This document shows positions 1 to 64,000 of a DNA stretch of 64,000 nt, in pieces. The DNA lies in NCBI GenBank assembly GCA_004764695.1, contig SMSO01000035.1, positions 2,108,001 to 2,172,000 on the forward strand, in the 5' to 3' direction. This DNA comes from Schizochytrium sp. TIO01. Its lineage: Eukaryota > Protista > Bigyra: Labyrinthulomycetes. The notes beneath the pieces are model-generated. The model was given only the letters and a program-made list of their open reading frames with translations. It ran no database searches and was not told the DNA's origin. The translations under genes were made by a program, and so were the position numbers. Positions within the stretch are counted from its first letter, which is position 1. Each line of letters begins with the position of its first letter.

Positions 1-600
1 CTGATTGAATGCGAAGATGTCCTGAACTTCACTATCATCATAGAATAGGCTGACCATTGCATATCCTTTTGAAGCTTGTATAGCTACATTTTCAATGCTT
101 TTATTTACCATTGATGTGTGCTTGATAATACTGTCCCCACAACCCTCATCTGAGCAAACACTAAGACCGTCAGGCACGACGATACCTACAAGCTCCATCA
201 CGTCTTCGATACTGCGATTAGCCACTAATGCTGCCACGTAAATTGTTGAAAGGTCCTCTCGATCCATAGTTGCCCCAAGTAAAGTTATATTGTGTTCGAG
301 AGTATCCAGCCCTAGTGCTGACTTTGAAATATTCTGTATTGGCTCCCAAATGTTTGCATTCCACTGCAAAACTTGGACAGCCTGCTCTTCGGATATGTAC
401 ACAAGTAGGTCGTCTGTCAATGTTACGAACGCAACACCAATATCTTGAGGATACGTTTCCAAGTATGAGGGATCTCCAATTGTCTCAAGGTCTTGGGCCA
501 GACATTTGATTGGCGCGCTTTGAAGGAAGATCAAACCAACGAGCACTGCAAACCACCTCCGGTACCCAGGTAATCGAAGAACACGTTCCGAGGACACCAT
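1..600 (-). CDS. 5' part of a secreted/membrane protein (runs off the window edge)
   Basis: Manual translation from the ATG at 600 is open to position 1 (200 codons): MVSSERVLRLPGYRRWFAVLVGLIFLQSAPIKCLAQDLETIGD..., with a signal-peptide-like N-terminus and N-glycosylation sequons (NIS, NIT, NRS, NKS). It is missing from the ORF track because there is no stop inside the window. Confidence 0.7.
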   Translation of the reverse strand, partial: MVSSERVLRLPGYRRWFAVLVGLIFLQSAPIKCLAQDLETIGDPSYLETYPQDIGVAFVTLTDDLLVYISEEQAVQVLQWNANIWEPIQNISKSALGLDTLEHNITLLGATMDREDLSTIYVAALVANRSIEDVMELVGIVVPDGLSVCSDEGCGDSIIKHTSMVNKSIENVAIQASKGYAMVSLFYDDSEVQDIFAFNQ

Positions 601-1296
601 CTTTGTACATTTATGCACGTGCTTTCGTTACGACAGAGTACTTCTCGGGAAGTCAAAAACGCGGCTCACTTTATAAGTTTGCCCTGCTTGTGAGCAATTC
701 CCTCTACTAAACCGCAAGAAGATCTCCGCCCTCGTTCTTCAATTGATTGAGTGCTTGGCTTGGTCTTGCCTTTGGACAACTCCTTTAATTTTTAATTTTT
801 CAGAAAGGACTTTTTTTTTTTTTTTTTTAACAACTTGAAAACAAAGAGGAAATCAACAAAAATCTCGTAAAATGGAACGAAGAGAAAGAGGATGCTTAGC
901 TTGGGTCAAAGCACTAAAACTCGGGCAGTTTCCAAGGGTGACCATACAAAGATTTAGTTACCAATGCTCATACAACCTGTTAGCGTTGTACCTGGTGCAA
1001 GTTAGTGAAAGAATAAGATATTTCTAGACCCCGTATTCTATTTTTTTGTTATGCGAGAGGGAGGAATTCAATAATCTAGAGCATGGTCATCGAAGAATGA
1101 ATCTCCTATTTTCAAAACTTTACTATTGCAGAGGTTAATCGTCCAAAGGGACAAACCTCAACAAGCACTTTGAATCTCTAATATGCTTAGAGGTTACTTG
1201 TTCAGTCGGGGCATTACTCCAATGAGTTGCAACTTGTTAGAAGACTATTTATATTTCAACATGATAAATTTATTTATTTTCACAAATGCGTGGTCC

Positions 1297-2784
1297 TTAT
1301 GATTCGCCTAGACGCAGTGTATTAATTATGAAAGGATTGTGCACGGCAATCTGAGTCTTGTTCGTTATAATTTCCCGAACAGCAGTATATCTCTCTTCAA
1401 CTACATCCACGTCGTGCGCCTCCTCCAAAAACTCGGTAATATTTTCATAAACCAGATACCGACGCTTTGCTACAATAATGTACCCAAGGAGAATCAAAAT
1501 CAGAGCTTCGATATTCACTATAAGTGGTAGTTCATCATACCACCAATCGGGCAGCAAGCGTTTATCATATCCTAATGAGTAGAGCAATGGCATGATCCCG
1601 TTGATGACACTGAGCAGAGCAATAAGTGTACCTAAGACATGGAAAGTATAGTCAGCGACTGGCTCAACCCAAATCATCATGAAGAGAATAATCACAGACG
1701 ATATCAAGAAAAGTAAAGGAGAAGCTACTGCTGGTGAAAAGACTGAGCCTAAGACTACGCCCCTTATAAAAACATCGCAAAGCTCGTAAACCCTTGTCCA
1801 TTCTGTGCCTGGTCTAAGGTCTGAGACGATATAGAAGGCAACGTGTTGGTCCTTCCAATGAACTAACTGCAATCGTTGTATTGTACCTGCAGGGGCCTCA
1901 CGTACGACCTCACAACGGCGGATATATGACCGAATTAGGCTCATCACCCAAAAGATATAAATCGCTATGAAACCGAGAGTAAATGCCCCCAAGAAGATCA
2001 TGAAAGTTCTTCCAGTACGGCATGAAGGCCAAGGGTAAAAGATCGAGAATAGCAAAGTAAAAGATGAAAAAATTGAGAGAGCGTATACCCAGAGTAGCTG
2101 AGCTCGAACTGTCCGGTGCAACAAGCATCGTTTCATGCTTGGTGGGTTTCGTAATATTGTGTACTCTAATATAGCTGCAAAGCATAGCACCAAACAAGTA
2201 ATCAACCATGCGCTCGGCAGGAGAAAATGTGGCTCAAGCTGGATTGCCTCAGCAAATTCATTTATTGGAGTTGCAGAGACATTCCAAAAATCGTCGCAGC
2301 GATCTGAACTTGACGAAATTGGAAAGAGAATCCCCACGAAGTTTGACCACGAGAACGAATATACATAGTTCGTAAACGATTCTGGTGCTCCTGGTAAAGT
2401 CATTAAGCCATAGGAATTAGTCTGCTGCACAAATTCAAGTACATTCACCGGAGAGTCCGATGATGGTGAGGTGAGCGAAAAAAACATTGATGCACATATA
2501 AGAAAGTTAGCTCCTGCAACTGAAGGTGCTGAGCGCACTTGCACATCCGAGCTCGACTGCTCACTTGTCGTGGAGGCATTGACCACATCTCCATTATCCC
2601 CACTTGTGTCTAGCAAACCCTCAAAGAAGCTGGGCAGGTCAACTGGCGTGGCTTGAGCTTGGCTTACGTTTGCCAAGATGGCACCAAGTGTCACTATGTA
2701 GAGCAGCCGCAGCCATTTCTTGTGCCGTAGTACCTGAGTAGGCTTCGTGCTTATTGTGCTTGGCCAAACGCATAGGCCTGACAT
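1297..2784 (-). CDS. Multi-pass membrane protein with signal peptide (about 7 TM; loosely TRP/FLC-like C-terminal membrane domain)
   Basis: 495-aa ORF with a hydrophobic signal segment (WLRLLYIVTLGAILANVSQAQA) and many hydrophobic helices in the C-terminal 300 aa. Family assignment is weak. Confidence 0.7.
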   Translation of the reverse strand: MSGLCVWPSTISTKPTQVLRHKKWLRLLYIVTLGAILANVSQAQATPVDLPSFFEGLLDTSGDNGDVVNASTTSEQSSSDVQVRSAPSVAGANFLICASMFFSLTSPSSDSPVNVLEFVQQTNSYGLMTLPGAPESFTNYVYSFSWSNFVGILFPISSSSDRCDDFWNVSATPINEFAEAIQLEPHFLLPSAWLITCLVLCFAAILEYTILRNPPSMKRCLLHRTVRAQLLWVYALSIFSSFTLLFSIFYPWPSCRTGRTFMIFLGAFTLGFIAIYIFWVMSLIRSYIRRCEVVREAPAGTIQRLQLVHWKDQHVAFYIVSDLRPGTEWTRVYELCDVFIRGVVLGSVFSPAVASPLLFLISSVIILFMMIWVEPVADYTFHVLGTLIALLSVINGIMPLLYSLGYDKRLLPDWWYDELPLIVNIEALILILLGYIIVAKRRYLVYENITEFLEEAHDVDVVEERYTAVREIITNKTQIAVHNPFIINTLRLGES

Positions 2785-3703
2785 CTATGTCATGCGATCT
2801 GAGCAGACTTGCTCCCAATCGCCAGGCAGGTCTTCATTAGCGTTGTGTTGTCGATTTCACGAACCCGTCGAGCAATCGAAGTAAACTTTCAATGCCTTGG
2901 ACTTGGGACTCAACTAACACTTACCTCCTCTTTTATTTGTTTTATTTCTAATATTATATATAAAGAAAATTTATTTTAATTAAAGAAATATTAATTAGAA
3001 ATATAATAAAAAATATTCATATTAACATTAATATTAATAATAATAATAATAATAGCTAGGTGTTATTATTGCACACATCATCAGATAACACGCTTTGATA
3101 TCAAAGTGTTTCCGAGTATCACTCAAACAGTGTCTGTGCAAGCGCAAGCCACGAATCCATCGTCTGAAAGTGCACTATAAAGCCTCAAACCAGCGCAGGG
3201 AGACAACTCCAGGTCCAGGACCCTTGCAAGTTGGCCTGTCATATCTTGGCCATGCGATATGGCACGAGGACAGATCCGAGCCTGTTGACGAAAGCCACGT
3301 TTTACTCTTTGATAGTCTCTTCTCACTGCTTCTTTCTTTCTTTCTTTCTTTCTTTCTTTCATTCAGTTGAGTTTGTGTGGTTCTCATTGACCACAAGAAC
3401 TGCAGCTCAACGATGAATAAAGTATCATGCATACATACATGCATACATCAAAGAGTGATGCGTCCTCGTCATGGGTCGCCAAGAGTCCTCACGGCCAGAG
3501 CGAAAGTAGCAGACTTCTTGGAGATCTTCTTCTGCACGTTCCCCTACAAGCTCCCTCATAGAGTCTAGCGTGCTGGTGAACTTACTTGTCCAAGTTTTTT
3601 CGCATAGTAACTTACTGAGCTCCTTCTCCTCCTCCTAAAGCACATGCTGCTCTTGGGGGTACGTAGCCAAAGAGCCAATCAATGCACATCACGAAACAGG
3701 GTA

Positions 3704-3926
3704 TTTGTTTGTTTGTTTGTTTGTTTGTTTGTTTGTTTGTTTGTTTGTTTGTTTGTTTGTTTGTTTGTTTGTTTGTTTGTTTGTTTGTTTGTTTGTTTGT
3801 TTGTTTGTTTGTTTGTTTGTTTGTTTGTTTGTTTGTTTGTTTGTTTGTTTGTTTGTTTGTTTGTTTGTTTGTTTGTTTGTTTGTTTGTTTGTTTGTTTGT
3901 TTGTTTGTTTGTTTGTTTGTTTGTTT
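3704..3926. repeat. (GTTT)n microsatellite
   Basis: About 55 perfect GTTT units; source of the spurious VCLF ORFs. Confidence 0.98.
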
Positions 3927-4587
3927 ATTGCTCTTTTATCGCTTCCGTCGCCTCCTTTAGAACTAACTAACTCTCAGAGGGAAACAGAGGACCTGTCGCT
4001 GATGGATGGATGTAAAGGACTCGAGCGTCTGTCAGTCTGTGAAGGGACGTAGATTGTGGACTGCTGCCGATACTGCGCTCTGCAATGAAGGCAGAGCTTT
4101 GCGAGGTCGAGGAGTAATGAATGCTTCTACTCTAAGTAGGTTTGTTTGTTTGTTGGTTTTGATTAAAAGTTGTTTGTTTGTTAGTTTGTTTGTTTGTTTG
4201 TTTCCTTTTTTAATCTTGTGTCAATTTTAATGTTATTGGAACTATGGTAGGGATCTCCCTAGCAGATACCATGGGAGTCCCATTTATTTCAGTTTTAGTT
4301 GATGTTATTTAGAGAAAGATTATAATAAATCTCACTTTTTGTTTATGATTTGTATAGAATGGTTTGTAAACATAACAAATTGGTACTCTAGAGTCGCTTG
4401 AACCGCACGTGGCTTTCTTACAAACCTTGAATCATTTTCGTCCCGTTGCACAGGCAGCCTTTGCACCGCTGCCAGGTTGAGGGAAACGCTCTCCTAGCGG
4501 CGCTGTTGGCACACGCTCGCAGGGGCCTGATTTTGGCGTGCGCAGGTGTAAGAGCCTGAGGTCTAACGCAGGGTTACACTCAACACG

Positions 4588-6441
4588 ATGGAGAAAACAG
4601 TTCAAAGAGATGCTGCCAACGCCCCTGAGCACGATGCTGAGACGACCACAGATAGACTTGTGGATGGGAACAGGCCTCAACATGATCAAGAATATGATGC
4701 TTTGGAGCAGCTGTCAATCCTTGCTCCTGAAGTTATTAAAAGCAAGACCTCGTTGAGTTCAACGCCTGCTTCGGAACTACTTCAAGACCAATCCCAGACT
4801 CAGAGTGAGTCGAACGCTGATCTGCAGACCGTTTTAAAGGTTCGCGAGCCACTTTCGCAAACACCTCCACCTTCACAAAGGGAACTGTTCTCAGACACGG
4901 ATAGTGAGAACAGCTCGCATGAGGAATTCACCGTTTCTGCGCCAACTATGCCACAGCGCAGCATCTTGAAAGGTGCAGCGTCATCATCATCATCTTCTTC
5001 TGTATCAGTATCGACGACAGGAACCACACACTTTGATGTGATGTCCCTTTTTTCAGAAAATAAGAATCCCTATAATCAAGAAGATAATGAGTCCTCTAAT
5101 TTGAAGTATTCACGGCCACTGCCAGCTCCCCCGGCACCCCCTAGGCAAACCTTTAACACACCAGAAGTAGCCACCCCTCCACCTCCTCCACCGCCACCCC
5201 CACCACCACCGCCCTCACTACCACATCTGGAACCAGAATCTCCATCAGCAGGATCTTCTTCAGGAAAAGGATTGACACTACTGACCTCAGGACTCTCGTC
5301 ATTTCTCACTAGCAGCTCGAGTGATCCTGGGAGTTCTCGCAAAGGGCGACCTCTGCAGAATTTGCTTAATCGGAATAAGGGAGAATCACCAAAACGCGTC
5401 GAAATTGCAGAGGAAGCCACCCAATCACCCAAAACTCAACTCATGTCACGCTCCACGCTGGACTCGACTTCTGCAGCACTGTCCGGAAGGAATTTCAATG
5501 AGCGTGATCGTGAGAATGCTGCTGCTCTTATTCATCGCTTGAGCTACAATAATATGCAAGAGATTCTGAACATGACTGCATTGGCTCTTAAGGAGACATT
5601 TGATAACCTAGGCATGCCTGATGTTGGCGAGGTTCTATACGAGCATGATATGAGCGGTATAGCTCTTTCTCAGTGTAGCAATGATCACATTGCTACATTT
5701 GAGTTTAAAACGCTTTCGGATCAATGTGCCGTAGAGTTGCTGGCAAAACGTCTTGCCCTGACTCTAGAAAGCCTTGAGAGCGAGCACCTTCTTTTTGAGC
5801 AAGAAACAGCGTACCACGGGCACCGATTTATTTGGGTGCCAGGTCCATGCTCGTTTTTCAATTTCTGGTCGATGCGCCCTTATCGTCTCGCCCACCAAAA
5901 ATTTGTCGACGCGGTTCTCTGCCGGCCGATGACTTTGTATGACATGCCTGAACCTCGCGTGGTTCTTCGAGGAGGCAAAATAACATTAATATTTTCTGCG
6001 TGGAATGAGGACCTAGTTCCTGCTCGCCATGCTAATTTATACAAAGTCCATGCGCCTGCCAACCAACACGGTGTCTTTCATACATTCTACGACAATACGG
6101 AGTATGATAAGATCATCGATATTGACATCCAAAAGTTTGATCGACCTTCAAAATATATAAAGACCTGGGAAGAAAGGGTATGTCTACAGACTTTATTATG
6201 CTCGATTCTTGAGCAGGAACCTAACCAAGGTCTTTGGTACTGGGTGACCCCATGCATGGCCTGTTGTGGTTACACACATTTCTATCAGGATATAAAAGAA
6301 GCCATCATCACAATGTCTGTCCGTGTAGGACGTCAAGTAGAGCGTAAATCATTTGGCGTGCTGATGAACTCTGACCTCATTGAACACCATATCCGAACCC
6401 AAATCGCTGAGAAGCGAATTCGCGGAGTTGCCCCAGCTTGA
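4588..6441 (+). CDS. Proline-rich protein with a central SAM-like domain and an unknown C-terminal domain
   Basis: 617-aa ATG ORF; disordered S/P-rich N-half with poly-Pro. LKETFDNLGMPDVGEVLYEHDMSGIALSQCSNDHIATFEFKTLSDQCAVELL resembles the SAM consensus. Confidence 0.8.
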   Translation: MEKTVQRDAANAPEHDAETTTDRLVDGNRPQHDQEYDALEQLSILAPEVIKSKTSLSSTPASELLQDQSQTQSESNADLQTVLKVREPLSQTPPPSQRELFSDTDSENSSHEEFTVSAPTMPQRSILKGAASSSSSSSVSVSTTGTTHFDVMSLFSENKNPYNQEDNESSNLKYSRPLPAPPAPPRQTFNTPEVATPPPPPPPPPPPPPSLPHLEPESPSAGSSSGKGLTLLTSGLSSFLTSSSSDPGSSRKGRPLQNLLNRNKGESPKRVEIAEEATQSPKTQLMSRSTLDSTSAALSGRNFNERDRENAAALIHRLSYNNMQEILNMTALALKETFDNLGMPDVGEVLYEHDMSGIALSQCSNDHIATFEFKTLSDQCAVELLAKRLALTLESLESEHLLFEQETAYHGHRFIWVPGPCSFFNFWSMRPYRLAHQKFVDAVLCRPMTLYDMPEPRVVLRGGKITLIFSAWNEDLVPARHANLYKVHAPANQHGVFHTFYDNTEYDKIIDIDIQKFDRPSKYIKTWEERVCLQTLLCSILEQEPNQGLWYWVTPCMACCGYTHFYQDIKEAIITMSVRVGRQVERKSFGVLMNSDLIEHHIRTQIAEKRIRGVAPA

Positions 6442-7095
6442 ATCTCCTCGCAACATGCATTTAACGTCTCTTGCAGTCAGTCCAAGCGATCCCGAAATGC
6501 GTGTCTGGCCTGACTCTCTGGCAAACATCTCCTCGAGCAACAAGTAACGCACGAGAGAGCGCACATCTTTAGGTTAGTTAGGTTCCACTGGCCGCGACCC
6601 ATATGATTCGTTGGCTCAATCTGCATTACTCTGAACCACGTGAACTTCTTCCGCTCACAGCAAACGTTCTCCTTTTGGGAATGTGTAAGACTGATCCATG
6701 AAATCCCATCTTTTTGTAATCGTCACTACCATGATCATAACGATTTATTGCATTTCTATTACGCCAATGATATTGTAAAATATAAAAATATAAAAATAGC
6801 CATACCTACTCATTGTTTCCTTTTTTCCTTAAATTTAATTTCAATTTATCAAAACGATCCATCTGAAAATGTGCGGTAGTTGGGTAAAAAGAACTGTTCT
6901 ACCAAAGATAATTTTGGGGAAAATCTGAAATTCGAATCAGCATGTTAAAAAGGCTTTCAATAAATATCATAGACTTTAAGGACAGTATGATTGTTTACTT
7001 TACATAGTATAATATCATAAACAGTAGTGAGTAGGCAGGTTGTATGTACATTTGGAAGAATTTCAATGATCGAAGAGGATTGAAGTTGAAGCAGA

Positions 7096-8658
7096 TTAAT
7101 TCAGTGGCCGTTCACCACGTTGTTGCAAGCACTTCGCACAGTAATCTAAAAGGCAAATATTGCAATGAAACATTGCTGCAGGGGGGGCGTGGAAAGTGCC
7201 ACAACGATCACAATAGTATCCCTTCAGGTATTCTTCGTCGCTTCGACGGTCAGCCATTTGTTGCGGCGTCTGGAGCGCATATGTATGTGAGCCGTTTCCA
7301 AAGCAGTCTATAACTTTTTGAGCCTTATGTGAGACTGGGGCAATTTTGATGCTCTTGTAATATCTGCGCCTTGCACAGGCACAAAACCGTTTGACAATAC
7401 AAGGTAATACGAAGAAAACCACGAAGACAACAATGGCACCTATAATTGAAATACCTCCATTAGTGTCACAAACTTCCCATTCGCAAGGACACCATTCCAA
7501 ATTGGTGCTCATGCAGGTTTGAAATGCAGAATAATTTGCTGGAGCCCCAAGCACTGTCTCAAGGTAGTAATTTGCTTCGTTCGTAGAGTTGCTCAAATAA
7601 GGCGCGCAATCATCATCCTCCTCACAAATCATATACTCAGATATACAGTTGCTGTCAATGTAGTATTGTACATGAGCCCATCCACCATCGTCCCGTGTAA
7701 AATGTTGGCCTACTGGGACGCAGTAACCAGCCCAATCTTCGCTTATACAGACTCCAATATTAGCGTCTGCAGGGCATGGATCATAGCCATACACTGTCTG
7801 CACTGTCGCGGTTGTTACAGCCGAGCTTTTTAACTCCAAGCTATCTGAGTTTCCCACAACTAATTCTTCAGAGCAGCCGCAAATAAGATTTTCTTGTGTT
7901 CCTTGTTGGCAGCCAGGGTCAGTCGGGTAGCTTGAGCAGCGCGAGCTTCCATAGTAGCGAGACGACCTGAAATACACAAGTGCTGCCCAAGAATATCCAG
8001 AATTAGAAATGAAATAACCTTTGGATGAAATATAGTATGATCCGCCACCGGACGATGTGTAATATGTCTTCGAGAATAACCTGTCTAATAAATCATAAGA
8101 AAATGAGTCGCCAGAGGAACCTTTGTTATGAACAAGTACACCTTCAACGAAGAACCAATGCGTTGGTTCAAGGCGTAATGTATATGTGGGAACTGCATCA
8201 GGCATGCGAACTAGATCGGTGACGTTAGCCAAGACAAGGCTTCCTGTTTCAGACATGAGAGCCTCATTTTCCTGTCGCATTTGCACAGCCTCCATACGAT
8301 AGGCTGATGCAGTAGTATCTGGTCGAAGTGAAATGACTTGTTTGCTCTCAAAACCATAATAGGGATGGTCTGGGGTTGACCAGATGAAAGAACCTGTCTC
8401 CATTTCTAGTTTCATTAGCTCGTTGGCTTCAGATGCGATTAGGTCTATTACGTTGGCCTCCACAACTTCTTCTAGTTCAAGATCATACGACAGCACACGA
8501 TCTCCTGGTTGTATATCTTTAATCGCTTTAAGAGACTTATCAGCCATATGTACTCGCATCGTGCCAGTAAAGCAAGAGCTGCCCTGTGATAATGTCGGGA
8601 GTAGCGCAAACAGGGTAAACGATACGCCACCCCACGACATAGTGCTGCTTAAGCGCAT
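7096..8658 (-). CDS. Signal peptide + Hint (intein-like) domain + Cys-rich ectodomain + TM + cytoplasmic Zn-finger protein
   Basis: First ATG at 8658. Hint block A CFTGTMRVHMAD...IKDIQPGDRVLS, block B STPDHPY, block F/G TYTLRLEPTHWFFVEGVLVHN. TM IIGAIVVFVVFFVLPCIV. C-terminal CDRC...HCNICLLDYCAKC. Confidence 0.9.
   Translation of the reverse strand: MRLSSTMSWGGVSFTLFALLPTLSQGSSCFTGTMRVHMADKSLKAIKDIQPGDRVLSYDLELEEVVEANVIDLIASEANELMKLEMETGSFIWSTPDHPYYGFESKQVISLRPDTTASAYRMEAVQMRQENEALMSETGSLVLANVTDLVRMPDAVPTYTLRLEPTHWFFVEGVLVHNKGSSGDSFSYDLLDRLFSKTYYTSSGGGSYYISSKGYFISNSGYSWAALVYFRSSRYYGSSRCSSYPTDPGCQQGTQENLICGCSEELVVGNSDSLELKSSAVTTATVQTVYGYDPCPADANIGVCISEDWAGYCVPVGQHFTRDDGGWAHVQYYIDSNCISEYMICEEDDDCAPYLSNSTNEANYYLETVLGAPANYSAFQTCMSTNLEWCPCEWEVCDTNGGISIIGAIVVFVVFFVLPCIVKRFCACARRRYYKSIKIAPVSHKAQKVIDCFGNGSHTYALQTPQQMADRRSDEEYLKGYYCDRCGTFHAPPAAMFHCNICLLDYCAKCLQQRGERPLN
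8125..8574 (-). other. Hint / intein-like autoprocessing domain (150 aa, no homing endonuclease)
   Basis: Starts with Cys (TGC, 8572-8574), contains TxxH and ends His-Asn (8125-8130). The +1 residue is Lys, not Cys/Ser/Thr. Confidence 0.9.
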
Positions 8659-10019
8659 CTTATCTTTTCCAAAAGAAAGGTGACGAAAAGAAAGGATCAC
8701 CTTGTTCGAGTAGCACGGTGATCTTTTCTGATTGCTGGTTTGTTGCTAAAACTTTTAGAGCAGAAACCGGGTTCGTTTCTCGTGCCCTAACAATACAACA
8801 AAATTGCTTACGCTGAATGGTTATGAAGCGCCGCCAAGACATCTTTGGGTAATTAAATTATGTGGTTTATAAATCCGCGCTTGGCAAGGCTCGCTAATTC
8901 CTGCTCCATGACCTGCTCCCGAAGTTTAGCACGGACATGTCCCACCTCGTATGTTCATGTGTGTGCGATCTATATTGTGAGGAGTCTATGCGAGAATGAT
9001 TTTCTAAAGAACTCTAGGCGCTTCTTTATAACACTAAGTTACGATTTGGCGCGAGCTTTGTTTACAAATCACAACTAAGCCGGACTGTGCTAGAGATCCG
9101 TTACATGAATCTCAGTGCCCCTACTTATATTCATGGACAAGCGGATCAAAACTCCCACAATTTTGATTACATACAGATCCCCCGTAGGCACTAGCCTATG
9201 ATACTGCCTATGCGTGTCTCGCCTCCACAGCCACGAAGACCAAACCTTTAGCTTTCCCTCACAGTGCGTGTCTGCTCCATAAGCCTGCATTCACAGAGCT
9301 TGCTTTGAAAATGAAACAAACGAAGCAAGAGGATCCATGATCACTTCTGCTCGCTTACCAGACCAAGAGTATCTGCAATAGAGTCTCCCTGACGCTTCGC
9401 CATCTTTGGTCTTGGTGCAAGGCATTGATTGCAAGGCATTGATTGCAAGGCATTGATTGTCCTGTTCTCGGCGATGATGCCGAGCAAGGTGGAGACGCCA
9501 GGGTTCTCCAAGCCCACGACGACGAAGAAGACGAGGTTCTCGAGTTCTACCTCGTGTAGGTCCTGACTGGCCGGCCGGTTGCCTGCCTCTCTTTATGCCT
9601 ACTCCAAGTGCTTCCTTCCATCCACAGACAGAAATCCGACGGCGGTGGCGAACTGCATTCACGAGATTACAATGGCTCCTCATTCTTCACTCCACTCGCT
9701 GGAAAAGACGGTTGCTGTGTCGTGGGCACAGGCAGAAAGCAGTTAGTTACCTTCTGCAGCCACGGCAGAAGAGGGTGTTTATGCATTGCTTGATTGATTC
9801 GTTTACGTGCAAACCAATTGCGAGGAGGTCTGTGCAGTCAATCCTGAGCAATTCCATGCAGTTCTGTGCAATTCTGTGCAATTCTGGGCAAGTTGGCTTA
9901 TTAAAGCTCGAACTGATTTGTATGGTTGAAGGACGCGATCGATTGATTGATTGATTGATTGATTGGCTGTTGCACAGCCAAGTCTGAAGAGCGTGGAAAT
10001 GATGAAGAGACAGGTAGAC

Positions 10020-10187
10020 AAACAGACAAACAGGCAAACAAACAAACAGGCAAACAGGCAAACAAACAAACAAACAAACAAACAAACAAACAAACAAACA
10101 AACAAACAAACAAACAAACAAACAAACAAACAAACAAACAAACAAACAAACAAACAAACAAACAAACAAACAAACAAACAAACAAAC
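10020..10187. repeat. (CAAA)n microsatellite
   Basis: Long CAAA run with a degenerate 5' part. Confidence 0.97.
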
Positions 10188-10387
10188 ATGTGTGACATCG
10201 AGATCCTGCCCCAGTTGTTCAAGGTGGATCTGCTGCACTCACTGCCTCGCCGTTGACAGTGTCTCGTCTGATGAAGAGAGCCGAGGGCCACGAACATTTA
10301 TTTGCAGAGCAGCACGTCGGGAACGACGAAGAAGACCTTCGTTTTTCATTGATGCTTCGAGCAAGTTGATAAAAAAGTAAGCAAGTC

Positions 10388-10447
10388 ATTCATTCATTCA
10401 TTCATTCATTCATTCATTCATTCATTCATTCATTCATTCATTCATTC
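10388..10447. repeat. (ATTC)n microsatellite
   Basis: About 15 ATTC units, followed by a short (GAC)n. Confidence 0.95.
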
Positions 10448-11147
10448 GTCAGACACGACGACGACGACGACGATGACGGAGAGCACGAAGAACCAACCGA
10501 GCGAGGACGCTCTCCAAGCTCGCGTTTTCTGGTCTCGGGCGGGCGCAGGCTTGTCAGAAGAATCCAAGACGTCGATTGTGGTTTCTAAGTCAGACAGCAG
10601 TTTCGTTTCCAAGGTCCATGACTAATTAATTGATTTGTTGTGCCATCGAACCTAAGCATTACCTACCTTGACAATAAATTGAATGAGGCCACCTGAGGTG
10701 AATCGCCTTCAGCGAAGACTTGTTTGCAGATCCTCAGCGCAGCATATTGATTGAAAGGCTGCGCTTTTTGCAGCGAAGCAACTGAGATTGACTGCACAAT
10801 GAAGTAAGTAAGTAAGTAAGTCCGAATTGTATGTACGTTTTATAAGCGAGAAAATGCAATTCGTTAAAGGTTGAGAAGGTCTGCAAGAGAACAGGTCGCA
10901 TGCAAAGGTGAGCGCATGAACACCTCTGCCTACAGCCGAAGGCAGACTGCGGCGCCGCTTCCATTTTCATTACTCGCCTCGAGTGCATGCCTGTTCGCTT
11001 GTTTGGTTGACGCAGGTTATCTATTTTGATAATAATCGTGGAGCGATTTCATCTCCATGAAAACTGTACTTTTAGCTCTAAAAAGTACTTTTAATTGAAA
11101 ACAAAGCTTTAAACATGTATGAGGAGAAAGAATCAATCACAAAAGGA

Positions 11148-11259
11148 ATTTAATTTAATTTAATTTAATTTAATTTAATTTAATTTAATTTAATTTAATT
11201 TAATTTAATTTAATTTAATTTAATTTAATTTAATTTAATTTAATTTAATTTAATTAATT
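11148..11259. repeat. (AATTT)n pentanucleotide microsatellite
   Basis: About 21 units of aattt. Confidence 0.97.
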
Positions 11260-12060
11260 CCTGGGCTGACGTGGACAATAAAGATGATTCGCAGCTGCAA
11301 AGTTTGGAGACAGCGCATTGCACGAGCACGAGCTCGTCTGTGGCAGAGCGTGCCAAAGGAACTGCCTCTACTGCGTAGACGCTGATAAAACGCGGCGAAA
11401 TCAAACCGGGAGCTAGAAAAGTGGAAGCCTTTTCAGGCAACGTTGCGAAACAAATAGAATTGATTGCCACTAAAGATTTATTTTATTTCTTCAGGATTGG
11501 AAAACATTATGATACATGATGACATAGGCACTAAGTATACCTAAGAGTACCTAGTAGAGTGCTGCTACCTAGATACTAACGCGAATAATCAGGCAACACA
11601 ATCAAGATTGCAAACCAAGCTCGCAAAACCCGAACTCACTCGGGCACTTGACCGCTCGGTCGCTCGGGAGCGGAGAGGGGCGCACGAGGCTCTCGTCGTG
11701 AGGTCACGGTGGGCCCTCGCGAGTTTCCCTCAGAAGGCTCTCGAGCAGACGTCTACGTGTGTGGAACTACGACGTTACAGCGAACCCGTGCGGCATCCCG
11801 TTGGTTTCGGTCGACGTCAAGAAGCTTTTCGGCGTTAAAGCGAAACAACCCAAAGCGTATACCTTCGCTGTCGGGAAATCAAAAAGGTTTTGGGATACAT
11901 ACACATACGTATTCTTTACTTGATATAAACGCGTGTGCACAAATTTAGGGACGAAGCAAAGCTTGAAAACTCAAAAGCATTACTTTTGAGTGATTCACAT
12001 TAGATCTTGGGAAGAGAGGAAACCGCCAGGCTTTGTTTGTGTCTTGGATAGCTTGACAAG

Positions 12061-15000
12061 ATGGCGAGTGGGCAGACATATTCGAATAGTTTTCTAGAAC
12101 CGTTGTTGGGTGCCGATGAGAGTAGCTTTGAGCAGAGGCAAGATAGGCCAGTACCACGGATTTCGAGTGCTAGTTCTTACAGCTTCAATGATGGAAATAT
12201 AGATGATGAAGAACATGCGAGTGTTCACCACCACCGCTTGTACCAATCTATGTGGAACAGCTACCGCGACGAAGGAGGAACATGTGTCCAGCGACTTCTC
12301 CGCAAACTTCGTGCTCACTGGAACTCCTTGCGAACACCGAATCGTGAGGAAGGGCTTGACTTTGACACGTCGGAGAATAAATTGTACTCACAACGTGTTG
12401 AAGAACTTACACAAGTGTCCGCGTCCGGTGGAGTATTGCAAAATGTCGAGGCTGTGCGTTGGCTAACAGGTCTTGTCATAGCAATTATTGTCGGTTGCCT
12501 TGCCATCATTGTAGATGTTAGCGTGACTGCACTTGCAGGCCACAAATTTAGTGAAGTGAACTACCGACTCGACCATGAGAAGGCCCCGCGAGCGTTTTTA
12601 TATTATGCTGGCTACAACATGCTTTTTGTCAGCATTGCCACGGCGTTTGTTGCATTCTTGGACCTCAAAGCCAAAGGCAGTGGCATCCCAGAGATTAAAA
12701 GCTACCTCAATGGCCGAAAGATTCATCGTGTCATCTCCATTCGTACATTAGTAAGTAAGCTTGTGGGAGTTGTTTTCAGTGTCTCTGGGTCCCTTGTGTT
12801 GGGAAAAGAAGGCCCTATGATGCATGCTGGAGCTGTTGTAGGCGCGATCATATCTCAAGGACGAGACGAGTTTTACTCGTTCGGGCTAGGTATTCTTTCG
12901 TTCCGCAGTGATAAAGAAAAGCGCTCTTTTGTTTCGCTGGGTTGCGCTTGTGGTGTTGCTGCTGCTTTCTCGGCGCCTCTCGGTGGCGTTCTTTTTGTTA
13001 TTGAGGAAGCAGCATCATACTGGAGCGTTCGCCTCACATGGCTCACATTCTTTGCCACTATGGCATGCGCTTCATTTGTTGATGTGGTCCTCTCAGGTGC
13101 AAAGGATACTGCTGAGTGGGGTCTCATGTCACAATCTGCTGTTGTTTCATTTGGCAGTTTCGAAGGTGCCTCTAGAGATCCGTGCTATCCTATGCAACCC
13201 CCATACCGATTCATGCAGCTTCCTCTTTTCGTTCTCATTGGTGCGATGGGCGGCCTTCTCGGGGCCGCTTTTAACTCTCTCAATCTTGTTTTAAGCCGCA
13301 TTCGTACCAAATATATCGTGGACCCACGAGTGCGTCTGGTCGAGTCTCTCATTGTTGCCCTTATTTCTTCCACAGTATTTTTTGGCCTCTCGTATGCCTA
13401 TCCTTGTCGATCACGAAAGGATGTTCATTACGCATCTTGGACAAATAGCAACCCTGTTCACCCAGTCAAGAATAGTACCTGCGAGCTTATTGCAATGAAT
13501 GGTCACATGTGTGACGGTGATGATGAAGTTAATGACCTCGAAACTCTGATGCTGAGTTCGCTTGATTCAGCTGTTCGACGCCTTTTCCATAGTGAAGCTC
13601 TGTACGCTTGGCCAGCCTTGCTTTTGTTTGGCTTCACTGTTTGGATGTTAGCTTGTTTTACGTATGGCACCAGCATTCCTAGCGGACTTTTCGTTCCAGC
13701 CATCACTATCGGCGCTGCCTTGGGACGTGCATTTGGTCAGGGTTTGTGGTCTGTCGACAATGGCTCCTTTATGAATATATTTGGTATCATTGACCCGGGC
13801 ACGTACTCACTCCTTGGAGGAGCGGCAATGCTCGGTGGTGTTACGCGGATGACAATCTCTATCGTGGTGATTCTTATGGAAACGACGAATAACTCAACCT
13901 ATGCAATTCCTCTCATGGTCACAATTATGTCTGCAAAGGTAGTAGGAGATCTTTTCACAGACGGCCTGTATGATATGCATATTGAGCTCCAAGGAATCAA
14001 ATTTGTGCATGACCAACCACCTCCGAATGCGCACAAAATTAGGGTACGTGACATCATGGTGAAACAGCCCGTAGTGTTTAATCTTTTCGAACGTGTAGGC
14101 GATATCTTACAGGTTCTACAAGACTGCTCACATAATGGCTTTCCTGTAGTGTCACACATCTCAATCGCTCACCACAACCGCAGATCAAGTGTAGACATTG
14201 ACTCCACTGCAAGTTTACACCGCACAACCTCTGAAAACTCGACAGAAATGGCAGACCGCCTTATAAGACCTCCAACTCTTGGAGAGCAGCGTAGATTCGT
14301 AAGCCATCGCAGTCTTGGCAGCCGCTCCGATCTGGATGCTACTTTGTTTCGTACAGGATCTGAACAAAAATCAACATCTAACAAGAGCACGCGTCGTCGT
14401 AATGTGAAAGGACGCAAGCGGCGTGCCAATTCTCAACGTACTAACCTTGATGCAGATGAGGTCGATGAAGTTAGAGGAAAGGGGATATTTGAAGGAACAA
14501 TCCTACGTAGTGAACTACTTATTCTCTTGTTTGAACGCGTCTTTGTTGATAACAATGCATCTTTTCAGGATCGTATGAAGCGAAAGGGAGCAACTATTGC
14601 TTGGAGAGATTTCTTCAAACACTATCCAAGATCACCGAGTATTCGCGATGTTTTGACTAGACTTTCAGAGGAAGACTTTGACCGTGTAGTAGATCTTCGT
14701 CCCTACCTCAACTCAAGCGCTTTAACAGTTCACCACTCTGTTTACGTTTCACGTGTTCACCAACTATTCCGCCATCTTGGGCTACGCCACTTAACTGTGG
14801 TCAACACGTCTAATCTTGTGGTTGGAATTATTACCCGCCATCAATTACATGAACTCGAACACCAACAAACACCAATTGTTGTCCCCGCAGACGCACCAGA
14901 GGATGATGCCGGAGGAAACGAGCAACAAAACACCAACGGAGAATCTCCAGATATCGAAGCTCAACAGAGATCATTTAATCGTCTAAGATCCTTTGGCAGT

Positions 15001-15444
15001 GGACAATCGAACCAAACACCGAGCCCTGCACCAACTGCAGCCACATTCACCCCTCGCACTCTCATCCATGATCACTTTGATCTCCGAGAAGAAGATGATA
15101 ATGGATCTCGAAGCACACGGAGAACTACAAATCCATTTTTAAGCTATTCTGCTGGTCAAGACCACAACAGTAACTTCGATGACACTGACGATTACAACAA
15201 CAATGATGATCAAGACAATGATGAAAATGATGCAAACAACATCAATGATGATGATAGCCATATTGATGATGACGATGAATATGACTATGACGACAACGAT
15301 GAACATGCAGGTGGTCTAATTGAGGGAGCTGAAAATGACTCAGATGAATCCAGATCTGAACGAGCAGCAGTCTTACCTCCGCATGTCCGCGACAAAAATT
15401 CTTGGAGGTCACTCACAAGCAAGCGCACACCACCGAATACTTAA
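12061..15444 (+). CDS. CLC-family Cl-/H+ exchanger (CLC-6/7-like, endolysosomal/vacuolar type) with two CBS domains and an acidic tail
   Basis: CLC signatures GSGIPE, GKEGP (gating Glu), GVAAAFSAPLGGVLFVIEE (proton Glu), GLFVP, GGVTRMTIS and GLYD; CBS motifs HNGFPVV and LFRHLGLRHL. Confidence 0.96.
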   Translation: MASGQTYSNSFLEPLLGADESSFEQRQDRPVPRISSASSYSFNDGNIDDEEHASVHHHRLYQSMWNSYRDEGGTCVQRLLRKLRAHWNSLRTPNREEGLDFDTSENKLYSQRVEELTQVSASGGVLQNVEAVRWLTGLVIAIIVGCLAIIVDVSVTALAGHKFSEVNYRLDHEKAPRAFLYYAGYNMLFVSIATAFVAFLDLKAKGSGIPEIKSYLNGRKIHRVISIRTLVSKLVGVVFSVSGSLVLGKEGPMMHAGAVVGAIISQGRDEFYSFGLGILSFRSDKEKRSFVSLGCACGVAAAFSAPLGGVLFVIEEAASYWSVRLTWLTFFATMACASFVDVVLSGAKDTAEWGLMSQSAVVSFGSFEGASRDPCYPMQPPYRFMQLPLFVLIGAMGGLLGAAFNSLNLVLSRIRTKYIVDPRVRLVESLIVALISSTVFFGLSYAYPCRSRKDVHYASWTNSNPVHPVKNSTCELIAMNGHMCDGDDEVNDLETLMLSSLDSAVRRLFHSEALYAWPALLLFGFTVWMLACFTYGTSIPSGLFVPAITIGAALGRAFGQGLWSVDNGSFMNIFGIIDPGTYSLLGGAAMLGGVTRMTISIVVILMETTNNSTYAIPLMVTIMSAKVVGDLFTDGLYDMHIELQGIKFVHDQPPPNAHKIRVRDIMVKQPVVFNLFERVGDILQVLQDCSHNGFPVVSHISIAHHNRRSSVDIDSTASLHRTTSENSTEMADRLIRPPTLGEQRRFVSHRSLGSRSDLDATLFRTGSEQKSTSNKSTRRRNVKGRKRRANSQRTNLDADEVDEVRGKGIFEGTILRSELLILLFERVFVDNNASFQDRMKRKGATIAWRDFFKHYPRSPSIRDVLTRLSEEDFDRVVDLRPYLNSSALTVHHSVYVSRVHQLFRHLGLRHLTVVNTSNLVVGIITRHQLHELEHQQTPIVVPADAPEDDAGGNEQQNTNGESPDIEAQQRSFNRLRSFGSGQSNQTPSPAPTAATFTPRTLIHDHFDLREEDDNGSRSTRRTTNPFLSYSAGQDHNSNFDDTDDYNNNDDQDNDENDANNINDDDSHIDDDDEYDYDDNDEHAGGLIEGAENDSDESRSERAAVLPPHVRDKNSWRSLTSKRTPPNT

Positions 15445-15557
15445 ACATCCCTGAGAAACCAATCCTTCGACATTGATAACAAAAACATAACAAGACAAGA
15501 CAAATTTAAACAAAAAGAATTTACATTAGCTTCAAGACTGGTTAGATATAAAAAAAA

Positions 15558-18500
15558 TTACTCTTCTTTGTCGGTAGCCTCGGTCTCCTTCTTCTTAGTA
15601 TCCTTACCAAAATCGGGAGAAGGCACCTCAAGGGAACCATGTGGGAACTTCTTAAGGATTGACGCCTTAAGGTCATCTAACAGGGACTGAGAGGCTCCAA
15701 GGCCAGTCAGCTCTTCATGCATATCAGAAAGATCCTGGAAAAAGGCAGACTCCGGGAGATCACCCACTATGGAGGTCAAGGTTTTCTCAGCAGACTCAGC
15801 AACTTGAGCATCAACGCGAATCATCGCTACAGCTGCAGCAACGCGACTCGAGATGGAAGGGCTACCAGAGTTCTCCTTGAAAAAAGCGCTAGCTGCATCA
15901 GAAGGCGACCCATCAATAAGAGGCGCTGCATGAGACTCTACAGCAGTTCTAACAGACTCGGGGATCTCAACACTTTCAGAGATGGCAACGTTGACATCTT
16001 CATCAGAAGTAGACTTTCCAGCCCAAGGGGCATAAGTAACCTTACTGCTTTGCACAAGCTGAATAAACGGAGCGAGACGACTGAATACAGCAGGATTCTT
16101 GGCACCCCCAGGAGCCAAATCAACAGCACAGCACAGAGCACGAAGGGCCTGAAGGTACTTGCCACGGCGCACTTCCACATCAAAGATGCAAAGTTGCGTA
16201 TCAAGACGGGACGGGGCAAACTTGCGAAGAACTTCACAAAGCTTGTGCGCTTCCTCGAGAGGACTATCCGCATATTTTGCGAGAAGCTTAGCCCCCTTGG
16301 GGTCCTCATCAGTCGCAACACGAGAACGCTTGGCCTTGTCCTCGCCTTCATCCTCTCCTTCTTTCTTCTCACCCGACTCTTCCTCTTGCTTACGCTTCGC
16401 CTCCTCTTTACGAGCCTTGGCCTTAGCCTTCTTCTTTTCAGCAGCAGACATGCCAGAGAAACTATCTTCAGAGGATTTCTTAGCACCACCTGAAGAGCCT
16501 TCCTCACCGTCGCCAGACTTGGATGGAGCATCCTTCTTAGCTTTCTCAACAACAGCGGAGTACTTCGCTGGCTTATCATGAAGCTCGAGGAGACAATCAA
16601 TAACGCCCTTAGCCGCACGACCATACGCGGGATGTCCGCGAACATGGTCCTCATAACGAATTGTAGATACATATGCGCGCATTGTAGCCTTGCGCAAGCA
16701 ATACAAGTGGAATTCAAGTTGGTCTTCTTCAAAGTCATCGTAATGCTCAACAATGGCTGCATAGAACTTCAGAGCAAGTTGAAGGTCTCCAATCCTCTTG
16801 AAAGAGCGGGCAATTTCGATTTCAAACCAAACAGCCTGCATCTCTTTGAGGTAGCCACGGCTGTCACCCTCGTGTTTGGTGAAAAGACCAACCACATCTT
16901 CGGCCTTGTCAATCTGACCGGCTCTTAACAGATACTTGGTAGCCTTGGAGTTAATCCACTTGTCTGCAAGGTCGAGTTCCCGGCCCGACTCCATTGCAGC
17001 AGCAGCACCAATAAAATCTCCCATATGCTTGAGGATCCGTGCTTTAACCTGTAAAATTCAACGAACTAGATGTTAGATATCCCTGTCATACAACAAACAT
17101 ACAAATTGTTTTTCATTCAATGCCAACAATGACTTGAAGATCATATCATGGATGTTCACCCAACGAGCAATACCAGCACCAAAGGATCAGCAAACGTTGT
17201 TTTCATGGACGGGTGACCGTAGTCCCAGTCCTCTAAAGGTGTAGAATAGAATTTTTGCCATCATCTCCAACGTTGCTGGTCTTGTTCCATCTTTGAACAA
17301 ACTGATAAACAATAAAGATAAGCTGAGAATTTCAGCAAAATAAAACGAGATGCACTTACTACAAAAAGATCCAACGTGGTCGGCGTGTGCTCAATCGCCC
17401 TCTCAATCGTTGCAAGCGCCTTATCCTGTTATCGATGAAGCCATTGAAAACATGTTAGTACTTCCAAGTTGCTTAACCCAGACACAAACACTAAACCCCT
17501 CCAGCCCAGCCCAGTGCGTAAATGCCATGCTACTGAATGTTAAAAATCCATCAGAATGCTAAAGTTGTTTGCTCCTCAAAGTATTTCAGTACAGGTCTGT
17601 GAATAGTTCTTTCCTCCCGCGGATCTGTCAACAATCTAGCAGCGCACGCCACAGTGCGCATAAACATTTACACACAAGATTAACACCACCTACCCACCTT
17701 CGACCCACTTCCCCAAAACATCTGCGTGTTCTGCACATTGTCATTGTCAAAAGGACCCGTCCATCAGAATGCTAAAGTTGTTTGCTCCTCAAAGAATTTC
17801 AGTACAGGTCTGTGAATAATTTTTTCCTCCCGCGGATAAGAAGCTTAACAGACAATGAGACAGAAAGCAGAACACACAACTACCCAAAACACCCCACCCC
17901 ACCATCACACCAACTGTTGCAGGCACTTCGGTGCCTGCATAGATACTCAGATGACTTACGGACTCCGACATCATGTCATAGTGTTGTGCGAGAAAGAAGA
18001 GAGCCCACAATAACATTGTAGGCGACTCCTTTTCCTTGACAGAATCTCCCTCCAAGGCGGGAAGCTCACTTGTGGCATCCAGTGACTTGACGTAGCCCTC
18101 CACGAGCTCACCAAGAATCTGAACACGTTCCATCGCTTGCTTCTGAATTGACTCTGAAACATCGATGTTGTTACGCAATGCCATTTTATAGATAGGGCGA
18201 AGAGATGAGAAAAGCGAGGGAACGCCCTTTCGCATAGACTGACGAAGAAATCCATCTGCATGTGTGCGAAAAGCCTCACCCTGCAGGTAACCCATGGGGA
18301 TACGACGCACAGAAGTTGGCTTACGCTTCACCGTACCAAATAAATCTTCATACTGCTGCTGTAATGCTGCAATTTGTTCCTCGGAAAGTCTGTAGATTTT
18401 TTAACAGCGTCAAGTTAGTGTTTCGAACCTTGTAAAACCTCAACGTTCGCCAAACCACAGAAGTTGCACACATGTGATACAGTAGACGCTAGATATGACT

Positions 18501-20379
18501 AGATTCTCAGACTGCACCAAAAGATGCGAGTTTCGCTCACCAAGATAACCTGACCCCCGGAGGGTTCTCCCGCGTAATCGCGAGTCCGAGGCAGAGGGCT
18601 ATCCGTATTTGACGATCTGAAGTTTACATCATCGAAAAAATCATATAGGTCTACGGTAAAAAGAGGTGTGCACCATTTTTGGAAACTAAAAAGTTCTGGG
18701 TTTGGCATGCATGGACGGATAAAAATTCACTTACTCCATGGTATCAGCAGGAAGTCTAGAGTTCTCCATCTTACTGACATTCTTCAAACCAAGCGCACAT
18801 GCCTGTAGTTTTGTAAAAAAAATATTAGAAAACGTGTTAGTTCCAACTTGAACAGATCAGAGATAGACAGCATGACATCTTCATATAAGCCCATGTATGT
18901 AAAATCAAAAACTGATATCTATTCGTATGTAGCATGCTCCGTTTCCTCATATCAAGATAGACTGCACGATAAAAAGGAATTTCTAAGAGCGGGCCTTACT
19001 ATCCGCGATACAAAGGCAACTCATATGGTATTTCCCAGAAGGAACCAGAAAGTCGTGGCAGAAAGGATCGCGTTTAAGTTTTTGAGATACTTGCATAAAG
19101 GACTGAAAAAGTTATTCACGCTATAGAGCAACGATTTACTTACCTGCAGGTCACGATGATACATGTAGTTTTCAGGATTGCGCTTAATCAGGAGAGTTAG
19201 AAGCTGACGGGCTTCATCAGAGCGACCAAGAGCGAGAAGAAGCTCAACCTTCTTTTCAAGCCAGGCATTTCGATCTAAAATATCATAGAAGTGACGGTCT
19301 AAGTGGTCAAGAGCAGCCTGCTTATCACCGATCTCTTCAAGAATTTGTAACTTGTACATAAGAATCTCACTCTCTTCGTACGAAGCGTCGCGCTCTGCAG
19401 GAAGCGTGGTGAGGTATTGATCGAGGATTGTGATGGCCATTTTGAGGTTTCCACTGAGATGCTGACCAAGACTGCGAAATGTTTTAACCAATCATGAGGT
19501 AGTATAGTTAGTTTACCGAGTTCAAATCAGGCCATAGAAAAATGACGCATAGACAGTCGGGGAGTGTCACGGCAAGAAAAGTATTGGATGACCGTGCATT
19601 GGGTGATGCGGACGTGAGTGGGGATTACTGATGAAATCTCGCCAGCGACCTTATATGCACTGTGTTCAGAGAACAGTATTGTTGGCTATGTTTTGACTGG
19701 TCCAGAGTGAAAAAGTGCCCTGCAACCAGCTTCGATCAAGCCTATTTAAAACCGTGTTTTGGGATGCCTTTGGACTTTGAGTACAGATTCGTGAAGTAAA
19801 AACACGTTTCCACAAAACATCTAAAGGGTGTGAAAGAGTTGAAATTACGTACCTGTATCCGAGCCAGTTGCTGCGGAGACCGCCTTGTTGACGAACAAGG
19901 TCAAGGCGGCAAGCTGTGAAACCTGGCATATCGCGAATCTGAATCTGAAGAACAGACAGCTCGCGGACGATCTGAAGGTTGTTCGGGTTGAACCTGACAG
20001 CCATCTGGAAACACTTGATGGCTTCCTTGTAGTTTTTGTCGCTACGGTTGATCATTCCGTAGACGTGCCAGCAGACGGCGCTTTTGATGTTGTAGCGCAC
20101 GCCGAGCTTGGCAAGCTCATAGGCCTTGTCCTTCTCGCCCATGCTGTTGTACACGAGGCCCTTCATGGCATTGGTCTCGCCATGTTCGGGAAACTTCTTC
20201 AAGACTGTGTCTGCAGTCTTGATGGCCTTCTTGTACTGCTTGCTCTCCTGAAGTCTGATGAGCTCTTTGAAGAGCCCATCCTCCTTCTTGGGCAAGACCT
20301 GCGTGTTCGCGCCAGCGGCTGCTGGCGCCGCCGGTGCGGCGGCAGGGGCCTTTTTGGCCACCGCTTTCTTCTTGCCCAT
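15558..20379 (-). CDS. NAA15: N-alpha-acetyltransferase 15, NatA auxiliary subunit; six exons: 20379-19853, 19471-19144, 18802-18735, 18389-17960, 17425-17360, 17048-15558
   Basis: Motifs LPKKEDGLFK, HGETNAMKGL, SAVCWHVYG, KGVPSLF, AIEHTPT, KARILKH, LDLADKWIN and DQLEFHLYCLRK. All five introns have GT(A/AAGT)...CAG ends and join in frame on manual check. Confidence 0.93.
17546..17624 (-). ncRNA. Intronic box C/D snoRNA, SNORD25/snR56-like (copy A)
   Basis: Minus strand reads UCACAGACCUGUA-CUGA (D'), antisense to the conserved 18S ACAGGUCUGUGA. It also has a UGAGGA C' box, a terminal CUGA D box and an AUCC/GGAU closing stem; the C box is degenerate (GGGAGGA). Confidence 0.75.
17759..17837 (-). 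ncRNA. Intronic box C/D snoRNA, SNORD25/snR56-like (copy B)
   Basis: Near-identical duplicate 213 bp from copy A; the internal substitutions fall outside the guides and boxes. Confidence 0.75.
18925..19075 (-). ncRNA. Candidate intronic H/ACA snoRNA (NAA15 intron 2)
   Basis: Hairpin CGCGAU...AUCGCG, hinge AUAGUA (ANANNA H box), second hairpin GCUC...UUCCU...AGGAA...GAGC, then ACA plus 3 nt. Confidence 0.5.
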
Positions 20380-20816
20380 TATGGAACTGCTGCCGCCCCG
20401 CCTCTCGCGAATGCCGCTTCCTCGCAACAACGATTGGTCGTTGCGTGAATGGTCGGTCTGCAGTGCTCTGAGAAGCTATCTGCACTCCCTTCGAGTAAGC
20501 GAATTAGCGAATGATTCATTCTCATTCATTCCCATTCATCACTCATTCATTCATTCATTCATTCATTCATTATTTCACGCACCCTCAGTCCCTTATCATG
20601 CACACGGAGGCCACGCTAGTGCGTCCCACCTTAAACGCCAAGTCCTCCCAACCATCCAAAACAGAGACACAGAGTATCAGAGAATCAGAGAAACAGAATG
20701 AATGTCTCATTACACGTAATAAAGCACTACTACAGAATAGCGCCTCTAAGTTTCATTTAAAGATATTTTCATTCTCAATTTCAAAACAAACCTCTCTTAG
20801 AGAGAGTCACCGTTAT

Positions 20817-20915
20817 CTTTCTCTCTCTCTCTTTCTCTCTCTCTCTCTTTCACTCTTTCTCTCTCTCTCTTTCTCTCTCTCTCTTTCTCTCTTTCTCTCT
20901 TTCTCTCTTTCTCTT
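20817..20915. repeat. (CT)n-rich microsatellite upstream of NAA15
   Basis: Imperfect CT/CTTT run. Confidence 0.9.
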
Positions 20916-21884
20916 CAACGACAAAGAGTACAGCTGGCGCAGCGTGTTAAGAGTCACATACGCCCTGCTAAGGTCCCGCGCTATGAGTGGTAGGAAAGCA
21001 TAGGTAACTCATGGATGGATGGATGGATGAGATGAGTCTACCGCCGCATTTAATGGGAGACAAAAAACACGCAGCTCCATCTCGGCGTCAAGCTCGATGC
21101 TCAGGACGGCAGAGCTCAAGAGCTGCTCCTAAAATGCTCCAACTTCGACTGGGTGGACGATGGCCACGATTTGGCCAAGGTTTACGCAGCGCAGCGATTC
21201 TCGGGAGCAATTTGGAGATGAAATCTGAAGATGTTTGCAATCTTGAAATCGCACCTTATTTCCACTGTATGGAGACGCTGATAGGGTTCACTTAGGGTAA
21301 AGTCCTAAGAGGGGGATCCTTAAAACGTCGATGGTCAACGTTAACAAACATAACATTTGCGAAGCAAATGAAAAAACCAACCTGTGCCATTAATTTGGAG
21401 AGCTAGCTGTGCGTTGGAAATCAAGGGCGGAGTGCAGCTATTTTGACCAGGATGTGGCTGCGATAAAGGCATAGGCGTACCAACTCGATCGATATCCATA
21501 TCTGCGAATCCTGCTTTTCAACTATTTTTTTTTTATGATGGTTTTCTTTTGTGGTTTTTATTTCGTTTTTTTTAAAGTTACTTCCGCATTTTCTTTTTTC
21601 CTTTTCTCTCGGAGGCCGAAATGTCCCATCCGCCTTAAATAGTATAGCTGCAGTGCATATGATACCAGTGTGTTTAAGGTGCTATAAATTACTAAGCTGG
21701 AGCGGCGATACCTAACGAGGTTAGGGACATAGAAAAAGGGCGCAAACAAGCGCCGAAAGTGGTTTGGGGGGGAGGGAAAAAACAGCAATGTTCGCGAAGA
21801 AGTGAAAGGTGATGTTAGCAGATAGTAATAGATAATGTGCTAGGTAATGAAGTGAAGTAGTGCTCTTTTAGGTTGTATAGTTGA

Positions 21885-22001
21885 AGGTCGATCTCTTAGA
21901 TTTTAAACTACAAAATTTGCAAAACTTGCATTTCATAGAAGGAGCTAAGACTCCATCACGGACTAGTTAGACTAACCCGCGACTCAATGAAATGATTTTT
22001 T
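21885..22001 (-). ncRNA. Putative Fanzor omega-RNA scaffold
   Basis: Directly after the stop codon: a CAUUUCAU...AUGAAAUG stem enclosing hairpins GCGGGUUAG/CUAGUCCGU and GGAGU/GCUCC, then UGCAA/UUGCA. The position matches TnpB/Fanzor omega-RNAs. Confidence 0.55.
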
Positions 22002-23798
22002 TTAAATCATGTCCTTGGATAGGTAGCGTAAAAGGATGCCTCTTGCGGCATGGACATCACGGTCTGCTACATGGTTGCACTTGGGATTAGGGCATTGGAA
22101 AACCTTGGATGCCCCGAGTTTATGGTGGAGGGTACCGCACTCATTGCATGTTTTTGAAGTGTAGCTCTCTTGGCAAAGAACAAGCTTGCACCACGGGAAC
22201 ATCTCAGCCTTATGAATGAGAGCCTGGCGGAACCCAAAATGGGACCAACGACACATCATTCGAACAGACTTCTTGGATATCCGTCGCTCCATCCTCCTGC
22301 TCATCTTAGAGGTTTCGAATTTAGGCAAGAGAATAACACGATAGTTTTCACAAAGCCAAAGCGCGAGCTTGCGGTGAATCTCAGTGATCTTGTTCTTGAT
22401 CTTGAGTTGGGCGCGATAGAAGGCGCGCTTCAAGGGGGTGTTGAAATCGTATGCAGTTTTCTTTTTATTTTCTTGAGCTTTATCAATCCTGCTTTGGATC
22501 TTATCAACGCGGCGACAGAGATAGAATATGGTTCTAAAATCTTTCCCTGTGCCCCATTCAATGGCGCGGCCATCAGCATCATACATCGTCTGAAACGAGC
22601 GAACACCTGGATCTAGAGCAATGACACTGTGGTGCGCCTTGGGTGCCTGGTCCATTGGACGCTTTTCTTCTTCTCGTAAGAAGCAGAAGTACACATGCCC
22701 AAGGCGATTCATTTGCACACGCATGGCGTTCTTAATCTGACTGGGGAACTTTTCTTTACGTGTTCGGAATTCTTTTAGAAAGTTGGAGGTCTTTGATTTC
22801 TTCGCATTCCAGGTACGTGCATTCACTTCGAAAATCTGTGATTCATCACGCTTGGTCCGAAACTTATAAAAAGATTGCTCATGGACTTTCTTTTGTACAG
22901 CGAGTTCTTCGTTTTTGGCTCGTCCAGAGTTAAGAGCCTTGAAGAAATCCAGAATCCCGGAATCACGGATAGCCTGTGGGACCTCGAGAACCCATTCAGG
23001 AGCATCATGCCTTTCTTTAGATCGAACGGCTTTCTTTTCTCCATAGAGGGCACCATACGTTTGGGGATTCCCATCTTCATCTACTAAAACCTGCTTCGTC
23101 TTGGAATCCTTTTTGATGCACGCTTCTTGATGCAATTTGATGGCTTCTTCCTCGCCCTTCGCCACGTCTCGGTGAAACGCAACGCCAGTATTGTAGGCTC
23201 TTCTAGTGACACCAAACCATTTAAGCAACTGTGTACGCTGATCTTTAGTAGGGTATACCCTGACCTTTTTGGCACGGACAAGGTCATATTCTTTCTTGAT
23301 GGTCTTGCGCGCCTTCGTGCGAGCTCGCTTCTTCCTCGCTGCGTCGTCGCCGTCTATTTTGCGCTGCTCGTTTTCCGTGATGCGATGCCACAAAGACGGT
23401 GATGATTCCGAGGAGGTCTTTGGTGAAGGTGTCTGCGTCTCCGGCATGTGCATCTTGGCCGTGTACCACGATTTTGACATTTTTTCTTTCGAAAAGGTGT
23501 TCCAGGAGGTCGACTGCGATTCGCGCAAGTCGGTCGCGGTGCATGACCACAACTTGGCCGATTCCGCCGCGGTCACAGGCGTCCAGTAGGGAGCACAGGC
23601 CTTGGCGTTTGAAATTGACCCCGCTACCGATGTCTTTGTAGACGGCGGAAGCATCTGGGTAGGCGCGCTGGAGATCGCCAACCTGGCGTTCGAGGTCCTC
23701 CTTTTGCTTGGCCGAGGACACTCTGGCGTAGATAACGGTACATCCAGAGCTGCGTTGCTCGCGGCCGGTGGAACCGCAATCAAAGATGCGCTCAACAT
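22002..23798 (-). CDS. tnpB: Fanzor2 / IS607 TnpB-like RNA-guided endonuclease
   Basis: HTH KKVRVYPTKDQRTQLLKWFGVTRRAYN; RuvC-I VIALDPGVRSF; ILLPKFET (Pro at the canonical Glu position) with the alternative Glu in QESYTSKTC; Zn ribbon CNEC...CPNPKC; RuvC-III DRDVHAARGI; basic NLS-like stretch ARKKRARTKARK. First ATG at 23798. Confidence 0.95.
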   Translation of the reverse strand: MLSASLIAVPPAASNAALDVPLSTPECPRPSKRRTSNARLAISSAPTQMLPPSTKTSVAGSISNAKACAPYWTPVTAAESAKLWSCTATDLRESQSTSWNTFSKEKMSKSWYTAKMHMPETQTPSPKTSSESSPSLWHRITENEQRKIDGDDAARKKRARTKARKTIKKEYDLVRAKKVRVYPTKDQRTQLLKWFGVTRRAYNTGVAFHRDVAKGEEEAIKLHQEACIKKDSKTKQVLVDEDGNPQTYGALYGEKKAVRSKERHDAPEWVLEVPQAIRDSGILDFFKALNSGRAKNEELAVQKKVHEQSFYKFRTKRDESQIFEVNARTWNAKKSKTSNFLKEFRTRKEKFPSQIKNAMRVQMNRLGHVYFCFLREEEKRPMDQAPKAHHSVIALDPGVRSFQTMYDADGRAIEWGTGKDFRTIFYLCRRVDKIQSRIDKAQENKKKTAYDFNTPLKRAFYRAQLKIKNKITEIHRKLALWLCENYRVILLPKFETSKMSRRMERRISKKSVRMMCRWSHFGFRQALIHKAEMFPWCKLVLCQESYTSKTCNECGTLHHKLGASKVFQCPNPKCNHVADRDVHAARGILLRYLSKDMI

Positions 23799-23807
23799 CG
23801 TCGCAGG
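23284..23807 (-). pseudogene. tnpA: IS607 TnpA serine recombinase lacking its N-terminal HTH and a start ATG
   Basis: Motifs IYARVSSAKQKEDLERQ, DIGSGVNFKRQGL, HRDRLAR and DLLGIITVF...HGKR. There is no ATG upstream of the catalytic Ser in this frame and no MerR-type HTH. Confidence 0.85.
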
Positions 23808-24331
23808 CTGCACAGATTGAACAATGAGACTTGTGATTTGCAGGTTTTTTTACAGGTGAGATCAACGTTCGTTTGATGTTAGGTTGAGATGCACAAGACT
23901 ATAATGCAGGGCACGAAAATATCTAGGCGGAAATAGATAGCCGTGTTGAGTAGCGGAGAATGCTCTGCTAATTTGGAAAGCGTTGTTGAGGATTTTGCAA
24001 GTTAAATTTGGTGCTTACGAATGCGTGTAAATCAAAGAGGAATTTGTTGTTCATCTAGTTATGAAAATCAGAAAAAGGTCAAATGCGCGCTGTGTATATC
24101 CTTTGGCGTTAAATAGTGCACATATATCCCAAATTTGCTGTTTCTCAAAAAGAAGAAAGTACCCTTCTTCAAATGTAAATAAAACAGCAGAAACTATCTC
24201 ACACAGTAACAACCTCAAAACAGTTGTGACAATCAAGTTGTTCTGATATCACGGTGACGGAGTACATGAAAAAAATCAAAAAGACTTTGGAGTAGTAACT
24301 ACAAAGCCAATTAGATTTATATGTTCATAAT

Positions 24332-26932
24332 TCACATAATGCAGCAAGCCACCTGTGACTGACGACCATTGTCAGCATGATTGGCCTCAAAGTCAACTTG
24401 GCATCCAACGAGCTCCTCAAACAAAGTCTCGGAGCGCACGTACTCTAAAGCTTTGAAAGAGGCACGGTGATGCTCATCAGTAAGCATTGCTGATTTACGT
24501 TTTTCTTTCTTTGTCGGTTCACCACCATCATAATCATTTGGCTGGAACTCTGCATTGACCGTAGTCGAACTGGGAATAAATGGTGGAACAATATGACGTT
24601 TCTCTAGTTTATCCCAATCGATGCCATCAAAGAAGGGATGCTCCATAATCTCCCTGACACCACGTGTACCGCACCCAAGTCGGGCTTCCGGATCATGGTG
24701 TAATAATTTGTGCACAAGATCTTGTGCTTCGTAGGTGAGACCGACGATGGGCTTTTCAGCTCTACCCGGCTCCTTTAAACGACGATGTAATTCGTTACGA
24801 TTTCTCTCCGCGCATTGTAATGCTGACTCAGACCACCGTACTTTACCAAGAACCATATTTCTTAACAACGTGCGATGAGACCGCTTTGGGCCACGAGTGA
24901 AAGGCATCCTTCCTAAGCAATAAAATTGGTGCAAAATCACCCCGAGTGCAAACCAATCTACAGAAACACCATAGTTAGGATAACGGGGCAAGCGATCTGG
25001 GTCTGCGGAGAGCCTTCGAACAGAGTTTTCAGTGTCTTCCAAGCGTCCGAGTCCATCGACATTCTCCCCACCATCATCGTTTTCATTATCACCATTGAGC
25101 AATGGAACTACAGGAATATTTGGCGACTTAAAGCTAGCTTGGAGCTGGTTAGCATTTCCACCAATTGCTACATTTGGTGATAATGGTGAGGCAATATAAC
25201 CTGGAGAGGTTGGCGAAGGTGAGCCCGGTGAACCTGGGCTCAGTAATGGGTTAACTGGGGAGAATGTCTCAACAGGTTGATTCTCTGGAGGTGGGAACAC
25301 CTTATTAGTGTCCACACGCAGAAATTGTCGAGTTGTCTTGTCACTCTGAACGTCAAGCATATTTGCGGTTGCCCGCATGTTGTTATTTGTATCTCCTAAT
25401 GAGGCTGTTCCTCCAGCTTTCCTTCGAGTTGTATTCGTAGTTTCAACTTTTGAAGAATTTGCTGCACCTCGTGCAAGTTGCGCGTTACTAGGGTCAAAAG
25501 CATCAACTCGTGCGGACTTAGAGGTGAGTGCTCGGAGAGATGATTGGAACGTTGAAAGCCAAGTTGTTCTTCGCGTTGTGCTGCTGCGTTTTTTAACCTC
25601 CGTCGGTCTCCTTCGGTCCCAACAGGGACCGAGATACATCTCTGGCGCAATGTAACCTGGAGTACCACAACACTGGTCATGACGAAGATCTTGTGCTGAT
25701 TCAGCAGTGACACTAAGACCAAAGTCACTGATAACAACATAGCCACTAGTGTCTAAAAGACAATTACTTGGTTTGAGATCTCGATGAATGATATGTTTGG
25801 AATGTAGATATCCGATACCCAACACAAGGCACGCCATCCAAAATTGTGCTACCTCGTGAGGGACTACTGGCATACGTCGTAAATGGAATTTGAGTTCTCC
25901 ACCTGGAAGAATATCAAGCAAAAAGTAGATATTTACATCATCTTGAAAAACTTGATGAACCCTTGCTACGAATGGGTAATCAACTTTTCGTAGAATGGTA
26001 GCTTCAGCCACAACTGTATTAAGTCGTTTCTTCGTAATAATGCGAACTTTATTCATTTCTTTCAAGGCCCATACAGCGTTTGTATCACTGTGCATCGCAA
26101 TGAAATTCAGTATTCGCCCATTTTGCAGATGAGCATGTATGCAGACGTATGTTCATTAGGTCAAATTTATCCCACAAATACATTTCACGTTAGCTTTTGC
26201 TTCCCTCCTATCCAAAATCTAACCTTACCATATCTTACAGAGGCGTGGTTAAACTCCCCTCGAAATATACGAAATGCTTCGGTTTTCTGCCACCTTATCA
26301 TCAACTTACACTACTCGAACGGCATGAACTTTGCCGAAACCTCCCTCGCCAAGCAAACGAAGACGTTCAAAATCACGCATTACACGGGGTTTCAAGGCGT
26401 AATTCTCGAAACTCGCCAGTGCATAGCCATACGGCCCATCAATAAAACTTCCAACGTGATCGTTCAGACGATCGAGAAGATATGCCATAACCATTTTCAA
26501 AGAGTTCGGGATTTTAGATACTATACCGGCGTTAATGAAGCCAGCAATATCCTGGTCAAGCTGAGTAACTGACTCGGCCCCTTCATCGCCAACGAAGTAT
26601 GGTTTGCCTGGTGTTAAATAAGTGAGTCCAATATGTCGCAAATAAGATAACAACTTAATGCCAGGTGGAATTGCCTGCGCTTGATCGCAATCTTCGTAAC
26701 AGAGAAGTAGCTGCAAAAGATTTTCATCACGAAGGTACCTCCAGAACAGAGATCGTTTGACCCCACTGGAAAGAATAGCGTCAGCTTTGAGGTTGGTGCG
26801 GAATCGTGCGAGCAGGTTCTGAAGATTTGAATAGGTCAGCTGCCGCTTGGTTTTGTGCACAGCAAACTTGGATATTGCACATTGTGCATCAAGAAAGCGT
26901 TGATCCTCCACAACTTGGTTGAGAATATTCAT
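24332..26932 (-). CDS. G-protein-coupled-receptor-kinase-like AGC kinase (RH/RGS-like domain + kinase); exons 26932-26310 and 26087-24332
   Basis: N-helix MNILNQVVEDQRFLDA, then a helical RH-like region, DFERLRLLGEGGFGKV, ALKEM, HRDLKPSN, DFG, GTPGYIAPE, VDWFALG and the AGC tail HPFFDGIDW...PPFIP. A GTAAGT...CAG intron (26088-26309) joins in frame (VRVVDTNAVWALK). Confidence 0.88.
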
Positions 26933-29900
26933 TGTGAACCACGTGTGCGAGTTGTCGCACACGTGTACCAAGGTCTACTTCTTCAAAACTATACACAGAG
27001 GATGTGATCAGTGCCAGAGCTCTTGACGATCGCAGTCTGCCTCCGATAAACAGTTGAATTTAGCAAGGAGTTGGCTGTAGCGATAGCTCACGTAGAGCCC
27101 GGATGATCACCGAAGAGATAGTGACTAGTTTTTGACAGCTCCTGGCGTGATCAGAATTGTAAATTTACGCTTCGTTGGTGGTTTTGTCGGCGCTTTCGTT
27201 GTTCTATGCCCTAAATTATTGATACAGAGTGGAGTGCTTGCTAGCCAGATATGCTTTATAGTCGCTGCACGTGTTGAGGCGCCGGCCTCTTAGAGTTTCA
27301 GAAGCTCTAGCGCACGCGATGTTTTGCTGCTTTTGACGCGGCGGTCACCACTGCGCGACCGCTAGCACTGTACTTTACGATGCAGCTGCCGATGATCAAA
27401 CGTGTCTTGAAGGATCACTGCGCTAAATGTTAAAATGTGAGTGCTCAGATGTTATTACTTGGTAAATGTCATCTCGTAAAAATTATTGCAAAGTAATTCC
27501 GCGTTTTATGTAAGTCGAAAGAACTTACATAGTAATAACTATTATATCGGGTGCCTCCAGCAAACATCAATAAGAAACCAGCTATGGAGTGCGCATGAAG
27601 AGGTAGCAGTACCGACCCGTGACTTGATGGTCTGCAAAATCTCGCACCTTTCCGTCCTCATCAGTGGCGTCTCCGCATGTAAAGGTCCTTCGCAATGATT
27701 TACGAACTTACATTTCCTGTAGCAGGTTCTAGGGAGTGGCTAGTGGGTCAACAAACGAACTTTTATCCGTTGAAAATACGGGTTCCCGTTATGAGGAAGT
27801 ACTGGTAGCCCCGTGGTAATAACACAGATGCATTCTTTCTCTCAGTGTCTTCGCTTTCGTGCTAACATTGTCCTATAGAGTCCGCGCAAAAGACTAGGCT
27901 CATAGGTAGAGTGCGTCTGCTAAGTGGGGTGCGCACTCAAGCGTGCTTTATGGTATGGAACACCATGATTCTGCAGATCCGATCTACCTATAGCTTGCTC
28001 ATTCCATAAAGCGCACTATTCCCTGCCTTTGTGTTCTCTTTCCTGGCTGAAGCGGCATGATCAAAGCTCCTAATTAGAGCTGAGCGTAAATTTCGACAAG
28101 TAATTGTAAAGCCTAATAATTGTTCATTCCTGCTTGCCAACATCACGAATTTACCTCCCTTTTCTACACCTTTCTCGCCTATCTCAACGGACAATTATCT
28201 ACATCAATAGAATTTGTAAGTTTGTAGAGATGGGAGAGGACGTTGAAATGAGAAAGAATTAAGACGGTCTGAATGTGACAAATGCACTTACGCAGAGCCT
28301 GCAAGAGTCTCCACCACGCGTTACTGCTACAAGGAAGGTGCAGTTTCATTTTCCTGATAAGTACGATATATATGTAATCTTTCGATTGCGTGAAGCCCGA
28401 GTGGCTGGAAGAGTTTTTTTTTAGATAGTCAAGAATGTGACCGTCTCGATTCATATTCGAGATTGGTCTGACAAGAAAAGCATTTATTTTGCTTTGAAAC
28501 GCTTGAGCCCCCCCCCCCCCCCCCCCCCGGGCGTCAAATCACAGGATTTACTCCGGCAAGTACACCCAAACTCGTCGATTCTTGAGCGGTTACGTTTCCT
28601 TGGCTACAAATATATTAGTGTTTCTCCACCATTTGAGACAGCTGGACGTGTTTTTGAAAGATGTAAGTGCTCATTCTGTGGATTGATGCATCCTTGCCAT
28701 GATCATACATATCAATGAACAAGAACTTCACCAGCAGAAGAGGGCCAGCGTGCGAGCGTGAGGCACGTATGCAACAGTCAAACTAAATTATGTAGCTTTT
28801 GAGTTCCATAATGAGGCACGTACTAACTCTCGAATAGGAAGAGCGAACTATGATTTCGATAACGCGTCTATTGAATATTGTGTGGTGAGGTGGAACAAGT
28901 GTTTTGGTTTTCGTCGACCAAAAGTTTTCAATGGTAGCTGAAATGATGCGTTGATCAGGTGTGCGCGCGGAGTGGAGTGCCTATTTTGTCGGACTACGAG
29001 GTAAGGCTTACATGTTCGCTTGCTTGCCTGTGCCTGCCCGCCTCTTCAGCTTTGCTGATGGCGGCCACGGCGTCTCATCTTGTAAGATGATACATGTAGA
29101 ACCCAACAAAGACCTCTACTACTTACTTATAAAGTCGCACGACCACACCTACTATGTTGTGCAAACGAGGCTGGTCAGTCCGGAGAAATTAAAAATCTAT
29201 CGATTCAATTGTTTTAAATCTTCCTATTCGATTGAATAGTTAAAAAATGATATTTATTCAGTTGTAAGACCGAGAATCATGAAGTTCGATGCGACCTTAT
29301 CTCAAAAATATAGAAATAGAAAATGGACTGTGGATTTTAGTTTATTTTTGAAGAAACAAAATAAAAGACAAGGCTGTTGCTTCTTTTCTGTTTTAATCAT
29401 TGTCGTGCATGATTAAAAAAAGGTAATGCAACAAGCTCTGGGTGTATCAGAGGAGTAAAAAAAATATAATACAGAATCGGCTAAAAAGTTACCACTCTTG
29501 GCCCTCCAAAGAGTGTTTTCCAGGCTCATATCCTCGATTTTTCGTGTTGTTATTGCACCACCTTTTCTCTCAAACTTCCACCGCAGAAGGCAAGGCAAAG
29601 GACGTTCAAAAGAGCCAAACTGATACTTGCCTAGCGTCTGTATCCTACTGTATCTACTAGTACAAATAATGCAATTACCTAGGTAGGTGAGTACCAACAA
29701 GCCAAAATATTTTGGCGTCAGCACGTATTTGATGGAAGTACGTAGATACTTAGTTCCCTTTGCTGGTGGCTTCTAGCATGCCTGATCAGAAACCATGCTT
29801 AAATGCTTGTTATAAACACATTGTTGAAATACAAATTTGGGATTCAACGATCCTATTCACTTTAGTTCCTCCAAAACGCACCTGAGGAAAAGGTGTGCAC

Positions 29901-29949
29901 TCACTCACAACACAGAGCCAAGTAGATTGTGGCTTCCTCCGATTTTCTA

Positions 29950-31971
29950 CTAGGGCAAGGCTGCCTCAGGAGTGGAAAATCCACGGCGAGAAAGCATCGT
30001 TGTGAGACGAGGACTAGATCGACGATGCTCAGTGAATGATAGTTGGTTACGGAATTCGTTATTAATGGTGGTCGATTGAAGGAGAGAACTTAAAAGTTCT
30101 CGAATCGAGTCATCACGGTGACAACTTGTGAAGGAGTGCTGACATGCTAAGAGCTCCTTGGCCAGGGAATAAGCAGAATACAGGGACAATGCGTCTCGAC
30201 TGCCATCTCCACCTCGAATTTCTAGCATGACACTGGCATCTTTGAGCCAAATGCCAAGAAATGGCATGCAGCCTGTGCCACACGGTTGTACACGCGGCAC
30301 AGGGCTTTTGGACAAATCGGCACGATAAACGAGGTAATTCTGCCGAGGGGAAACGGCGCGTTGCAACTTTTCGAAAGCAGCACGCTCTCGAGCAGGCGTA
30401 TGCTGCCAAACCCACGACAACGTTGTCTGCCCAAGTCCCGCCACGATTGCAAAAAGTAGATGAAAACTCCGTTGTTCACGGCAGGCAGCAGCAATGCGGA
30501 GAAAGAATGATATGGCCCGGATCCGACTCGACGAACTCCGGTTTGCATGTGCTAAAACTTCGAGTTCAACCCAGGAAGCAATCACCTCAAAAACACTGAC
30601 CATGCGTTGTAAATTTGGGCACATGGTAGCGCGTATGCGACCGGCTCGTACGGCTCTGCCAAGCTCGTAGAGTTTTACTTCCGTGAATATGCAGTCATGC
30701 ACCAGCAATGTTAGTTGGATCGCCACCTCATTGGGCGATAATTTGAAGAGTCGAGATACAAGACCTTGTCGAAAATCATGTGCCATAAGTTCAACTTGCA
30801 GGCTATTGTTGCTATCGGCACGAGAGCGAAAAATTGACAGCAATGAGCGAAAAGATTTAAGACGTCGGTGGGAGACTGACGATGTGTTAGAATGTGCTGA
30901 TTCCAAGGATTGTGCCGACGCCCATGAAGCAACCGACCCTCTACGCTCTGCAGTGAGGCGCTGTGCTGCAAATTCCGCGCTTGATAAACCAAACCAGCAA
31001 GCACTATTTCGGCGTGCGACTTCTTCATCCAAAAATCCCATCAGCTCAGCCTCGCAATTCTCTGAGGATCCTGCAGGCATGAGATATGGGCCTGGATCTT
31101 CTTCGTCTGCAAAAAAGGGGTCATCTTGTGGTTGTCCGAGAGTACCTTCAGCGCCTTCTTCTTGAGAAGGTAAGGATGTAACAACCCTTCTGGCAGCCTC
31201 ATCGAGCTTTGTTGCAACAGACTGCCCAAGCACTGTGGTACGATCGTGGTCACAAGAATCAATAACCTCGATGGCTTGTGCATATAATGCAGGGAATATT
31301 TCCAACTCGGTAGCAGCATCCCAATGATCAAGCCATTCAATGAGAATGAAGAGAGCAACCTGTTGAGGGGACTCTAGTTCGCGAGTTCCATGGACGAAAA
31401 TTGTAGCATTATCCTCCCACGGATGTGAGTGCGCTAGTTCAATGAGCCAGGCAACCATCGTAATAGGTCGCGTGGTGAAGAGCAGGGTGTTGATGACTTC
31501 TTGACTTTCATTTTCCGTGAGTCCATTCTCTGGAGCGAGTGCACATAAGAGTAAATCTCTCATGGACGTTGATGCACGCATAATTTCCTCGAGTCGCGAG
31601 GGCCCAGGCAAAAGAACATCGCTGCCGTCTTCTGAGTCTTGGCTCGTGACGCTCTGCAAATGCCGTGGCACAGCACGACGCCAACGTGGTGTAGAGAACC
31701 TTTTCCTACCCATTTTCTTCTTTGGCTCTTGGTTTTCTGATCCAAGACGGCGCTGCAGCACTGGCTGCTTGCGCACCGCTCGGTTTTGTTCAAAAGCTTG
31801 GCCGTCTTGAACGGTTTGGTCTGAAATTCCTTTTACCTTGTCCCGGTGGCTATGATACTTGCAAGTTCCCTTGTCCCTTTCTTTGCAGTTAGGATTATCT
31901 TGCTCTTGGTCGACTTTATCTTGCAGGTTCACACCGCAAGATTGTGTTTCTCGCATTATCTGTTGCGCCAT
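29950..31971 (-). CDS. RasGEF (CDC25-homology) domain protein with a REM-like region
   Basis: Motifs SPNEVAIQLTL, IASWVELEVL, RIRAISFFLRIAAAC...SFHLLFAIVAGL, QNYLVYR and CMPFLGIWLKD. Confidence 0.92.
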   Translation of the reverse strand: MAQQIMRETQSCGVNLQDKVDQEQDNPNCKERDKGTCKYHSHRDKVKGISDQTVQDGQAFEQNRAVRKQPVLQRRLGSENQEPKKKMGRKRFSTPRWRRAVPRHLQSVTSQDSEDGSDVLLPGPSRLEEIMRASTSMRDLLLCALAPENGLTENESQEVINTLLFTTRPITMVAWLIELAHSHPWEDNATIFVHGTRELESPQQVALFILIEWLDHWDAATELEIFPALYAQAIEVIDSCDHDRTTVLGQSVATKLDEAARRVVTSLPSQEEGAEGTLGQPQDDPFFADEEDPGPYLMPAGSSENCEAELMGFLDEEVARRNSACWFGLSSAEFAAQRLTAERRGSVASWASAQSLESAHSNTSSVSHRRLKSFRSLLSIFRSRADSNNSLQVELMAHDFRQGLVSRLFKLSPNEVAIQLTLLVHDCIFTEVKLYELGRAVRAGRIRATMCPNLQRMVSVFEVIASWVELEVLAHANRSSSSRIRAISFFLRIAAACREQRSFHLLFAIVAGLGQTTLSWVWQHTPARERAAFEKLQRAVSPRQNYLVYRADLSKSPVPRVQPCGTGCMPFLGIWLKDASVMLEIRGGDGSRDALSLYSAYSLAKELLACQHSFTSCHRDDSIRELLSSLLQSTTINNEFRNQLSFTEHRRSSPRLTTMLSRRGFSTPEAALP

Positions 31972-34900
31972 ATCAATGCTCTTTCCTCGATATTACACGT
32001 GCGGTGGCACATGGATTGGGGCGAACTTGATAAGCTCCCGGTAAAGCGTCACGCTTTAGAGGCACGCTCACTCGCGCCTGTCCACGTGCAAATCACAACG
32101 CCACGCGTTTGCTTTCACCGCGACTCTTTTCCGCACGCAGTAAGAAGTCAAAACCTCCACCAGGTCCAGCGATTCTCCCTTTTTTATAAACAGCAGCACA
32201 CACTTGAGGCGGCGATACTTCAATCGGTACCACTTCAGAGTAACCGTTCACGCCAGTCCTTCTCCCACACAAGTCCCCAATGTCTTCCACTTGAACGATT
32301 TTCTGCACACAAACCAGTTCTGCTCAGCCAGAAGATCAACACTAATCGACTGAAAAGAGGTTTCCCTAGATATGCTTTCGAATCTTGATGTCCAGGTCCG
32401 CTCCGCGACCTTCGCCAGTGCTCTTGACGTCTTCCCTGTAACCAGATCGATCCGAACTAGCCTATTTTACTTAGATGGTGTTGGCTCCTATATCTGTTTA
32501 CCTCTATGTAGACGTAGTAGTACTCCTACCTCGACACCTCCGTGGCTTGCTCCAATTACCGGACTCCTATTGATTCGACTACCAAGGTACCTAGCTATCG
32601 CTCAGGTAATACTGACAATCAATTTGGTAGAATGGCTAAATGAAGTGGAGCGAATGTAATTCAACGAAATCAAGGAATGAATCAACTCAGGAGGAGATCT
32701 AAAGATCGGGTGTGGTGAATGGGCACAGGTACAGACTGCCAAAGACTCGCTCCCTATGACTGCTGTCCTCTTTTCTTAACGGAGAAGAGTGGCCTTACGT
32801 ACTTGCAAAAGAACTGCGGATTCTGACAGCTTCGGACCTGATTTTACAGTCAGCCCCTCCAGGTGTTCGGTCCCAAGCTCGTCACAAAGATAACGAGGAG
32901 CGACGACAGCGAAGTCCAACAAAGACGGAGATAAATCAGGACTGAAGAAGACCGGCAGCAACTCAGGGCGCCGGTGATGCCACAAGAGCAGGCAGAGAGA
33001 CTGGCGGTTCTATTTTCTGAGCACGATCGATCGATCGATCGAGGCCAGTTCAGGCCCAGCTCCACTTAATCTTGAAGCTATTGCTTTTCGCTGCACAGGT
33101 CGCTCACGCAGCACAGTCTTGCCCAAGTCAATGCAGAGGTTTGCTCTTCTTAGTCACCTCCAGCAGGCAGTTCCTGTGCGCAAACTTGTCTCCAAACAAG
33201 GTATCCACCTTCGTGGTCCTCAAGCTATTTTGTCCACGTCGTACAAAGGATGAGCTCCCTCCCTCGCTTGTTGTATCTGTCCTTCTTTGCAGAATACAAC
33301 TCACAGCCCACAAAGTCCCACAGGCTGCCTGCCGCAGACAGACCTCGCTCCGCACCGTTTCGCCAGTTCTGTGCCTTTTAAGGACCAACTTCGTATCCTC
33401 CCAGAGCTGGAATTGGGATTGGGATTGGATTTGATTGTTTTTTGGTGTTTGTTCTTTTTGATAGAGCTTTCTTTTGCTCTTTCGCTCTTCTTTTCAAGTT
33501 AATGAACGCGCAACGCAGCGATCTCAGGCACCAAGAGCGTCGCGGCAGGAAGGTGTACGAATTCTTCTTGGCCACCGCGAGCTAGGCCGCCACTCGCCTG
33601 CTCGACTTGTTGCCTAAGCCTACTGCCAGCTCGCCGCTTCTTCACTAGACTGTCGTGGGTGCAGGTGATGCAACGTGAGATGGAATGGCGCTGGGAGTGA
33701 CTCTGACTGCAATTCTGTGTCGCCTGTATAAAGAAAGGCCAAGTCGTGCTCGAGGCAGTGTTCGCCGTGTCGTTCTTAGATTGCTGACTGGCTGACTTAT
33801 CGACACAGCTCACAGGCTGCTCGAGTTGAAGGGTATGGTGGGGGTGGCACAGCTGTGCAATCACAGCAGTTCCGCCGCGCAAACCGGCACTGGATCGGGG
33901 TTTGCATTCTCCCTCGCTCGCACAATAACTAATTAGTTGCACCGCTTAAATTTCTTTATTTCTTTCTTTCTTTCTTTCTTCTTCTTCTTATTTATTTATT
34001 TTTCACTTGGAAAACATTAAATTAAGGCCTATTCTTCTACTTTACCATTCGGGCTGTGCCTAACAGCGCTCACTGATCAAGCGAAGCGAAATATTATATT
34101 GCAGTAGTAGGTAACTTGAATTCTACTTCATCAAAATAAGAAGCTCATAGGAACTTTTTTATTTTATTTTTTTTACATTAAAAATTAAATTAAAATAAAT
34201 TGCAAAAGTCATGAACAACGAAGGGCCAATTCCTGAACGAATGACCTTACATTACATCTCATCGCCACCAAGCGATCTCTGTCTGCAAGGCTGACTCAGC
34301 TTCAGTTTAGAGGGATCCGAAGCGTGCCGATGTTCTTCAGGTGTCTTGTTCATGACTGTTTGTGCTTCTTCGGCTGTCCTCTTTTATTTTTGTTTTGGGA
34401 TTAATGGCCATAACTCATATTTTTGTCGCGTAGAATAGAGTGCTCTTCTTTTCAACTATAAACTAAAATAAATCGCCGAATCGCTAAGAACATTAGTCGT
34501 GACGCCGTCGCTCATAAAGGAGCCACCGAAGGGCGCCGTTCCCACGAAGAGAACGTGCTCAGCTTTTGCAGATTCGTGGCACTCTGCGGCAAAGCCTCCT
34601 CTTCTTTGGGGCAGAGTCCACTGCCTTTCGGTTCATTGCCTCGTCATTTCGAAGAAGGCCTGGGAATCGAGAAGAAGGCTTGGAAATCGTGAAGCAAATT
34701 CGAGGCAGCCAGCACCTTTTTCATTGAGCTTTTATACATTTGTTTGTTCGTTTGTTTGTTTGTTTATGTTGGCTAAATTATGTGCGAACTTGAGCAGCAC
34801 CACGACAGAATTGTGTGTGCTTTCTTTCGCCTCATCGATAGTTTTCGTAAAGATCTGAAGAGTGACACCACTTCGTGCACGAAGCTATGATAATGGTGCC

Positions 34901-36767
34901 GTAGAAGAGGTCTCGAGACCAATGTTTTGGCAGATGAGGATCCATTCGTGCGAGAAAGAGAACCATTGCAGCGTTTCCTTTTCCAAAACATGTAGCTGGT
35001 AAAGCATGTAGATATATATATATTATATATATATTTTTTTAATCCACACAGGCCTATATATGTGTGTTACTTTATGCTGAAAGTTAAAATAAAGCTAAAT
35101 GCAAAGTATAGGGGGGAAACTTTTCTTTTAGATGGTTGTAAAGCATAATCTCACGATGAAAGGTTCGTCAACAGAGTTGTCGATTTATGAGATTTCATTT
35201 CATTCTTCCCCGCGTTCGTGACTGTTTGCGTTTCTGAAGAACTCCTGCAACTTCGCAATGACAACATGTCTAATTCTGATTCTGATTGATCCGCCATCCT
35301 CTAATTAAAACGTTGTCGGCACCGTCCGATTTGGCACCACGGCGAAAGCAGGCATCGAGAGCAGAGGCGCTAACAGCCCAAATGTGGCGTCTGTTGCAGC
35401 GATCTTTGTTGGTGTCGAGTGAATTCAGAACCTCAGCGTCTTTAAAATGCTGCTTTCGCTCTTCTTCTTCTTCTTCTTTCATAGACTTCGTCGACGACGA
35501 CGTCGACGTTCGTTCTGCTTTCCTCTTTGGGGAATGAACTTGAGCAAATCATATATCCTTATTTCCAAGTATTCTTTAATTTTAATTAAATAAATTAAAG
35601 AAAAGAAAAGAAATAAAAAGGAATATGAAAAGGAATATAAAAGGAATGTAAAATTGAAGATGAAGTCTTAATCCTTCGATGAATCAAAATGAGTCAATGG
35701 ATCGAATCAATGATAGGTAACGAAACCAACTCGAAGATTAACTCCAAGAAACTAGCCAGCTAGATAAAAACAAGCCCAGCCCTTCACCCTCTCGACCCCC
35801 GTCTCAAATTCAAAGTTATTCTAGTTCCTTTTTTCAGCCAGGTATCTACGGCCACCATCGTCACTGTCATCACCACCATCGTCATCTTCAACATCGTCAC
35901 CGCACATACATACATTCCGTGACAAAAAAGCAACAGCAGCACGAATAAAACCGGAAAGGAGCTCGAACAGAAACCAGTGTACTACTGTAATGGTGGTTGA
36001 TGGTTTCGTCGAAAAGCACAATCTCGAGTCGTCTCTGCCGAGATTGATACTGTCTTCTTCTTCATCTTCTCCAACTGAGGTTTCTTCTCCTCGTTCTTCG
36101 TGAATTTCTTTCTGCTACGAACTATTTTATAGCGAATCGGTGTTTAGTATACTGGAAGGCAGAAGACCCTGCAAATATGCGATGGGCGTCGATACTGCCA
36201 CAGACGTGACAGAAACCAACTGATTGATAAACAGGCAACCCAGTCTTTTCGTGTACGATGGCGGTTTGAGAGAAGGCGTCGAAGGCTCCTCTCGCACTCT
36301 GCCAAACCGAAATGCTTTGCAAAAAGGAGAAAGAACTCGCAGTGGGCGAAACAAAATAATTAGGCCTTTATGTGCAGGCGGTAACAAATCAATTACAACC
36401 ATTATTTTCAATGAAGTTAGATTAATTAATTCTAAAAAAATGTAATTAAAGAATTATAGAAACAGGACGCATATGTATTCCTAAAGATGGAGAGGATGAT
36501 GATGACCATCATCATCATCATCCTCGAATTGAAGAAGGATGCTTCAACTCGAAGACATTGCAATTCTTACCTATTGGATGAAGCAAGCCCAACAAACTCG
36601 AAGCAGGTCGTGTTTTTCTGATGGCCTGCGGTTTCGATTCTGTTCGAAGCTGTAGGAGTCCACAATTCTTGCAAAGAAGAACCGGCCCCACGAGCGTGAG
36701 AAACCGGCCTGCGACGAGTCTGGGCAAAATGGAGGAAAGCTTCCAGGGATACACGTGTGAATGTGTG

Positions 36768-36892
36768 TATGTATGTATGTATGTATGTATGTATGTATGT
36801 ATGTATGTATGTATGTATGTATGTATGTATGTATGTATGTATGTATGTATGTATGTATGTATGTATGTATGTATGTATGTTTGTTTGTTTGT
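36768..36892. repeat. (TATG)n microsatellite followed by (TTTG)n
   Basis: About 28 TATG units. Confidence 0.97.
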
Positions 36893-39800
36893 TTATATGT
36901 ATGCGTGTAAATGGTTTATGTATATATATATGCAGATCGTGGACTCTGTGTTCCGTTCGAAGGAAGGAGCTCTTGGTCCGCCTGGTTTGTGCAGAGATTC
37001 CTCGGACGATGAATGAAGAATGGCGAGTGCTGAGCACGTTTTTCACAATAAAATACAAGATCATACGATAATTCTCATAAGCCCGAAAACAAGAAATGAA
37101 AAGAAAAGGGAAAACAGAAAAGCAAAGGCTGCTCAAGCTCAACTTAGGGTTGGCGGGCGGCAGCGTTGCTGCTCAGGGTCGCGGGTTGAATGAATGCCAG
37201 GCAAACCATTTGTTCCTCTGCAGAGCGTGATCAAGCCTCTTTGCATGCCAAGGATGATTGCAGTGTTTCAGAATTCCTCGTTTTGCCTGAGTGACCATCA
37301 CAGGAGTGAGTGCACACCCTCTTTCTTGTTGTTGTCATTTTTCATCATCTCCAATACAAAGTTCTGTTCGTTGCTACTGCCGTGGAAACCGGACCCTCGG
37401 CCATACAGCCGTACAGAAATACAGAACAGAACTCACTCGCTCGCTTCAGTATTTGTACCATGACGTGACCTTATTTGGTGAAATTGGTCGAATGCGGGAT
37501 GTGCCAGCCCACACAAGTGCACTGTTCGCAGCCATCAGAAGGTCACTTGAACCAGCAGGATGACTCGCCCAAGAAGCGACACAAATGTGATCGAAGAGCA
37601 CCTGGATGTGCCAGTGGCATTTCGTGAAGATGATAGTTGCGTTGATAAGTGATTGCTAACGGGACGACTCCTTGAGTTCAGGTCCTGTCAGGCAGCCACA
37701 GCCACAGCCAGAGTCAGTCAATCAATCTTTCAAGGATTTGACTTGCGTGGGCAAAGCTTCGCGCGAGAACACATCGCTGGTGTCTGCGCTGTTGGCGTTT
37801 TGATCAATTTCTGTACAATATCCATTGGTATTGAGATTAATCCAAGCCTGGCTGTAGCGACGCTCAGTCTGATCATGCAGGCTTGAACACCCGGGCAGTC
37901 AGTGTCTCACGATTTCGCAATGCCTGATGGCCTTGATCCGACCTGTTCGTAGAATACTCGTACTACAGCGCGTGTCGGTTTTTGTACCACATGAAACAAA
38001 AAGATAAATGATAGATCCCAGGGTGTGTTCGTTCGCGCGCATGCAGAGCACCCTGAACTTGGATCTTCTTGGGTCTTAAACTTTTTTAGCTTTGGGGTTT
38101 GAAGAGTCTTGACTCGAAATTATGTACCTCGCTTAAGTCACCTGCAGCAGCAGCAGCGTCATATGTCGAGTTATGTTGGCATCACCAGAGTACAGCACAG
38201 TCATACCAGCAAAGGATTTCTATGAAACCTAAGCAGAACAAGAATGCCGGCCTCCGAAGAGTTTGGTAATTGGTAAGGAATGATTTCCTAGCGTATGCAT
38301 AATTCTAGGCGCTCTGCAACAAAGAAAATGCGTGTCTCTATTCTGCAATGAGTGATAGTAGTTCCTAAAGCACTCATTCTGATCAGATTTGATGCGTGCA
38401 GAATTATATTGCCAGACGTAAGTACAGACATTTTGTCTCTTGATGAATCTTCTGGGCCGTTCAAGAAACCACGCCTGTGCAGAGAGGTATCATTCAAGGT
38501 AAACAACCTTCAACCGAAATGGATACGATAACGCTTGCAAAAGCGAAAGAGTAGGCAAATAGCTACGGACAAGCATAGTTCTTTGAGAGGGCATTAAAGG
38601 TGAGCTCCTGCGCGAGCTTTACTCGGCAAGAGATAGGATTGCGCGAAAGAAGTAGGCAGGCGCAGCCGAATTATAAAGAAAATGTTGTCATATATACGCT
38701 CTATGAATATTTGTGTTTAAAGTAGCAAGAGACGATAAATTTACAAGTTGTGGAGTGATTGAAAATATATGTGCAATGTGCCTTATATGTTTTAACATTC
38801 ACAAATAAATTATGTGTTACATGCTGCATACGAGCTCATCATTTATGTACTATGTCTTCGGTATAAAAATTTGTCTCTTAGTTTCTGCAGAAAAATCACT
38901 CAACAGGACACAGGTTTTCCCTACACGTCAACATGGGATACCATACCTCCATAGAAAAACCTTTTTTTGGTTGCTGTAGTGCAGGAATAAGATAGCCTGT
39001 GTTTCGGATATATTCTCATCGATTCTCGCCTCCTTTCCTTAATCTAGAATGAGACCTATCGCAGTATGTTCATGACGGCTCTTGTGGCAATCAGATGACG
39101 CGCGTGGAGCACCAGCAGTGGGTTAGTATTTTCATCTGCTCTGGACGAGGCCGGAGCAGCCTGTGTTTCTCTGTCGCTGTCGTTCTTTCATCTTGAGCAT
39201 TAAATGTTTTCCCATTCTACAGATAGCCAACTATCATACCTACTACCGAATCCCAAGAGTCATGGATTGAGCAGAGGGGCTAAATAAATAAACTCTTGGT
39301 CTCACCCAATATCTGATAGCTGACTCTTCTCAATCCAACCATGTTTCCCGACACCACCGTGGAGTCGCAGCTTGCTTCCTGTAGTAAGACCTGGTTCTCA
39401 AATCTGCCTTACCATGGCTAGCCTCTTCTTCTAGCCCTCTTACATTCGCCGATCGCCTTTCTTTCGTGACAGGTTATGGGCACGAAAGAGTCCACACCCC
39501 AACTAAAACTCGCTTCTGATCGTCCAGTAGGCACGGTCTCTGCGGTGTTCTGCACAGCCTGGCTTTGGTCTTTGTAGGCACTACTATGGTATGCGCACGT
39601 TGTTATAGCAGGAGTGATTCATCTCCACTCTGGCCTTGCGCCAATTATAACCTGCCTGAGTGCTCATTTCATTCACCGAAGCTCTGCGTAAAGACTTGAA
39701 GACGACAGTGATGCCTCCCTGGTATGTTGGAGACGAATCATACGTATGTATGCCTTGGAGATCTCTGTCATTGGGTTGAGTGAGCTCAGCTCGCCGTGCA

Positions 39801-40527
39801 GGAAGCTGGAAGGTCTCTCCAGTCTGTTGGAGCGGGAATCCGCGCCGAAGAGCACCGCTGAAGAATTAAGCATTATAATCGCACGGAGATAACCACAGTC
39901 GCACCGCTGCCGCGCACGCCATCTGTAGGCGGCATTAGTTGCAGAGGTGCCAGGTCTTCGCCGTCCAAGTCACCGGAGCCCTCGAGCCTCTGCAAGATGG
40001 ATGATCTTGTAGTCTGCTCACACAAGTTCTTTCACTAAAAGCTATTTGCGAAGCGAGACGAAATCGATCTCAAGATCGGCACTTCCTGAAGGTCGAACAA
40101 AGTTAGGGCTGGAGCAGAACGAGCTTACACAACTACTGCCCCCCCGAGGCTGCTGCTTTCCTGAGGAGATGCCAAGGTTCTTCGTCTCCTCAAGAGAAGC
40201 CGGACGACTGCGAGCATTCTCCAGGCCCGCGCGTGCTGCTTCTCAATCCACTGCTCACCCAGTTCCACCCGGCTCCTCGCCACTACATTACAAGAGCTGC
40301 TGGAGCAGGAAGACAAGAGGAAAGCAAGCCTAGACGAAGAGCGGGTCCTTTCCAGAACCAGCGTGTTTGGCACCCTTCGCTTTCGTATCGATCGTGGCCT
40401 GCTCGCTTGCCGGGCCCGTCGAAGCGTCGAACGGAGAGAACCTCGCAAGGAACTGAGAAGTCTAAAATCGAAGTGAAGAAAAAGAAGAGATCGAATGAAA
40501 GGAAAGAACTTTGATGAAAGAAAGAAT

Positions 40528-40531
40528 GGAA

Positions 40532-40571
<40 letters not shown>

Positions 40572-40612
40572 AAAGAAAGAAAGAGAGAAAGAAAGAAAGA
40601 AAAGAAAGAGAG
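40528..40612. repeat. (GAAA)n microsatellite
   Basis: Purine-rich GAAA run upstream of the 1302-aa gene. Confidence 0.9.
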
Positions 40613-40857
40613 AGCGATTTGAATGTAAAGAATTGCTTTGTCAATAATTCAATAAATATATAAATAAGTAAGTAATAATTAATTAAGGACAGATTTGTTG
40701 AGAGGGAAAAAGAGGAGAAAACAAATCGCAATAAGTTAAAAAATAGTGATAAAACATTGAGAGAAGAATCGACGAAATCCAAAAAGGCTAAGCAAATCGG
40801 ATTGGAGAGCTCGCTCGCGTTGAGGTTGCCGAGGGCGTCGCCTCACTTGCGGCGACC

Positions 40858-43800
40858 ATGTCGCTCCCGAATGATGCTGCGGAGGACCGCGATACGGACG
40901 ACGAAGACGTTCGCGATGAGATCATCTTTGGCGTGCAGGAAGACAGCAACGAAGCAGCCGAAGAAGACGGTGACGGAAAAGAGCGTGAAGACGAGGTTGA
41001 AGGCAACAACGACGATCGTGCAAGAAACAAACAGCAAGATCAAACTGCAGATCATAGCCAAGAACAACAAGGAGATGCTGAACAAACTCGAGAACTGCTA
41101 AAGGAGCAGGGGGAAGGACTGGACGAGGACTTCGTCTCAGCTTCAGAAAGACGAGAGACCCTGGACGGCTCATCCCAAACTGACTCCGATGAAGATGAAG
41201 AAGAAGAAGTCGTTGAAAGCGACATTGAACATGACAGTTATGAGGGAGCAGACGCAACCTTAAATGCCTCCAAATCAGCCTACGGCATGAGCTCATGGAT
41301 GCAGAGGACCTTGAGTACTGCGGTCAAGGCCCAAAGTCAACTTGGCGAGCTCCTTGCTCGACCAGGAAGACTCTATAAGGAACTGAACCAGGAAAACGTA
41401 GAGCTACGACGACGTGTAGCAGAAATTAGTGTAGCGCTCTCACACGATCGTGTGGAACTCGCTGGCGACCTCACTACAGGATCTGTAATTGCCTTAAAGG
41501 ACAAGGTCTCCGGCGCGGCTATTGGTGTGCAGAACGACAACAAACTAATGGAGATCACTTGGACTCGGGCAGTTCCACACAATAAAAACTCAGGAAACTC
41601 TGCTGAGAAAGAAGATAAACTTGACCAGGAGCTAAATTGGGAAATCATTCCTGAGGCGGCAAGCGTGGGATATTATAGGCTCACTGTGGACGATGTTGAC
41701 CACTGCTTGCGAGCAGATGTCCGCATGAAAGACCTCTTTTGGAGACTTTTGCCAGATAGCTCTGGCGATATGAATCACCATGCTGAAAACGGAAGCTCTC
41801 ATACGAATGGGACGACGGGCACTGTACCCCAGGTTTCCCCTGCGCCGTCTCCATCCGCGGCAGCAACATCATCTTCTATAGCCGAGGGTAGAAAAATTCA
41901 CGCTTCAGCATCATCGGTGAGCTTAGCGTCTGCCGCGTCGAGCGGGTCGCACGGACTCAACGGGCATGCTCGCGAGTCAATTCTTTATTTCTCACCTGAG
42001 GGCAATGAAGTAGTCACGGTATCCGATCAAGTTGCGAGCCTCGTGAAAGACCTTATGAAGCGTTCAAAGGTTTTGCAGTTTGATGGCTTTAAGAATCGTG
42101 CAGATCCTGCGAACGATGCTCAACTCATTGTAAATGCCAAGAAGCAGGGAGATCTCAACGTTCTCGTTCGTCGTGCACCCACAAAGTCCCAGGCTTTGGA
42201 AAGTGCGGAAGATCCTGATGACCCCGCATCAGAGGCAATTGAGGCCAGTTTCCCTGCTAAGCGCCTTCAGGTGTATTGTGGAGGCACTCACGCGCGAGCA
42301 ATTAACCTTGTCCTTGATGAAAAGTCTGTACTTCTACATGCTCGGGCAAATGCTGAGCGTGACGCAGTTGTGCTACTTATCCGGGAACGCCGCAAGACAT
42401 TGCGAGAGCTTCCACGCAGTTATGATTTTGAGCCAACAGAATTATTTGAGCCTCCTCGAATTGAGTCCACTTCGGTCTCAGTGTCTGGTGCAGGGTCTGT
42501 CGCTGCAACCACGGAGCATGGTCAGCAGCAACAACAATCACAAGGCCCTGCCGCGGTTGATTGTGCTTACAGTGAAGTGTGGAAATACTTGGAATATCCC
42601 GCTCTAGCACAAGCTGCTCACGATATTCAGAGCAGCAGCAAGACTTTGAGTGACTTCCCAGTAACTACTCCCGGGGCAGCTTTTTCTGCAATCGCTCGGA
42701 GATTCTCCACGCGTTCAATTCCATCAATGTTTGGCGTTGTGTCAAGCAGCAAGGTGCCTCCAGCTTCTCCGCGTCAGGACCAAGGCAGAAAAACTCGTGC
42801 GGACTCTAAATCGTCAGAGCCTAAGGAACTAACCCCGCCACCAGTCCCCCCTGAAGAGATGCCAGCTTCGTTTGATCTTTACTCAATTGGTGGCTTCGGT
42901 GAGCGCTATGATGTTGAGGTGAACATGATTGATGGTGAAGGTTTGGGCATAACCTTATCTCTTTTTGACGTTGTCCGCAAACCAAATGATGATGTCTTCC
43001 CAGAGCGCGGTGCTACATGCGTCTGTATAAGTGGTTTTTGCCCCACAGTTGTGGCTGGAGAAGAGAGCCTTGGTCAATTAGAGAAAAGCAAGAGGGTGCG
43101 CATTGGAGACGCCCTTGTGGCTATCAATGGCATTCCTGTTGAGCCCTCCGAACCTGTGCGCAAGCGCAAAGATTTGAGGACATATGAGAAATGCACGTTG
43201 CGCCGTGTCGCGGAGTTAGTAGAGCGTGAACGGTTGCATGGTCGTGAGGAATCAGAACGAATTCCTAACCCCGCTGCTCGTATGACCTTTACCTTTGCTG
43301 AGGGGCTCTCTGGACAGGCCGTCAAAATTAATTCGCATCTCAAGTTGCGCGAGGAGCTTGAGGAATATAAGACGAAACTTTACGAGGCCAACGCTCGCGC
43401 CAGTGCTTTAGTCATGCAATGTGAGCAACGTCTTGAAAAACAAGGTGCTCGGACACGAAAGCTTTGTGAGGTTGTTGATGAGGCACGGGCCGAGTCGGAA
43501 CGTGCTAATACGGAACGAACATTTGTATTGGATGAATGTATTAATCTGAAAAAACAATTACACGGGGCTGCTGAAGAAGCAAAGGTTGTTGCTGGGAAAC
43601 ACAATGAGGAGATTGATGCTCTTAAGGAGGAGATCGGCCGATTGAATCAACGGAAGGAAGATCAGGTACGGCATATTAAGCAGCTGGAGGCAAGTATGGA
43701 ATCTTTAGCCAATGAGGGCGAGGCATGGGTTAATACCATTGGCACCAAGGAGGATGCCTTGCGCGCTCTAGAAAAGGAGATGCGGGCTATGCAAATTAAA

Positions 43801-44766
43801 TATGAAAATTCACAGAGTCTCCTTGACAATGCCACAGCAGAACGTGAACGTATTCGCATGGATGTTTCAAGCCGTGATGAGCAAATCACGAAACTTAAAG
43901 AAGAGCTAGCGGCATCTCAGACGAAGCTCGAAGAGGCTAATGATGAAGCTGACAAGCTCACTGCACGAATTCGTAGCGAGGCTGACGAGGCAGCAAATGC
44001 CATCGAGCGGGCCAAGCACAGCCAAAAAACTGCGGCAGCTGAGTTGGAGACAATGCGTGGGCAACTTTCTGTTGCGCAGTCCCACGCTCGTGCTCTGAAG
44101 GAAGCCAATGCTAGTGCAGAACAACGTGCTACGGAGGCGAGCTCTGCTCGGCAAGCGGCAGAGATGGCTTTGCACGAGCAAAAGGAGCTTGTGGCTCTCG
44201 CGCATAAGCAAATTGCTCAGCTCGAAGAACAGCTTCGGAACGAGCGAACAGTACACGAACGCATGCGTCGTGACCGAACTGGCTTGCGAAGCCCTTCCGC
44301 ATCTATCTCCAACACTGAGGAGTCTGGCACTGCTCCTGCATCAGGAGATGCAGGTTTAGATGAAGATACAATCCGTCGCGAAGAGCAGCTGAAAAAGAGA
44401 AACCGTGAGCTGGAAGCTGCAAATGATTTGTTGAGGTCCCAAGTGAAGTCACTCAAATCCCGTGTGCAAGGCCTATCTGCAGAGGTTACGAAGGTAACAC
44501 AAATGGATGCAATAGTAGCTGAGAAAAATGATCTCATGGTCCAGGTCAAGCTGGAGGAGGCCAAGCGTCTGGAAGCTGAAGATGAGTTGACTGCATATAA
44601 GGGCGCTTTACTTAAGTATGCTCGTCAAGCCCAAAAGGACGAACAGGAGGGTCACGGAGAGCCGTGGACAAACCGACCCAAAATCTTTGATCATTTGTAT
44701 AAGACTTTACTGGCAGAAGAAGAGGGATCAAAGAAGATGGGCCGTGGTAAACCTTCGTATGCTTAA
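40858..44766 (+). CDS. Large coiled-coil scaffold protein with Ig-like, PH-like and PDZ-like domains
   Basis: 1302-aa ORF: acidic N-terminus; ITWTR...WEIIPEA...YYRLTVDDVDHCLRADV (Ig-like); ARANAERDAVVLLIR (PH-type C-helix); GLGITL...VRIGDALVAING (PDZ); about 450 aa of coiled coil. Confidence 0.85.
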   Translation: MSLPNDAAEDRDTDDEDVRDEIIFGVQEDSNEAAEEDGDGKEREDEVEGNNDDRARNKQQDQTADHSQEQQGDAEQTRELLKEQGEGLDEDFVSASERRETLDGSSQTDSDEDEEEEVVESDIEHDSYEGADATLNASKSAYGMSSWMQRTLSTAVKAQSQLGELLARPGRLYKELNQENVELRRRVAEISVALSHDRVELAGDLTTGSVIALKDKVSGAAIGVQNDNKLMEITWTRAVPHNKNSGNSAEKEDKLDQELNWEIIPEAASVGYYRLTVDDVDHCLRADVRMKDLFWRLLPDSSGDMNHHAENGSSHTNGTTGTVPQVSPAPSPSAAATSSSIAEGRKIHASASSVSLASAASSGSHGLNGHARESILYFSPEGNEVVTVSDQVASLVKDLMKRSKVLQFDGFKNRADPANDAQLIVNAKKQGDLNVLVRRAPTKSQALESAEDPDDPASEAIEASFPAKRLQVYCGGTHARAINLVLDEKSVLLHARANAERDAVVLLIRERRKTLRELPRSYDFEPTELFEPPRIESTSVSVSGAGSVAATTEHGQQQQQSQGPAAVDCAYSEVWKYLEYPALAQAAHDIQSSSKTLSDFPVTTPGAAFSAIARRFSTRSIPSMFGVVSSSKVPPASPRQDQGRKTRADSKSSEPKELTPPPVPPEEMPASFDLYSIGGFGERYDVEVNMIDGEGLGITLSLFDVVRKPNDDVFPERGATCVCISGFCPTVVAGEESLGQLEKSKRVRIGDALVAINGIPVEPSEPVRKRKDLRTYEKCTLRRVAELVERERLHGREESERIPNPAARMTFTFAEGLSGQAVKINSHLKLREELEEYKTKLYEANARASALVMQCEQRLEKQGARTRKLCEVVDEARAESERANTERTFVLDECINLKKQLHGAAEEAKVVAGKHNEEIDALKEEIGRLNQRKEDQVRHIKQLEASMESLANEGEAWVNTIGTKEDALRALEKEMRAMQIKYENSQSLLDNATAERERIRMDVSSRDEQITKLKEELAASQTKLEEANDEADKLTARIRSEADEAANAIERAKHSQKTAAAELETMRGQLSVAQSHARALKEANASAEQRATEASSARQAAEMALHEQKELVALAHKQIAQLEEQLRNERTVHERMRRDRTGLRSPSASISNTEESGTAPASGDAGLDEDTIRREEQLKKRNRELEAANDLLRSQVKSLKSRVQGLSAEVTKVTQMDAIVAEKNDLMVQVKLEEAKRLEAEDELTAYKGALLKYARQAQKDEQEGHGEPWTNRPKIFDHLYKTLLAEEEGSKKMGRGKPSYA

Positions 44767-45758
44767 GATTTCGTTTTCATTCTACAAAAGCACATACATA
44801 TAAAATATATTGATTAAGATCTGCTGTTACTATTGATAATGATGTCTATTCTCTACAATTTTTGATTAATCAGACAACGCAAATTTAACGCAAAATGCCC
44901 TTTGGGTGATGACTTGTGTCAGTGAGCCTAGGAGATCCTTTACTGCGTGTTCTTGTTGTTGCCTTTTCCCTCTCTTTTAAAAAAAAGAAAGAAGAAAACG
45001 AAAAAGAATGTATTTTCTGATTCATAATCGATTGAATTAAGTCATCATTGAACGACTCGATAAATCAACCTTTGATCAAAAAAGACGTTCTTAGAAGAAA
45101 TAAATAAATAAAATGAAAATGAAAATGGAATATGTAGGAAAGTTGCTAATTACATGGAAACTTGGATGTAATTTAAAGTTGGGCAACATTTATAAGACCT
45201 GCTGTTATGATTTGCGTGCTAAATTTTGAATGTAGGTCAACAAAGTGCTTTTTGAAGATTTGCTTTCCTGTATTCAGATGTATGCATATGAATCTCGTGC
45301 CTCGACGTACACATGTAGAAAATAGCAACTTGATTATAAATCGATGTATGCGTATGGGCATAAGCCATTAGTACGAGCATCAGGCATTGCAATGGCAGCA
45401 TGAATGACAAAATTCAACCATATTAAGCCAAGGAAGAGAACATTGTAAAATGCGAAAAGAAGCAATGGGTCAAAAAGTTGTTTATGGTTTTTTCTTGGGT
45501 TAGATTTGATAAAAGGTTGGGATTGTAGAATGTCGAGGGCTGGTGATGCTGTTGTAAGACAAATAACAAACACTAGCAGAAAGTGCTGGCAGCACCACTC
45601 GGCTCACAGATTTAGGCCACTTCAGCCCATCTGCTACACCGTTCTCCTGACTGCATGCTGGTCTCCGCGACTTGCAGCAGCCCTTGAATGCAGTGCCGCT
45701 CGCAACTAGCATCATGTGAGGCAACTGAGCATATAATATTTACTACGTCGTCTCTGGT

Positions 45759-46298
45759 TTATGCCGAAAGCCGCTTGCGACCCTTGTTACGCCGCCGCTC
45801 CAGCGTACGCCGTCCTCCGACGCTCTTAAGGCGGCTACGGAAGCCATGTTTCCGCTTGCGCTTGAGCACACTCGGCTGGTAGGTCCGTTTGATCATCTCG
45901 AAGATAAACTGGCTCACTGCCGCATCTACCTCCTGTTGAGTCTTAGGCTGCAACACGCCTTCTCCGCGCACGACGGCCACGTCCGCTGCGGCCTTGACCG
46001 CCACAGCATCAGCCGCGGTCACGGCGAGCGCGCTGCTCACGATGCGGAGGAAGTCTGCGTTGAGGGCGTCAGTAGGGAGCACGAGGGCATCCTGGGAGCG
46101 CTGCGGGAGCGTCTGAAGAGAGCGGTGTGCGAAGAGGTTCGTGGACGAGGCCGGCGTGAAGCAGGCCGGGCTCGCGGCGGGCAGCGATGCGGAGGCAGCG
46201 GCAGCGCGAACGAGATGGGCGGTGGAGGCCGCGCCAGAGAAGGAAGACACCGACACAGGGGCCGCACGCAGGGCGAGGCGCGAGAGGGAGGAGAGCAT
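45759..46298 (-). CDS. MRPL34: Mitochondrial ribosomal protein bL34m precursor
   Basis: C-terminal [43 protein letters not shown]; Ala/Ser/Arg-rich presequence [13 protein letters not shown] from the ATG at 46298. Confidence 0.95.
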
Positions 46299-46690
46299 GG
46301 CTGCAGGCACGAGAGCGACGCGAGCAAAGGCGCGAGATAATAGTCTAGCAAGCCCAGACTCTTGCAGACCGCAGAGCAACCGAGAGCTGAGACGAGCAAG
46401 CGTCCACTCTTCTCCTCTCCGTTCGTACTATGCCTGCTTTCCTATAATCTACTTTGGGCCGCTTTAGTCCACTTCGCCGCCCTCCCTCGCAAGTACGTTA
46501 TAGACCTTCCCACTATAGAGTATACTCTCCACTGTGCAGTATACTGTGAAGCGCGCATTGCAATAGGTGGATTGAAGAGGAAAGGCTGACTACGGTTTCA
46601 GTAGGAGTCAGTAGCATCTGGACAATGTTCTTCTTTGCTGGGGGCCTATGTGGTACATAGGGGAAAGGGTAGGAGTGGCGAGATGAAGTA

Positions 46691-46792
46691 AATGCAATGG
46701 AATGCAATGCAATGCAATGCAATGGAATGCAATGCGATGCAATGCAATGCAATGCAATGGAATGCGATGGAATGCAATGGAATGCAATGCAT
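46691..46792. repeat. (AATGC)n pentanucleotide repeat with AATGG/GATGC variants
   Basis: About 20 units, read directly from the sequence. Confidence 0.95.
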
Positions 46793-49293
46793 TGCGAATA
46801 ACGCGAGACCAGAATGCAATATCCGAGTGCGGCTTGGAAAAGATGAAAATGAAGACGATATGCAAAATACAACGCAAGCCAAGAGCTTGCTTGGCACGCC
46901 TGAGTTCAAGTCAACTCGTCCAGTTCTGTCAGGCAACATACATTCTTGTTCTTCTCCATCGCGCCCCAAACTAGAACCGAATTCACACAACCTAGAAGCA
47001 GCAGCTGCAATCACACCAAATGCCAAGTGCCATGCAGTGCGTTGCGACTGAGGAACCCTGAGAATATAATCCATAACCAAGCTGAAGCAAACAACTGCTG
47101 CAACTATCGAATACCTAGAGAGGCGGCGATTTGCGGCAGCCACGAAGTAACCAAGGATATCCTTGACTTATTCCCACGGAGAACTAGGCCTCTAGAGCAA
47201 GAATATCCTAGGATATATAGGTGCGCTAGGTGCACTAGAGGGAGCGCTAGTGCGGCAGAGGAGCACTATGAGGAAGCAGAACTATCAATCAAAGTTGAAG
47301 ACAATCATCTCAGGCAGAGCGAAGCAAAGCTCACCAATTGTTGCATAACGTGGCGTGACTCAGCAGACTGCGCGAAGCAAAGATGTCTTCGAAGTTGATG
47401 TCGTGTTGAATGGTTTGGTGCGCGATGTGACACAGTAAGTGAAGCTCTATAGGTTGGTCGTTAAAGAGAGAGGAAGAGACTGAGCGTTCTCATGACCAAG
47501 ATGCTGACTTGAGCGACACGCTGCTGAGAAGCAGGAGACAGCAGCTGTCTGAGGATCTGCAGCCAGGAAACACGTACACAATATTGGTGCACTGTGCTGT
47601 AAATACTTGTGTGAAAGTATATGGGCCCAGACCGGCTTTCGTTGGGGTCAATGCGGCATGGCTCAGAGTATCGGTTTCTCGACCCCATTGTACCCAACGG
47701 TAGGCCGACTCGTCGGAAACAGACTGACAGCGAGCGAGAGAGGGAAAGCCCGCCCCGCCTGCACTCCATTACCTTCATGACGATCGGCAGGAACCTTCTA
47801 GCAAGAGGTAGGTCTGGAGCCCACGAGCAAAGTCTTGAGCGAAGAAGCTGGTTCTCATATGTAAACCAATAAGTGACTTGGTATGCTGGTTCCACTACGA
47901 AGGGAACTTTAGAACTCAGCCACAAAGTCTTCCATGTCTCTCAGGATTGGAAAATCAATTTAACCATGGCTTGCAGAATATGAGGCGCCTGACATGTGAG
48001 TGTTGAGTGTCAACCATGGTCGAGGGGGGATTCTCCAACACATTAGAGGGTCTCTATCTTGATATCCGCGATCATTTAGGCAGTTTTATTCCATTTTGGC
48101 CTTTTTTTAATTAAAATAAAACCAAACTCTTTTTTTCATCTAATAAATCTTGAAACAAGGAAGACAACCTTTCTTGACTGCACTGAGTGCTATGATGCGG
48201 AAATGTCCTCCTCCTGTAGCGAATAGCCCATCATCACGCCTCCTTCGCGGTTTGTCTAAACTGCTTAAAGCGCTGCAGCTGCGCTTTTTAGACATCAATT
48301 AAAATGAGAGCTTGACCTCGTGCCATCGTAGTTCTTCCAAATTCGCTCTGTATTAATATACTATTATCAGTTTTCGTTCCAATATTTGGCACACACCCCG
48401 AAATATCAGGTGAATAATATACTCGTTGAGATGTACACTTAGAACGACAATATTAAAATGAGGGTATATTTGGAACGAAGTATGTCTCTTCGTTTGAAGA
48501 GAGGTGGAGTTGTGCAATCTCAAGTTCCCTATTTGCCACAAGTCCAAAGAGGAAGAAAGAGGACTTTCGAAAGGCAAAAAAACATTGCAAATGGAACGCG
48601 AGGAACAAGTGGAGCAAAGTTTCGTATAACTCATAGTGATGGAGTTTTCAAAAGTAGGTTATAGACGATCATAAACAGAATATACTCAAAGTGAGTGTTT
48701 TGGAGGAAAAGAACGAATGCGACAGAAAACAATAGAAACAAACAAAACCAAATCAAAAACCTCATCAGCCGCGCTGTCCACTTGCAGGGCAGGCGCGTGC
48801 GGGGCCGTGCCGCCTCCCGCTTGTCGAGCTCGTTCTGCTGACCACAAGCATTGTGCTGACTGGGCAGCGTGCGGGGGCTTGGCATTCACGGAGCAAGCAA
48901 GCGAGTGAACAAGCGGCAAGCGAGCAAGCAAGCAAGTGCTCGTGCACGAGACGAGTTAACTTTGTTACTGTTTACTAGTGGATTAATTGCTTAAGTTTGC
49001 TAGGCGAAGCTGCAATCCAGAGAAACAAACCTCAGCCCAACGAGCAGCAGGAGTGCTCGCCTGCTACGATTTCGGTTATTATATAAGATCGAACTGAATA
49101 TAAGTTGCAATTTGGTCGCGAAATCCTGAGAGCGATAGCCTTTGCGTTCTGCTCTCACATCTAAAAGCCTTTCGCAAGGCCAACTTTGGAGTCGTCTTGA
49201 TAACCACTTAACACCCTCTGCAGGGGCTTTGGGGTCCAGTTTAGAATAGTGAACGGCGTGGAGACTGTGGCTTAAGGTATTTCTGGACCAGAG

Positions 49294-51171
49294 ATGTCCT
49301 CAAACCGCCTCGGACCAGGGACATTCCAGATGGCGAGAGCTGCTTCTGACGTGGCTGACCCTCTCCCAGGCAACAGCTCTGGCAAGGTGAAGACTGTACC
49401 TGTGAACCTACTCAATCGCCACACGAAACGTGTGCTTGGACGGCCAGATGGCTGGGAGAAGAGCGAATTTGATCGTCTCCGCCAGCTAAACCAAGGTCAA
49501 TCCTCAAATTACAAGTCACAAAGGGATCGTAGGCAGGAACTCGAAAGAGAACCTTATGCAGGTTTTCAACCCCCTCCAGGCTCACTCCTACTCAAGACGT
49601 CGCGCAAGACGAGTTCCACTCGCAGCGGCGGCACGGCAGCAGGCAGTGTGACTGCCAGCTCGTCCAATGACGGGGAGGACGCACCGGGGCGGCGCGCCAT
49701 GACCCAACATTACCGTGCCCTTCTGCTCGGGGAGGACAATAATGATGATCTAGATCCCCAAGGGAAAGACCTTCGCGACTCTCTCGCTGGAGGGGCACTT
49801 TCTCGCTCGCAGGCAAATATGTGGGCCAAGGCCTCGCGCGATGGGCGCGCTGAGGACTTTTTGCGTCCTGCACGCAAGCAACAACCTGAAAATAAGCTTA
49901 TCAGCAAGTATAAGGCCAACATCGTCCCTCGAGGAATGAAACGCCCACCACATACATATTTCACAGACTTGGGTCCACCGCAGCAAGACCATTTATATCA
50001 GTCAGCACAAGGGCAGCTACATCAACCATATCAGCAGATTTTTCAGCAGCAACAGCAGCAACAGCAACAATATCCTCAGCACCCATTTGCAAACGGTTCA
50101 CCATCTTCACAAATGCATGATGCGCCACGTCCGCCTCGTGCTGCGGACCATACCGCTAAATACTTCCAATACACTGAAGAAGACCTGAAGTCTAGTGTGG
50201 GACCAAACCATGGCAACCCTTTCGCTGTAAAGTCTGCAAATGACCAGGCGCGGTCAAGCACCCCTGGTGATGATGTTGATGATGTACTTCCCCCTCGCTA
50301 TCATGAACAACACCCAACTTCTAAAAGCACCGCCGGGACTCGGTCTCGTCGGGTGAGCACTGCTAGTCGCAAGCGTGAAGATTCTAACACAGGGTTGACT
50401 CAGTCCGAGTTTGAGGATGAGGACGAAGATGAAGAAGACGAAGAAGAAGAGGAGGAAGAGGTAGAGGTAGAGGACGGAGAAGAGGACATTGACGAGGAAA
50501 GTGAAGGTGTCGATGAAGAAGAAGAAGATGACGAGGAATCAGAAGAAGTCACCGTGGAAGGTGAAGATGAAGATGAGGACTTTGAAGACGAGAACAGCCA
50601 AAGCAGGGACGATCCCTCTGTATCAAAGTACTTGGAGATGATTGCGCAGCTCACTGAAGAGCTTGAGCGCGCACAGGACCGAATTGCGGATCTTGAACAG
50701 CAACGCGAAGAAGAGCAAGACGAACTTGAATCGGAGCTGGAGGAACTTGACAAAGGAAATCTGGACTTGAAAGGCCAAACCGTGGCTCTTCAGCGTCAAG
50801 TATTGCATCTTACATCTGAACGTCAGGATAACCTTGAGGAAATTCAAGCCCTTCAAGACGAAAATGTGCAGCTTCGTGCGGACTGTCACAAGATGGAACA
50901 AATCGCGAAAGTTCTCCACAAGAAGGCGGCTGTTTTGCAACAGCGTCTTGGCCAAGAAGATAGTCGTCAGCTTGAGCGCGCTGCCGAGCGTCGTGCTCGC
51001 GAGCAAGCTGGAGGCAGCCCGCATCCAGTCGAGACTATGGAAGATGCAATGGATCGAATTGCTGAGCTGGAGTCGCTCAATGAGGCTCTTCGTGCAGGCT
51101 TAGCCCAAGGTATGAGTAGTCGCACCAATCCCGCATCGACCTCATCAAACAATGAGACAGGGCCCTTTTAG
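49294..51171 (+). CDS. Disordered protein with poly-Q, a long acidic tract and a C-terminal coiled coil
   Basis: 625-aa ATG ORF; E/D tract at about 50410-50590; heptad-rich C-terminus. Confidence 0.82.
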   Translation: MSSNRLGPGTFQMARAASDVADPLPGNSSGKVKTVPVNLLNRHTKRVLGRPDGWEKSEFDRLRQLNQGQSSNYKSQRDRRQELEREPYAGFQPPPGSLLLKTSRKTSSTRSGGTAAGSVTASSSNDGEDAPGRRAMTQHYRALLLGEDNNDDLDPQGKDLRDSLAGGALSRSQANMWAKASRDGRAEDFLRPARKQQPENKLISKYKANIVPRGMKRPPHTYFTDLGPPQQDHLYQSAQGQLHQPYQQIFQQQQQQQQQYPQHPFANGSPSSQMHDAPRPPRAADHTAKYFQYTEEDLKSSVGPNHGNPFAVKSANDQARSSTPGDDVDDVLPPRYHEQHPTSKSTAGTRSRRVSTASRKREDSNTGLTQSEFEDEDEDEEDEEEEEEEVEVEDGEEDIDEESEGVDEEEEDDEESEEVTVEGEDEDEDFEDENSQSRDDPSVSKYLEMIAQLTEELERAQDRIADLEQQREEEQDELESELEELDKGNLDLKGQTVALQRQVLHLTSERQDNLEEIQALQDENVQLRADCHKMEQIAKVLHKKAAVLQQRLGQEDSRQLERAAERRAREQAGGSPHPVETMEDAMDRIAELESLNEALRAGLAQGMSSRTNPASTSSNNETGPF

Positions 51172-52212
51172 TTTTCTTTTCTTTATATAATGTTAGTGAA
51201 ACACTACTTTATCTGTATTGGCCACCGTGACATCTTCTTGTCTAATTATTTCAGCACACTAAGCTGAGCGGCAAAATTTATAATCGCAAAACTCTTGAGC
51301 AAAATTTAAAATTTAGACAATTTCGAAGAAGCTTATTCTTAGATTATTTCGATCTTCGTCGGCACAGTGGACACTCGTGGCTGATTTTCTTAGTAATTGA
51401 TATGAAATACATAAAACAAATGCACATGGATTGTTATTTTCCACTATCGCAGATGAGAGTGTTACGCTCCGCGACTGCATACTAGTAAAACTATATGTTT
51501 CTTCTTCCTCTCCAGGAGAGCTGCGAGTTTAGAACACCACCAATTCCTTTTAATCTGCTAAGCTGCTTTACCTATAGTTGTATTTGTCGTCCTCATAATC
51601 TAGACGTGCAAAGGCTTTGTTCGCCAAAAGAGGCTTTGTAGTCGCAAAAGTTTACCCCTAAATTACATCATATATATTAAGGGAATATCACGCATCAGTG
51701 GCATCACTGGTAACTTAAACATAGCCCAAAAAACAATACCTCAAAGCTTTCATTTGCATTGGTCGGTTATAGTAACCTTAAGGAGATGAGGAAGATGGTG
51801 ATGTCGTATCAGCGAGGTTGTATCGAAATTGTTCAACAATGATTGAACCTCTTATTTCTTGATGAGTCTCACCTTCTTATCCTGTAGGCCAGGCTCAACT
51901 TGCAGAAGCTAATACGCTATCGGATTAGTACAAAACTAGCGATATATAGAAAATAGCAAATGTTCACTACGGTATGTGCAAATGATTTCTTATGTTTTTT
52001 TGACATGTTTCTAAACTACTACAATCGCAGCGCTCAACGGGAGAGCCTTCCACCAAGAATGCTTACTTAATCAAAAGAACTTTAAGCGCGCCTTACAAGA
52101 CGGGCTATAGCTTTGAGTAAGCCTTAGTCAGTTACTCCTAGGAAATATCGAGCGCCCAGGAGGTCCAAAGAGTATCTTAGACAGATACTAAACGGAAGAA
52201 AGACCGAATTCT

Positions 52213-53730
52213 TTATATCTGTGAATCGATACCAAGGAATCGTTGAACCTGTTGGTCCTTGAGCGCCTGGTACCGAATCTCGGGGTTAGCCTCGGGGCCT
52301 AAAACACGAACGAAAAACTCTTCCAGACCAGCCATGCGTCGCCGAAGCAAATCCTCGTAGCGACGTCGCGAGCGCGTTGCACTCATCATTCCGCCTGAAC
52401 CACGCAGGGGAATAGGTGGCACAACGCGCGTGAATATGGAGTGCCGCGTTTCGTCAGTCTCTAGAAGCTTCTCGAGAACGCGATGGAACTCAACAATTGA
52501 TGCATACCGATGCCAGACCATCCACTCTTTCAGAGAGGCTTTTGGTCCTCCAGCAGCTTCAACCTGAGGGTTGACCCTGACCAAAAGCTCAAACTCAGAA
52601 AAGGTAGTGAGGCCCTTTTTGCGTTTTCTTACTTGAGAAATACTTACAACCACATCTAGGATTTGGTCGTCTTTGAATTTCTGCAGGAGCTCAGGACTCA
52701 TGATTGAAGGCGTTGTAGTGCCTTGGCTACTTAGACGAAGGGAATGATACAACTGGATGTGACGCATGGATGAAGTTGTAGGTGTAAGGGGTGTGAGAGG
52801 TGTTGATGGAAGATCCTGTAGGCTCGACAAACTCATGGTTGAAGTTGTGCTAGTTGTAGACATGATCGAAGTAGAGCGTCCATGCGAGGTAATGGGTCCA
52901 GGTATGTTCACTTTTCGAGGCGTCACAAAGGACTGCGATCGAGCCTTGTTCGTTTCGCATGTGAGCTGAGTCTTACTTGCTGGGGTGACAGAAGCAGTAG
53001 ATGATAGCGAGGATGAACTTTCATCCTTCACTGATGCCTGACTTCTCGGGGACCAGAACATTACAAGAAAGAGAGCAACAGTGTGAAATGCACAAAGAAA
53101 TGAGCCCCAAACACGCGAAGGTACAAAGAGCATGAGCGGGATTTGTGATAAGAGCAGGTAACTTAAAAGTCTAATCTTTTGTTCGCCCCAAAACGACTGT
53201 CGAGAAGTTTTTGCTACAGTGTCCCTCCGCTTAAAGAATCTTCGCTCAACAACAGGTTCTCCTTGTTGTCTCAGTACCTGCTGCTGTGAATCAGCTGAAT
53301 TTGATTTGCTGGGTACAATAGAAAGTCTTTGCTCTAACCGGGTCCCATTACGAAACACGCGGCGCTCATCGATCACCCTTCCTCGGGGAGTTTCGTACTC
53401 CATCCGCAAAGGTGTATCCTCTGATCCCTGAACAACGCATTTAACATGGTCTTGAGTCTCGCCGTTGACATCAAGTTCAAGTCGCTTCGAGCCATTTAGA
53501 GTTGAGATGACTAGACGATCTCCATCGACATTAATGTCTTGGACATTAGCTGAGAGAAGCTCATGGCGGGATTCCTTGCTCAAAGACCCAGAAGACTGGC
53601 ATGTGGAATTATCAACAGAGTATATCTCCCACACACCCTTAAGACTGCTGACACGGCTTGGAATTCCTGAGTCTTCTTCGGCATTGCCTTGAATCTTGCT
53701 ATTGCTTCGCTTATTGATCCAGAACCGCAT
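52213..53730 (-). CDS. PX-domain protein with an N-terminal FABP/lipocalin-like barrel and a TM hairpin (may have an upstream exon)
   Basis: PX motifs FELLVRV...WMVWHRYASIVEFHRVL...PPIP...RRRMAGLEEFF...VQRFL; N-terminal LKGVWEIYSVDN...ERRFFKR; two hydrophobic helices. First ATG at 53730; frame open to 53823. Confidence 0.8.
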   Translation of the reverse strand: MRFWINKRSNSKIQGNAEEDSGIPSRVSSLKGVWEIYSVDNSTCQSSGSLSKESRHELLSANVQDINVDGDRLVISTLNGSKRLELDVNGETQDHVKCVVQGSEDTPLRMEYETPRGRVIDERRVFRNGTRLEQRLSIVPSKSNSADSQQQVLRQQGEPVVERRFFKRRDTVAKTSRQSFWGEQKIRLLSYLLLSQIPLMLFVPSRVWGSFLCAFHTVALFLVMFWSPRSQASVKDESSSSLSSTASVTPASKTQLTCETNKARSQSFVTPRKVNIPGPITSHGRSTSIMSTTSTTSTMSLSSLQDLPSTPLTPLTPTTSSMRHIQLYHSLRLSSQGTTTPSIMSPELLQKFKDDQILDVVVSISQVRKRKKGLTTFSEFELLVRVNPQVEAAGGPKASLKEWMVWHRYASIVEFHRVLEKLLETDETRHSIFTRVVPPIPLRGSGGMMSATRSRRRYEDLLRRRMAGLEEFFVRVLGPEANPEIRYQALKDQQVQRFLGIDSQI

Positions 53731-54861
53731 GTTGCTTTGTAGTAGGACCGGGTCTCCTCCCTCGTCTCCAAGGCTTTCTGTTTGCTGGCCCTTCCGCTTT
53801 ACACAACAAAAGCAGCCGTGCAAGTGAGGTAACTAATTTGTGCTACTACCAAGTAGGTAGGTACTGATAAGAGTTACGCTACTCGCCCCCTTTTGCCTTT
53901 TTACTAACAGGAGGTTTCCCCTAGTGCGCAGTAGGTAGCTCCTATTGCCACGGCTATCCCTGCTTTTGTCTCAACAAATCAGTCTACTGCAACCAACTCA
54001 GAAAGGACGAAGGACGCAACTGATTAGCTAGCTAGCTACCCAACGCCAGCGCCAGGCCCCAGAAATTGGACTCCAAGCACCGACCTTTGGTGAAACGGGT
54101 CGAGGGGTGGATTGACAGAATTGCGATTCGTTCGATTGCTTGATCCGCTGATTCACGAGTTGATTTCGTGCTTCAGTGCCAATTGAGCGTGTGAGTGAAT
54201 GAATGAATCAATGAACCAATGAACTAACAAAGTCAATGGATCAAGAAATGAGATCGAATGAATCAATGAATGACAGGCCCGGCCAGGTTCAGCCTCGCGT
54301 CTGAGTCAGAGGTATACTCGACTTTGTGGTGCGCGCTAGCAAGCAGCTGGCACGCTCTCCAGAACGAGTTCCTGAACCAGACCCTCGAAAGAAACCGCAG
54401 AGGTCTACCTCGGCACGAGGTAGAGATGGAGAGATATAGAGCTAGCTATTCAGTCAGCTCGCTAGAAAAACGTCGGAGGCGGTAACCGCAATGCACACCA
54501 AACAAACCTCACCCTGGCCCCTTCTGCTCTCGCTCAGAGGAGGCCAAACACCCGTCAACAGCGATTAGATATTGTTGGTTCGATTGAGGTGTATTTTTGA
54601 GAATTGAGATGTAATGTAATGCAAGCAATGCAGTGCAAACACAAACAAACAAACAAACAAACAAACAAATCGATGTATGCACTTCCAAGCGATGAGTTCC
54701 TTTGCGGAATTCAACGCTTTCTTTCTGCAGGAAGCCAATCAGACAATCTCGCACAATGAACGTACAAAGCTGGCAGTCGCTCCCGAGTATTTTGTTGCGG
54801 CAGGCTACTCGCTCGCTCGATCGGTCGGTCGGTGGGATTCGCGAGAATGGACTGAGATCGA

Positions 54862-54970
54862 AGAAAGAAGAAGAGAAGAAAGAAGAAAGAAGAGAGAAGA
54901 AAGAGGAAAGAAAAAAGAAAGAAAAAAGAAAGAAAAGTGAAAGAAAGAAAGAAAGAAAGAAAGAAAAGAA
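54862..54970. repeat. GA-rich / (GAAA)n low-complexity tract
   Basis: Nearly pure purine run. Confidence 0.85.
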
Positions 54971-57133
54971 ATCGATGAACGAGAATCGATTATCGATCGA
55001 CGACTCAGCCAGCTCCTTCCCACGAGGAGATGAGCAGCTCAGGCCGCACCACGCGCAAGCGGCGGCTCCCCGCCGACTTTACCACCACGCTTGGCCTTCG
55101 CGAGCGCCCACGTCACCGCCCTGCGCTCCCAGCTTCTTCCGCCAGAGTGGTCGATCGGCTGGCCTTTGTATAATGTCCCGCTCTCCTCGTGCGCGGAGCG
55201 ACAAGGGTGCTTGCTGCCAGCCTTCGACGCTGGAGGAGCTGCCGTGCTAAGCTCGAGGGGACCCTGTCCTCCCCGGTAGCCTCGCAGGGGCTTTACCGCA
55301 GACGTGGCTGCCTCCTCGTGCCACGCGGGTGTCTCCACGCCGCCACGAGCGCGATTCGATTTTAAAACTCTTCCTTATACTCTCAAACTAATTGAACAAT
55401 CGCTATTGAATTGGAACCCCGCGGGAGGGCTTGCCGGCGAAACTCAGGGGGGTAGAGTATGTGGGTCTCGCAGCCTCACTGCAGCTGTCCATAGTCCATT
55501 TGAGCGTGGAGCACCAGCAAAAGTTTCTCTCTGCCCCTTTCGGAAAAAATAAACTTGCCAAGTGTCTTTGGGTTTCAGTTTCTCCGAGCACCTCATGAGG
55601 GACCAATAATTTTATTTTCTTTAACAAATTGCAGTACCATCATGATCATAGTTGATGAAGATGGGTACTGATTGTTGCTTGCTTGCTTGCTTGCTTGTGG
55701 CATTCAGGATATAAGCAAGGTGGCCAATCTGCTTTGTGAAGCAAGACGCGGTGGTTTCAAGGAGGCTGAGATCCTGGCGTATGAAAGCGTACCTATATCA
55801 GGCAATTGCTCGTCCAATAATAATAATCAATGTAGGTACTTCGGTAACAACTTTTGGAAAAGAAGGTAAGTTTAAAGTTGGAAACTCCAAACATTGGGTT
55901 TGGAAAACCATGATAGGTTAAAGAAAAAAAGTTATCATGACCTAATCTTGGACATTCCAGGCTAGAAAAAGGGAGCTAAACGCAAGGATAAAAGTGGGGA
56001 CAAGACCACGGGCTTTAATTAGCTCCGACCTCCAGCAATGTCAGCTCTGACATAACATAACTCAAGTACCTCCTGCTATTTGGCTGCCAAAAACGAGAAT
56101 GGCCATGACCAGCTCGAAAACCAGCTGCTGGAACTTTTAATTCCAAAGTGATAGGAGCTTGGGCTAGACAAAATGCTATTAGTAGCAGTCCCGATTTGGG
56201 GGAGCTCTTAATATTTACTGAAAATGGCGTAGACCAACCAACTGTTGTTAGGACGTCTGATACATATATCAGCAGAATGTGATCAAAGTTGATGGTATTG
56301 TCATAAAACAAACGCCAAACAAGGTTTCAATATGTCTGCTAATTCTAGTTCCCTACGTAACGGGATTTGATGCGGGTATGGCTAAACCCTAACTACAAAT
56401 CTAAAATCAACAGCGGCTTAAGACATTCGAGGGGGTGCACCTCATGATCTAAGGCTATGGAGCTTGACTCTGAGATATCAGTATCAAAAGCATGTCTGAA
56501 TAAAGTGTGTTTTGATGATCACTAAATTGATATAAAAATTGCAGATAGCCTTGTCAAGATTGGCTCTTCAAGAGAGAGACGGAGATAGGTGCTATAAATA
56601 TGGAGAAAAAAGAATCCGCAAACAGGCTGTTTGAAACGGCTGTCCAAAGAACGATTTATTTTATTCTCTAGAGCCACATATGAAATTTAGTATAACAGTA
56701 CCTAGGCTGTTACGTTTCTTTAGCTGTGTTGCCAGGAAGAGCTCGTATAGCTGAAAAACAAACATGGAATAGCTAATGGTATCCTTGGCAAGCAGTCTAG
56801 CAAACTCAGCATGAAGGAACTCACATTTTGCTTGTCAGAAATCTGTTAAGCAGGCAAAGGCAGAATAAGTTGAACAGTAAATTCCATGCGCTCGATAGTT
56901 CATGTGGAAGGGAAAGCCCACCGGGAAATAAATGCTCTCGCACGCAAGCTAACGACCACTACAGGGCGAAAAATGAGTGAAAGTGAAGAGGATATTGTCT
57001 ACGACAAACCAAGAAACTGGGATAGAAGTATATTAATTACATTAGCTTGAAATAAAGCATGCAATCTAATAAGCAGAACCTGATAGGAAAGCTTAATATC
57101 TTGCACTCCTAGGATTTTGCAAGTAAAGGTAGT

Positions 57134-60100
57134 TTATTTAAGCTTTGCGTAAGCTCTTTCACAGATACCTAAAAACGGAAACCTTCTATGTGCTGCTTGA
57201 ACTGCCTCGCAAGCACCTACCCTTATAAGCTGGCTTGCCACTTCGCGGTTACATGCCATAACATAAATTGCCTCGCATGCTTGTTTCTGCACATTCCCAT
57301 TCATTCGATGTGCTTGCATGGAAACAACGATCTCTGCACCTGCGTTCAATACTAGTGCTAGATTGATGTTGTTGTTCTCGTTCTCAGCAAGATTACGCAA
57401 TGCCCCGCATGCATGTAGTTGCACAGCCACATTCATCCGATGAGTATGCATTGCAACCACTATATATCCGCCTGCATTTATATCTCGCCCAAGTATCGCA
57501 CTGTTGACTTGACTTGCTGAAAGATTTAATAGCGCTTCGCATGCGTTTCTCTGCACGTTATCATCCATCTCATGTTCTTGCATTGCAGCCACAACCTGCA
57601 AACCTACATCCGAATTTTGCCCAAGAATCACGCTATTGCGTTCATTCGTAGCAAGGTTCGATAGCGCCTTGCACGCGTTTTCTTGCAAGTACGCGTTCGC
57701 TGGATGTTCGCTCATGGTCGCCGTAATCTCTGCACCCAGATTTAGAGTTTGACCTAATATGACTTTGTTCCGGTCGCTTTCAGTAAGATACTGCAATATT
57801 GCACATATTTCTTCTTGCGTATCTTCATCCGTTCGATGAATACGCATGGTATTTATAATTGCCAGACACAAATTGAGGTCTTGTCCAAGTACATGCTTGT
57901 TGCGGTCACCAGAAGCCAAAGCTCGGAGTGCTCCGCATGCGTTGCATTGAATGTCGAGATTCAGATCATGTTCGCGCATGGTAGCCTCAATTTCTGCTAG
58001 TAAATTCAAATCTTGCCCAAGAAGTTCTTTGTTACGATCGCTCAGAGAAAGGCTGCGGAGCGCTCCACATGCCAGCTCTTGTAGTTCTTCATTCATCCGA
58101 AATGTACGCATAGCTATCATAATTTCTCTCCCTGCATTTTGATTTTGTAGGAGAATATCGGCGTTACGGGTGTTCATAGTGCCCAGAGTCCAAAGTGTTC
58201 TACATGCTTCTGTCTGCACATTAACATTTTCTCGATGCGCGCGCATCGCTGCCATAATTTCTGCTCCTACGTTGAGATCTTGCACCAGTATCTTGCAATT
58301 CGTATCGTCGTTATATCCAAGTACACACAATGCGCCAACCGCCGATTCTTGCACATCAGCATGTGACCTATGTTCGCGCATCGCTGCCAATATTTCTGCT
58401 CCCGCCACACTGAGATCTTCTCTCAAAGTCTCCCTGTTGCGAGAGCTAAGTGCAAGATTATGGAACACACGGCATGCTTCTGTCTGCACATTAGCATTTG
58501 ATCGATGATCACGCATGGCGGTCAAAATGTCTACATGTACGTTTAAGGTTTGCTCGAGAACCTCTCTGTTGTCGTTACTTAGTTGAGCAAGAATATACAA
58601 CGCCCTAAATGCTTGTTCTTGCACCTCTGCAACTATACGATGTGCTCGGATAGCCTCCTGAATAACTGAGCCCGAATCGACATCTTTTAAGAGTATCTCC
58701 GAGTTGTAGAAATTGTTAGAAAGGTTTTGTAATGCTTTACATGCCCAAAGTTGCACATTGGCATCCGATTGGTGTGCGCTCATAGCAGCGGCAATTTCTG
58801 CACCCACACTCATCTCCTCTACAAGAATCTCACAATTTCGATCATTTCCAGAAACAAGATTATACAATGCTCTACATGCCTCTTCCTGAACCTTTGCATT
58901 TGTCTGATGTGTCCCCATAGCCGTCATAATCTCAGCACCAGCATTCGAATCTTGAATAAGAATGTCTCTGTTAGAGTTATTGGATGCAAGAGAACATAAT
59001 AGTATACAAGCCTGTTCCTGGACTTGAGCGTTAGATGGAAAAGCGCGCATGACAGCTACAATCTCAGAGCCCAAGTTTAGATCTTGTACGAGGGCAATCC
59101 GATTACCCTCGTGGACCGTCACAAGGCTCCTTAGACTTGCAAAAACTGATAATTGGACTTCAGCATTGCTGGCTTGTTCTTGCAAAATACAAATGAGGTC
59201 AGATCCCCAAGAGAAATTTGTCATTGCGGCCTCAATATACTCATAGGCAGTTTCTCCAGATAAAGCAAAATGTAACGTCCATAAGGCTTCAGATATCAAT
59301 TTTGGGTCGTCTTTTTGTTCTCCTAAAATTCGTTGTAAATGAACAAGAATCCCTCGTGTCCGCACCTCACTCCGCAGCTGATCTTGACCCTCCCCATTCT
59401 TAAATTCGCCTTCCAAGATATTGCGTAAAGCCCCTAACGTGTTTAGCAAATTGGCTCGTTCATTTGGATTGACCAAGTCTCGAACAAAACCTTGGACTCT
59501 TTCAATTTCTATAGTTGCTTTGGTAGATCGACGACGATCTAGTTTTGAAAACGTGCCAGCAATTCCGCGTATAAGACGACTCGACCGTCGTTTAACACCA
59601 CGTGCTTCAAATTTTTTCAAAGCTTCCTCCGCGCTCGGTCGCTCTCCAGGGTTTTGACTCCAGCATAATTCGATGACGCGAGTCACCCATGATTTGGCCG
59701 ATGCTTCCTCATAAATAGCAGGACGCATGCCTGCTAAAACCATGCTTTCAATCTCCCCTGGTAGTAAGCTTAAGTCATATGGCACTTTTTCATGATATAT
59801 TTCCCAAGACATCATTCCTAACGAATATATATCTGCCTTAGTAGTCCATTGTACAGGTGCTTGGAGCACTTCAGGGGCCATGTACCTGGATGAATGAGGT
59901 AGTGCAATGGTGTAGGTTTGACTTGTGTTTGGGCGTGTTCTAGCAGCCAACCCAAAATTTGCAAGTTTGGCAAGCCCCAAATCGTGTCTAAGCATCACAT
60001 TCGCAGGCTGAAGATTACTATGGACCACATTTTGATCATGAAGATAACAGAGCCCCTTTGTGATACTACACAGAATTCTCTCTTTGTCGTCAAGACTTAG

Positions 60101-61048
60101 AGTAGTATGTGTGTCACTCTGTTTCATTTGTGACAGTACATGAGCAAGAGACAAATCGCACTGATCCATGACCAAATGAAATTGGTTTTGGATTATGCAG
60201 GTCCCGAGTAGGCATATTATATTATTGTGGAACAATCCACGACAACATTCGGCTTCGTTGATCAAAGCCTTTCTCTCAGCAAATTCAGACGATGCAGTTA
60301 CTTTACGATATTTTTTTGTAGCAATTGGTATACTGACACCGTTATCATCACGAAGGATACCGAAGAGGACTGTTCCAAAACTTCCATTGTCACGAGTGGG
60401 ATCTGGGGATTCTATTGAAACCGTTCCTTGCTCCAAGGTGGCGATTTCGGACTCATGAGTCCCTTGCAGCATAGAGGTAAACTCCTGAAGCGCCTGCTGC
60501 TCTGTCTCTGTCCCGGCTTTTCCTTCGACAATATCTGCGAGGTCCATATCAGATTTATCCTTTATCATCAACAATAATGTGTCCGCTTGATCGTAGCCTT
60601 GATCTTGGTAGTGCGTTATCATTTCTTCAAGGTGAAGCTGGTCTTCTTCGGCGTCGTTGAGGTCCATTTCTTCGATAGATATGGGAGGCACCGGGAACTC
60701 AAAGCATACATGATGGACATGAGTCAAAGTCTGTAAGCGATGCTCCACATACAAGAGCGCTTGGTATGCTCGCTTGGCGTATATGAGCTGCAGAATCTTA
60801 GCGGAGCTATTATCCGTAATTGGCTCAAAAACTCCACGAAGGAGAGAGACAGCGTTGCGTAGATTGGCCTCGACTATGAAAAAATTGATATCCTCGTTCT
60901 GCGAGTACTCAAAAAACCCTGCAAGTTTGTTGAAGGCATTATGGAGGTGTGCAGCTCTTTGGCGGCAGGTGTTTGTATGCTCGAGAAGTGCGGCACCCTG
61001 ACATGCAAGTTTTTGCGAATAAAAGAAGTTTGCAGGTGGGTTGGGCAT
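57134..61048 (-). CDS. N-terminal helical bundle + TKL-type pseudokinase + ARM-repeat protein (MLKL-like architecture)
   Basis: Kinase fold GSFGTV, IATKK, HSNLQPANV (HRD lost), ANFG (DFG lost), YMAPE, ADIYSLG, RPSA; about 15 repeats of AEIxxAMxxHxxxxxVQxxACxALxxL; amphipathic N-terminal 120 aa. First ATG at 61048. Confidence 0.9.
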   Translation of the reverse strand: MPNPPANFFYSQKLACQGAALLEHTNTCRQRAAHLHNAFNKLAGFFEYSQNEDINFFIVEANLRNAVSLLRGVFEPITDNSSAKILQLIYAKRAYQALLYVEHRLQTLTHVHHVCFEFPVPPISIEEMDLNDAEEDQLHLEEMITHYQDQGYDQADTLLLMIKDKSDMDLADIVEGKAGTETEQQALQEFTSMLQGTHESEIATLEQGTVSIESPDPTRDNGSFGTVLFGILRDDNGVSIPIATKKYRKVTASSEFAERKALINEAECCRGLFHNNIICLLGTCIIQNQFHLVMDQCDLSLAHVLSQMKQSDTHTTLSLDDKERILCSITKGLCYLHDQNVVHSNLQPANVMLRHDLGLAKLANFGLAARTRPNTSQTYTIALPHSSRYMAPEVLQAPVQWTTKADIYSLGMMSWEIYHEKVPYDLSLLPGEIESMVLAGMRPAIYEEASAKSWVTRVIELCWSQNPGERPSAEEALKKFEARGVKRRSSRLIRGIAGTFSKLDRRRSTKATIEIERVQGFVRDLVNPNERANLLNTLGALRNILEGEFKNGEGQDQLRSEVRTRGILVHLQRILGEQKDDPKLISEALWTLHFALSGETAYEYIEAAMTNFSWGSDLICILQEQASNAEVQLSVFASLRSLVTVHEGNRIALVQDLNLGSEIVAVMRAFPSNAQVQEQACILLCSLASNNSNRDILIQDSNAGAEIMTAMGTHQTNAKVQEEACRALYNLVSGNDRNCEILVEEMSVGAEIAAAMSAHQSDANVQLWACKALQNLSNNFYNSEILLKDVDSGSVIQEAIRAHRIVAEVQEQAFRALYILAQLSNDNREVLEQTLNVHVDILTAMRDHRSNANVQTEACRVFHNLALSSRNRETLREDLSVAGAEILAAMREHRSHADVQESAVGALCVLGYNDDTNCKILVQDLNVGAEIMAAMRAHRENVNVQTEACRTLWTLGTMNTRNADILLQNQNAGREIMIAMRTFRMNEELQELACGALRSLSLSDRNKELLGQDLNLLAEIEATMREHDLNLDIQCNACGALRALASGDRNKHVLGQDLNLCLAIINTMRIHRTDEDTQEEICAILQYLTESDRNKVILGQTLNLGAEITATMSEHPANAYLQENACKALSNLATNERNSVILGQNSDVGLQVVAAMQEHEMDDNVQRNACEALLNLSASQVNSAILGRDINAGGYIVVAMHTHRMNVAVQLHACGALRNLAENENNNINLALVLNAGAEIVVSMQAHRMNGNVQKQACEAIYVMACNREVASQLIRVGACEAVQAAHRRFPFLGICERAYAKLK

Positions 61049-62752
61049 ATTCGAGTAGAGCACCGCTGATTATTGGTCTGCCGGCGTGTTTGCCCCGTTG
61101 CTGTAGATTGGCAGTTAAGGATGATAATAATAATATTAACTGACATATGATTTGCACGTGACTATGCCTTTTTACCCAATACGTAGAATGTCTCAGATGT
61201 TAAGCTGCTTGTAAGAGTCCAGGACTGACCTAGTAGCCCGTCATCCACGCTCTGCAACTACGTTCTGATTCTCCAGGCTCTCAGTTTTAGAAAAGTCTGT
61301 ACGTAGCCCTTTCCTTAATATTGTTTCAACAAAATAACAAATTAAAAAAAAAACGTTGGATATCTAGACAGTGATGATGACACTGGGATTGCGTTCGCCA
61401 TTGAAGGAGAAACTGAAGCACACGCCGTAAGGAGCCCTGAATCGGATTATAGGCCTTTCGCTTCCAGACGGTTGCAGCCCAGCAAGTTGCAAAATAACTT
61501 CCAAACCTACGGATCGCGGGAGAACTATGACGCACTCTTTCCAAAAGTTGGGACGGCCTAGCATTTTTAGTAACCATAGGTAGGTAGGGCACCTATATGT
61601 AGCATGATGGCACTCGTGTACCAGGATGATGAGGAAGCAAAGCTCGATTGGTATAGAGCCCACAGGCCGTTGAGAGTTAGACCCTATTTTCTATTACACG
61701 ATCACGTTAAGGAACCTTATTCAGCAAACCGAGTTCTGCAATTCGTGTCCTTAGTATGGAGAAACGATGAGGCATCTTTCATTTCAATCAAGGGTTTTAA
61801 GTTGTTTAATCGCGAGGGACGTATTCTACGCGCGTCATTTTATAGGTCACACCGCGCGAGTTAGCTATAATCCCACCATGTAGCCAAATACCGCTACACA
61901 AACTGGCTTGAAAATTTGTTCGACACATTCACGCATGCTCGCTCGGTAGTTACAAATGCTCCACTCACAGGGAGGCTAGAAGAATGCAGCTACGCTTGTT
62001 TAGAGCAAGGCTCGCTAACACCTCATTTTGATTTGATTGCAATTCAAAGGTCCTGGAATCTCTGCGCAAGACTCAGACGATTTTGCCTATAACCACACAA
62101 TTGTAAAATCATTTGATGTAAAGATTGAATTGTGTTCTCGTATGACCGGGGTCATATTGACATATTGAATTGTCATGAGGTCATCTTGCTGCGATGGCTT
62201 GCAACTTGAGAGCACAACATCATTCTCGTTCCTTTTTACGTAATCTACTCGCTAGTAAGAAGGAAAAAGATAAGCATTATTCATTTATTCAACTATTCAA
62301 CTATTCAACTAATTAGATTTGTCTTACCATGATTCATGCTCTTATTAATGGATACATTCGTATCTTCACAAGCTTGTGTAAAATATAAGCAGTTCCCCAA
62401 TGGGTTTGCAATATGTCTTTTAGTGGACAGAGAGGGTTTAGACTAACCTGTTTGAAGCACCAGCTTTGGTTAATTAAAAAATCAACATAATTAGAATCAT
62501 ATCATTGAAATACTTGTGGTTCTTCTATGTTACCTAGTTGCCTGAGTTGCATTCATTTGATTCCTTGATCAAACGACGGCTACTAAACTTCAGAGAACAG
62601 TTTACTCCCCGGTCAGATGATTTTCTTGAACTAAACTTTCTCTGTTGGCGGTGACTATACTTTTATATTATCAATACCGAGGGCTTACTCAAAAAGACTT
62701 AGTGTAGCTATGTTCTTTTCATTCAACATCTTCCATACATGGCAGTTCTTGT

Positions 62753-62782
<30 letters not shown>
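62753..62782. repeat. (CAG)n trinucleotide repeat
   Basis: About 9-10 CAG units. Confidence 0.9.
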
Positions 62783-62783
<1 letters not shown>

Positions 62784-64000
62784 GACAATAAAAAGGCTTA
62801 ATTATTTACTGAGGTTAATTTCATAATATCACCGTTTACTATACTAAAATCAATACCAAGCGAGGCATTCCAATCAACTAGAGCTGCTGGGTGGATCATG
62901 AGTACTTGAAGGAGAGACGAAAGGTGAAGAAAGGTTTCGTATAGTTAAACTTTTAAAACAATATGAAGATTTAGGAGTGTACCGACTTTTGAAGAAATGA
63001 ACTCCAAGGAGGGTTATTTGATTTACATTTAGTCGATTTAGACAAATATATTCTGTGTATAACAAATGGTAAAAGACTACGTAAAGTCCATCTCCTCAAC
63101 TATTGTTTGGGAATCATCACACATTAAATTGAACGCTAAGGTATTTGAACCTTCAATTTCCATCACTTGTTTTGTCGCTTACATACATAGTTGGGCGCAC
63201 AGTTCTTGTCGTCAATTCTACAACCTAATCTTTGAATTCTAGCAAGGGTATATCAAAGGACCCTGGACATGTCTTACCAACATAATTCTTCGATTGATGA
63301 TCTCAAAAACTTGCCTGTACTACTTTCTCCAACTTTATATGTATATTGGTTAGAAATCACAGTTGAATTTCCCCAATTTGGAGGGTAAGAATCAACAGGA
63401 AAGTTTTTTATACCGGTTGATGCTGTTGAGACTCTCAGAGATCTTGATTTTGGCAACCAATTGAATTTTTTCGAAGACTCTTGCTCGTTTAATGAGCAAA
63501 GAGTATTGTTCAATCTACATTTTAGCCATAATATACTTATGCATCAGGTGCTTGATCTTCCTCAAGACAGATTGGATGGTACCCCTTCTTGATAAGGTTG
63601 TTAGTTATAAATAATCCTAGTTATCGTATACTTGATTCTAGATGAAGATGTGATTTGAACAATCATTTACTTCAAATATTTCAATTGTAAAACTATGACT
63701 AGATTCGTGGAGTATGGAAGGTTTTTGTTCTGCAAAGATCGACCGTCCTTTTCAGACTTCTGTTTCGAATTGGTACTGGCTATATTATGTCTACCAAGTT
63801 TAACGTAGGTTTGTACAATCAAGTGGTGGTGGTTAGCACTTAACCCAGGAAATAATATCATATTTGACTCTCAATATATCCGCATAGTATCAAGTTCACG
63901 TCTCTGTGAAAACTACTAACAAGGCTGACATTGTCGAAATTTGATGACATGCTAAACTACTCTGTTTTGATGAAGGAGATATCCAAATGGAAAACGGCCT

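Follow-up and report, generated by a model that had tools for sequence, protein, structure and literature searches.

What does a Hint domain do at the very start of a predicted surface protein of Schizochytrium sp. TIO01? The question is raised by a single ORF in the window, i.e., the whole 64-kb stretch of DNA that was analyzed. The initial annotation had described its 520-aa product as a signal peptide followed by a Hint domain, a Cys-rich ectodomain, a membrane helix and a zinc finger, an anatomy with which Pfam matches, fold comparison, hydropathy and a hand-judged signal peptide agree (Table 1). The domain kind is already known; its placement and the protist family to which it belongs appear new.

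Gene and locus

The minus-strand ORF is preceded by an in-frame stop, 30 codons before its ATG. Contigs of four public runs span it without a joint, and no intron is seen. Its neighbors in the window are ordinary eukaryotic genes (a CLC channel, a NatA auxiliary subunit, kinases, a RasGEF), and neither a second Hint nor a second zinc finger of this type occurs within the 64 kb.

Table 1. Features of the Hint-bearing gene (window positions)
Feature	Position	Strand	Basis
Whole gene, predicted type I membrane protein, 520 aa	7096..8658	-	ORF; collinear Hondaea fermentalgiana homologue
Predicted signal peptide, residues 1-26	8581..8658	-	Hand rule; relatives with comparable hydrophobic starts
Residual N-extein Ser-Ser, 0-4 residues depending on the signal cut; lacks the (K/R)G(n) usual in the family	8575..8580	-	
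Hint domain, A-type BIL-like, C29-N178, no endonuclease	8125..8574	-	Pfam, PDB match, AlphaFold model, Foldseek
+1 Lys179 / +2 Gly180, predicted new N-terminus	8119..8124	-	Clade conservation
Gly/Ser/Tyr-rich stretch, residues 179-240, low model confidence; RSSR end precedes the first Cys	7939..8124	-	
Cys-rich ectodomain, residues 241-397, 14 Cys, no Pfam family, without clear fold match	7468..7938	-	
Predicted transmembrane helix, residues 403-421	7396..7452	-	Hydropathy 3.01, basic residues behind
Predicted cytosolic zinc finger, residues 452-510, C-x5-H plus six Cys, C1-like, KKT2/KKT3-finger-like	7129..7305	-	

A second haplotype is about 10% divergent in two blocks of the ORF, both of which are longer by a net 9 bases and stay in frame; across 8138-8561, 6 of 424 bases differ in one run, as read from contigs, which drop variants. 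Both haplotypes are seen over 6873-9400 in runs X14 and X18, and the second diverges completely upstream of about 6873, with loose ends at 6482 and 6873. A putative-RNA contig (6977-8868) brackets the ORF and was discounted as a sign of expression; a second putative-RNA contig extends well beyond the ORF.

An A-type BIL-like Hint directly behind the predicted signal peptide

The Hint spans 150 aa (residues 29-178). In the profile comparison that had been proposed as a check, both Hint (E 1.9e-9) and PT-HINT (E 4.6e-8; 33.8 bits against a cut-off of 27.7) score above their Pfam cut-offs, while Vint and Intein_splicing stay below theirs and Hint_2 is absent from the profile matches of the window protein. 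Residues 28-178 match Tetrahymena BIL2 (PDB 6TMM, 6Y75) among PDB sequences at E 1.2e-9. The AlphaFold model reaches a pLDDT of 91-98 across the ten-residue blocks 31-180, and its top Foldseek matches are BIL2 (6y75, E 5e-14, about 27% identity) and the C. thermocellum BIL (2lwy, E 6e-11). Against profiles built without the window protein the domain obtains 66-140 bits, compared to 5-8 bits for the best of 200 shuffles. Direct reading gives C29, T95-P-D-H98, H167 and H177-N178, followed by K179-G180; T160 and H167 stand in the F-block, and Cys29 is the sole Cys inside the domain. By fold and residues, this is an intact A-type BIL-like domain.

The signal peptide was called by a hand rule, not a predictor. 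It has an h-region at 11-20 and one charge (R2), and plausible cuts after residues 24, 26 or 28 would leave 4, 2 or 0 residues ahead of Cys29. The initial view that there is essentially no N-extein is right for the window gene but not for its family: among the matches listed (31 records), 19 relatives have an intact start, and of these 13 show a mini N-extein (K/R)G(n) ahead of the first Cys and 16 have Gly at -1. The window gene has no N-terminal Lys and, instead of Gly, a Ser at -1; K179-G180 is kept.

Relation to known Hint systems

The features of an A-type BIL, namely a Hint fold without endonuclease, Cys1, the block-B Thr-x-x-His, a terminal His-Asn and no Cys/Ser/Thr at +1, are all found here and, together with an exported context, shared with the A-type BIL/PT-HINT domains represented by the C. 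thermocellum structure (PDB 2LWY). The window protein is not bacterial, however: the neighboring genes are eukaryotic, the named relatives are protists, and no bacterial row falls in its clade. Further differences from A-type BILs are the position directly after the signal peptide of a predicted type I membrane protein, the invariant Lys at +1, the Thr at F:4 and the lack of any toxin domain found downstream. The bacterial intein-like or pretoxin character proposed at the outset accords with the PT-HINT score and with the BIL folds heading the Foldseek matches. Polymorphic toxins share the PT-HINT match; the ectodomain behind the window Hint has no Pfam match, and the membrane helix and zinc finger beyond it do not resemble a released toxin tip.

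A class 1 intein would have Cys, Ser or Thr at +1, where Lys stands here. Ciliate BUBL proteins, with Tetrahymena BIL2 as the best sequence and fold match, are likewise eukaryotic, hold several BILs per chain and lack a +1 nucleophile; their Hints lie between ubiquitin-like domains, none of which flank the window Hint, and the ubiquitin-fusion clade is separate from the protist clade. The initial annotation had taken an HN end without a +1 nucleophile as a bacterial trait. The BIL-like character stands, but the same combination is known from a eukaryote, in BIL2 (PMC8616854, available text), and since BIL2 is reported there to ligate via a Lys isopeptide, cleavage alone cannot be assumed for such an end. 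Protist Hedgehog/Hog and Vint proteins are eukaryotic Hint proteins as well, and Hog is secreted (PMC2362128, in the part available). In Hog, however, the Hint is C-terminal to its cargo and accompanied by a sterol-recognition region, and Vint proteins are described without signal peptides (PMC2362128, PMC7765530, both in part), whereas in the window protein the Hint comes first and ends in His-Asn, followed by a Gly/Ser stretch.

As far as its available text goes, Burglin 2008 (PMC2362128) recognizes Hog, Vint and inteins as eukaryotic Hint families, the accessible part of Green 2018 counts eukaryotic Hints by taxon without naming the organisms of the thraustochytrid/dinoflagellate family, and that of Zhang 2012 places HINT ahead of toxin tips. 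The available portions of PMC4501334, PMC3417536 and PMC9086364 hold nothing on a protist Hint-first family, and an Aurantiochytrium proteome paper (text and four supplements) makes no mention of Hint domains. The early impression that the architecture had not been catalogued thus persists: no description of a Hint-first membrane protein was found in the literature searched, in which subscription journals are thinly covered.

A protist family with one to four tandem Hints

A protein search over 1.84 billion representatives returned 1530 matches, the best 150 of which were analyzed. Within these, P0007, P0008 and P0002 match over the whole length and P0055 matches the finger only. P0007, a Hondaea fermentalgiana protein, is collinear at 37% identity over 509 columns, its annotated start falling inside the Hint. 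The same ectodomain, with one or two fingers, stands behind two Hints in P0002/P0160 and behind three both in P0008 and at locus L082. At L081, the two-Hint relative adjoins an AAA ATPase gene on a compact, eukaryote-like contig. A short paralogue-like ORF (1173-1868, minus strand) lies directly downstream of it, encoding a membrane helix and two fingers of a similar kind but neither Hint nor ectodomain.

For the trees, 336 near-complete Hint domains were taken from the listed proteins and eight bacterial/archaeal ORFs; eight cluster duplicates and partial matches were left out. The fast tree assigns the query, with support 100, to a group that comprises 48 domains of 27 proteins among the matches listed. 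The clade reappears in a maximum-likelihood tree of 77 rows (100/98), where nine ubiquitin-fusion Hints (100/92) and the bacterial rows stand outside it and the query, P0007 and P0160 branch at its base. Named members are Hondaea, Biecheleria cincta and a Prorocentrum/Polarella record; the others are protist-type by tree placement only.

Conservation of HN-K-G in homologues, suggested initially as a check, is pronounced. Among the matches listed, the clade Hints have His-Asn in 48/48, Lys at +1 in 48/48 and Lys-Gly in 45/48, where the motif tag for the set included Lys and the tree, blind to the tag, added only one untagged row. Block-B His is present in 48/48, F:13 His in 47/48 and F:4 Thr in 48/48, the F:4 position being assigned by reading of the alignment; where starts are intact, Cys1 occurs in 43/43 and Gly at -1 in 40/43. 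Counted over 31 of the listed records, Lys follows each of the 58 HN ends. It also opens all 30 internal linkers, which are 2-7 residues long and of which 29 begin with Lys-Gly, and after the last Hint Lys stands in 28/28 ends and Lys-Gly in 26/28, despite differing ectodomains and tails. Outside the clade, and again among the matches listed, Lys at +1 is found in 116/227 other domains, in 52/52 of a bacterial array group and in 2/9 of the ubiquitin fusions.

The family plan consists of a signal peptide, one to four Hints joined by Lys-Gly linkers, a Gly/Ser stretch and a membrane helix, with variable ectodomain and tail. Hint copies often group by protein in the maximum-likelihood tree, which points to repeated independent duplication. 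The single-Hint order described initially applies to the window gene but not to the family with its one to four tandem Hints, of which the window protein is the one-Hint form. We dropped the idea that the window gene is a reduced array: the query is at the clade base, so one copy may be the older state. Among 2750 candidates, within the limited reach of the search, no Hint-less eukaryotic homologue of the ectodomain was found, the three loci detected all bearing Hints; nor did one appear among the 7 rows of a third protein search, limited by its word index.

Two variable sites deserve mention. Dinoflagellate-type members (P0009, P0010, P0019, P0021, P0022, P0025, P0047, P0064 and others) have a polybasic RRR between the Gly-rich stretch and the Cys domain, where the window protein has RSSR; a second, protease-made cut at the RRR site could free a KG peptide. 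Two residues past the F:4 Thr, 15 of 58 clade Hint ends among the matches listed have a Cys, a potential additional nucleophile, in place of which the window protein has Arg.

Ectodomain, membrane helix and zinc finger

Between the Hint and the membrane helix lie 14 Cys in an ectodomain that gives no Pfam family and no Atlas match, a model pLDDT of 50 and a best fold match of Z 3.3. The helix is the sole membrane helix predicted, with a mean hydropathy of 3.0 and KR..RRR after it.

Eight residues are likely ligands of the zinc finger (C452, H458, C483, C486, C499, C502, C507 and C510), in the pattern C-x5-H ... CxxC ... CxxC-x4-C-xx-C. With the six C-terminal Cys as search pattern, 16 finger copies were gathered from 10 proteins; in these the upstream Cys and His also exceed the 80% consensus line. 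The alignment reads C-x(3-6)-H, then CxxC, CxxC and D-x-CxxC, the aligned His being absent in the two copies of one protein. No curated family passes its cut-off for the window finger, which matches C1 domains only weakly in fold (Foldseek E 0.6, Z 2.6-3.1). Its Atlas look-alikes (0.88-0.90) bear C1_2, zf-KKT2_KKT3 and ZZ on 16-70% of their members; the KKT2/KKT3-type finger scores 0.90, and C452/H458 fit the first-zinc-site pattern, with weak fold matches. KKT2 has a C1-like domain whose first zinc site is built from an N-terminal Cys and His, and this is where the likeness of the window finger to the KKT2 CL domain lies; the canonical C1 motif HX12CX2CXnCX2CX4HX2CX7C, as quoted in the same source, is absent (PMC8178753, in the part available). 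Judged by its ligand pattern, the window finger is C1-like and not a canonical C1 domain.

Bacterial and viral parallels

A GTDB genome scan with a bacterial match as query gave 79 loci. Of the 77 ORFs that match the Tim44-like half, 71 bear one to five Hints after a signal peptide and RGGGG; the Hints are joined mostly by KG or KGGG, and the order RGGGG / KG / KGGG is fixed across phyla. The remaining ORFs are five frameshift pieces and one Hint-less two-Tim44 protein (L042), the only such protein among the 79 bacterial loci, from which the whole Gly-rich start is missing. A Hint-less single-Tim44 protein from the same genome set (n=1) has a signal peptide followed by RAGGG. When Hint-less forms were sought in one bacterial phylum, 3 of 251 genomes matched, with Hints in all 3. 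The Tim44-like, Lys-Gly-linked Hint arrays of bacteria and archaea were not found in print.

These bacterial/archaeal proteins resemble the protist family in their signal peptide, (R/K)G(n), one to five KG/KGGG-joined Hints, Gly-rich stretch and membrane helix. Their Hints differ in length (median 132 against 159 aa in protists), have Asn at F:4 and fall outside the protist clade, and their C-terminal half is unrelated to the protist family. Since the bacterial Hints are shorter and outside the clade, the common arrangement either goes back very far or arose by convergence. On the evidence of the trees (about 150 columns), we rejected a recent transfer from the Tim44 family of bacteria.

A viral origin was likewise considered and set aside: 25 viral loci encode HN-ending Hints, and of the 21 viral Hint domains added to the tree none falls inside the clade; the phage collection gave no match. 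A horizontal origin of the Hint, as raised in the initial annotation, is possible on the tree evidence but would be old, not recent, given that a thraustochytrid and dinoflagellates share the clade and that the bacterial and viral rows all fall outside it. Viral contigs L092, L095, L097-L099 and L107 encode proteins of about 1155 aa (L095 is cut at 607) whose Hint, near the N-terminus, stands between two KG(G) motifs. For L095 there is a further match, to a phage tip-attachment protein J domain; this is a KG-Hint-KG arrangement on a probable tail protein. P0012, P0016, P0017, P0020 and P0075 have 3-8 tandem Hints with linkers of 1-5 residues, some of them C-terminal to unrelated domains. Tandem HN-K Hints are widespread beyond the protist and Tim44 families.

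A proposed self-removing cap and its alternatives

We give about an even chance to the reading that the Hint caps a predicted surface protein and likely removes itself by Asn cyclisation, leaving a membrane-anchored Lys-Gly start. Following entry into the secretory pathway and predicted removal of the signal peptide, Asn178, aided by His177 and His167, would cyclise and cut the Asn-Lys bond, as the residues and A-type BIL chemistry suggest. The Cys29 thioester would hydrolyse and drop an N-piece of 0-4 residues, a step that is probably inconsequential in the window gene. The exposed Lys-Gly, Gly/Ser/Tyr-rich end may then be the working tip of the ectodomain, the cap delaying or timing its exposure, which is the weakest of these steps; speculatively, the zinc finger might link the protein to a cytosolic partner or a membrane lipid. 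A receptor or adhesin role of the product is putative only, with no tie of the tail to a signaling pathway.

Self-removal is favored on three grounds. In the window gene the Lys and Gly of the N-side are missing and the C-side pair is kept, so that the C-side is apparently what matters in this gene; the number of copies varies freely; and there is no Asp brake at F:4, where in one intein Asp restrains Asn until branching (PMC4031507, in part). All residues for C-terminal cleavage are present in the window Hint and conserved in the clade, with no Cys/Ser/Thr at +1, and one to four copies that group by protein fit a cap where the last cut alone counts. For type A BILs with their His-Asn end, splicing via the free amine of the C-piece is described as possible and cleavage products as dominant (PMC4031507, PMC7765530, available text). 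The RAGGG start of the Hint-less Tim44 protein (n=1) resembles the RGGGG before and the KGG after Hint arrays, but L042 has no Gly-rich start, and no Hint-less eukaryotic relative was found that would show the mature end. Also against self-removal, Cys1 and Gly at -1 are conserved and not obviously needed for plain C-terminal cleavage, and Lys at +1, which is common outside the clade as well, may be a catalytic preference of this Hint type, not a ligand.

This family-wide retention of Cys1 and Gly-1 is better explained if the Hint ligates, the main rival reading, which we consider somewhat unlikely. An N-peptide held as Cys1 thioester would be passed to the side-chain amine of Lys+1, giving a Gly-Lys isopeptide, or to its alpha-amine after Asn cyclisation, and in arrays the ectodomain tip would come to bear a (Lys-Gly) oligomer or a branched tag. 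The conserved Gly at -1 and Lys at +1 are indeed the pair of a ubiquitin-type link, Lys opens every internal linker among the matches listed, and the bacterial arrays hold their order across phyla. In addition, Lys isopeptide formation has been reported for BIL2, the closest relative of known structure (PMC8616854, in part), and alpha-amine ligation is the route proposed for A-type BILs (PMC4031507, in part). Yet the BIL2 acceptor is described in the available text of the former as a lysine of ubl5, not stated to be at +1, and cleavage was dominant in the A-type BILs tested according to that of the latter. Lys+1 is rare in the ubiquitin-fusion Hints examined, and in the window gene, which has Ser at -1, a signal cut after residue 28 would leave no N-piece. 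The broadest version of ligation strikes us as unlikely: that protists and many uncultured bacteria share an undescribed, enzyme-free tip modification, in which tandem Hints put (K/R)G(n) on the invariant Lys and the resulting extracellular Gly-Lys isopeptide, a minimal ubiquitin-like tag or switch, arms a receptor whose C1-like finger relays the signal.

Self-removal would take a different meaning if the Hint stayed in place as a folded sensor or binding domain, cut on low pH, thiols, zinc or contact, and was shed as a signal. Low pH favors C-terminal cleavage in inteins (PMC4031507, in part), BIL2 is reportedly activated by zinc (PMC8616854, in part), and Cys29 is the only Cys of the window Hint; but no cue-sensing feature was identified, and such a triggered Hint overlaps with the cap, differing mainly in timing and in which product matters. 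We regard it as decidedly unlikely. Quite improbable in our judgment is a tolerated passenger, in which C-terminal cleavage at the mature N-terminus restores the host protein and the Hint persists and duplicates without function. The independent expansions to between one and four copies, and the similar residues before and after each Hint, would suit a passenger. It has, however, no endonuclease or other means of spreading, it is kept in a thraustochytrid and in dinoflagellates with near-invariant catalytic residues, and no Hint-less allele or homologue of the ectodomain turned up in the searches described above.

In the literature searched, eukaryotes use Hints in inteins, Hog/Hedgehog, Vint and ciliate BUBL. 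To these would be added an A-type BIL that heads membrane proteins of the secretory pathway, in one to four copies and with an invariant +1 Lys. If true, it would amount to protease-free unmasking or modification of a surface N-terminus in thraustochytrids and dinoflagellates. The single-Hint window gene is the simplest member for asking how a natural A-type BIL acts, by cleavage, aminolysis splicing or isopeptide formation, and a Hint that leaves a clean Lys-Gly end, or ligates to lysine, would suit protein engineering.

Other features of the window

Elsewhere in the window, a 1304-aa protein (57134-61048, minus strand) has a kinase domain ahead of many armadillo / LRRK2-type ARM repeats. A 598-aa TnpB-like ORF (22002-23798, minus strand) matches Cas12f1-like_TNB (E 2e-13), HTH_OrfB_IS605 (E 2e-9) and OrfB_IS605 in this eukaryotic genome, and we take it to be probably a Fanzor-type element.

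What the first reader, a model, noticed from the sequence alone, without database searches (positions are those of the whole stretch)
21860..22001. Predicted omega-RNA and guide of the Fanzor
Seen: nested stems directly 3' of the stop codon, plus a possible GUCG (near the 5' end) / CGAC (21887-21890) pseudoknot pairing. Established: TnpB/Fanzor omega-RNAs derive from the element right end and the guide comes from the adjacent flank. Inference: the scaffold ends near 21886 and the guide starts about CUUCAACUAUACAACCUAAAAG. If the element is immobile this guide is fixed and might target something other than the empty site, such as a virus or a host locus.
Basis: partly seen in the sequence, partly recalled or inferred. 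Interest (0 to 1): 0.7.

Follow-up and report, generated by a model that had tools for sequence, protein, structure and literature searches.

The report
Fanzor guide aimed at empty allele
This is the predicted guide RNA of a jumping gene's DNA-cutting enzyme in a microbial eukaryote; its guide part matches the same chromosomal spot in genomes that lack the insertion, and two such genomes carry small deletions there that are likely repair scars from cutting.

Summary
The structured RNA is real and is the predicted omega-RNA of an IS607-type (serine recombinase plus Fanzor2) element on the minus strand. Contigs of 4 of 4 runs and an empty allele place the right end at 21895, followed by an AG core (21894-21893). 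The guide therefore starts at 21892, not 21886, and CGAC is guide, not scaffold. GUCG lies in a 13-bp hairpin. The likely pseudoknot is loop CUUAG (21949-21945) with terminal CUAAG (21899-21895); the pairing covaries in relatives (20 of 28 loci, null mean 5). The family is multi-copy and the site is polymorphic. This copy lacks its left end and the recombinase's DNA-binding domain, so it is likely stranded, with an intact Fanzor frame. The guide matches the empty allele 20 of 20; one viral 18-mer hit is at chance level. Of four empty alleles seen, two have 25-27-bp deletions that remove most or all of the predicted protospacer, likely end-joining scars of Fanzor cutting in a native host. I found no report of such scars. 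Against: one run holds an intact empty allele beside a filled one. No RNA or cutting was shown.

The parts
21893..23807 (-). IS607-type (IS607EU) element, 5'-truncated copy of a multi-copy family
   Evidence: Depth jump over 21862-23837 in 4 of 4 runs and loose ends before 21895; empty allele joins 23808 to 21892; no second copy in the window
22002..23798 (-). Fanzor2 ORF, 598 aa from the first ATG, no internal stop; DPG at 396, shifted RuvC-II E544, zinc finger from C551, D581
   Evidence: best PDB hit 9B0L (ApmFz2), E 1.5e-17; start codon not tested
23284..23808 (-). TnpA serine-recombinase remnant without the N-terminal DNA-binding domain; overlaps the Fanzor frame by 515 nt
   Evidence: NF033518 over cut-off, profile positions 45-187 of 187; relatives carry a median 41 more residues upstream (n=52); other copies run on past 23808
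23808..23811 (-). Left core dinucleotide AG (23809-23808) and predicted TAM side of the empty site
   Evidence: Every allele seen changes at 23808, or 23813 in X5; TAM role inferred from IS607 literature
21893..21994 (-). Predicted omega-RNA scaffold; 3' end at 21893, 5' end not fixed
   Evidence: Folding; end from copies and empty allele; core inside scaffold by analogy with IS607 systems
21955..21983 (-).
   Evidence: two wobble pairs become Watson-Crick pairs in other copies (table 7, by hand)
21941..21954 (-). Short hairpin whose loop CUUAG (21949-21945) is the predicted pseudoknot 5' strand
21895..21899 (-). Terminal CUAAG, predicted pseudoknot 3' strand and last element-specific bases
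21904..21930 (-). Three imperfect 9-nt direct repeats, likely TnpA binding motifs of the right end
   Evidence: Period 9 best of 7-12 but weak, 16 of 34 matches; analogy to 9-bp motifs of IS1535
21893..21894 (-). Right core dinucleotide AG
   Evidence: Empty allele keeps a single AG; family ends in NG in 27 of 28 loci, partly built into the profile
21873..21892 (-).
   Evidence: Identical to the first 20 nt after the junction in empty allele X11; guide lengths
21860..21884 (-). Segment deleted (target positions 9-33) in the empty allele of run X1
   Evidence: table 5c; numbering

Best explanation
This is the predicted omega-RNA of an IS607-type Fanzor2 transposon: the scaffold likely ends at the AG core (21893), and the guide from 21892 matches the empty allele of the same site, which the Fanzor would cut. 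Steps: (shown) the element is multi-copy, ends at 21895 plus core, and this site occurs filled, empty and empty-with-deletion in related genomes. (Inferred) a transcript through the right end gives a scaffold closed by the CUUAG/CUAAG pseudoknot plus 11-21 nt of flank. (Inferred from bacterial IS607 work) TnpA excises the element precisely and rejoins TAM and target; Fanzor2 cuts that joint or an empty homologue; repair from a filled copy restores the element. (Inferred, weaker, about 0.55) repair by end joining instead leaves the 25-27-bp deletions seen in X1 and X5, which would make the site immune. The window copy has lost its left end and is likely unable to move, so it would act as a fixed-site homing cassette if expressed.
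For: Right end: loose ends before 21895 in X1, X2, X3, X5 (7, 9, 9, 6 contigs, agreement about 0.5, i.e. mixed flanks). Empty allele X11 joins 23808 directly to 21892 with 20 of 20 guide identity. Pseudoknot: complement of the terminal 5-mer upstream in 20 of 28 loci against swap-null mean 5.0, max 12 of 2000 draws; strictly inside a hairpin loop in 10 of 28 against mean 1.7, max 6, with 7 different 5-mers; 11 of 17 non-seed loci also show it (counted). IS607 scaffolds end with the core, and the pseudoknot next to the guide is required in ISXfa1 and seen in ApmFz2. Catalytic residues intact. Two MMETSP-labelled transcripts encode 92-95% identical family proteins. Deletions: X1 loses target 9-33 with the junction left exact, on the same flank haplotype as filled X2; X5 loses the TAM side and target 1-20; the listed flank pieces of X1 and X5 (910, 1693, 676, 921 nt) have 0 gaps. 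Fanzor2 enzymes cut at positions 9-19 and leave 2-35-bp deletions in cells.
Against: X3 appears to hold a filled allele and an intact empty allele together (depths 25.5 and 27), and X11 has an intact target, so cutting is not efficient or not universal. The TAM is untested; other copies seem to end mostly in TG rather than AG (loose-end consensus, low agreement), so this site may be a poor target. X5's deletion spans the junction and fits a failed TnpA excision equally well. Only two deletions, from assembled contigs, with tables cut (79 joints not shown). None of 6 runs bridges the window's own truncated left junction, so that truncation is unreplicated. 8 of 28 loci lack the complement, 48 of 76 loci had no callable end, and the loci are related, so counts are not independent.
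Confidence: 0.8

Rival explanations
1. The omega-RNA boundary and target are as described, but the system is silent or nearly so in this host, and the X1 and X5 deletions are footprints of failed TnpA excision or unrelated deletions.
For: Intact empty target persists in X11 and beside a filled allele in X3. X5's deletion crosses the core where TnpA breaks DNA. The left-junction truncation shows that junction-centred rearrangements occur here. No RNA evidence for this copy.
Against: X1's deletion leaves the core and 8-9 further bases exact and starts inside the protospacer, which a break at the core does not predict. TnpA excision gave precise joints in a bacterial IS607. No gaps in 4.2 kb of listed flank pieces of those two runs.
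Confidence: 0.3
2. One reading: scaffold ends near 21886 with a GUCG/CGAC pseudoknot, and a fixed, domesticated guide attacks a virus or another host locus.
For: The copy is truncated and likely immobile with an intact Fanzor frame. One exact 18-mer guide match in viral contigs, preceded by CG. A 12 of 12 seed match at window 6140-6151, preceded by TG, in a host ORF.
Against: Copies diverge before 21895 and the empty allele contains CGAC. The guide is ordinary flank shared with empty alleles. The viral hit stops at 18 nt, lies in a record with a terminase gene, and 0.6-2.3 hits are expected for an assumed 20-80 Gb collection. 1.9% of flank 12-mers recur in the window by chance. The truncated allele was seen in 0 of 6 runs, so it is not fixed.
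Confidence: 0.04
3. The window's truncated left junction is an assembly error and the real allele is a full-length mobile element.
For: 0 of 6 runs bridge the junction; X2, X7 and one X3 contig carry a different, shared 25-27-letter segment there, likely the true left end.
Against: The break falls exactly at the core and joins to an internal NG inside tnpA with a one-base overlap, which suits a recombinase-made deletion better than a misassembly. This does not affect the omega-RNA or guide.
Confidence: 0.2

Closest known systems
ApmFz2 / ApmFNuc of mimivirus IS607 elements (PDB 9B0L; PMC11832414, PMC10530073)
   Same: Best solved-structure hit; TnpA plus Fanzor2, shifted RuvC-II glutamate, long N-terminal extension, omega-RNA from the 3' non-coding end with a pseudoknot at the last scaffold bases.
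   Different: Here nuclear and multi-copy in a eukaryote; AG core instead of a GGG TAM; only 109 nt between stop and core against about 200; distant protein (aligned mainly over the C-terminal 200 aa).
Bacterial IS607 TnpB systems ISXfa1 and CboIStron (10.1101/2023.08.09.552727; 10.1101/2023.11.20.567912)
   Same: Serine recombinase, dinucleotide core kept in the scaffold, pseudoknot next to the guide, precise empty joint as the target.
   Different: Core is NG (AG here), not GG; host appears diploid, so an empty homologue is a possible target; end-joining-like deletions at the empty site; no group I intron found.
NlovFz2 and MmeFz2 (PMC10432273)
   Same: Eukaryotic Fanzor2 with 3-nt TAMs ending in G (CCG, TAG), which fits a predicted CAG here.
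   Different: Those were tested heterologously; in the passages read their native alleles were not examined. Relatedness to them was not tested here.
Homing endonuclease genes and their resistant alleles (review PMC13565253)
   Same: Cut the empty allele and are copied by repair; end joining would create uncuttable alleles.
   Different: RNA-guided and reprogrammed by each new flank; homing shown for bacterial TnpB, and the review sections read give no eukaryotic in-host demonstration.

Membership tests
IS607EU / IS607-family transposon | TnpA serine recombinase upstream of and overlapping TnpB/Fanzor | tested here: met
   PF00239; NF033518 125.9 bits over cut-off 110; TnpA-like hit in 83 of 122 loci
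IS607EU / IS607-family transposon | TnpA with N-terminal DNA-binding domain and a left end | tested here: not met
   Missing in the window copy (profile 45-187 only); other copies run on into the wing motif and X2, X7, X3 carry a likely left end at this site. The copy is a defective member.
IS607EU / IS607-family transposon | Insertion at a 2-bp core, no terminal inverted repeats or longer duplication; precise empty site | tested here: met
   AG at both junctions, one AG in empty alleles X11 and X1. Inverted repeats could not be tested without the full left end.
IS607EU / IS607-family transposon | Short direct repeats inside the ends | tested here: inconclusive
   Weak 9-nt period at 21904-21930
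Fanzor2 | DPG at RuvC-I, glutamate shifted to just before the zinc finger, C4 finger, RD motif | tested here: met
   D396, E544, C551, D581; conserved in alignment A1; definition
Fanzor2 | Eukaryotic or eukaryote-viral host | tested here: met
   Flanked by a kinase and a split NAA15-like gene with eukaryotic homologues; MMETSP-labelled transcripts. Host taxon not determined.
Fanzor2 | Placement in the Fanzor2 clade by phylogeny | not tested
   No tree built; assignment rests on motifs, TnpA link and best PDB hit
TnpB/Fanzor2 omega-RNA | Structured RNA at the right end, guide from variable flank | tested here: met
   At DNA level:
TnpB/Fanzor2 omega-RNA | Pseudoknot between last scaffold bases and an upstream loop | tested here: met
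   Covariation by script; structure itself not probed
TnpB/Fanzor2 omega-RNA | RNA is expressed, binds the protein and guides cleavage next to a TAM | not testable with these tools
   Only contigs available; no raw small-RNA reads
Domesticated fixed-guide TnpB derivatives (TldR-like or antiviral) | Fixed locus, conserved guide with an external target, often dead RuvC | tested here: not met
   Site polymorphic, guide equals own flank, RuvC intact; viral match at chance level

The most novel reading that the evidence does not exclude
The deletions in X1 and X5 are natural Fanzor editing scars: a native eukaryotic Fanzor2 has cut the empty allele of its own insertion site and end joining has made resistant alleles. 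One site then shows the whole homing cycle (empty, filled, heterozygous, excised and scarred, stranded copy), and a genome-wide survey of this species would test directly what Fanzors do in their hosts.
Probability: 0.5. Interest if true: 0.75.

Novelty: new member of a known kind. Interest (0 to 1): 0.52.

Why it matters
The omega-RNA itself is a new member of a known class, now with a corrected boundary, guide and pseudoknot, which is what a programmable test needs. The wider value is the allele series. The role of Fanzors in their hosts is stated as unknown (PMC10530073, passage), and homing has been shown for bacterial TnpB. A multi-copy, polymorphic IS607-Fanzor2 family in a eukaryote with many sequenced strains, showing deletions inside the protospacer of empty alleles, makes that question testable from existing genomes.

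Tried and rejected
No whole genome is held, so no genome-wide copy or off-target search. Rfam: 3 weak chance-level hits, no omega-RNA or intron family. Single-protein search of viral contigs: no relatives; the alignment query worked. Repeat search of the window: microsatellites only, no second copy. Promoter/terminator scan: chance level and a bacterial model. Earlier scan notes: nothing in 3 look-ups. Host taxon: two homologue searches gave no named close relative, cluster look-up gave no organism for the closest proteins, the atlas did not answer. An IS605-like end at TCAA (21884-21881) was considered and rejected: it lies in flank. Summed contig depth was not used as copy number. No structure prediction, tree or covariance model was made.

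Full report
Setting. The region lies on the minus strand directly after a 598-aa Fanzor ORF (23798-22002) with Pfam TNB and HTH domains, DPG at 396, the shifted RuvC-II glutamate E544, a zinc finger and D581. Its best solved relative is mimivirus Fanzor2, 9B0L. An IS607 serine recombinase frame overlaps its start by 515 nt. The element sits between a kinase gene and an NAA15-like gene of a eukaryote. The host taxon was not determined and no whole genome is held.

Observation. They are an outer stem (21994-21987 with 21936-21929), a 13-bp hairpin (21983-21955) and a short hairpin (21954-21941). GUCG is the start of the 13-bp hairpin. In loose ends of other copies two wobble pairs of that hairpin become Watson-Crick pairs, one of them at the last G of GUCG (table 7; read by hand, and the two arms come from different loose-end rows).

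Right end. Of 24 listed runs I laid 6: X1, X2, X3, X5 on 20950-25500 and X2, X3, X7, X11 on 23745-23990. Depth rises steeply over 21862-23837 in 4 of 4 runs, and each has 6-9 contigs that match from 21895 inward and continue into mixed sequence. X11 has an empty allele that joins 23808 directly to 21892. The dinucleotide AG stands at both junctions of the filled allele (23809-23808 and 21894-21893) and once in the empty allele, as for an IS607 core. In two bacterial IS607 systems the core belongs to the scaffold (passages). So the scaffold likely ends at 21893 and the guide starts at 21892.

Pseudoknot. I fetched 121 related loci. 116 could be anchored, 105 had at least 150 nt downstream, and 76 were non-redundant including the window. 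An end profile, seeded by eye on 11 loci with the terminal 5-mer masked, called an end above the shuffled 99th percentile in 28; the other 48 were left out. The reverse complement of the terminal 5-mer occurs upstream in 20 of 28 (swap null mean 5.0, max 12; sliding the 5-mer gives 2-11), including 11 of 17 non-seed loci. It lies strictly in a hairpin loop in 10 of 28 (null mean 1.7, max 6; 7 different 5-mers). In the window this is loop CUUAG (21949-21945) with CUAAG (21899-21895). Some ends are misregistered and the loci are related, so these are not independent counts. A pseudoknot at the last scaffold bases is required in ISXfa1 and seen in ApmFz2. The 5' end of the RNA is not fixed.

Mobility. 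The family is multi-copy and transcribed: two MMETSP-labelled transcripts encode 92-95% identical proteins. The window copy begins inside tnpA. The profile match covers positions 45-187 of 187, relatives have a median 41 more residues (n=52), and other copies run on past 23808. X2, X7 and one X3 contig carry a shared 25-27-letter segment at this junction, likely the true left end; X2 also has the right end at this site. The window allele therefore likely arose by a deletion from the left core to an internal NG in tnpA, perhaps made by TnpA itself. No run bridges this junction (0 of 6), so it is unreplicated.

Alleles of the site. X2 and X7: filled (only the left junction seen for X7). X11: empty, target positions 1-20 identical to the guide, then two small insertions in base runs at about positions 20-23. 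X3: two contigs of depth 25.5 and 27; the mixed consensus and its 0.75 agreement are reproduced by hand as left end plus an X11-type allele, so X3 is likely heterozygous. X1: empty, exact junction, target positions 9-33 deleted (25 bp, depth 472.7), with the same flank variants as filled X2. X5: empty, 23812-23808 and target 1-20 missing, with one extra base shared with X11, i.e. one 27-bp deletion from an X11-type allele (depth 72). Two of four empty alleles have thus lost the protospacer, while the listed flank pieces of these runs have no gaps in 4.2 kb (tables were cut). Fanzor2 enzymes cut at target positions 9-19 and give 2-35-bp deletions near the target's 3' end in cells. X1 fits a Fanzor cut and fits a TnpA break at the core poorly; X5 fits both. 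Against active cutting, the intact target persists in X11 and next to a filled allele in X3.

Other targets. The 18-nt guide start has one exact match in viral contigs. It ends at 18 nt, lies in a record with a terminase gene, and 0.6-2.3 matches are expected for an assumed 20-80 Gb (the collection's size in bases was not given). A 12-nt seed match at window 6140-6151 was found after the fact; 31 of 1653 flank 12-mers recur likewise. Neither supports a dedicated outside target.

Mechanism. Shown: ends, core, allele series, intact catalytic motifs, covarying complementarity. Inferred: the RNA is made and loaded; TnpA excises precisely; Fanzor2 cuts TAM plus target on the excised or homologous chromosome; repair restores the element or, by end joining, destroys the target. 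Because both the filled right junction and the empty site end in AG before the protospacer, self-discrimination would need the third base (G in the element, C in the empty site), as described for ISXfa1. This predicts a TAM like CAG.

Literature. Read: 10.1101/2023.08.09.552727, parts 1 and 5 of 7 and passages; 10.1101/2023.11.20.567912, passages; PMC10530073, passages; PMC13565253, passages and the first part of section 6; PMC3627910, passages; PMC11832414, part 1 of 5 and passages; PMC10432273, passages; PMC6188088, passages. Searches for Fanzor with empty site or allele, deletions, footprints or end joining and with host-group terms listed no report of natural Fanzor scars among the 20 titles shown per search (one search had no hits). 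The library is incomplete. No supplements were read; the survey tables or Repbase may already list this family. The expansion of MMETSP as a marine protist transcriptome set is recalled.

Verdict. Interest 0.52, carried by the possible natural editing scars.

Noticed in passing
window 6140-6151 (+): Exact match to guide positions 1-12, preceded by TG, inside a 624-codon host ORF (4567-6441) without Pfam hits; possible off-target, but 1.9% of flank 12-mers recur by chance.
   Followed up: partly
window 23284-23798 (-): About 170 N-terminal Fanzor codons are dual-coding with the TnpA catalytic domain; a long N-terminus with conserved tryptophans is shared by most relatives in alignment A1.
   Followed up: partly
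window 22361-23636, runs X1, X2, X3, X5: Several internally deleted copies share breakpoints near 22382 and 23608, a likely non-autonomous subfamily; others replace 21934-22002 of the scaffold (tables 5, 5c, 7).
   Followed up: no
window 23808, run X1: The left-flank contig breaks exactly at the core although the right flank is unbranched; a second allele or rearrangement is unexplained (table 8).
   Followed up: no
window 7096-8745 (-): Host ORF with a Hint domain (PF01079 over cut-off) after an apparent signal peptide and with an apparent C-terminal membrane helix (the two apparent features by eye).
   Followed up: partly
window 57276-59097: Array of degenerate 132-135-nt repeats, likely a repeat protein.
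   Followed up: no
window 17547-17624 and 17760-17837: 78-nt direct repeat, 96% identical, 213 nt apart, between exons of the NAA15-like gene.
   Followed up: no
L014, L016 and L102, L103, L105: Near-identical relatives with different flanks fix their own right ends; L014 and L016 have very short 3' non-coding regions without the complementary loop found elsewhere.
   Followed up: no

Follow-up and report, generated by a model that had tools for sequence, protein, structure and literature searches.

The best match of the protein studied here, in both sequence and structure, is the nuclease ApmFz2 (also ApmFNuc; L79 of Acanthamoeba polyphaga mimivirus, structure 9b0l). The accessible parts of the work on this protein (PMC11832414) describe an N-terminal domain (NTD) that completes the RuvC fold, with N82 and S83 contacting the RNA pseudoknot, a basic thumb formed by residues 109–130 that clasps the target DNA, and a nuclear localization signal (NLS) within the structurally unresolved residues 1–53. 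The active-site layout of Fanzor2 and pro-Fanzor proteins is described in the same source and in the available part of Yoon et al. (10.1101/2023.08.09.552727). For IS607 elements, the accessible text of PMC6188088 and PMC3673617 states that the two open reading frames overlap and says no more; the latter also mentions that an Acanthamoeba ORFB has an N-terminal ‘insertion’ of 100 aa. In our literature search no publication turned up that reports an extended tnpA/TnpB overlap or overprinting; supplements lay outside that search, so published element maps may show the overlap. Term searches found no mention of TnpA or overlap in PMC11832414, none of overlap in PMC3627910 and PMC13565253, and none of ‘overlap’, ‘N-terminal’ or ‘frame’ in PMC10711439, and in the portions available of the Yoon et al. 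preprint and of PMC10530073 ‘overlap’ is used for other matters only.

The locus analysed here lies in a window of 64,000 nucleotides from Schizochytrium sp. TIO01 (contig SMSO01000035.1), whose own numbering is used throughout. It holds a 5′-truncated IS607-type copy in which Fanzor2 starts inside tnpA, 515 bases being common to both genes and read by Fanzor2 in the +1 frame; the conserved NTD encoded there, predicted to pack on the nuclease core, was likely overprinted on tnpA in a bacterial (pro-Fanzor) ancestor and inherited by eukaryotic elements, a reading to which we assign a probability of roughly 0.88. Its core, the overprinting of the Fanzor2 NTD on tnpA, had been proposed by an earlier sequence-only reading of the stretch and is strongly supported by phase, stop avoidance, codon fixation, motif survival and a structure match. 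The features referred to below are as follows.

21893..23807, minus strand: 5′-truncated IS607-type (Fanzor2) transposon copy of a multicopy family, delimited by an empty-site contig and contig depth
21875..22060, minus strand: predicted guide-RNA scaffold at the right end, from a predicted fold, with limits inferred from the family; the putative guide lies in the flank below 21893
22002..23798, minus strand: Fanzor2 open reading frame, 598 aa, ATG at 23798; best solved-structure match 9b0l
23284..23805, minus strand: tnpA remnant with the full serine-recombinase catalytic domain (YARVSS at 23730–23713), without start codon and most of the helix-turn-helix (HTH) at the N terminus
23284..23798, minus strand: dual-coding region, 515 nt, from the Fanzor ATG to the tnpA stop, Fanzor being +1 relative to tnpA
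23598..23798, minus strand: predicted-disordered leader, Fanzor 1–67, with basic SKRRT (31–35); its position matches the disordered, NLS-bearing ApmFz2 1–53
23439..23597, minus strand: conserved, predicted-folded part of the overprinted domain, Fanzor 68–120 (P70-Y71-W72, L83-W84, S110-W111-Y112), corresponding to the ApmFz2 NTD/RuvC-R
23313..23339, minus strand: basic run ARKKRARTK, Fanzor 154–162, at the position of the ApmFz2 thumb; candidate NLS role only
23808..23898, minus strand: host flank outside the element, stop-free in the tnpA frame by happenstance; a single-copy X1 contig begins at 23808, where an X16 contig diverges

A truncated copy with two open frames

The tnpA frame runs without stops from 23898 to its stop at 23284 and matches Pfam Resolvase (E 6.5e-20, profile positions 2–142 of 145), and the Fanzor +1 frame crosses this whole domain. 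Both frames are thus free of stops over the recombinase catalytic domain, as the sequence-only reading had stated; its 515-nt dual-coding overlap is the distance from the ATG at 23798 to the tnpA stop, and the motifs that it quoted from the Fanzor frame are all present. Its placing of ARKKRARTK over the tnpA RRRRR run needs correction: the latter (23341–23355) adjoins the former without overlap, reading DGDDA in the Fanzor frame, and ARKKRARTK lies over tnpA SEEEASSHE.

The ends of the copy were defined by comparing 21300–24800 with contigs of four public runs of 24 listed (X1, DNA; X17, RNA; X7, probable RNA; X16, guessed to be RNA). An empty-site contig in X1 joins 21859 to 23808 with 8 letters between them, equal to 21885–21892, so the element spans about 21893–23807. 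Loose contig ends of the element cluster at 21888–21897, and in X1 the element contig has a depth of 6324 against 473–559 for the flanks, which are single-copy. The tnpA start is missing because the copy is 5′-truncated, a member of a young multicopy family; an intron restoring that start was considered and rejected, the upstream sequence being host flank in X1 contigs. Past 23808 the X16 contig continues with 30 other letters, which by hand translation give the end of the TnpA HTH in the tnpA frame with the Fanzor frame still open, and a 617-aa transcript ORF from the MMETSP collection has 19 extra N-terminal residues that agree with this loose end. Longer family copies run on into the tnpA HTH, with an overlap of at least about 570 nt. 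A complete tnpA and the true left end of the family are absent from the contigs of the runs examined.

The window copy retains the Fanzor ATG 9 nt inside its left junction. Having neither a start codon for tnpA nor its DNA-binding domain, it cannot, judged from its sequence, make a complete TnpA, and any activity that it has is likely that of a non-autonomous copy making Fanzor alone. Both of its junctions (21892/21893 and 23807/23808) are preceded by AG, where a GG core without target duplication would be expected of IS607. The copy sits in a site whose left flank is intact, yet lacks the left end that TnpA should need. The X1 empty allele lacks 25 bases (21860–21884), beginning 9 bases past the insertion point and spanning the distal portion of the sequence that the putative guide would match; this is seen in one contig of one run and may be ordinary strain polymorphism. 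The predicted right-end RNA fold has a z-score of −2.93, with none of 200 shuffles equally stable. The right end has no further copy within the window.

Many internally deleted derivatives are seen in X1 and X16 contigs, joining 22054–22382 to 23608–23627, and at 23649–23781, with breakpoints clustered near 23609; they are probably non-autonomous elements of the same family. Short indels distinguish family copies at 22450–22478, in the RuvC helical insert, where the proteins P0001 and P0121 differ from the window. In X7 and X16, element contigs are far deeper than flanks, which would fit strong transcription, contig depth being a poor measure of expression. The neighbouring genes are of eukaryote type (RasGEF, NatA auxiliary subunit, PX-domain, armadillo-kinase and CLC genes), and this setting, together with near-identical MMETSP proteins, places the window protein with Fanzor2 rather than pro-Fanzor. 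Farther off, at 7096–8658 on the minus strand, a 520-aa ORF has an N-terminal Hint (intein-like) domain that falls below Pfam cut-offs for some models.

The overlap in relatives and selection on its frames

A protein search returned 126 relatives, many of about 600 aa with more than 90% query coverage, and W72, L83, S110 and W111 are almost invariant in an alignment of 47 long, hand-picked sequences. From viral, prokaryotic-genome and metagenome collections, 290 loci were retrieved. The queries resembled Fanzor or TnpA of the overlap type, and hits were ranked by similarity, which biases the samples to this clade; tnpA was matched in 187 loci and not in 103. A full tnpA together with an intact TnpB is present in 123 loci, all of them in the +1 phase. 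Removing elements with more than 90% core identity left 101, including that of the window, with a mean core identity of 49%. Conservation of the overlap, which the sequence-only reading had put forward as the check on its proposal, is evident: the +1 frame is open over the catalytic core of about 118 codons in 96 of 101 non-redundant elements, against 0.4–11.5 expected by chance, and contains 7 stops there, compared with expectations of 777 (codons redrawn by element usage) and 228 (permutation of synonymous codons). Not one of the 101 elements has an open +2 frame, in which 755 stops occur, compared with 966 and 766 expected under the two nulls.

Open +1 frames are found in every source (32 of 34 elements from prokaryotic genomes, 25 of 25 from metagenomes and 38 of 41 from viral collections). 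The five exceptions have one or two stops in the first part of the core, and their next ATG lies 16–23 codons before W72; since that ATG precedes W72, what is retained in every case is the folded part alone. Of the 34 prokaryote-collection elements, 3 have no in-frame ATG ahead of W72. Stops across the relatives’ Fanzor frame, named beforehand as the observation that would speak against overprinting, do not occur through the conserved part.

Third positions of tnpA codons are fixed exactly at Fanzor P70, F/Y71, W72, S80, L83, W84, S110, W111 and F/Y112 in the column table. At W72, all 98 Leu codons that precede a G have TG as their last two letters, compared with 64 of 433 elsewhere; for Val codons before G the counts are 67 of 82 at W84 and 74 of 75 at W111, compared with 35 of 328 elsewhere. 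The reduced synonymous freedom in tnpA that had been predicted is thus found where the Fanzor frame needs tryptophan. Because stops are avoided, these codons are fixed and TnpA residues are conserved, both frames are under selection.

The open frame could instead be a passive by-product of tnpA codon usage, with Fanzor translation starting at a downstream methionine. For the window copy alone, chance would leave the +1 frame open over the 119-codon core with a probability of 1–4% (0.011 with codons resampled by usage, 0.041 with synonymous codons permuted), and the permutation null still leaves 11.5 of 101 elements open; many +1 ATGs also come free from common Tyr-Val or Asp-Glu codon pairs, and RefSeq annotates the Moorena protein at 403–409 aa. 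This reading is nonetheless extremely improbable in view of the 96 open elements of 101, the position-specific fixation of TG, the persistence of the motif without an open tnpA frame, and the homologous domain that is ordered on the nuclease in the solved structure (PMC11832414, in its accessible part). The candidate downstream starts M107, M116 and M118 are not conserved and lie beyond the conserved P70–W72 and L83–W84.

That the domain is maintained as overprinted protein sequence is also seen where tnpA has decayed. The domain profile is matched by 18 of 61 unique loci that have an intact TnpB but lack a tnpA match, and 16 of these 18 have 1–12 stops in the tnpA frame there; the other 43, some of them cut by contig ends, have no domain match, and the domain is not universal among relatives. 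In the family of the window, one overlap variant introduces a tnpA stop but only E105D in Fanzor; it is the sole allele in X17 and X7 contigs, a minority in X1 and absent in X16. None of the six overlap variants listed makes a Fanzor stop (a further 82 variant rows exist), and these observations are evidence that the Fanzor frame outlasts tnpA within this family. The suggestion that overprinting explains the persistence of tnpA after loss of its start does not hold: the copy is 5′-truncated, and dead tnpA frames gather stops. What overprinting preserves of tnpA is a trace and not a frame free of stops.

A further sample was fetched by TnpA, using a narrow alignment built from overlap-type TnpAs after a broad one had given no usable pattern. 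It comprised 80 loci, 59 of them full-length and non-duplicate, of which 47 have an open +1 frame; among the 12 closed ones, seven have 18–29 stops in that frame, four have one or two and one has five. The seven are viral tnpA genes with no TnpB match downstream (in L363 only about 250 nt are available there). Six of them (L325, L335, L346, L361, L362 and L365), on viral contigs, combine an intact overlap-clade tnpA with no tnpB within 2 kb and form one tree group with L363; they are possibly a tnpB-less lineage or a domesticated resolvase.

Canonical elements differ. In 15 plasmid IS607 loci, hand-picked from the best 40 of 235 records, the +1 frame is open once and the P[FY]W motif is absent from all 15; the motif is present in 41 of the 59 loci of the sample fetched with overlap-type TnpAs. 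The presumed younger frame is confined to a subset of the relatives of tnpA. In annotated plasmid elements the overlap is 4–26 nt in 8 of 13, and the other five have a gap or no tnpB. The statement that bacterial IS607 genes overlap only briefly is accordingly right for canonical IS607 and wrong for the bacterial pro-Fanzor-type clade, whose open overlap has a median of about 600 nt.

The overprinted domain and its probable origin

The Fanzor2 ORF contains HTH_OrfB_IS605 (HTH_OrfB, residues 175–209), OrfB_IS605 and TnpB zinc-finger domains. Its active site comprises D396 (in DPG), E544 (in ESYTSKTC) just before the zinc-finger residues C551 and C554, and R580-D581, a layout that by motif comparison is of the Fanzor2/pro-Fanzor type. 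An AlphaFold model built with 47 sequences has a mean pLDDT of 79.7, with values below 50 at residues 1–30 and 32–67, values of 57–88 by block of ten at residues 71–120, and a long helix at residues 136–162. Residues 1–67 are predicted to be disordered and are poorly conserved.

Among the 50 structure matches listed, only 9b0l aligns from model residue 68 (chain residue 53), with Z 21.7, an rmsd of 4.2 and 423 aligned residues; canonical TnpB alignments start at model residues 171–173, and three CasX matches start at 102 with much lower Z. The NTD (RuvC-R plus thumb), absent from canonical TnpB, is present in the window protein according to both this match and a profile alignment that begins at ApmFz2 residue 78 and sets the SW motif of the window protein against ApmFz2 N82-S83-W84. 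The overprinted domain is homologous to the ApmFz2 NTD. By analogy with ApmFz2, it would complete the RuvC fold, touch the guide-RNA pseudoknot through its N/K-S-W motif and clasp target DNA with its basic helix.

The protein has two basic motifs, at residues 31–35 and 154–166. The second had been read as an NLS, an assignment not borne out by the alignment: query residues 152–208 align with 9b0l 111–166, which puts ARKKRARTK on the thumb (111–130), while the NLS of ApmFz2 lies in residues 1–53. An NLS role for ARKKRARTK is possible.

The domain had also been called eukaryote-specific, arising with its NLS by overprinting in eukaryotes. Several differences between groups could be read in that way. 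A basic patch before the HTH (at least six K/R in 12 residues) occurs in 8 of 15 window-clade elements, compared with 6 of 32 from the prokaryote collection and 1 of 23 on other viral contigs. Upstream of the core, 45 codons are free of stops in this frame in all 17 window-clade and all 10 labelled giant-virus elements (27 of 27), compared with 21 of 33 from the prokaryote collection and 13 of 30 other viral ones (34 of 63), the rows not being independent and the groups crude; and the ApmFz2 NLS was likely acquired after eukaryotic capture, according to the accessible part of PMC10530073. A strong basic patch is, however, found in only one of six labelled giant-virus elements, and a eukaryotic origin of the domain itself is refuted by the prokaryotic elements: 32 of the 34 in the prokaryote collection are open, cyanobacteria identified by name (Moorena producens 3L, Plectonema radiosum NIES-515 and Arthrospira platensis PCC 7345) and other bacteria share overlap and motif, and the complete motif is carried by a 564-aa protein grouped with TnpB of Moorena producens. 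Creation of both domain and NLS in eukaryotes is thus very improbable.

An origin in a bacterial ancestor is the preferred reading, with tnpA probably the older of the two frames because resolvase-type TnpA is widespread without the domain. On a quick TnpA tree of 118 columns, the overlap label changes four times compared with a shuffled mean of 20.6, 12 of 15 canonical controls fall on one side of a weak branch (support 71), and the viral genes with tnpA only fall within the overlap group, a position that losses would produce. The label clusters on this tree, and a single origin of the overlap is possible.

Start codons, meaning and comparison with known systems

MMETSP transcript ORFs of 601 and 617 aa span the whole overlap and start at their own methionine; RNA-run contigs covering the overlap show neither strand nor start. 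We infer that the domain is translated in the native host. It might conceivably be made as part of a TnpA–TnpB hybrid, the in-frame tnpA sequence being joined to TnpB by fusion or programmed frameshifting, rather than by separate initiation. A ribosome-binding motif precedes the first +1 ATG in only 2 of 31 prokaryote-collection elements, as such a hybrid would allow, but the crude Shine–Dalgarno pattern used found only one motif before tnpA starts as well and is uninformative. As the conserved residues belong to the +1 frame and not to that of tnpA, this +1 frame in most eukaryote-side elements extends without stops to the tnpA start and has its own ATG, and the MMETSP ORFs begin at their own Met, a hybrid is highly improbable.

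Separate initiation of Fanzor2 in the second frame is thus the reading that we retain. In giant-virus and window-clade elements no stop interrupts this frame as far back as the HTH, and the first ATG in it is often a few bases from that of tnpA, near-adjacency that suggests leaky scanning as a hypothesis. A distance of at most 60 nt between the tnpA ATG and the first ATG in the Fanzor frame is seen in all 9 labelled giant-virus elements, in 9 of 28 other viral ones and in 13 of 23 from the prokaryote collection; the rows are related, the groups crude, and common codon pairs account for many of these ATGs. In full-length copies, TnpA would move the element while the second, +1 start would yield Fanzor2, whose NTD would brace RuvC, guide RNA and target DNA; the nuclease would then cut empty sites matched by a flank-derived guide, as described for the family in the accessible part of PMC13565253. 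The truncated window copy would make Fanzor only. An ordinary bacterial two-gene operon placed in a eukaryote would leave tnpB untranslated, which a nuclease start near the transposase start would avoid. Overprinting may in this manner have let this IS607 lineage invade eukaryotes, through close starts, leaky scanning from one capped mRNA and a disordered leader with possible NLS motifs; we regard this as a tentative and rather doubtful proposal.

The domain that separates Fanzor2 from canonical TnpB would have a concrete origin in the second frame of the neighbouring transposase gene, and its dating to a bacterial ancestor means that it is not a eukaryotic adaptation. Ordered, RNA-contacting enzyme domains that originate by overprinting in cellular genomes and outlive the decay of the parent gene are rare, and this would be one of them. 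Some pro-Fanzor proteins are given starts too far downstream in databases: RefSeq begins Moorena producens TnpB about 155–160 residues late and omits the overprinted domain, giving 403–409 aa instead of 564, and tests of compact genome-editing candidates may have used truncated proteins. Close start codons would offer a testable answer to the question, left open in the available part of Yoon et al., of why only this clade colonised eukaryotes.

Among known systems, ApmFz2 and the window protein have in common a DPG RuvC-I motif, a Glu shifted next to the zinc finger, an NTD with N/K-S-W, a basic thumb and a disordered leader. They differ in sequence (20% identity), in length (520 aa in ApmFz2, 598 aa here) and in setting, the window copy lying among eukaryote-type genes. 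The mimivirus locus was not among the fetched loci in a motif look-up, and the likeness rests on the protein, not on its overlap. The pro-Fanzor IS607 elements of Cyanobacteriota (ISArma1 type; Yoon et al., 10.1101/2023.08.09.552727 and PMC10711439, in their accessible parts) have a serine-recombinase tnpA followed by a TnpB with DPG and shifted Glu, and the same +1 overlap and motif; compared with the window clade, their linker before the HTH is shorter (median 40 versus 67 aa) and their basic patch weaker. Canonical IS607 (Helicobacter pylori IS607 type, ISSis5; PMC6188088, in part) likewise has tnpB after a TnpA that combines an HTH at the N terminus with a resolvase domain. It differs in its brief overlap or gap, in having no NTD and in a +1 frame that is closed in 14 of the 15 control loci. 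Overprinted viral genes typically place a younger, lineage-restricted and partly disordered frame in +1 over an older, widespread gene. In the present case, unlike in those genes, the new frame is the NTD of a downstream enzyme instead of an accessory protein of its own, and it persists once the parent gene is dead.

Follow-up and report, generated by a model that had tools for sequence, protein, structure and literature searches.

The gene at positions 57134-61048 of the window (the whole 64,000-nucleotide stretch of Schizochytrium sp. TIO01 DNA that was analyzed) encodes a single chain in which an N-terminal bundle resembling MLKL_N and HeLo domains is followed by an acidic, brace-like region, a TKL-type pseudokinase, and a long array of armadillo (ARM) repeats. 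MLKL-type effectors, which join a bundle to a kinase, are established in animals and plants, and receptors that join a bundle to repeats are established among plant and fungal NLRs. The chain described here looks like a candidate sensor-executioner, and we consider the chances about even that its four modules act together as sensor, switch, and effector. An earlier note, made from the sequence, had proposed just such a sensor-switch-pore protein. The architectural half of that proposal holds (the bundle match, the dead kinase, and hypervariable ARM positions in the family), and its functional half is taken up below as a model. Literature searches turned up no description of an architecture of bundle, brace, (pseudo)kinase, and ARM repeats, in agreement with the note, which knew of none.

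Gene structure and expression

Read on the minus strand, the gene runs from an ATG at 61046-61048 to a stop codon at 57134-57136 and specifies 1304 aa (Table 1). The mechanically called reading frame opens at a GTG located 15 nt upstream, but the same Met-Pro start is common to all of the aligned paralogues, and consequently the ATG was taken over the GTG. Three sequencing runs, probably of RNA (a designation that is a software guess rather than a database record), gave contigs that are colinear with the gene and contain no joints; one of them stops at 61063. Thus, the single exon claimed previously is supported, and the gene is intron-free and probably transcribed. No immune context is present among the genes adjoining it.

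Table 1. Features of the gene and its predicted product, with window coordinates
Feature	Position	Strand	Basis
Complete single-exon CDS	57134..61048	-	ORF list and translation; 1304 codons plus stop
Predicted four-helix bundle, MLKL_N-like, aa 1-120	60689..61048	-	AF2 and structure search
Acidic brace-like helical region, aa 121-211	60416..60688	-	AF2 and charge
TKL-type pseudokinase domain, aa 212-490	59579..60415	-	Pfam and PDB sequence matches
Retained beta3 lysine K245	60314..60316	-	Invariant alignment column and translation
HSN replacing HRD catalytic motif, aa 343-345	60014..60022	-	Paralogue alignment and translation
NFG replacing DFG, aa 364-366	59951..59959	-	Paralogue alignment and translation
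Basic/helical conserved linker, aa 491-600	59249..59578	-	Paralogue alignment
15 armadillo repeats of 44-45 aa each, aa 601-1304	57137..59248	-	Pfam, motif spacing, repeat HMM

The N-terminal bundle and the brace

It had been suggested that about 120 N-terminal residues have the helical character of MLKL/HeLo bundles. Consistent with this, AlphaFold2, given an alignment of 10 paralogues, predicts four helices (residues 8-21, 29-47, 56-74, and 81-111; pLDDT 81, pTM 0.76). When the model was compared with 48,161 PDB chains using VIA-align, the first rank went to the human MLKL N-terminal domain (6ux8_A), with a Z of 9.1 and an rmsd of 3.2, although Z values below about 13 are frequent for helical bundles. 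This match aligns 127/152 residues, the first brace helix included (model 5..142 with chain 1..152). Seven MLKL N-terminal domain entries gave Z values of 6.9-8.4 over 124-141 aa. MLKL, CC, or HeLo entries account for seven of the top 50, in which the MLKL chain 4btf scores 8.1 (model 6..166 with chain 2..170), AtMLKL3 6.4 over 178 aa, the Rx CC 8.1, the NRG1.1 CC-R 7.6, the HET-S HeLo domain 6.2, and ZAR1 5.7.

Alternatively, the domain may have no relationship to MLKL: it would be a generic up-down bundle, its likeness to MLKL would reflect a widespread way of packing long helices, and the whole protein would be a TKL pseudokinase with ARM repeats that is specific to its lineage. De novo designed bundles reach Z values of 8.0-8.7, level with MLKL; however, they align only about 100 residues, whereas MLKL aligns 124-141 and takes in a fifth helix, that of the brace. 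Foldseek, which the earlier note had recommended for this domain, returned MLKL chains as the sole low-rmsd matches with a probability of 0.93-0.96, but the E values are only 0.3-2. Sequence searches also fit a generic bundle: a Pfam scan extended to E 10 finds no MLKL_N (PF22215; gathering score 27 bits) in the 1304-aa protein, and HMMER against 1.84 billion representatives retrieves relatives from thraustochytrids only. In addition, a profile of the N-domain compared with PDB sequences yields chance-level matches that do not include MLKL, a word-indexed search with this domain, covering proteins of 717-2282 aa, returns only the query itself, and a relaxed Pfam scan of the relatives in the thraustochytrid Hondaea gives no MLKL_N match. 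The genome was also scanned with the MLKL_N and MCAfunc HMMs of Pfam; neither gave a match, but the controls were silent as well, and the scan is consequently uninformative.

The paralogues point in the other direction. MLKL_N is the most recurrent Pfam family across 10 paralogue N-domains, with every match below threshold, and in three of these it is colinear (12-16 bits, E 0.011-0.14), the best match (E 0.011) spanning positions 3-141 of the 142 in the profile. The nearest language-model neighbours of the 1304-aa protein are MCAfunc/DUF7792 clusters (score 0.77), and those of the paralogue L031 are an MLKL_N cluster (0.95), followed by MLKL, MCAfunc, and RPW8 clusters; the ten best named matches of L031 all belong to one family or clan. 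MCAfunc is itself among the InterPro labels applied to the plant MLKL four-helix bundle (bioRxiv 10.64898/2026.08.07.743466). Thus, two structure-free methods, Pfam and the language model, indicate the same superfamily, and the order of bundle, brace, and kinase is also the order of MLKL. Taken together, these results make the generic bundle unlikely and partly support the MLKL reading, for which several weak lines of evidence agree while none is decisive or significant singly.

The linker that follows had been called acidic and brace-like, and it is both: its net charge is -20 (-10 within aa 121-150 alone), and it is predicted to be helical rather than disordered (AlphaFold2; residues 125-149, 155-164, 170-174, and 181-203). 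In the structure search, the first of these helices aligns with brace helix 1 of MLKL. D132 and D136 are invariant in the paralogue alignment, and a conserved basic C-R-x-R opens helix 2, facing the acidic brace. This arrangement parallels the "electrostatic zipper" that D139 and R30 form in mouse MLKL (bioRxiv 10.1101/628370). An AlphaFold2 model of aa 1-500, which comprises bundle, brace, and kinase, is too poor (pLDDT 54, pTM 0.33) to define how the bundle and the kinase pack.

The kinase domain

Pfam assigns aa 221-478 to Pkinase / PK_Tyr_Ser-Thr (E about 1e-37). Despite so strong a match at the level of the fold (E 8e-37), the HRD Asp, the DFG Asp, and the Gly-rich loop of an active kinase are missing. 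Alignment and translation have therefore borne out the claim of a pseudokinase that keeps its beta3 Lys but carries HSN and NFG. Furthermore, the Lys of the catalytic loop is replaced by Gln and the G-loop is degenerate (DNGSFGTV), while the catalytic-loop Asn, the APE motif, and Lys245 are all kept. Judged by these residues, the kinase of this copy is catalytically dead. Just past the kinase, the linker carries an RRSSRxIRG motif; no Pfam family matched within aa 491-600.

Among PDB sequences, the kinase matches EGFR best (E 4.5e-25), followed by RIPK1, LRRK2, and TAK1, with RIPK2 also represented; RIPK1 and LRRK2 match at E 1e-23 to 1e-25, and MLKL is not among the best 60. By sequence, the kinase is related to the RIPK and LRRK kinases. 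Membership in the ROCO/LRRK or NLR/STAND families was rejected, since the protein lacks the NTPase domains that define them: Pfam gives only kinase and ARM families, with neither a Roc GTPase nor COR, and a scan with E up to 0.1 finds no NB-ARC or NACHT.

The paralogues L029, L018, and L032 keep GxGxFG, VAIK, HRDLKPxN, and DFG. Active-looking and dead kinases coexist in this genome and also in Hondaea, and the family is not uniformly pseudokinase.

The ARM array and diversifying selection

About 15 tandem repeats of 44 aa had been counted, and a repeat HMM indeed resolves 15 units of 44-45 aa from about residue 604 to 1304. Pfam recognizes the array as ARM_LRRK2 (PF23744; E 1.1e-32, 113.6 bits versus a cut-off of 26.2) and as Arm (PF00514; E 2.2e-12). 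Across the family, the number of repeats ranges from 4 to 28.

Among paralogues, dN/dS is 0.07-0.28 for the bundle, brace, and kinase versus 0.34-0.96 for the ARM array. Within the repeat, variation is concentrated at positions 27, 30, 31, 34, 37, 38, and 41, which lie mostly on one helix. These positions were picked from the present gene and L020, and dN/dS was then measured in six other paralogue pairs, where it is 1.5-2.8 at the variable positions versus 0.37-0.61 at the remaining ones. The check for positive selection on the ARM surfaces that had been called for thus gives a positive answer in recently expanded paralogues: there is diversifying selection on ARM positions within the family, although this copy is itself a singleton. 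The family is arranged in tandem clusters that include broken copies.

These findings bear on a second alternative, in which the protein is a nonlethal scaffold. A kinase-dead paralogue would then tether or regulate either active members of the family or another pathway, with the ARM array as a platform for binding proteins and the bundle as a module for dimerization, membrane tethering, or regulation that forms no pore, as in plant MCAfunc-ARM proteins and LRRK-type ARM kinases. The occurrence of active-looking and dead kinases side by side, here and in Hondaea, would fit such kinase/pseudokinase partnerships, and the similarity of the repeats to the LRRK2 ARM family and of the kinase to RIPK1, LRRK2, and TAK1 is also compatible with it. 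Furthermore, plant proteins that combine MCAfunc with ARM/U-box are E3 ligases or ARO proteins and not known killers (PMC8049495). However, in structure the bundle comes nearest to executioner bundles, those of MLKL and the CC/CC-R NLRs, and tandem birth-and-death clusters with a dN/dS above 1 at ARM positions typify recognition receptors rather than housekeeping scaffolds. The scaffold is a serious contender, yet we hold it to be somewhat less probable than the sensor-executioner.

Comparison with known systems

[quoted passage not shown] The bundle and first brace helix superpose best on human and mouse MLKL, catalytic residues are missing from MLKL as they are from this copy, and the pairing of an acidic brace with a basic helix 2 recalls the mouse zipper. 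The differences are considerable. The 15 C-terminal ARM repeats are fused to the kinase only in the thraustochytrid protein, the similarity to MLKL_N falls short of threshold, PDB sequence matches do not place the kinase any nearer to MLKL than to RIPK1, LRRK2, or TAK1, and some members of the family keep active-looking kinases. No RIPK3-like upstream activator is known for the family, in which killing is only a candidate role.

The CC and CC-R (RPW8-like) NLRs of plants and the HeLo/HELL proteins of fungi have bundles of the same fold class and may share a logic in which an executioner bundle is joined to a variable repeat sensor. Unlike the NLRs, the thraustochytrid protein has a (pseudo)kinase where the nucleotide switch (NB-ARC or NACHT) would be, and its sensor would be composed of ARM repeats rather than LRR, WD40, or TPR. 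The language-model neighbours mentioned above include the plant MCAfunc/DUF7792 proteins, some with ARM repeats (PUB13, PUB45, ARO3) and others, in monocots, with a kinase. In plants, a related N-terminal helical domain, MCAfunc, is paired with ARM or a kinase (PMC8049495). Such proteins have either ARM (with or without a U-box) or a kinase, never both, whereas the thraustochytrid protein has both; they also belong to families of streptophytes that function in ubiquitination or polarity and give no above-threshold sequence match.

LRRK2 and the RIPKs share with the protein the ARM_LRRK2 and RIPK1/LRRK2 kinase matches described above. However, the thraustochytrid protein lacks Roc-COR, ankyrin, LRR, and WD40 domains and has instead an N-terminal bundle and a dead kinase, and its ARM array is C-terminal rather than N-terminal as in LRRK2. 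Finally, SARM1 offers an analogy, since it carries an ARM domain and a cell-death effector on the same polypeptide; here, the effector role is a candidate one. The SARM1 effector is a TIR NADase rather than a helical bundle, and this copy has no SAM domains.

A model for sensing and execution

In the model that we favor, the ARM solenoid would bind, in its helix-3 groove, a ligand that is non-self or a modified self protein. The pseudokinase and the brace together would switch between conformations, and in the resting state they would hold the bundle by electrostatic attraction of the acidic brace for the basic residues that open helix 2, as in MLKL; once freed, the bundle would oligomerize on a membrane and perturb it, leading to cell death or ion flux. 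These steps, from ligand sensing and autoinhibition to oligomerization and membrane attack, are inferred, as is any immune role, antiviral or other.

A broader and more tentative proposal, somewhat doubtful as it stands, is that thraustochytrids have a form of innate immunity or allorecognition without NLRs, in which ARM arrays sense, (pseudo)kinases switch, and MLKL-type bundles kill. This copy would then be a fixed kinase-dead member, acting either alone or as a substrate or partner of active paralogues, much as MLKL acts with RIPK3. Execution of the necroptosis type would then reach into the stramenopile protists. The direct connection of a diversifying ARM array, by way of a (pseudo)kinase, to a brace and bundle like those of MLKL would represent a new design of receptor, and it would offer a first point of entry into the regulated cell death or immunity of thraustochytrids. 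These organisms are genetically tractable, and an intron-free gene, a predicted executioner of only about 120-150 aa, and natural active and dead variants of the kinase make the hypothesis open to direct test.

The family and the fate of this copy

A count of paralogues, which the earlier note had advised, gives about 19 loci in the genome; outside it, the family is found only in Hondaea. The present gene is an old, divergent member of this thraustochytrid-specific family, with dS above 1.5 to every paralogue. Purifying selection acts on it, since dN/dS is about 0.2 relative to the paralogues and the variants among strains (10 synonymous, 7 nonsynonymous) give a pN/pS of 0.20.

The earlier note had reasoned that if relatives retained HRD and DFG, this copy would simply be decaying. 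The first part is literally what was found, because L029, L018, and L032 keep both motifs, but the conclusion does not follow. In a third alternative, an active kinase gene was duplicated and the present copy, functionless in itself, is relaxed or decaying. Its kinase is the sole one of ten aligned paralogues to lack the catalytic Asp, the kinase branch length is 0.70 compared with 0.03-0.2 for sister paralogues, and one low-depth contig carries a 1-base deletion at 61010. However, the 1304-codon frame has remained intact despite its divergence from every paralogue, pN/pS among strains is low, and the kinase retains all of its noncatalytic structural invariants; decay was rejected on these grounds. 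In addition, the gene is probably transcribed, and HSN and NFG are kept in a 99.4%-identical copy from another assembly, that of a second strain. Decay is thus very improbable.

Four extra ORFs were also scanned. Three are ARM-bearing members of the family, of which two have a kinase; the fourth has no Pfam match.

Gene structure and expression

The mechanically called frame of the gene under study opens with a GTG 15 nt before the ATG listed below; because all paralogues align from the same Met-Pro, the ATG is taken as the start. In three runs that were guessed by the tool to be RNA, the gene is covered in pieces by colinear contigs without joints, and one such presumed-RNA contig stops at 61063. 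Such a pattern would be expected of a transcript with one exon and a short leader, and it agrees with the earlier note, which had placed the whole protein in one exon. Since the RNA status of the runs is guessed and the data are contigs, expression of the gene is regarded as probable rather than proven.

Features of the gene under study and of its surroundings (nucleotide positions in the window; aa, residues of the protein)
Feature	Position	Strand	Gene under study or observation	Paralogue consensus	Basis
Long ORF, 1304 aa	ATG 61046-61048, stop 57134-57136	minus			translation
Bundle helices	aa 8-21, 29-47, 56-74, 81-111		four helices		AlphaFold2
Helices after the bundle	aa 125-149, 155-164, 170-174, 181-203				AlphaFold2
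Protein kinase domain	aa 221-478		E about 1e-37		Pfam
Gly-rich loop			DNGSFGTV	GEGSFGQV
beta3 strand			IATK (Lys245 kept)	VAIK
Catalytic loop			HSNLQPAN	HRDLKPAN
Mg-binding motif			NFG	DFG
APE			APE	APE
ORF antisense to the ARM array, 112 aa	58170-58508	plus
ORF, 1302 aa	40858-44766	plus	no Pfam family at E up to 0.001		Pfam
ORF, 625 aa	49294-51171	plus	no Pfam family at E up to 0.001		Pfam
ORF, 536 aa	52213-53823	minus	C-terminal PX (phosphoinositide-binding) domain, E 3e-6
Frame, 182 aa	54702-55250	plus	long Lys/Glu-rich low-complexity run EEKKEERREKKEERKKKEKRKK
Low-GC segment	62001-64000		GC down to 0.36 vs 0.42-0.53 in the rest of the window

Two contigs differ near the start of the gene. 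At 61010, the A5 run at codons 12-13 is one base short in one contig of sequencing run X17 (depth 5.6); if real, the loss would throw that strain's copy out of frame right at its beginning, and it may be a low-depth homopolymer error. At 61117, some 70 nt before the ATG, a contig of run X6 that looks like DNA has 36 additional bases, a strain insertion polymorphism in the promoter region.

The N-terminal bundle and brace

AlphaFold2, given an alignment of ten paralogues, produced a confident model of the N-terminal region (pLDDT 81, pTM 0.76). The rhythm of a four-helix bundle that the earlier note had read in this domain reappears in the model as four helices. Furthermore, the "acidic linker" described there is itself helical, since the model places further helices after the bundle; this brace-like region is indeed acidic, with a net charge of -20 (-10 in its first helix).

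In a Foldseek search of the PDB, the sole low-rmsd match was the MLKL executioner domain (6zvo, 6ux8, 6zz1, and 4btf; probability 0.93-0.96, E 0.3-2). A structure search independent of Foldseek ranked the human MLKL NTD (6ux8_A) first of 48,161 chains, with rmsd 3.2 over 127 of 152 residues and a Z of 9.1, in a range (below about 13) that the tool cautions is common for helical bundles. Brace helix 1 falls within this match, because residues 5..142 of the model align with 1..152 of the chain. The top 50 of the 48,161 also include mouse MLKL (Z 8.1), Rx CC (8.1), NRG1.1 CC-R (7.6), AtMLKL3 (6.4, 178 aa aligned), HET-S HeLo (6.2), and ZAR1 (5.7), and a second inspection of structure matches shows seven MLKL NTD entries (Z 6.9-8.4, 124-141 aa aligned). 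The tool's caution is a genuine one, and designed bundles reach Z 8.0-8.7, although over only about 100 residues. Both points speak for a generic helical bundle, a reading that overlaps with the scaffold alternative considered below and is unlikely.

Compared with 24,736 Pfam families, the ten paralogue N-domains match MLKL_N more often than any other. Three of them match it colinearly, all below threshold, the best being paralogue L031 (E 0.011, profile positions 3-141 of 142); the gene under study has no MLKL_N match in this search. In the ESM Atlas, the clusters nearest to the gene are MCAfunc/DUF7792 and PUB10_N (0.75-0.77), which is only a lead. L031 scores 0.95 to an MLKL_N-carrying cluster whose commonest phylum is Oomycota. 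A score of 0.90 links it to "Mixed lineage kinase domain-containing protein", and clusters of MCAfunc, DUF7792, and RPW8 come after these; all of its 10 best named matches fall in one family or clan. MCAfunc is among the InterPro labels that pick out the plant MLKL 4HB [bioRxiv 10.64898/2026.08.07.743466].

The killer domain of mouse MLKL is restrained by an "electrostatic zipper" that connects R30 in helix 2 with D139 in brace helix 1, and D139V is constitutively lethal [bioRxiv 10.1101/628370]. In the present family, a basic C-R-x-R is conserved where helix 2 begins, and D132 and D136 in the first brace helix are invariant, a suggestive parallel to that zipper. Taken together, the fold very probably belongs to the MLKL / HeLo / CC class, and homology to that class is probable as well.

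The kinase domain and the family

Three Pfam families are found in the gene: the kinase, LRRK2-type ARM repeats (E 1e-32), and Arm repeats (E 2e-12); Pfam detects no NB-ARC, NACHT, Roc-COR, TIR, or SAM domain in it. The closest solved structures by sequence are an EGFR entry, then RIPK1, LRRK2, TAK1, and RIPK2, the last four being TKL kinases. Translation and the paralogue alignment bear out the kept beta3 Lys and the changes of HRD to HSN and DFG to NFG that had been noted earlier; both the catalytic base and the Mg-binding Asp are missing. Judged by these motifs, the kinase is predicted to be dead in this gene, not across the family. Paralogues L029, L018, and L032 are wholly canonical, L028, L020, and L021 have HGD/DFG, L019 has HGD/NFG, and L017, L022, and L031 have GFG; the HRD Asp is missing in one of ten aligned full-length paralogues, namely the gene under study.

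In the 64-Mb genome (37 contigs), a search with the N-domain gives 28 matches and one with the kinase domain 19 loci (E below 1e-30), which supplies the paralogue count proposed in the earlier note. Members range from about 780 to 3031 aa, with 4 to 28 repeats. Contig C30 carries many of them in tandem clusters (at 176-245 kb and at 738-757 kb), in which some copies are split and some bear stops. The clusters of loci L016/L028 (G000 C30:176-195 kb) and L021/L030 (C30:738-757 kb) contain near-identical duplicates (99% aa identity, dS 0.009) as well as copies in which the N-domain is separated from the kinase-ARM part and others whose kinase is interrupted by a TAA, a birth-and-death pattern. 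A giant member, L033/L024 (G000 C24:4.428-4.442 Mb), has a 3031-aa open frame with a divergent N-domain (26% identity), a kinase that reads HSD/NFG, and an ARM array of very great length. Family loci also show antisense ORFs (400-660 aa), as the gene under study does in a shorter form; most likely, such ORFs arise from the periodicity of the repeats and are not genes.

Against 1.84 billion representative proteins, the N-domain profile matched only 11, all of which carry kinase and ARM. Of these, five are nearly identical to genes of this genome, one (P0009, Logan) pairs on the tree with paralogue L034 (branch lengths 0 and 0.007), and five, annotated merely as "protein kinase, putative", are from the thraustochytrid Hondaea fermentalgiana, in which canonical and degenerate kinase motifs are likewise mixed.

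Active and dead kinases thus stand side by side in the family, as might be expected of a non-lethal scaffold or regulator. In addition, the plant proteins that pair MCAfunc with ARM are either E3 ligases or ARO proteins [PMC8049495]. This main alternative is a serious possibility.

Constraint and selection

In the kinase-domain tree, the gene falls within a strongly supported clade (99/97) with the C30 cluster, on a terminal branch of 0.70 vs 0.03-0.2 for its sisters. The earlier note had proposed that orthologues with catalytic HRD/DFG would mark this copy as simply decaying. Paralogues that keep these motifs do exist (L029, L018, and L032); the decay does not follow. Although dS against every paralogue is saturated (1.6-2.5), the 1304-codon frame is still open and dN/dS is about 0.2 overall. 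Differences among strains (four other runs) comprise 10 synonymous and 7 non-synonymous changes (pN/pS 0.20), and HSN and NFG are retained in a 99.4% identical copy in another assembly. A decaying copy is therefore highly improbable. The stretch is present in 20 runs, which come from 13 studies and bear nine coded organism labels.

Within the C30/C31 clade, dN/dS is 0.07-0.28 in bundle, brace, and kinase, except in pairs with the N-terminally truncated L025 and L021 (0.56-0.94 in short brace segments, 0.34 in the kinase). In the ARM array it is 0.34-0.96, and dS is often lower there, which suggests exchange between arrays. Entropy in the 44-aa repeat peaks at positions 2, 27, 30, 31, 34, 37, 38, and 41, and the spacing of 30, 31, 34, 37, 38, and 41 is that of one face of helix 3.

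The earlier note had also suggested looking for positive selection on the ARM surfaces. To avoid circularity, the eight most variable positions (13, 14, 27, 31, 34, 37, 38, and 41) were picked from the gene under study and L020 alone and then measured in other paralogues, where dN/dS was 1.5-2.8 at these positions vs 0.37-0.61 elsewhere (six pairs). This is support rather than proof, because the pairs are not historically independent and the alignment of repeats can slip. The signal concerns the arrays of the family; the gene under study is a singleton, and none of its four ARM-region strain variants falls at a picked position.

A one-chain model

The best explanation, with about an even chance of being right, is that sensor, switch, and effector are combined in one chain. 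In this model, the ARM groove would act as the sensor, the pseudokinase and brace as the switch, and the helical bundle as the effector. The modules and the order bundle-brace-kinase are already known; what is new is the fusion to ARM repeats and the lineage. A search of the literature found no paper that describes a bundle-kinase-ARM protein, in keeping with the earlier note's view of the architecture, and none that links MLKL to thraustochytrids or other stramenopiles.

Other features of the window

The 1302-aa and 625-aa ORFs may be lineage-specific orphan genes. Beyond its PX domain, the 536-aa ORF has no recognised domain. The Lys/Glu-rich frame may reflect a simple repeat rather than a gene.
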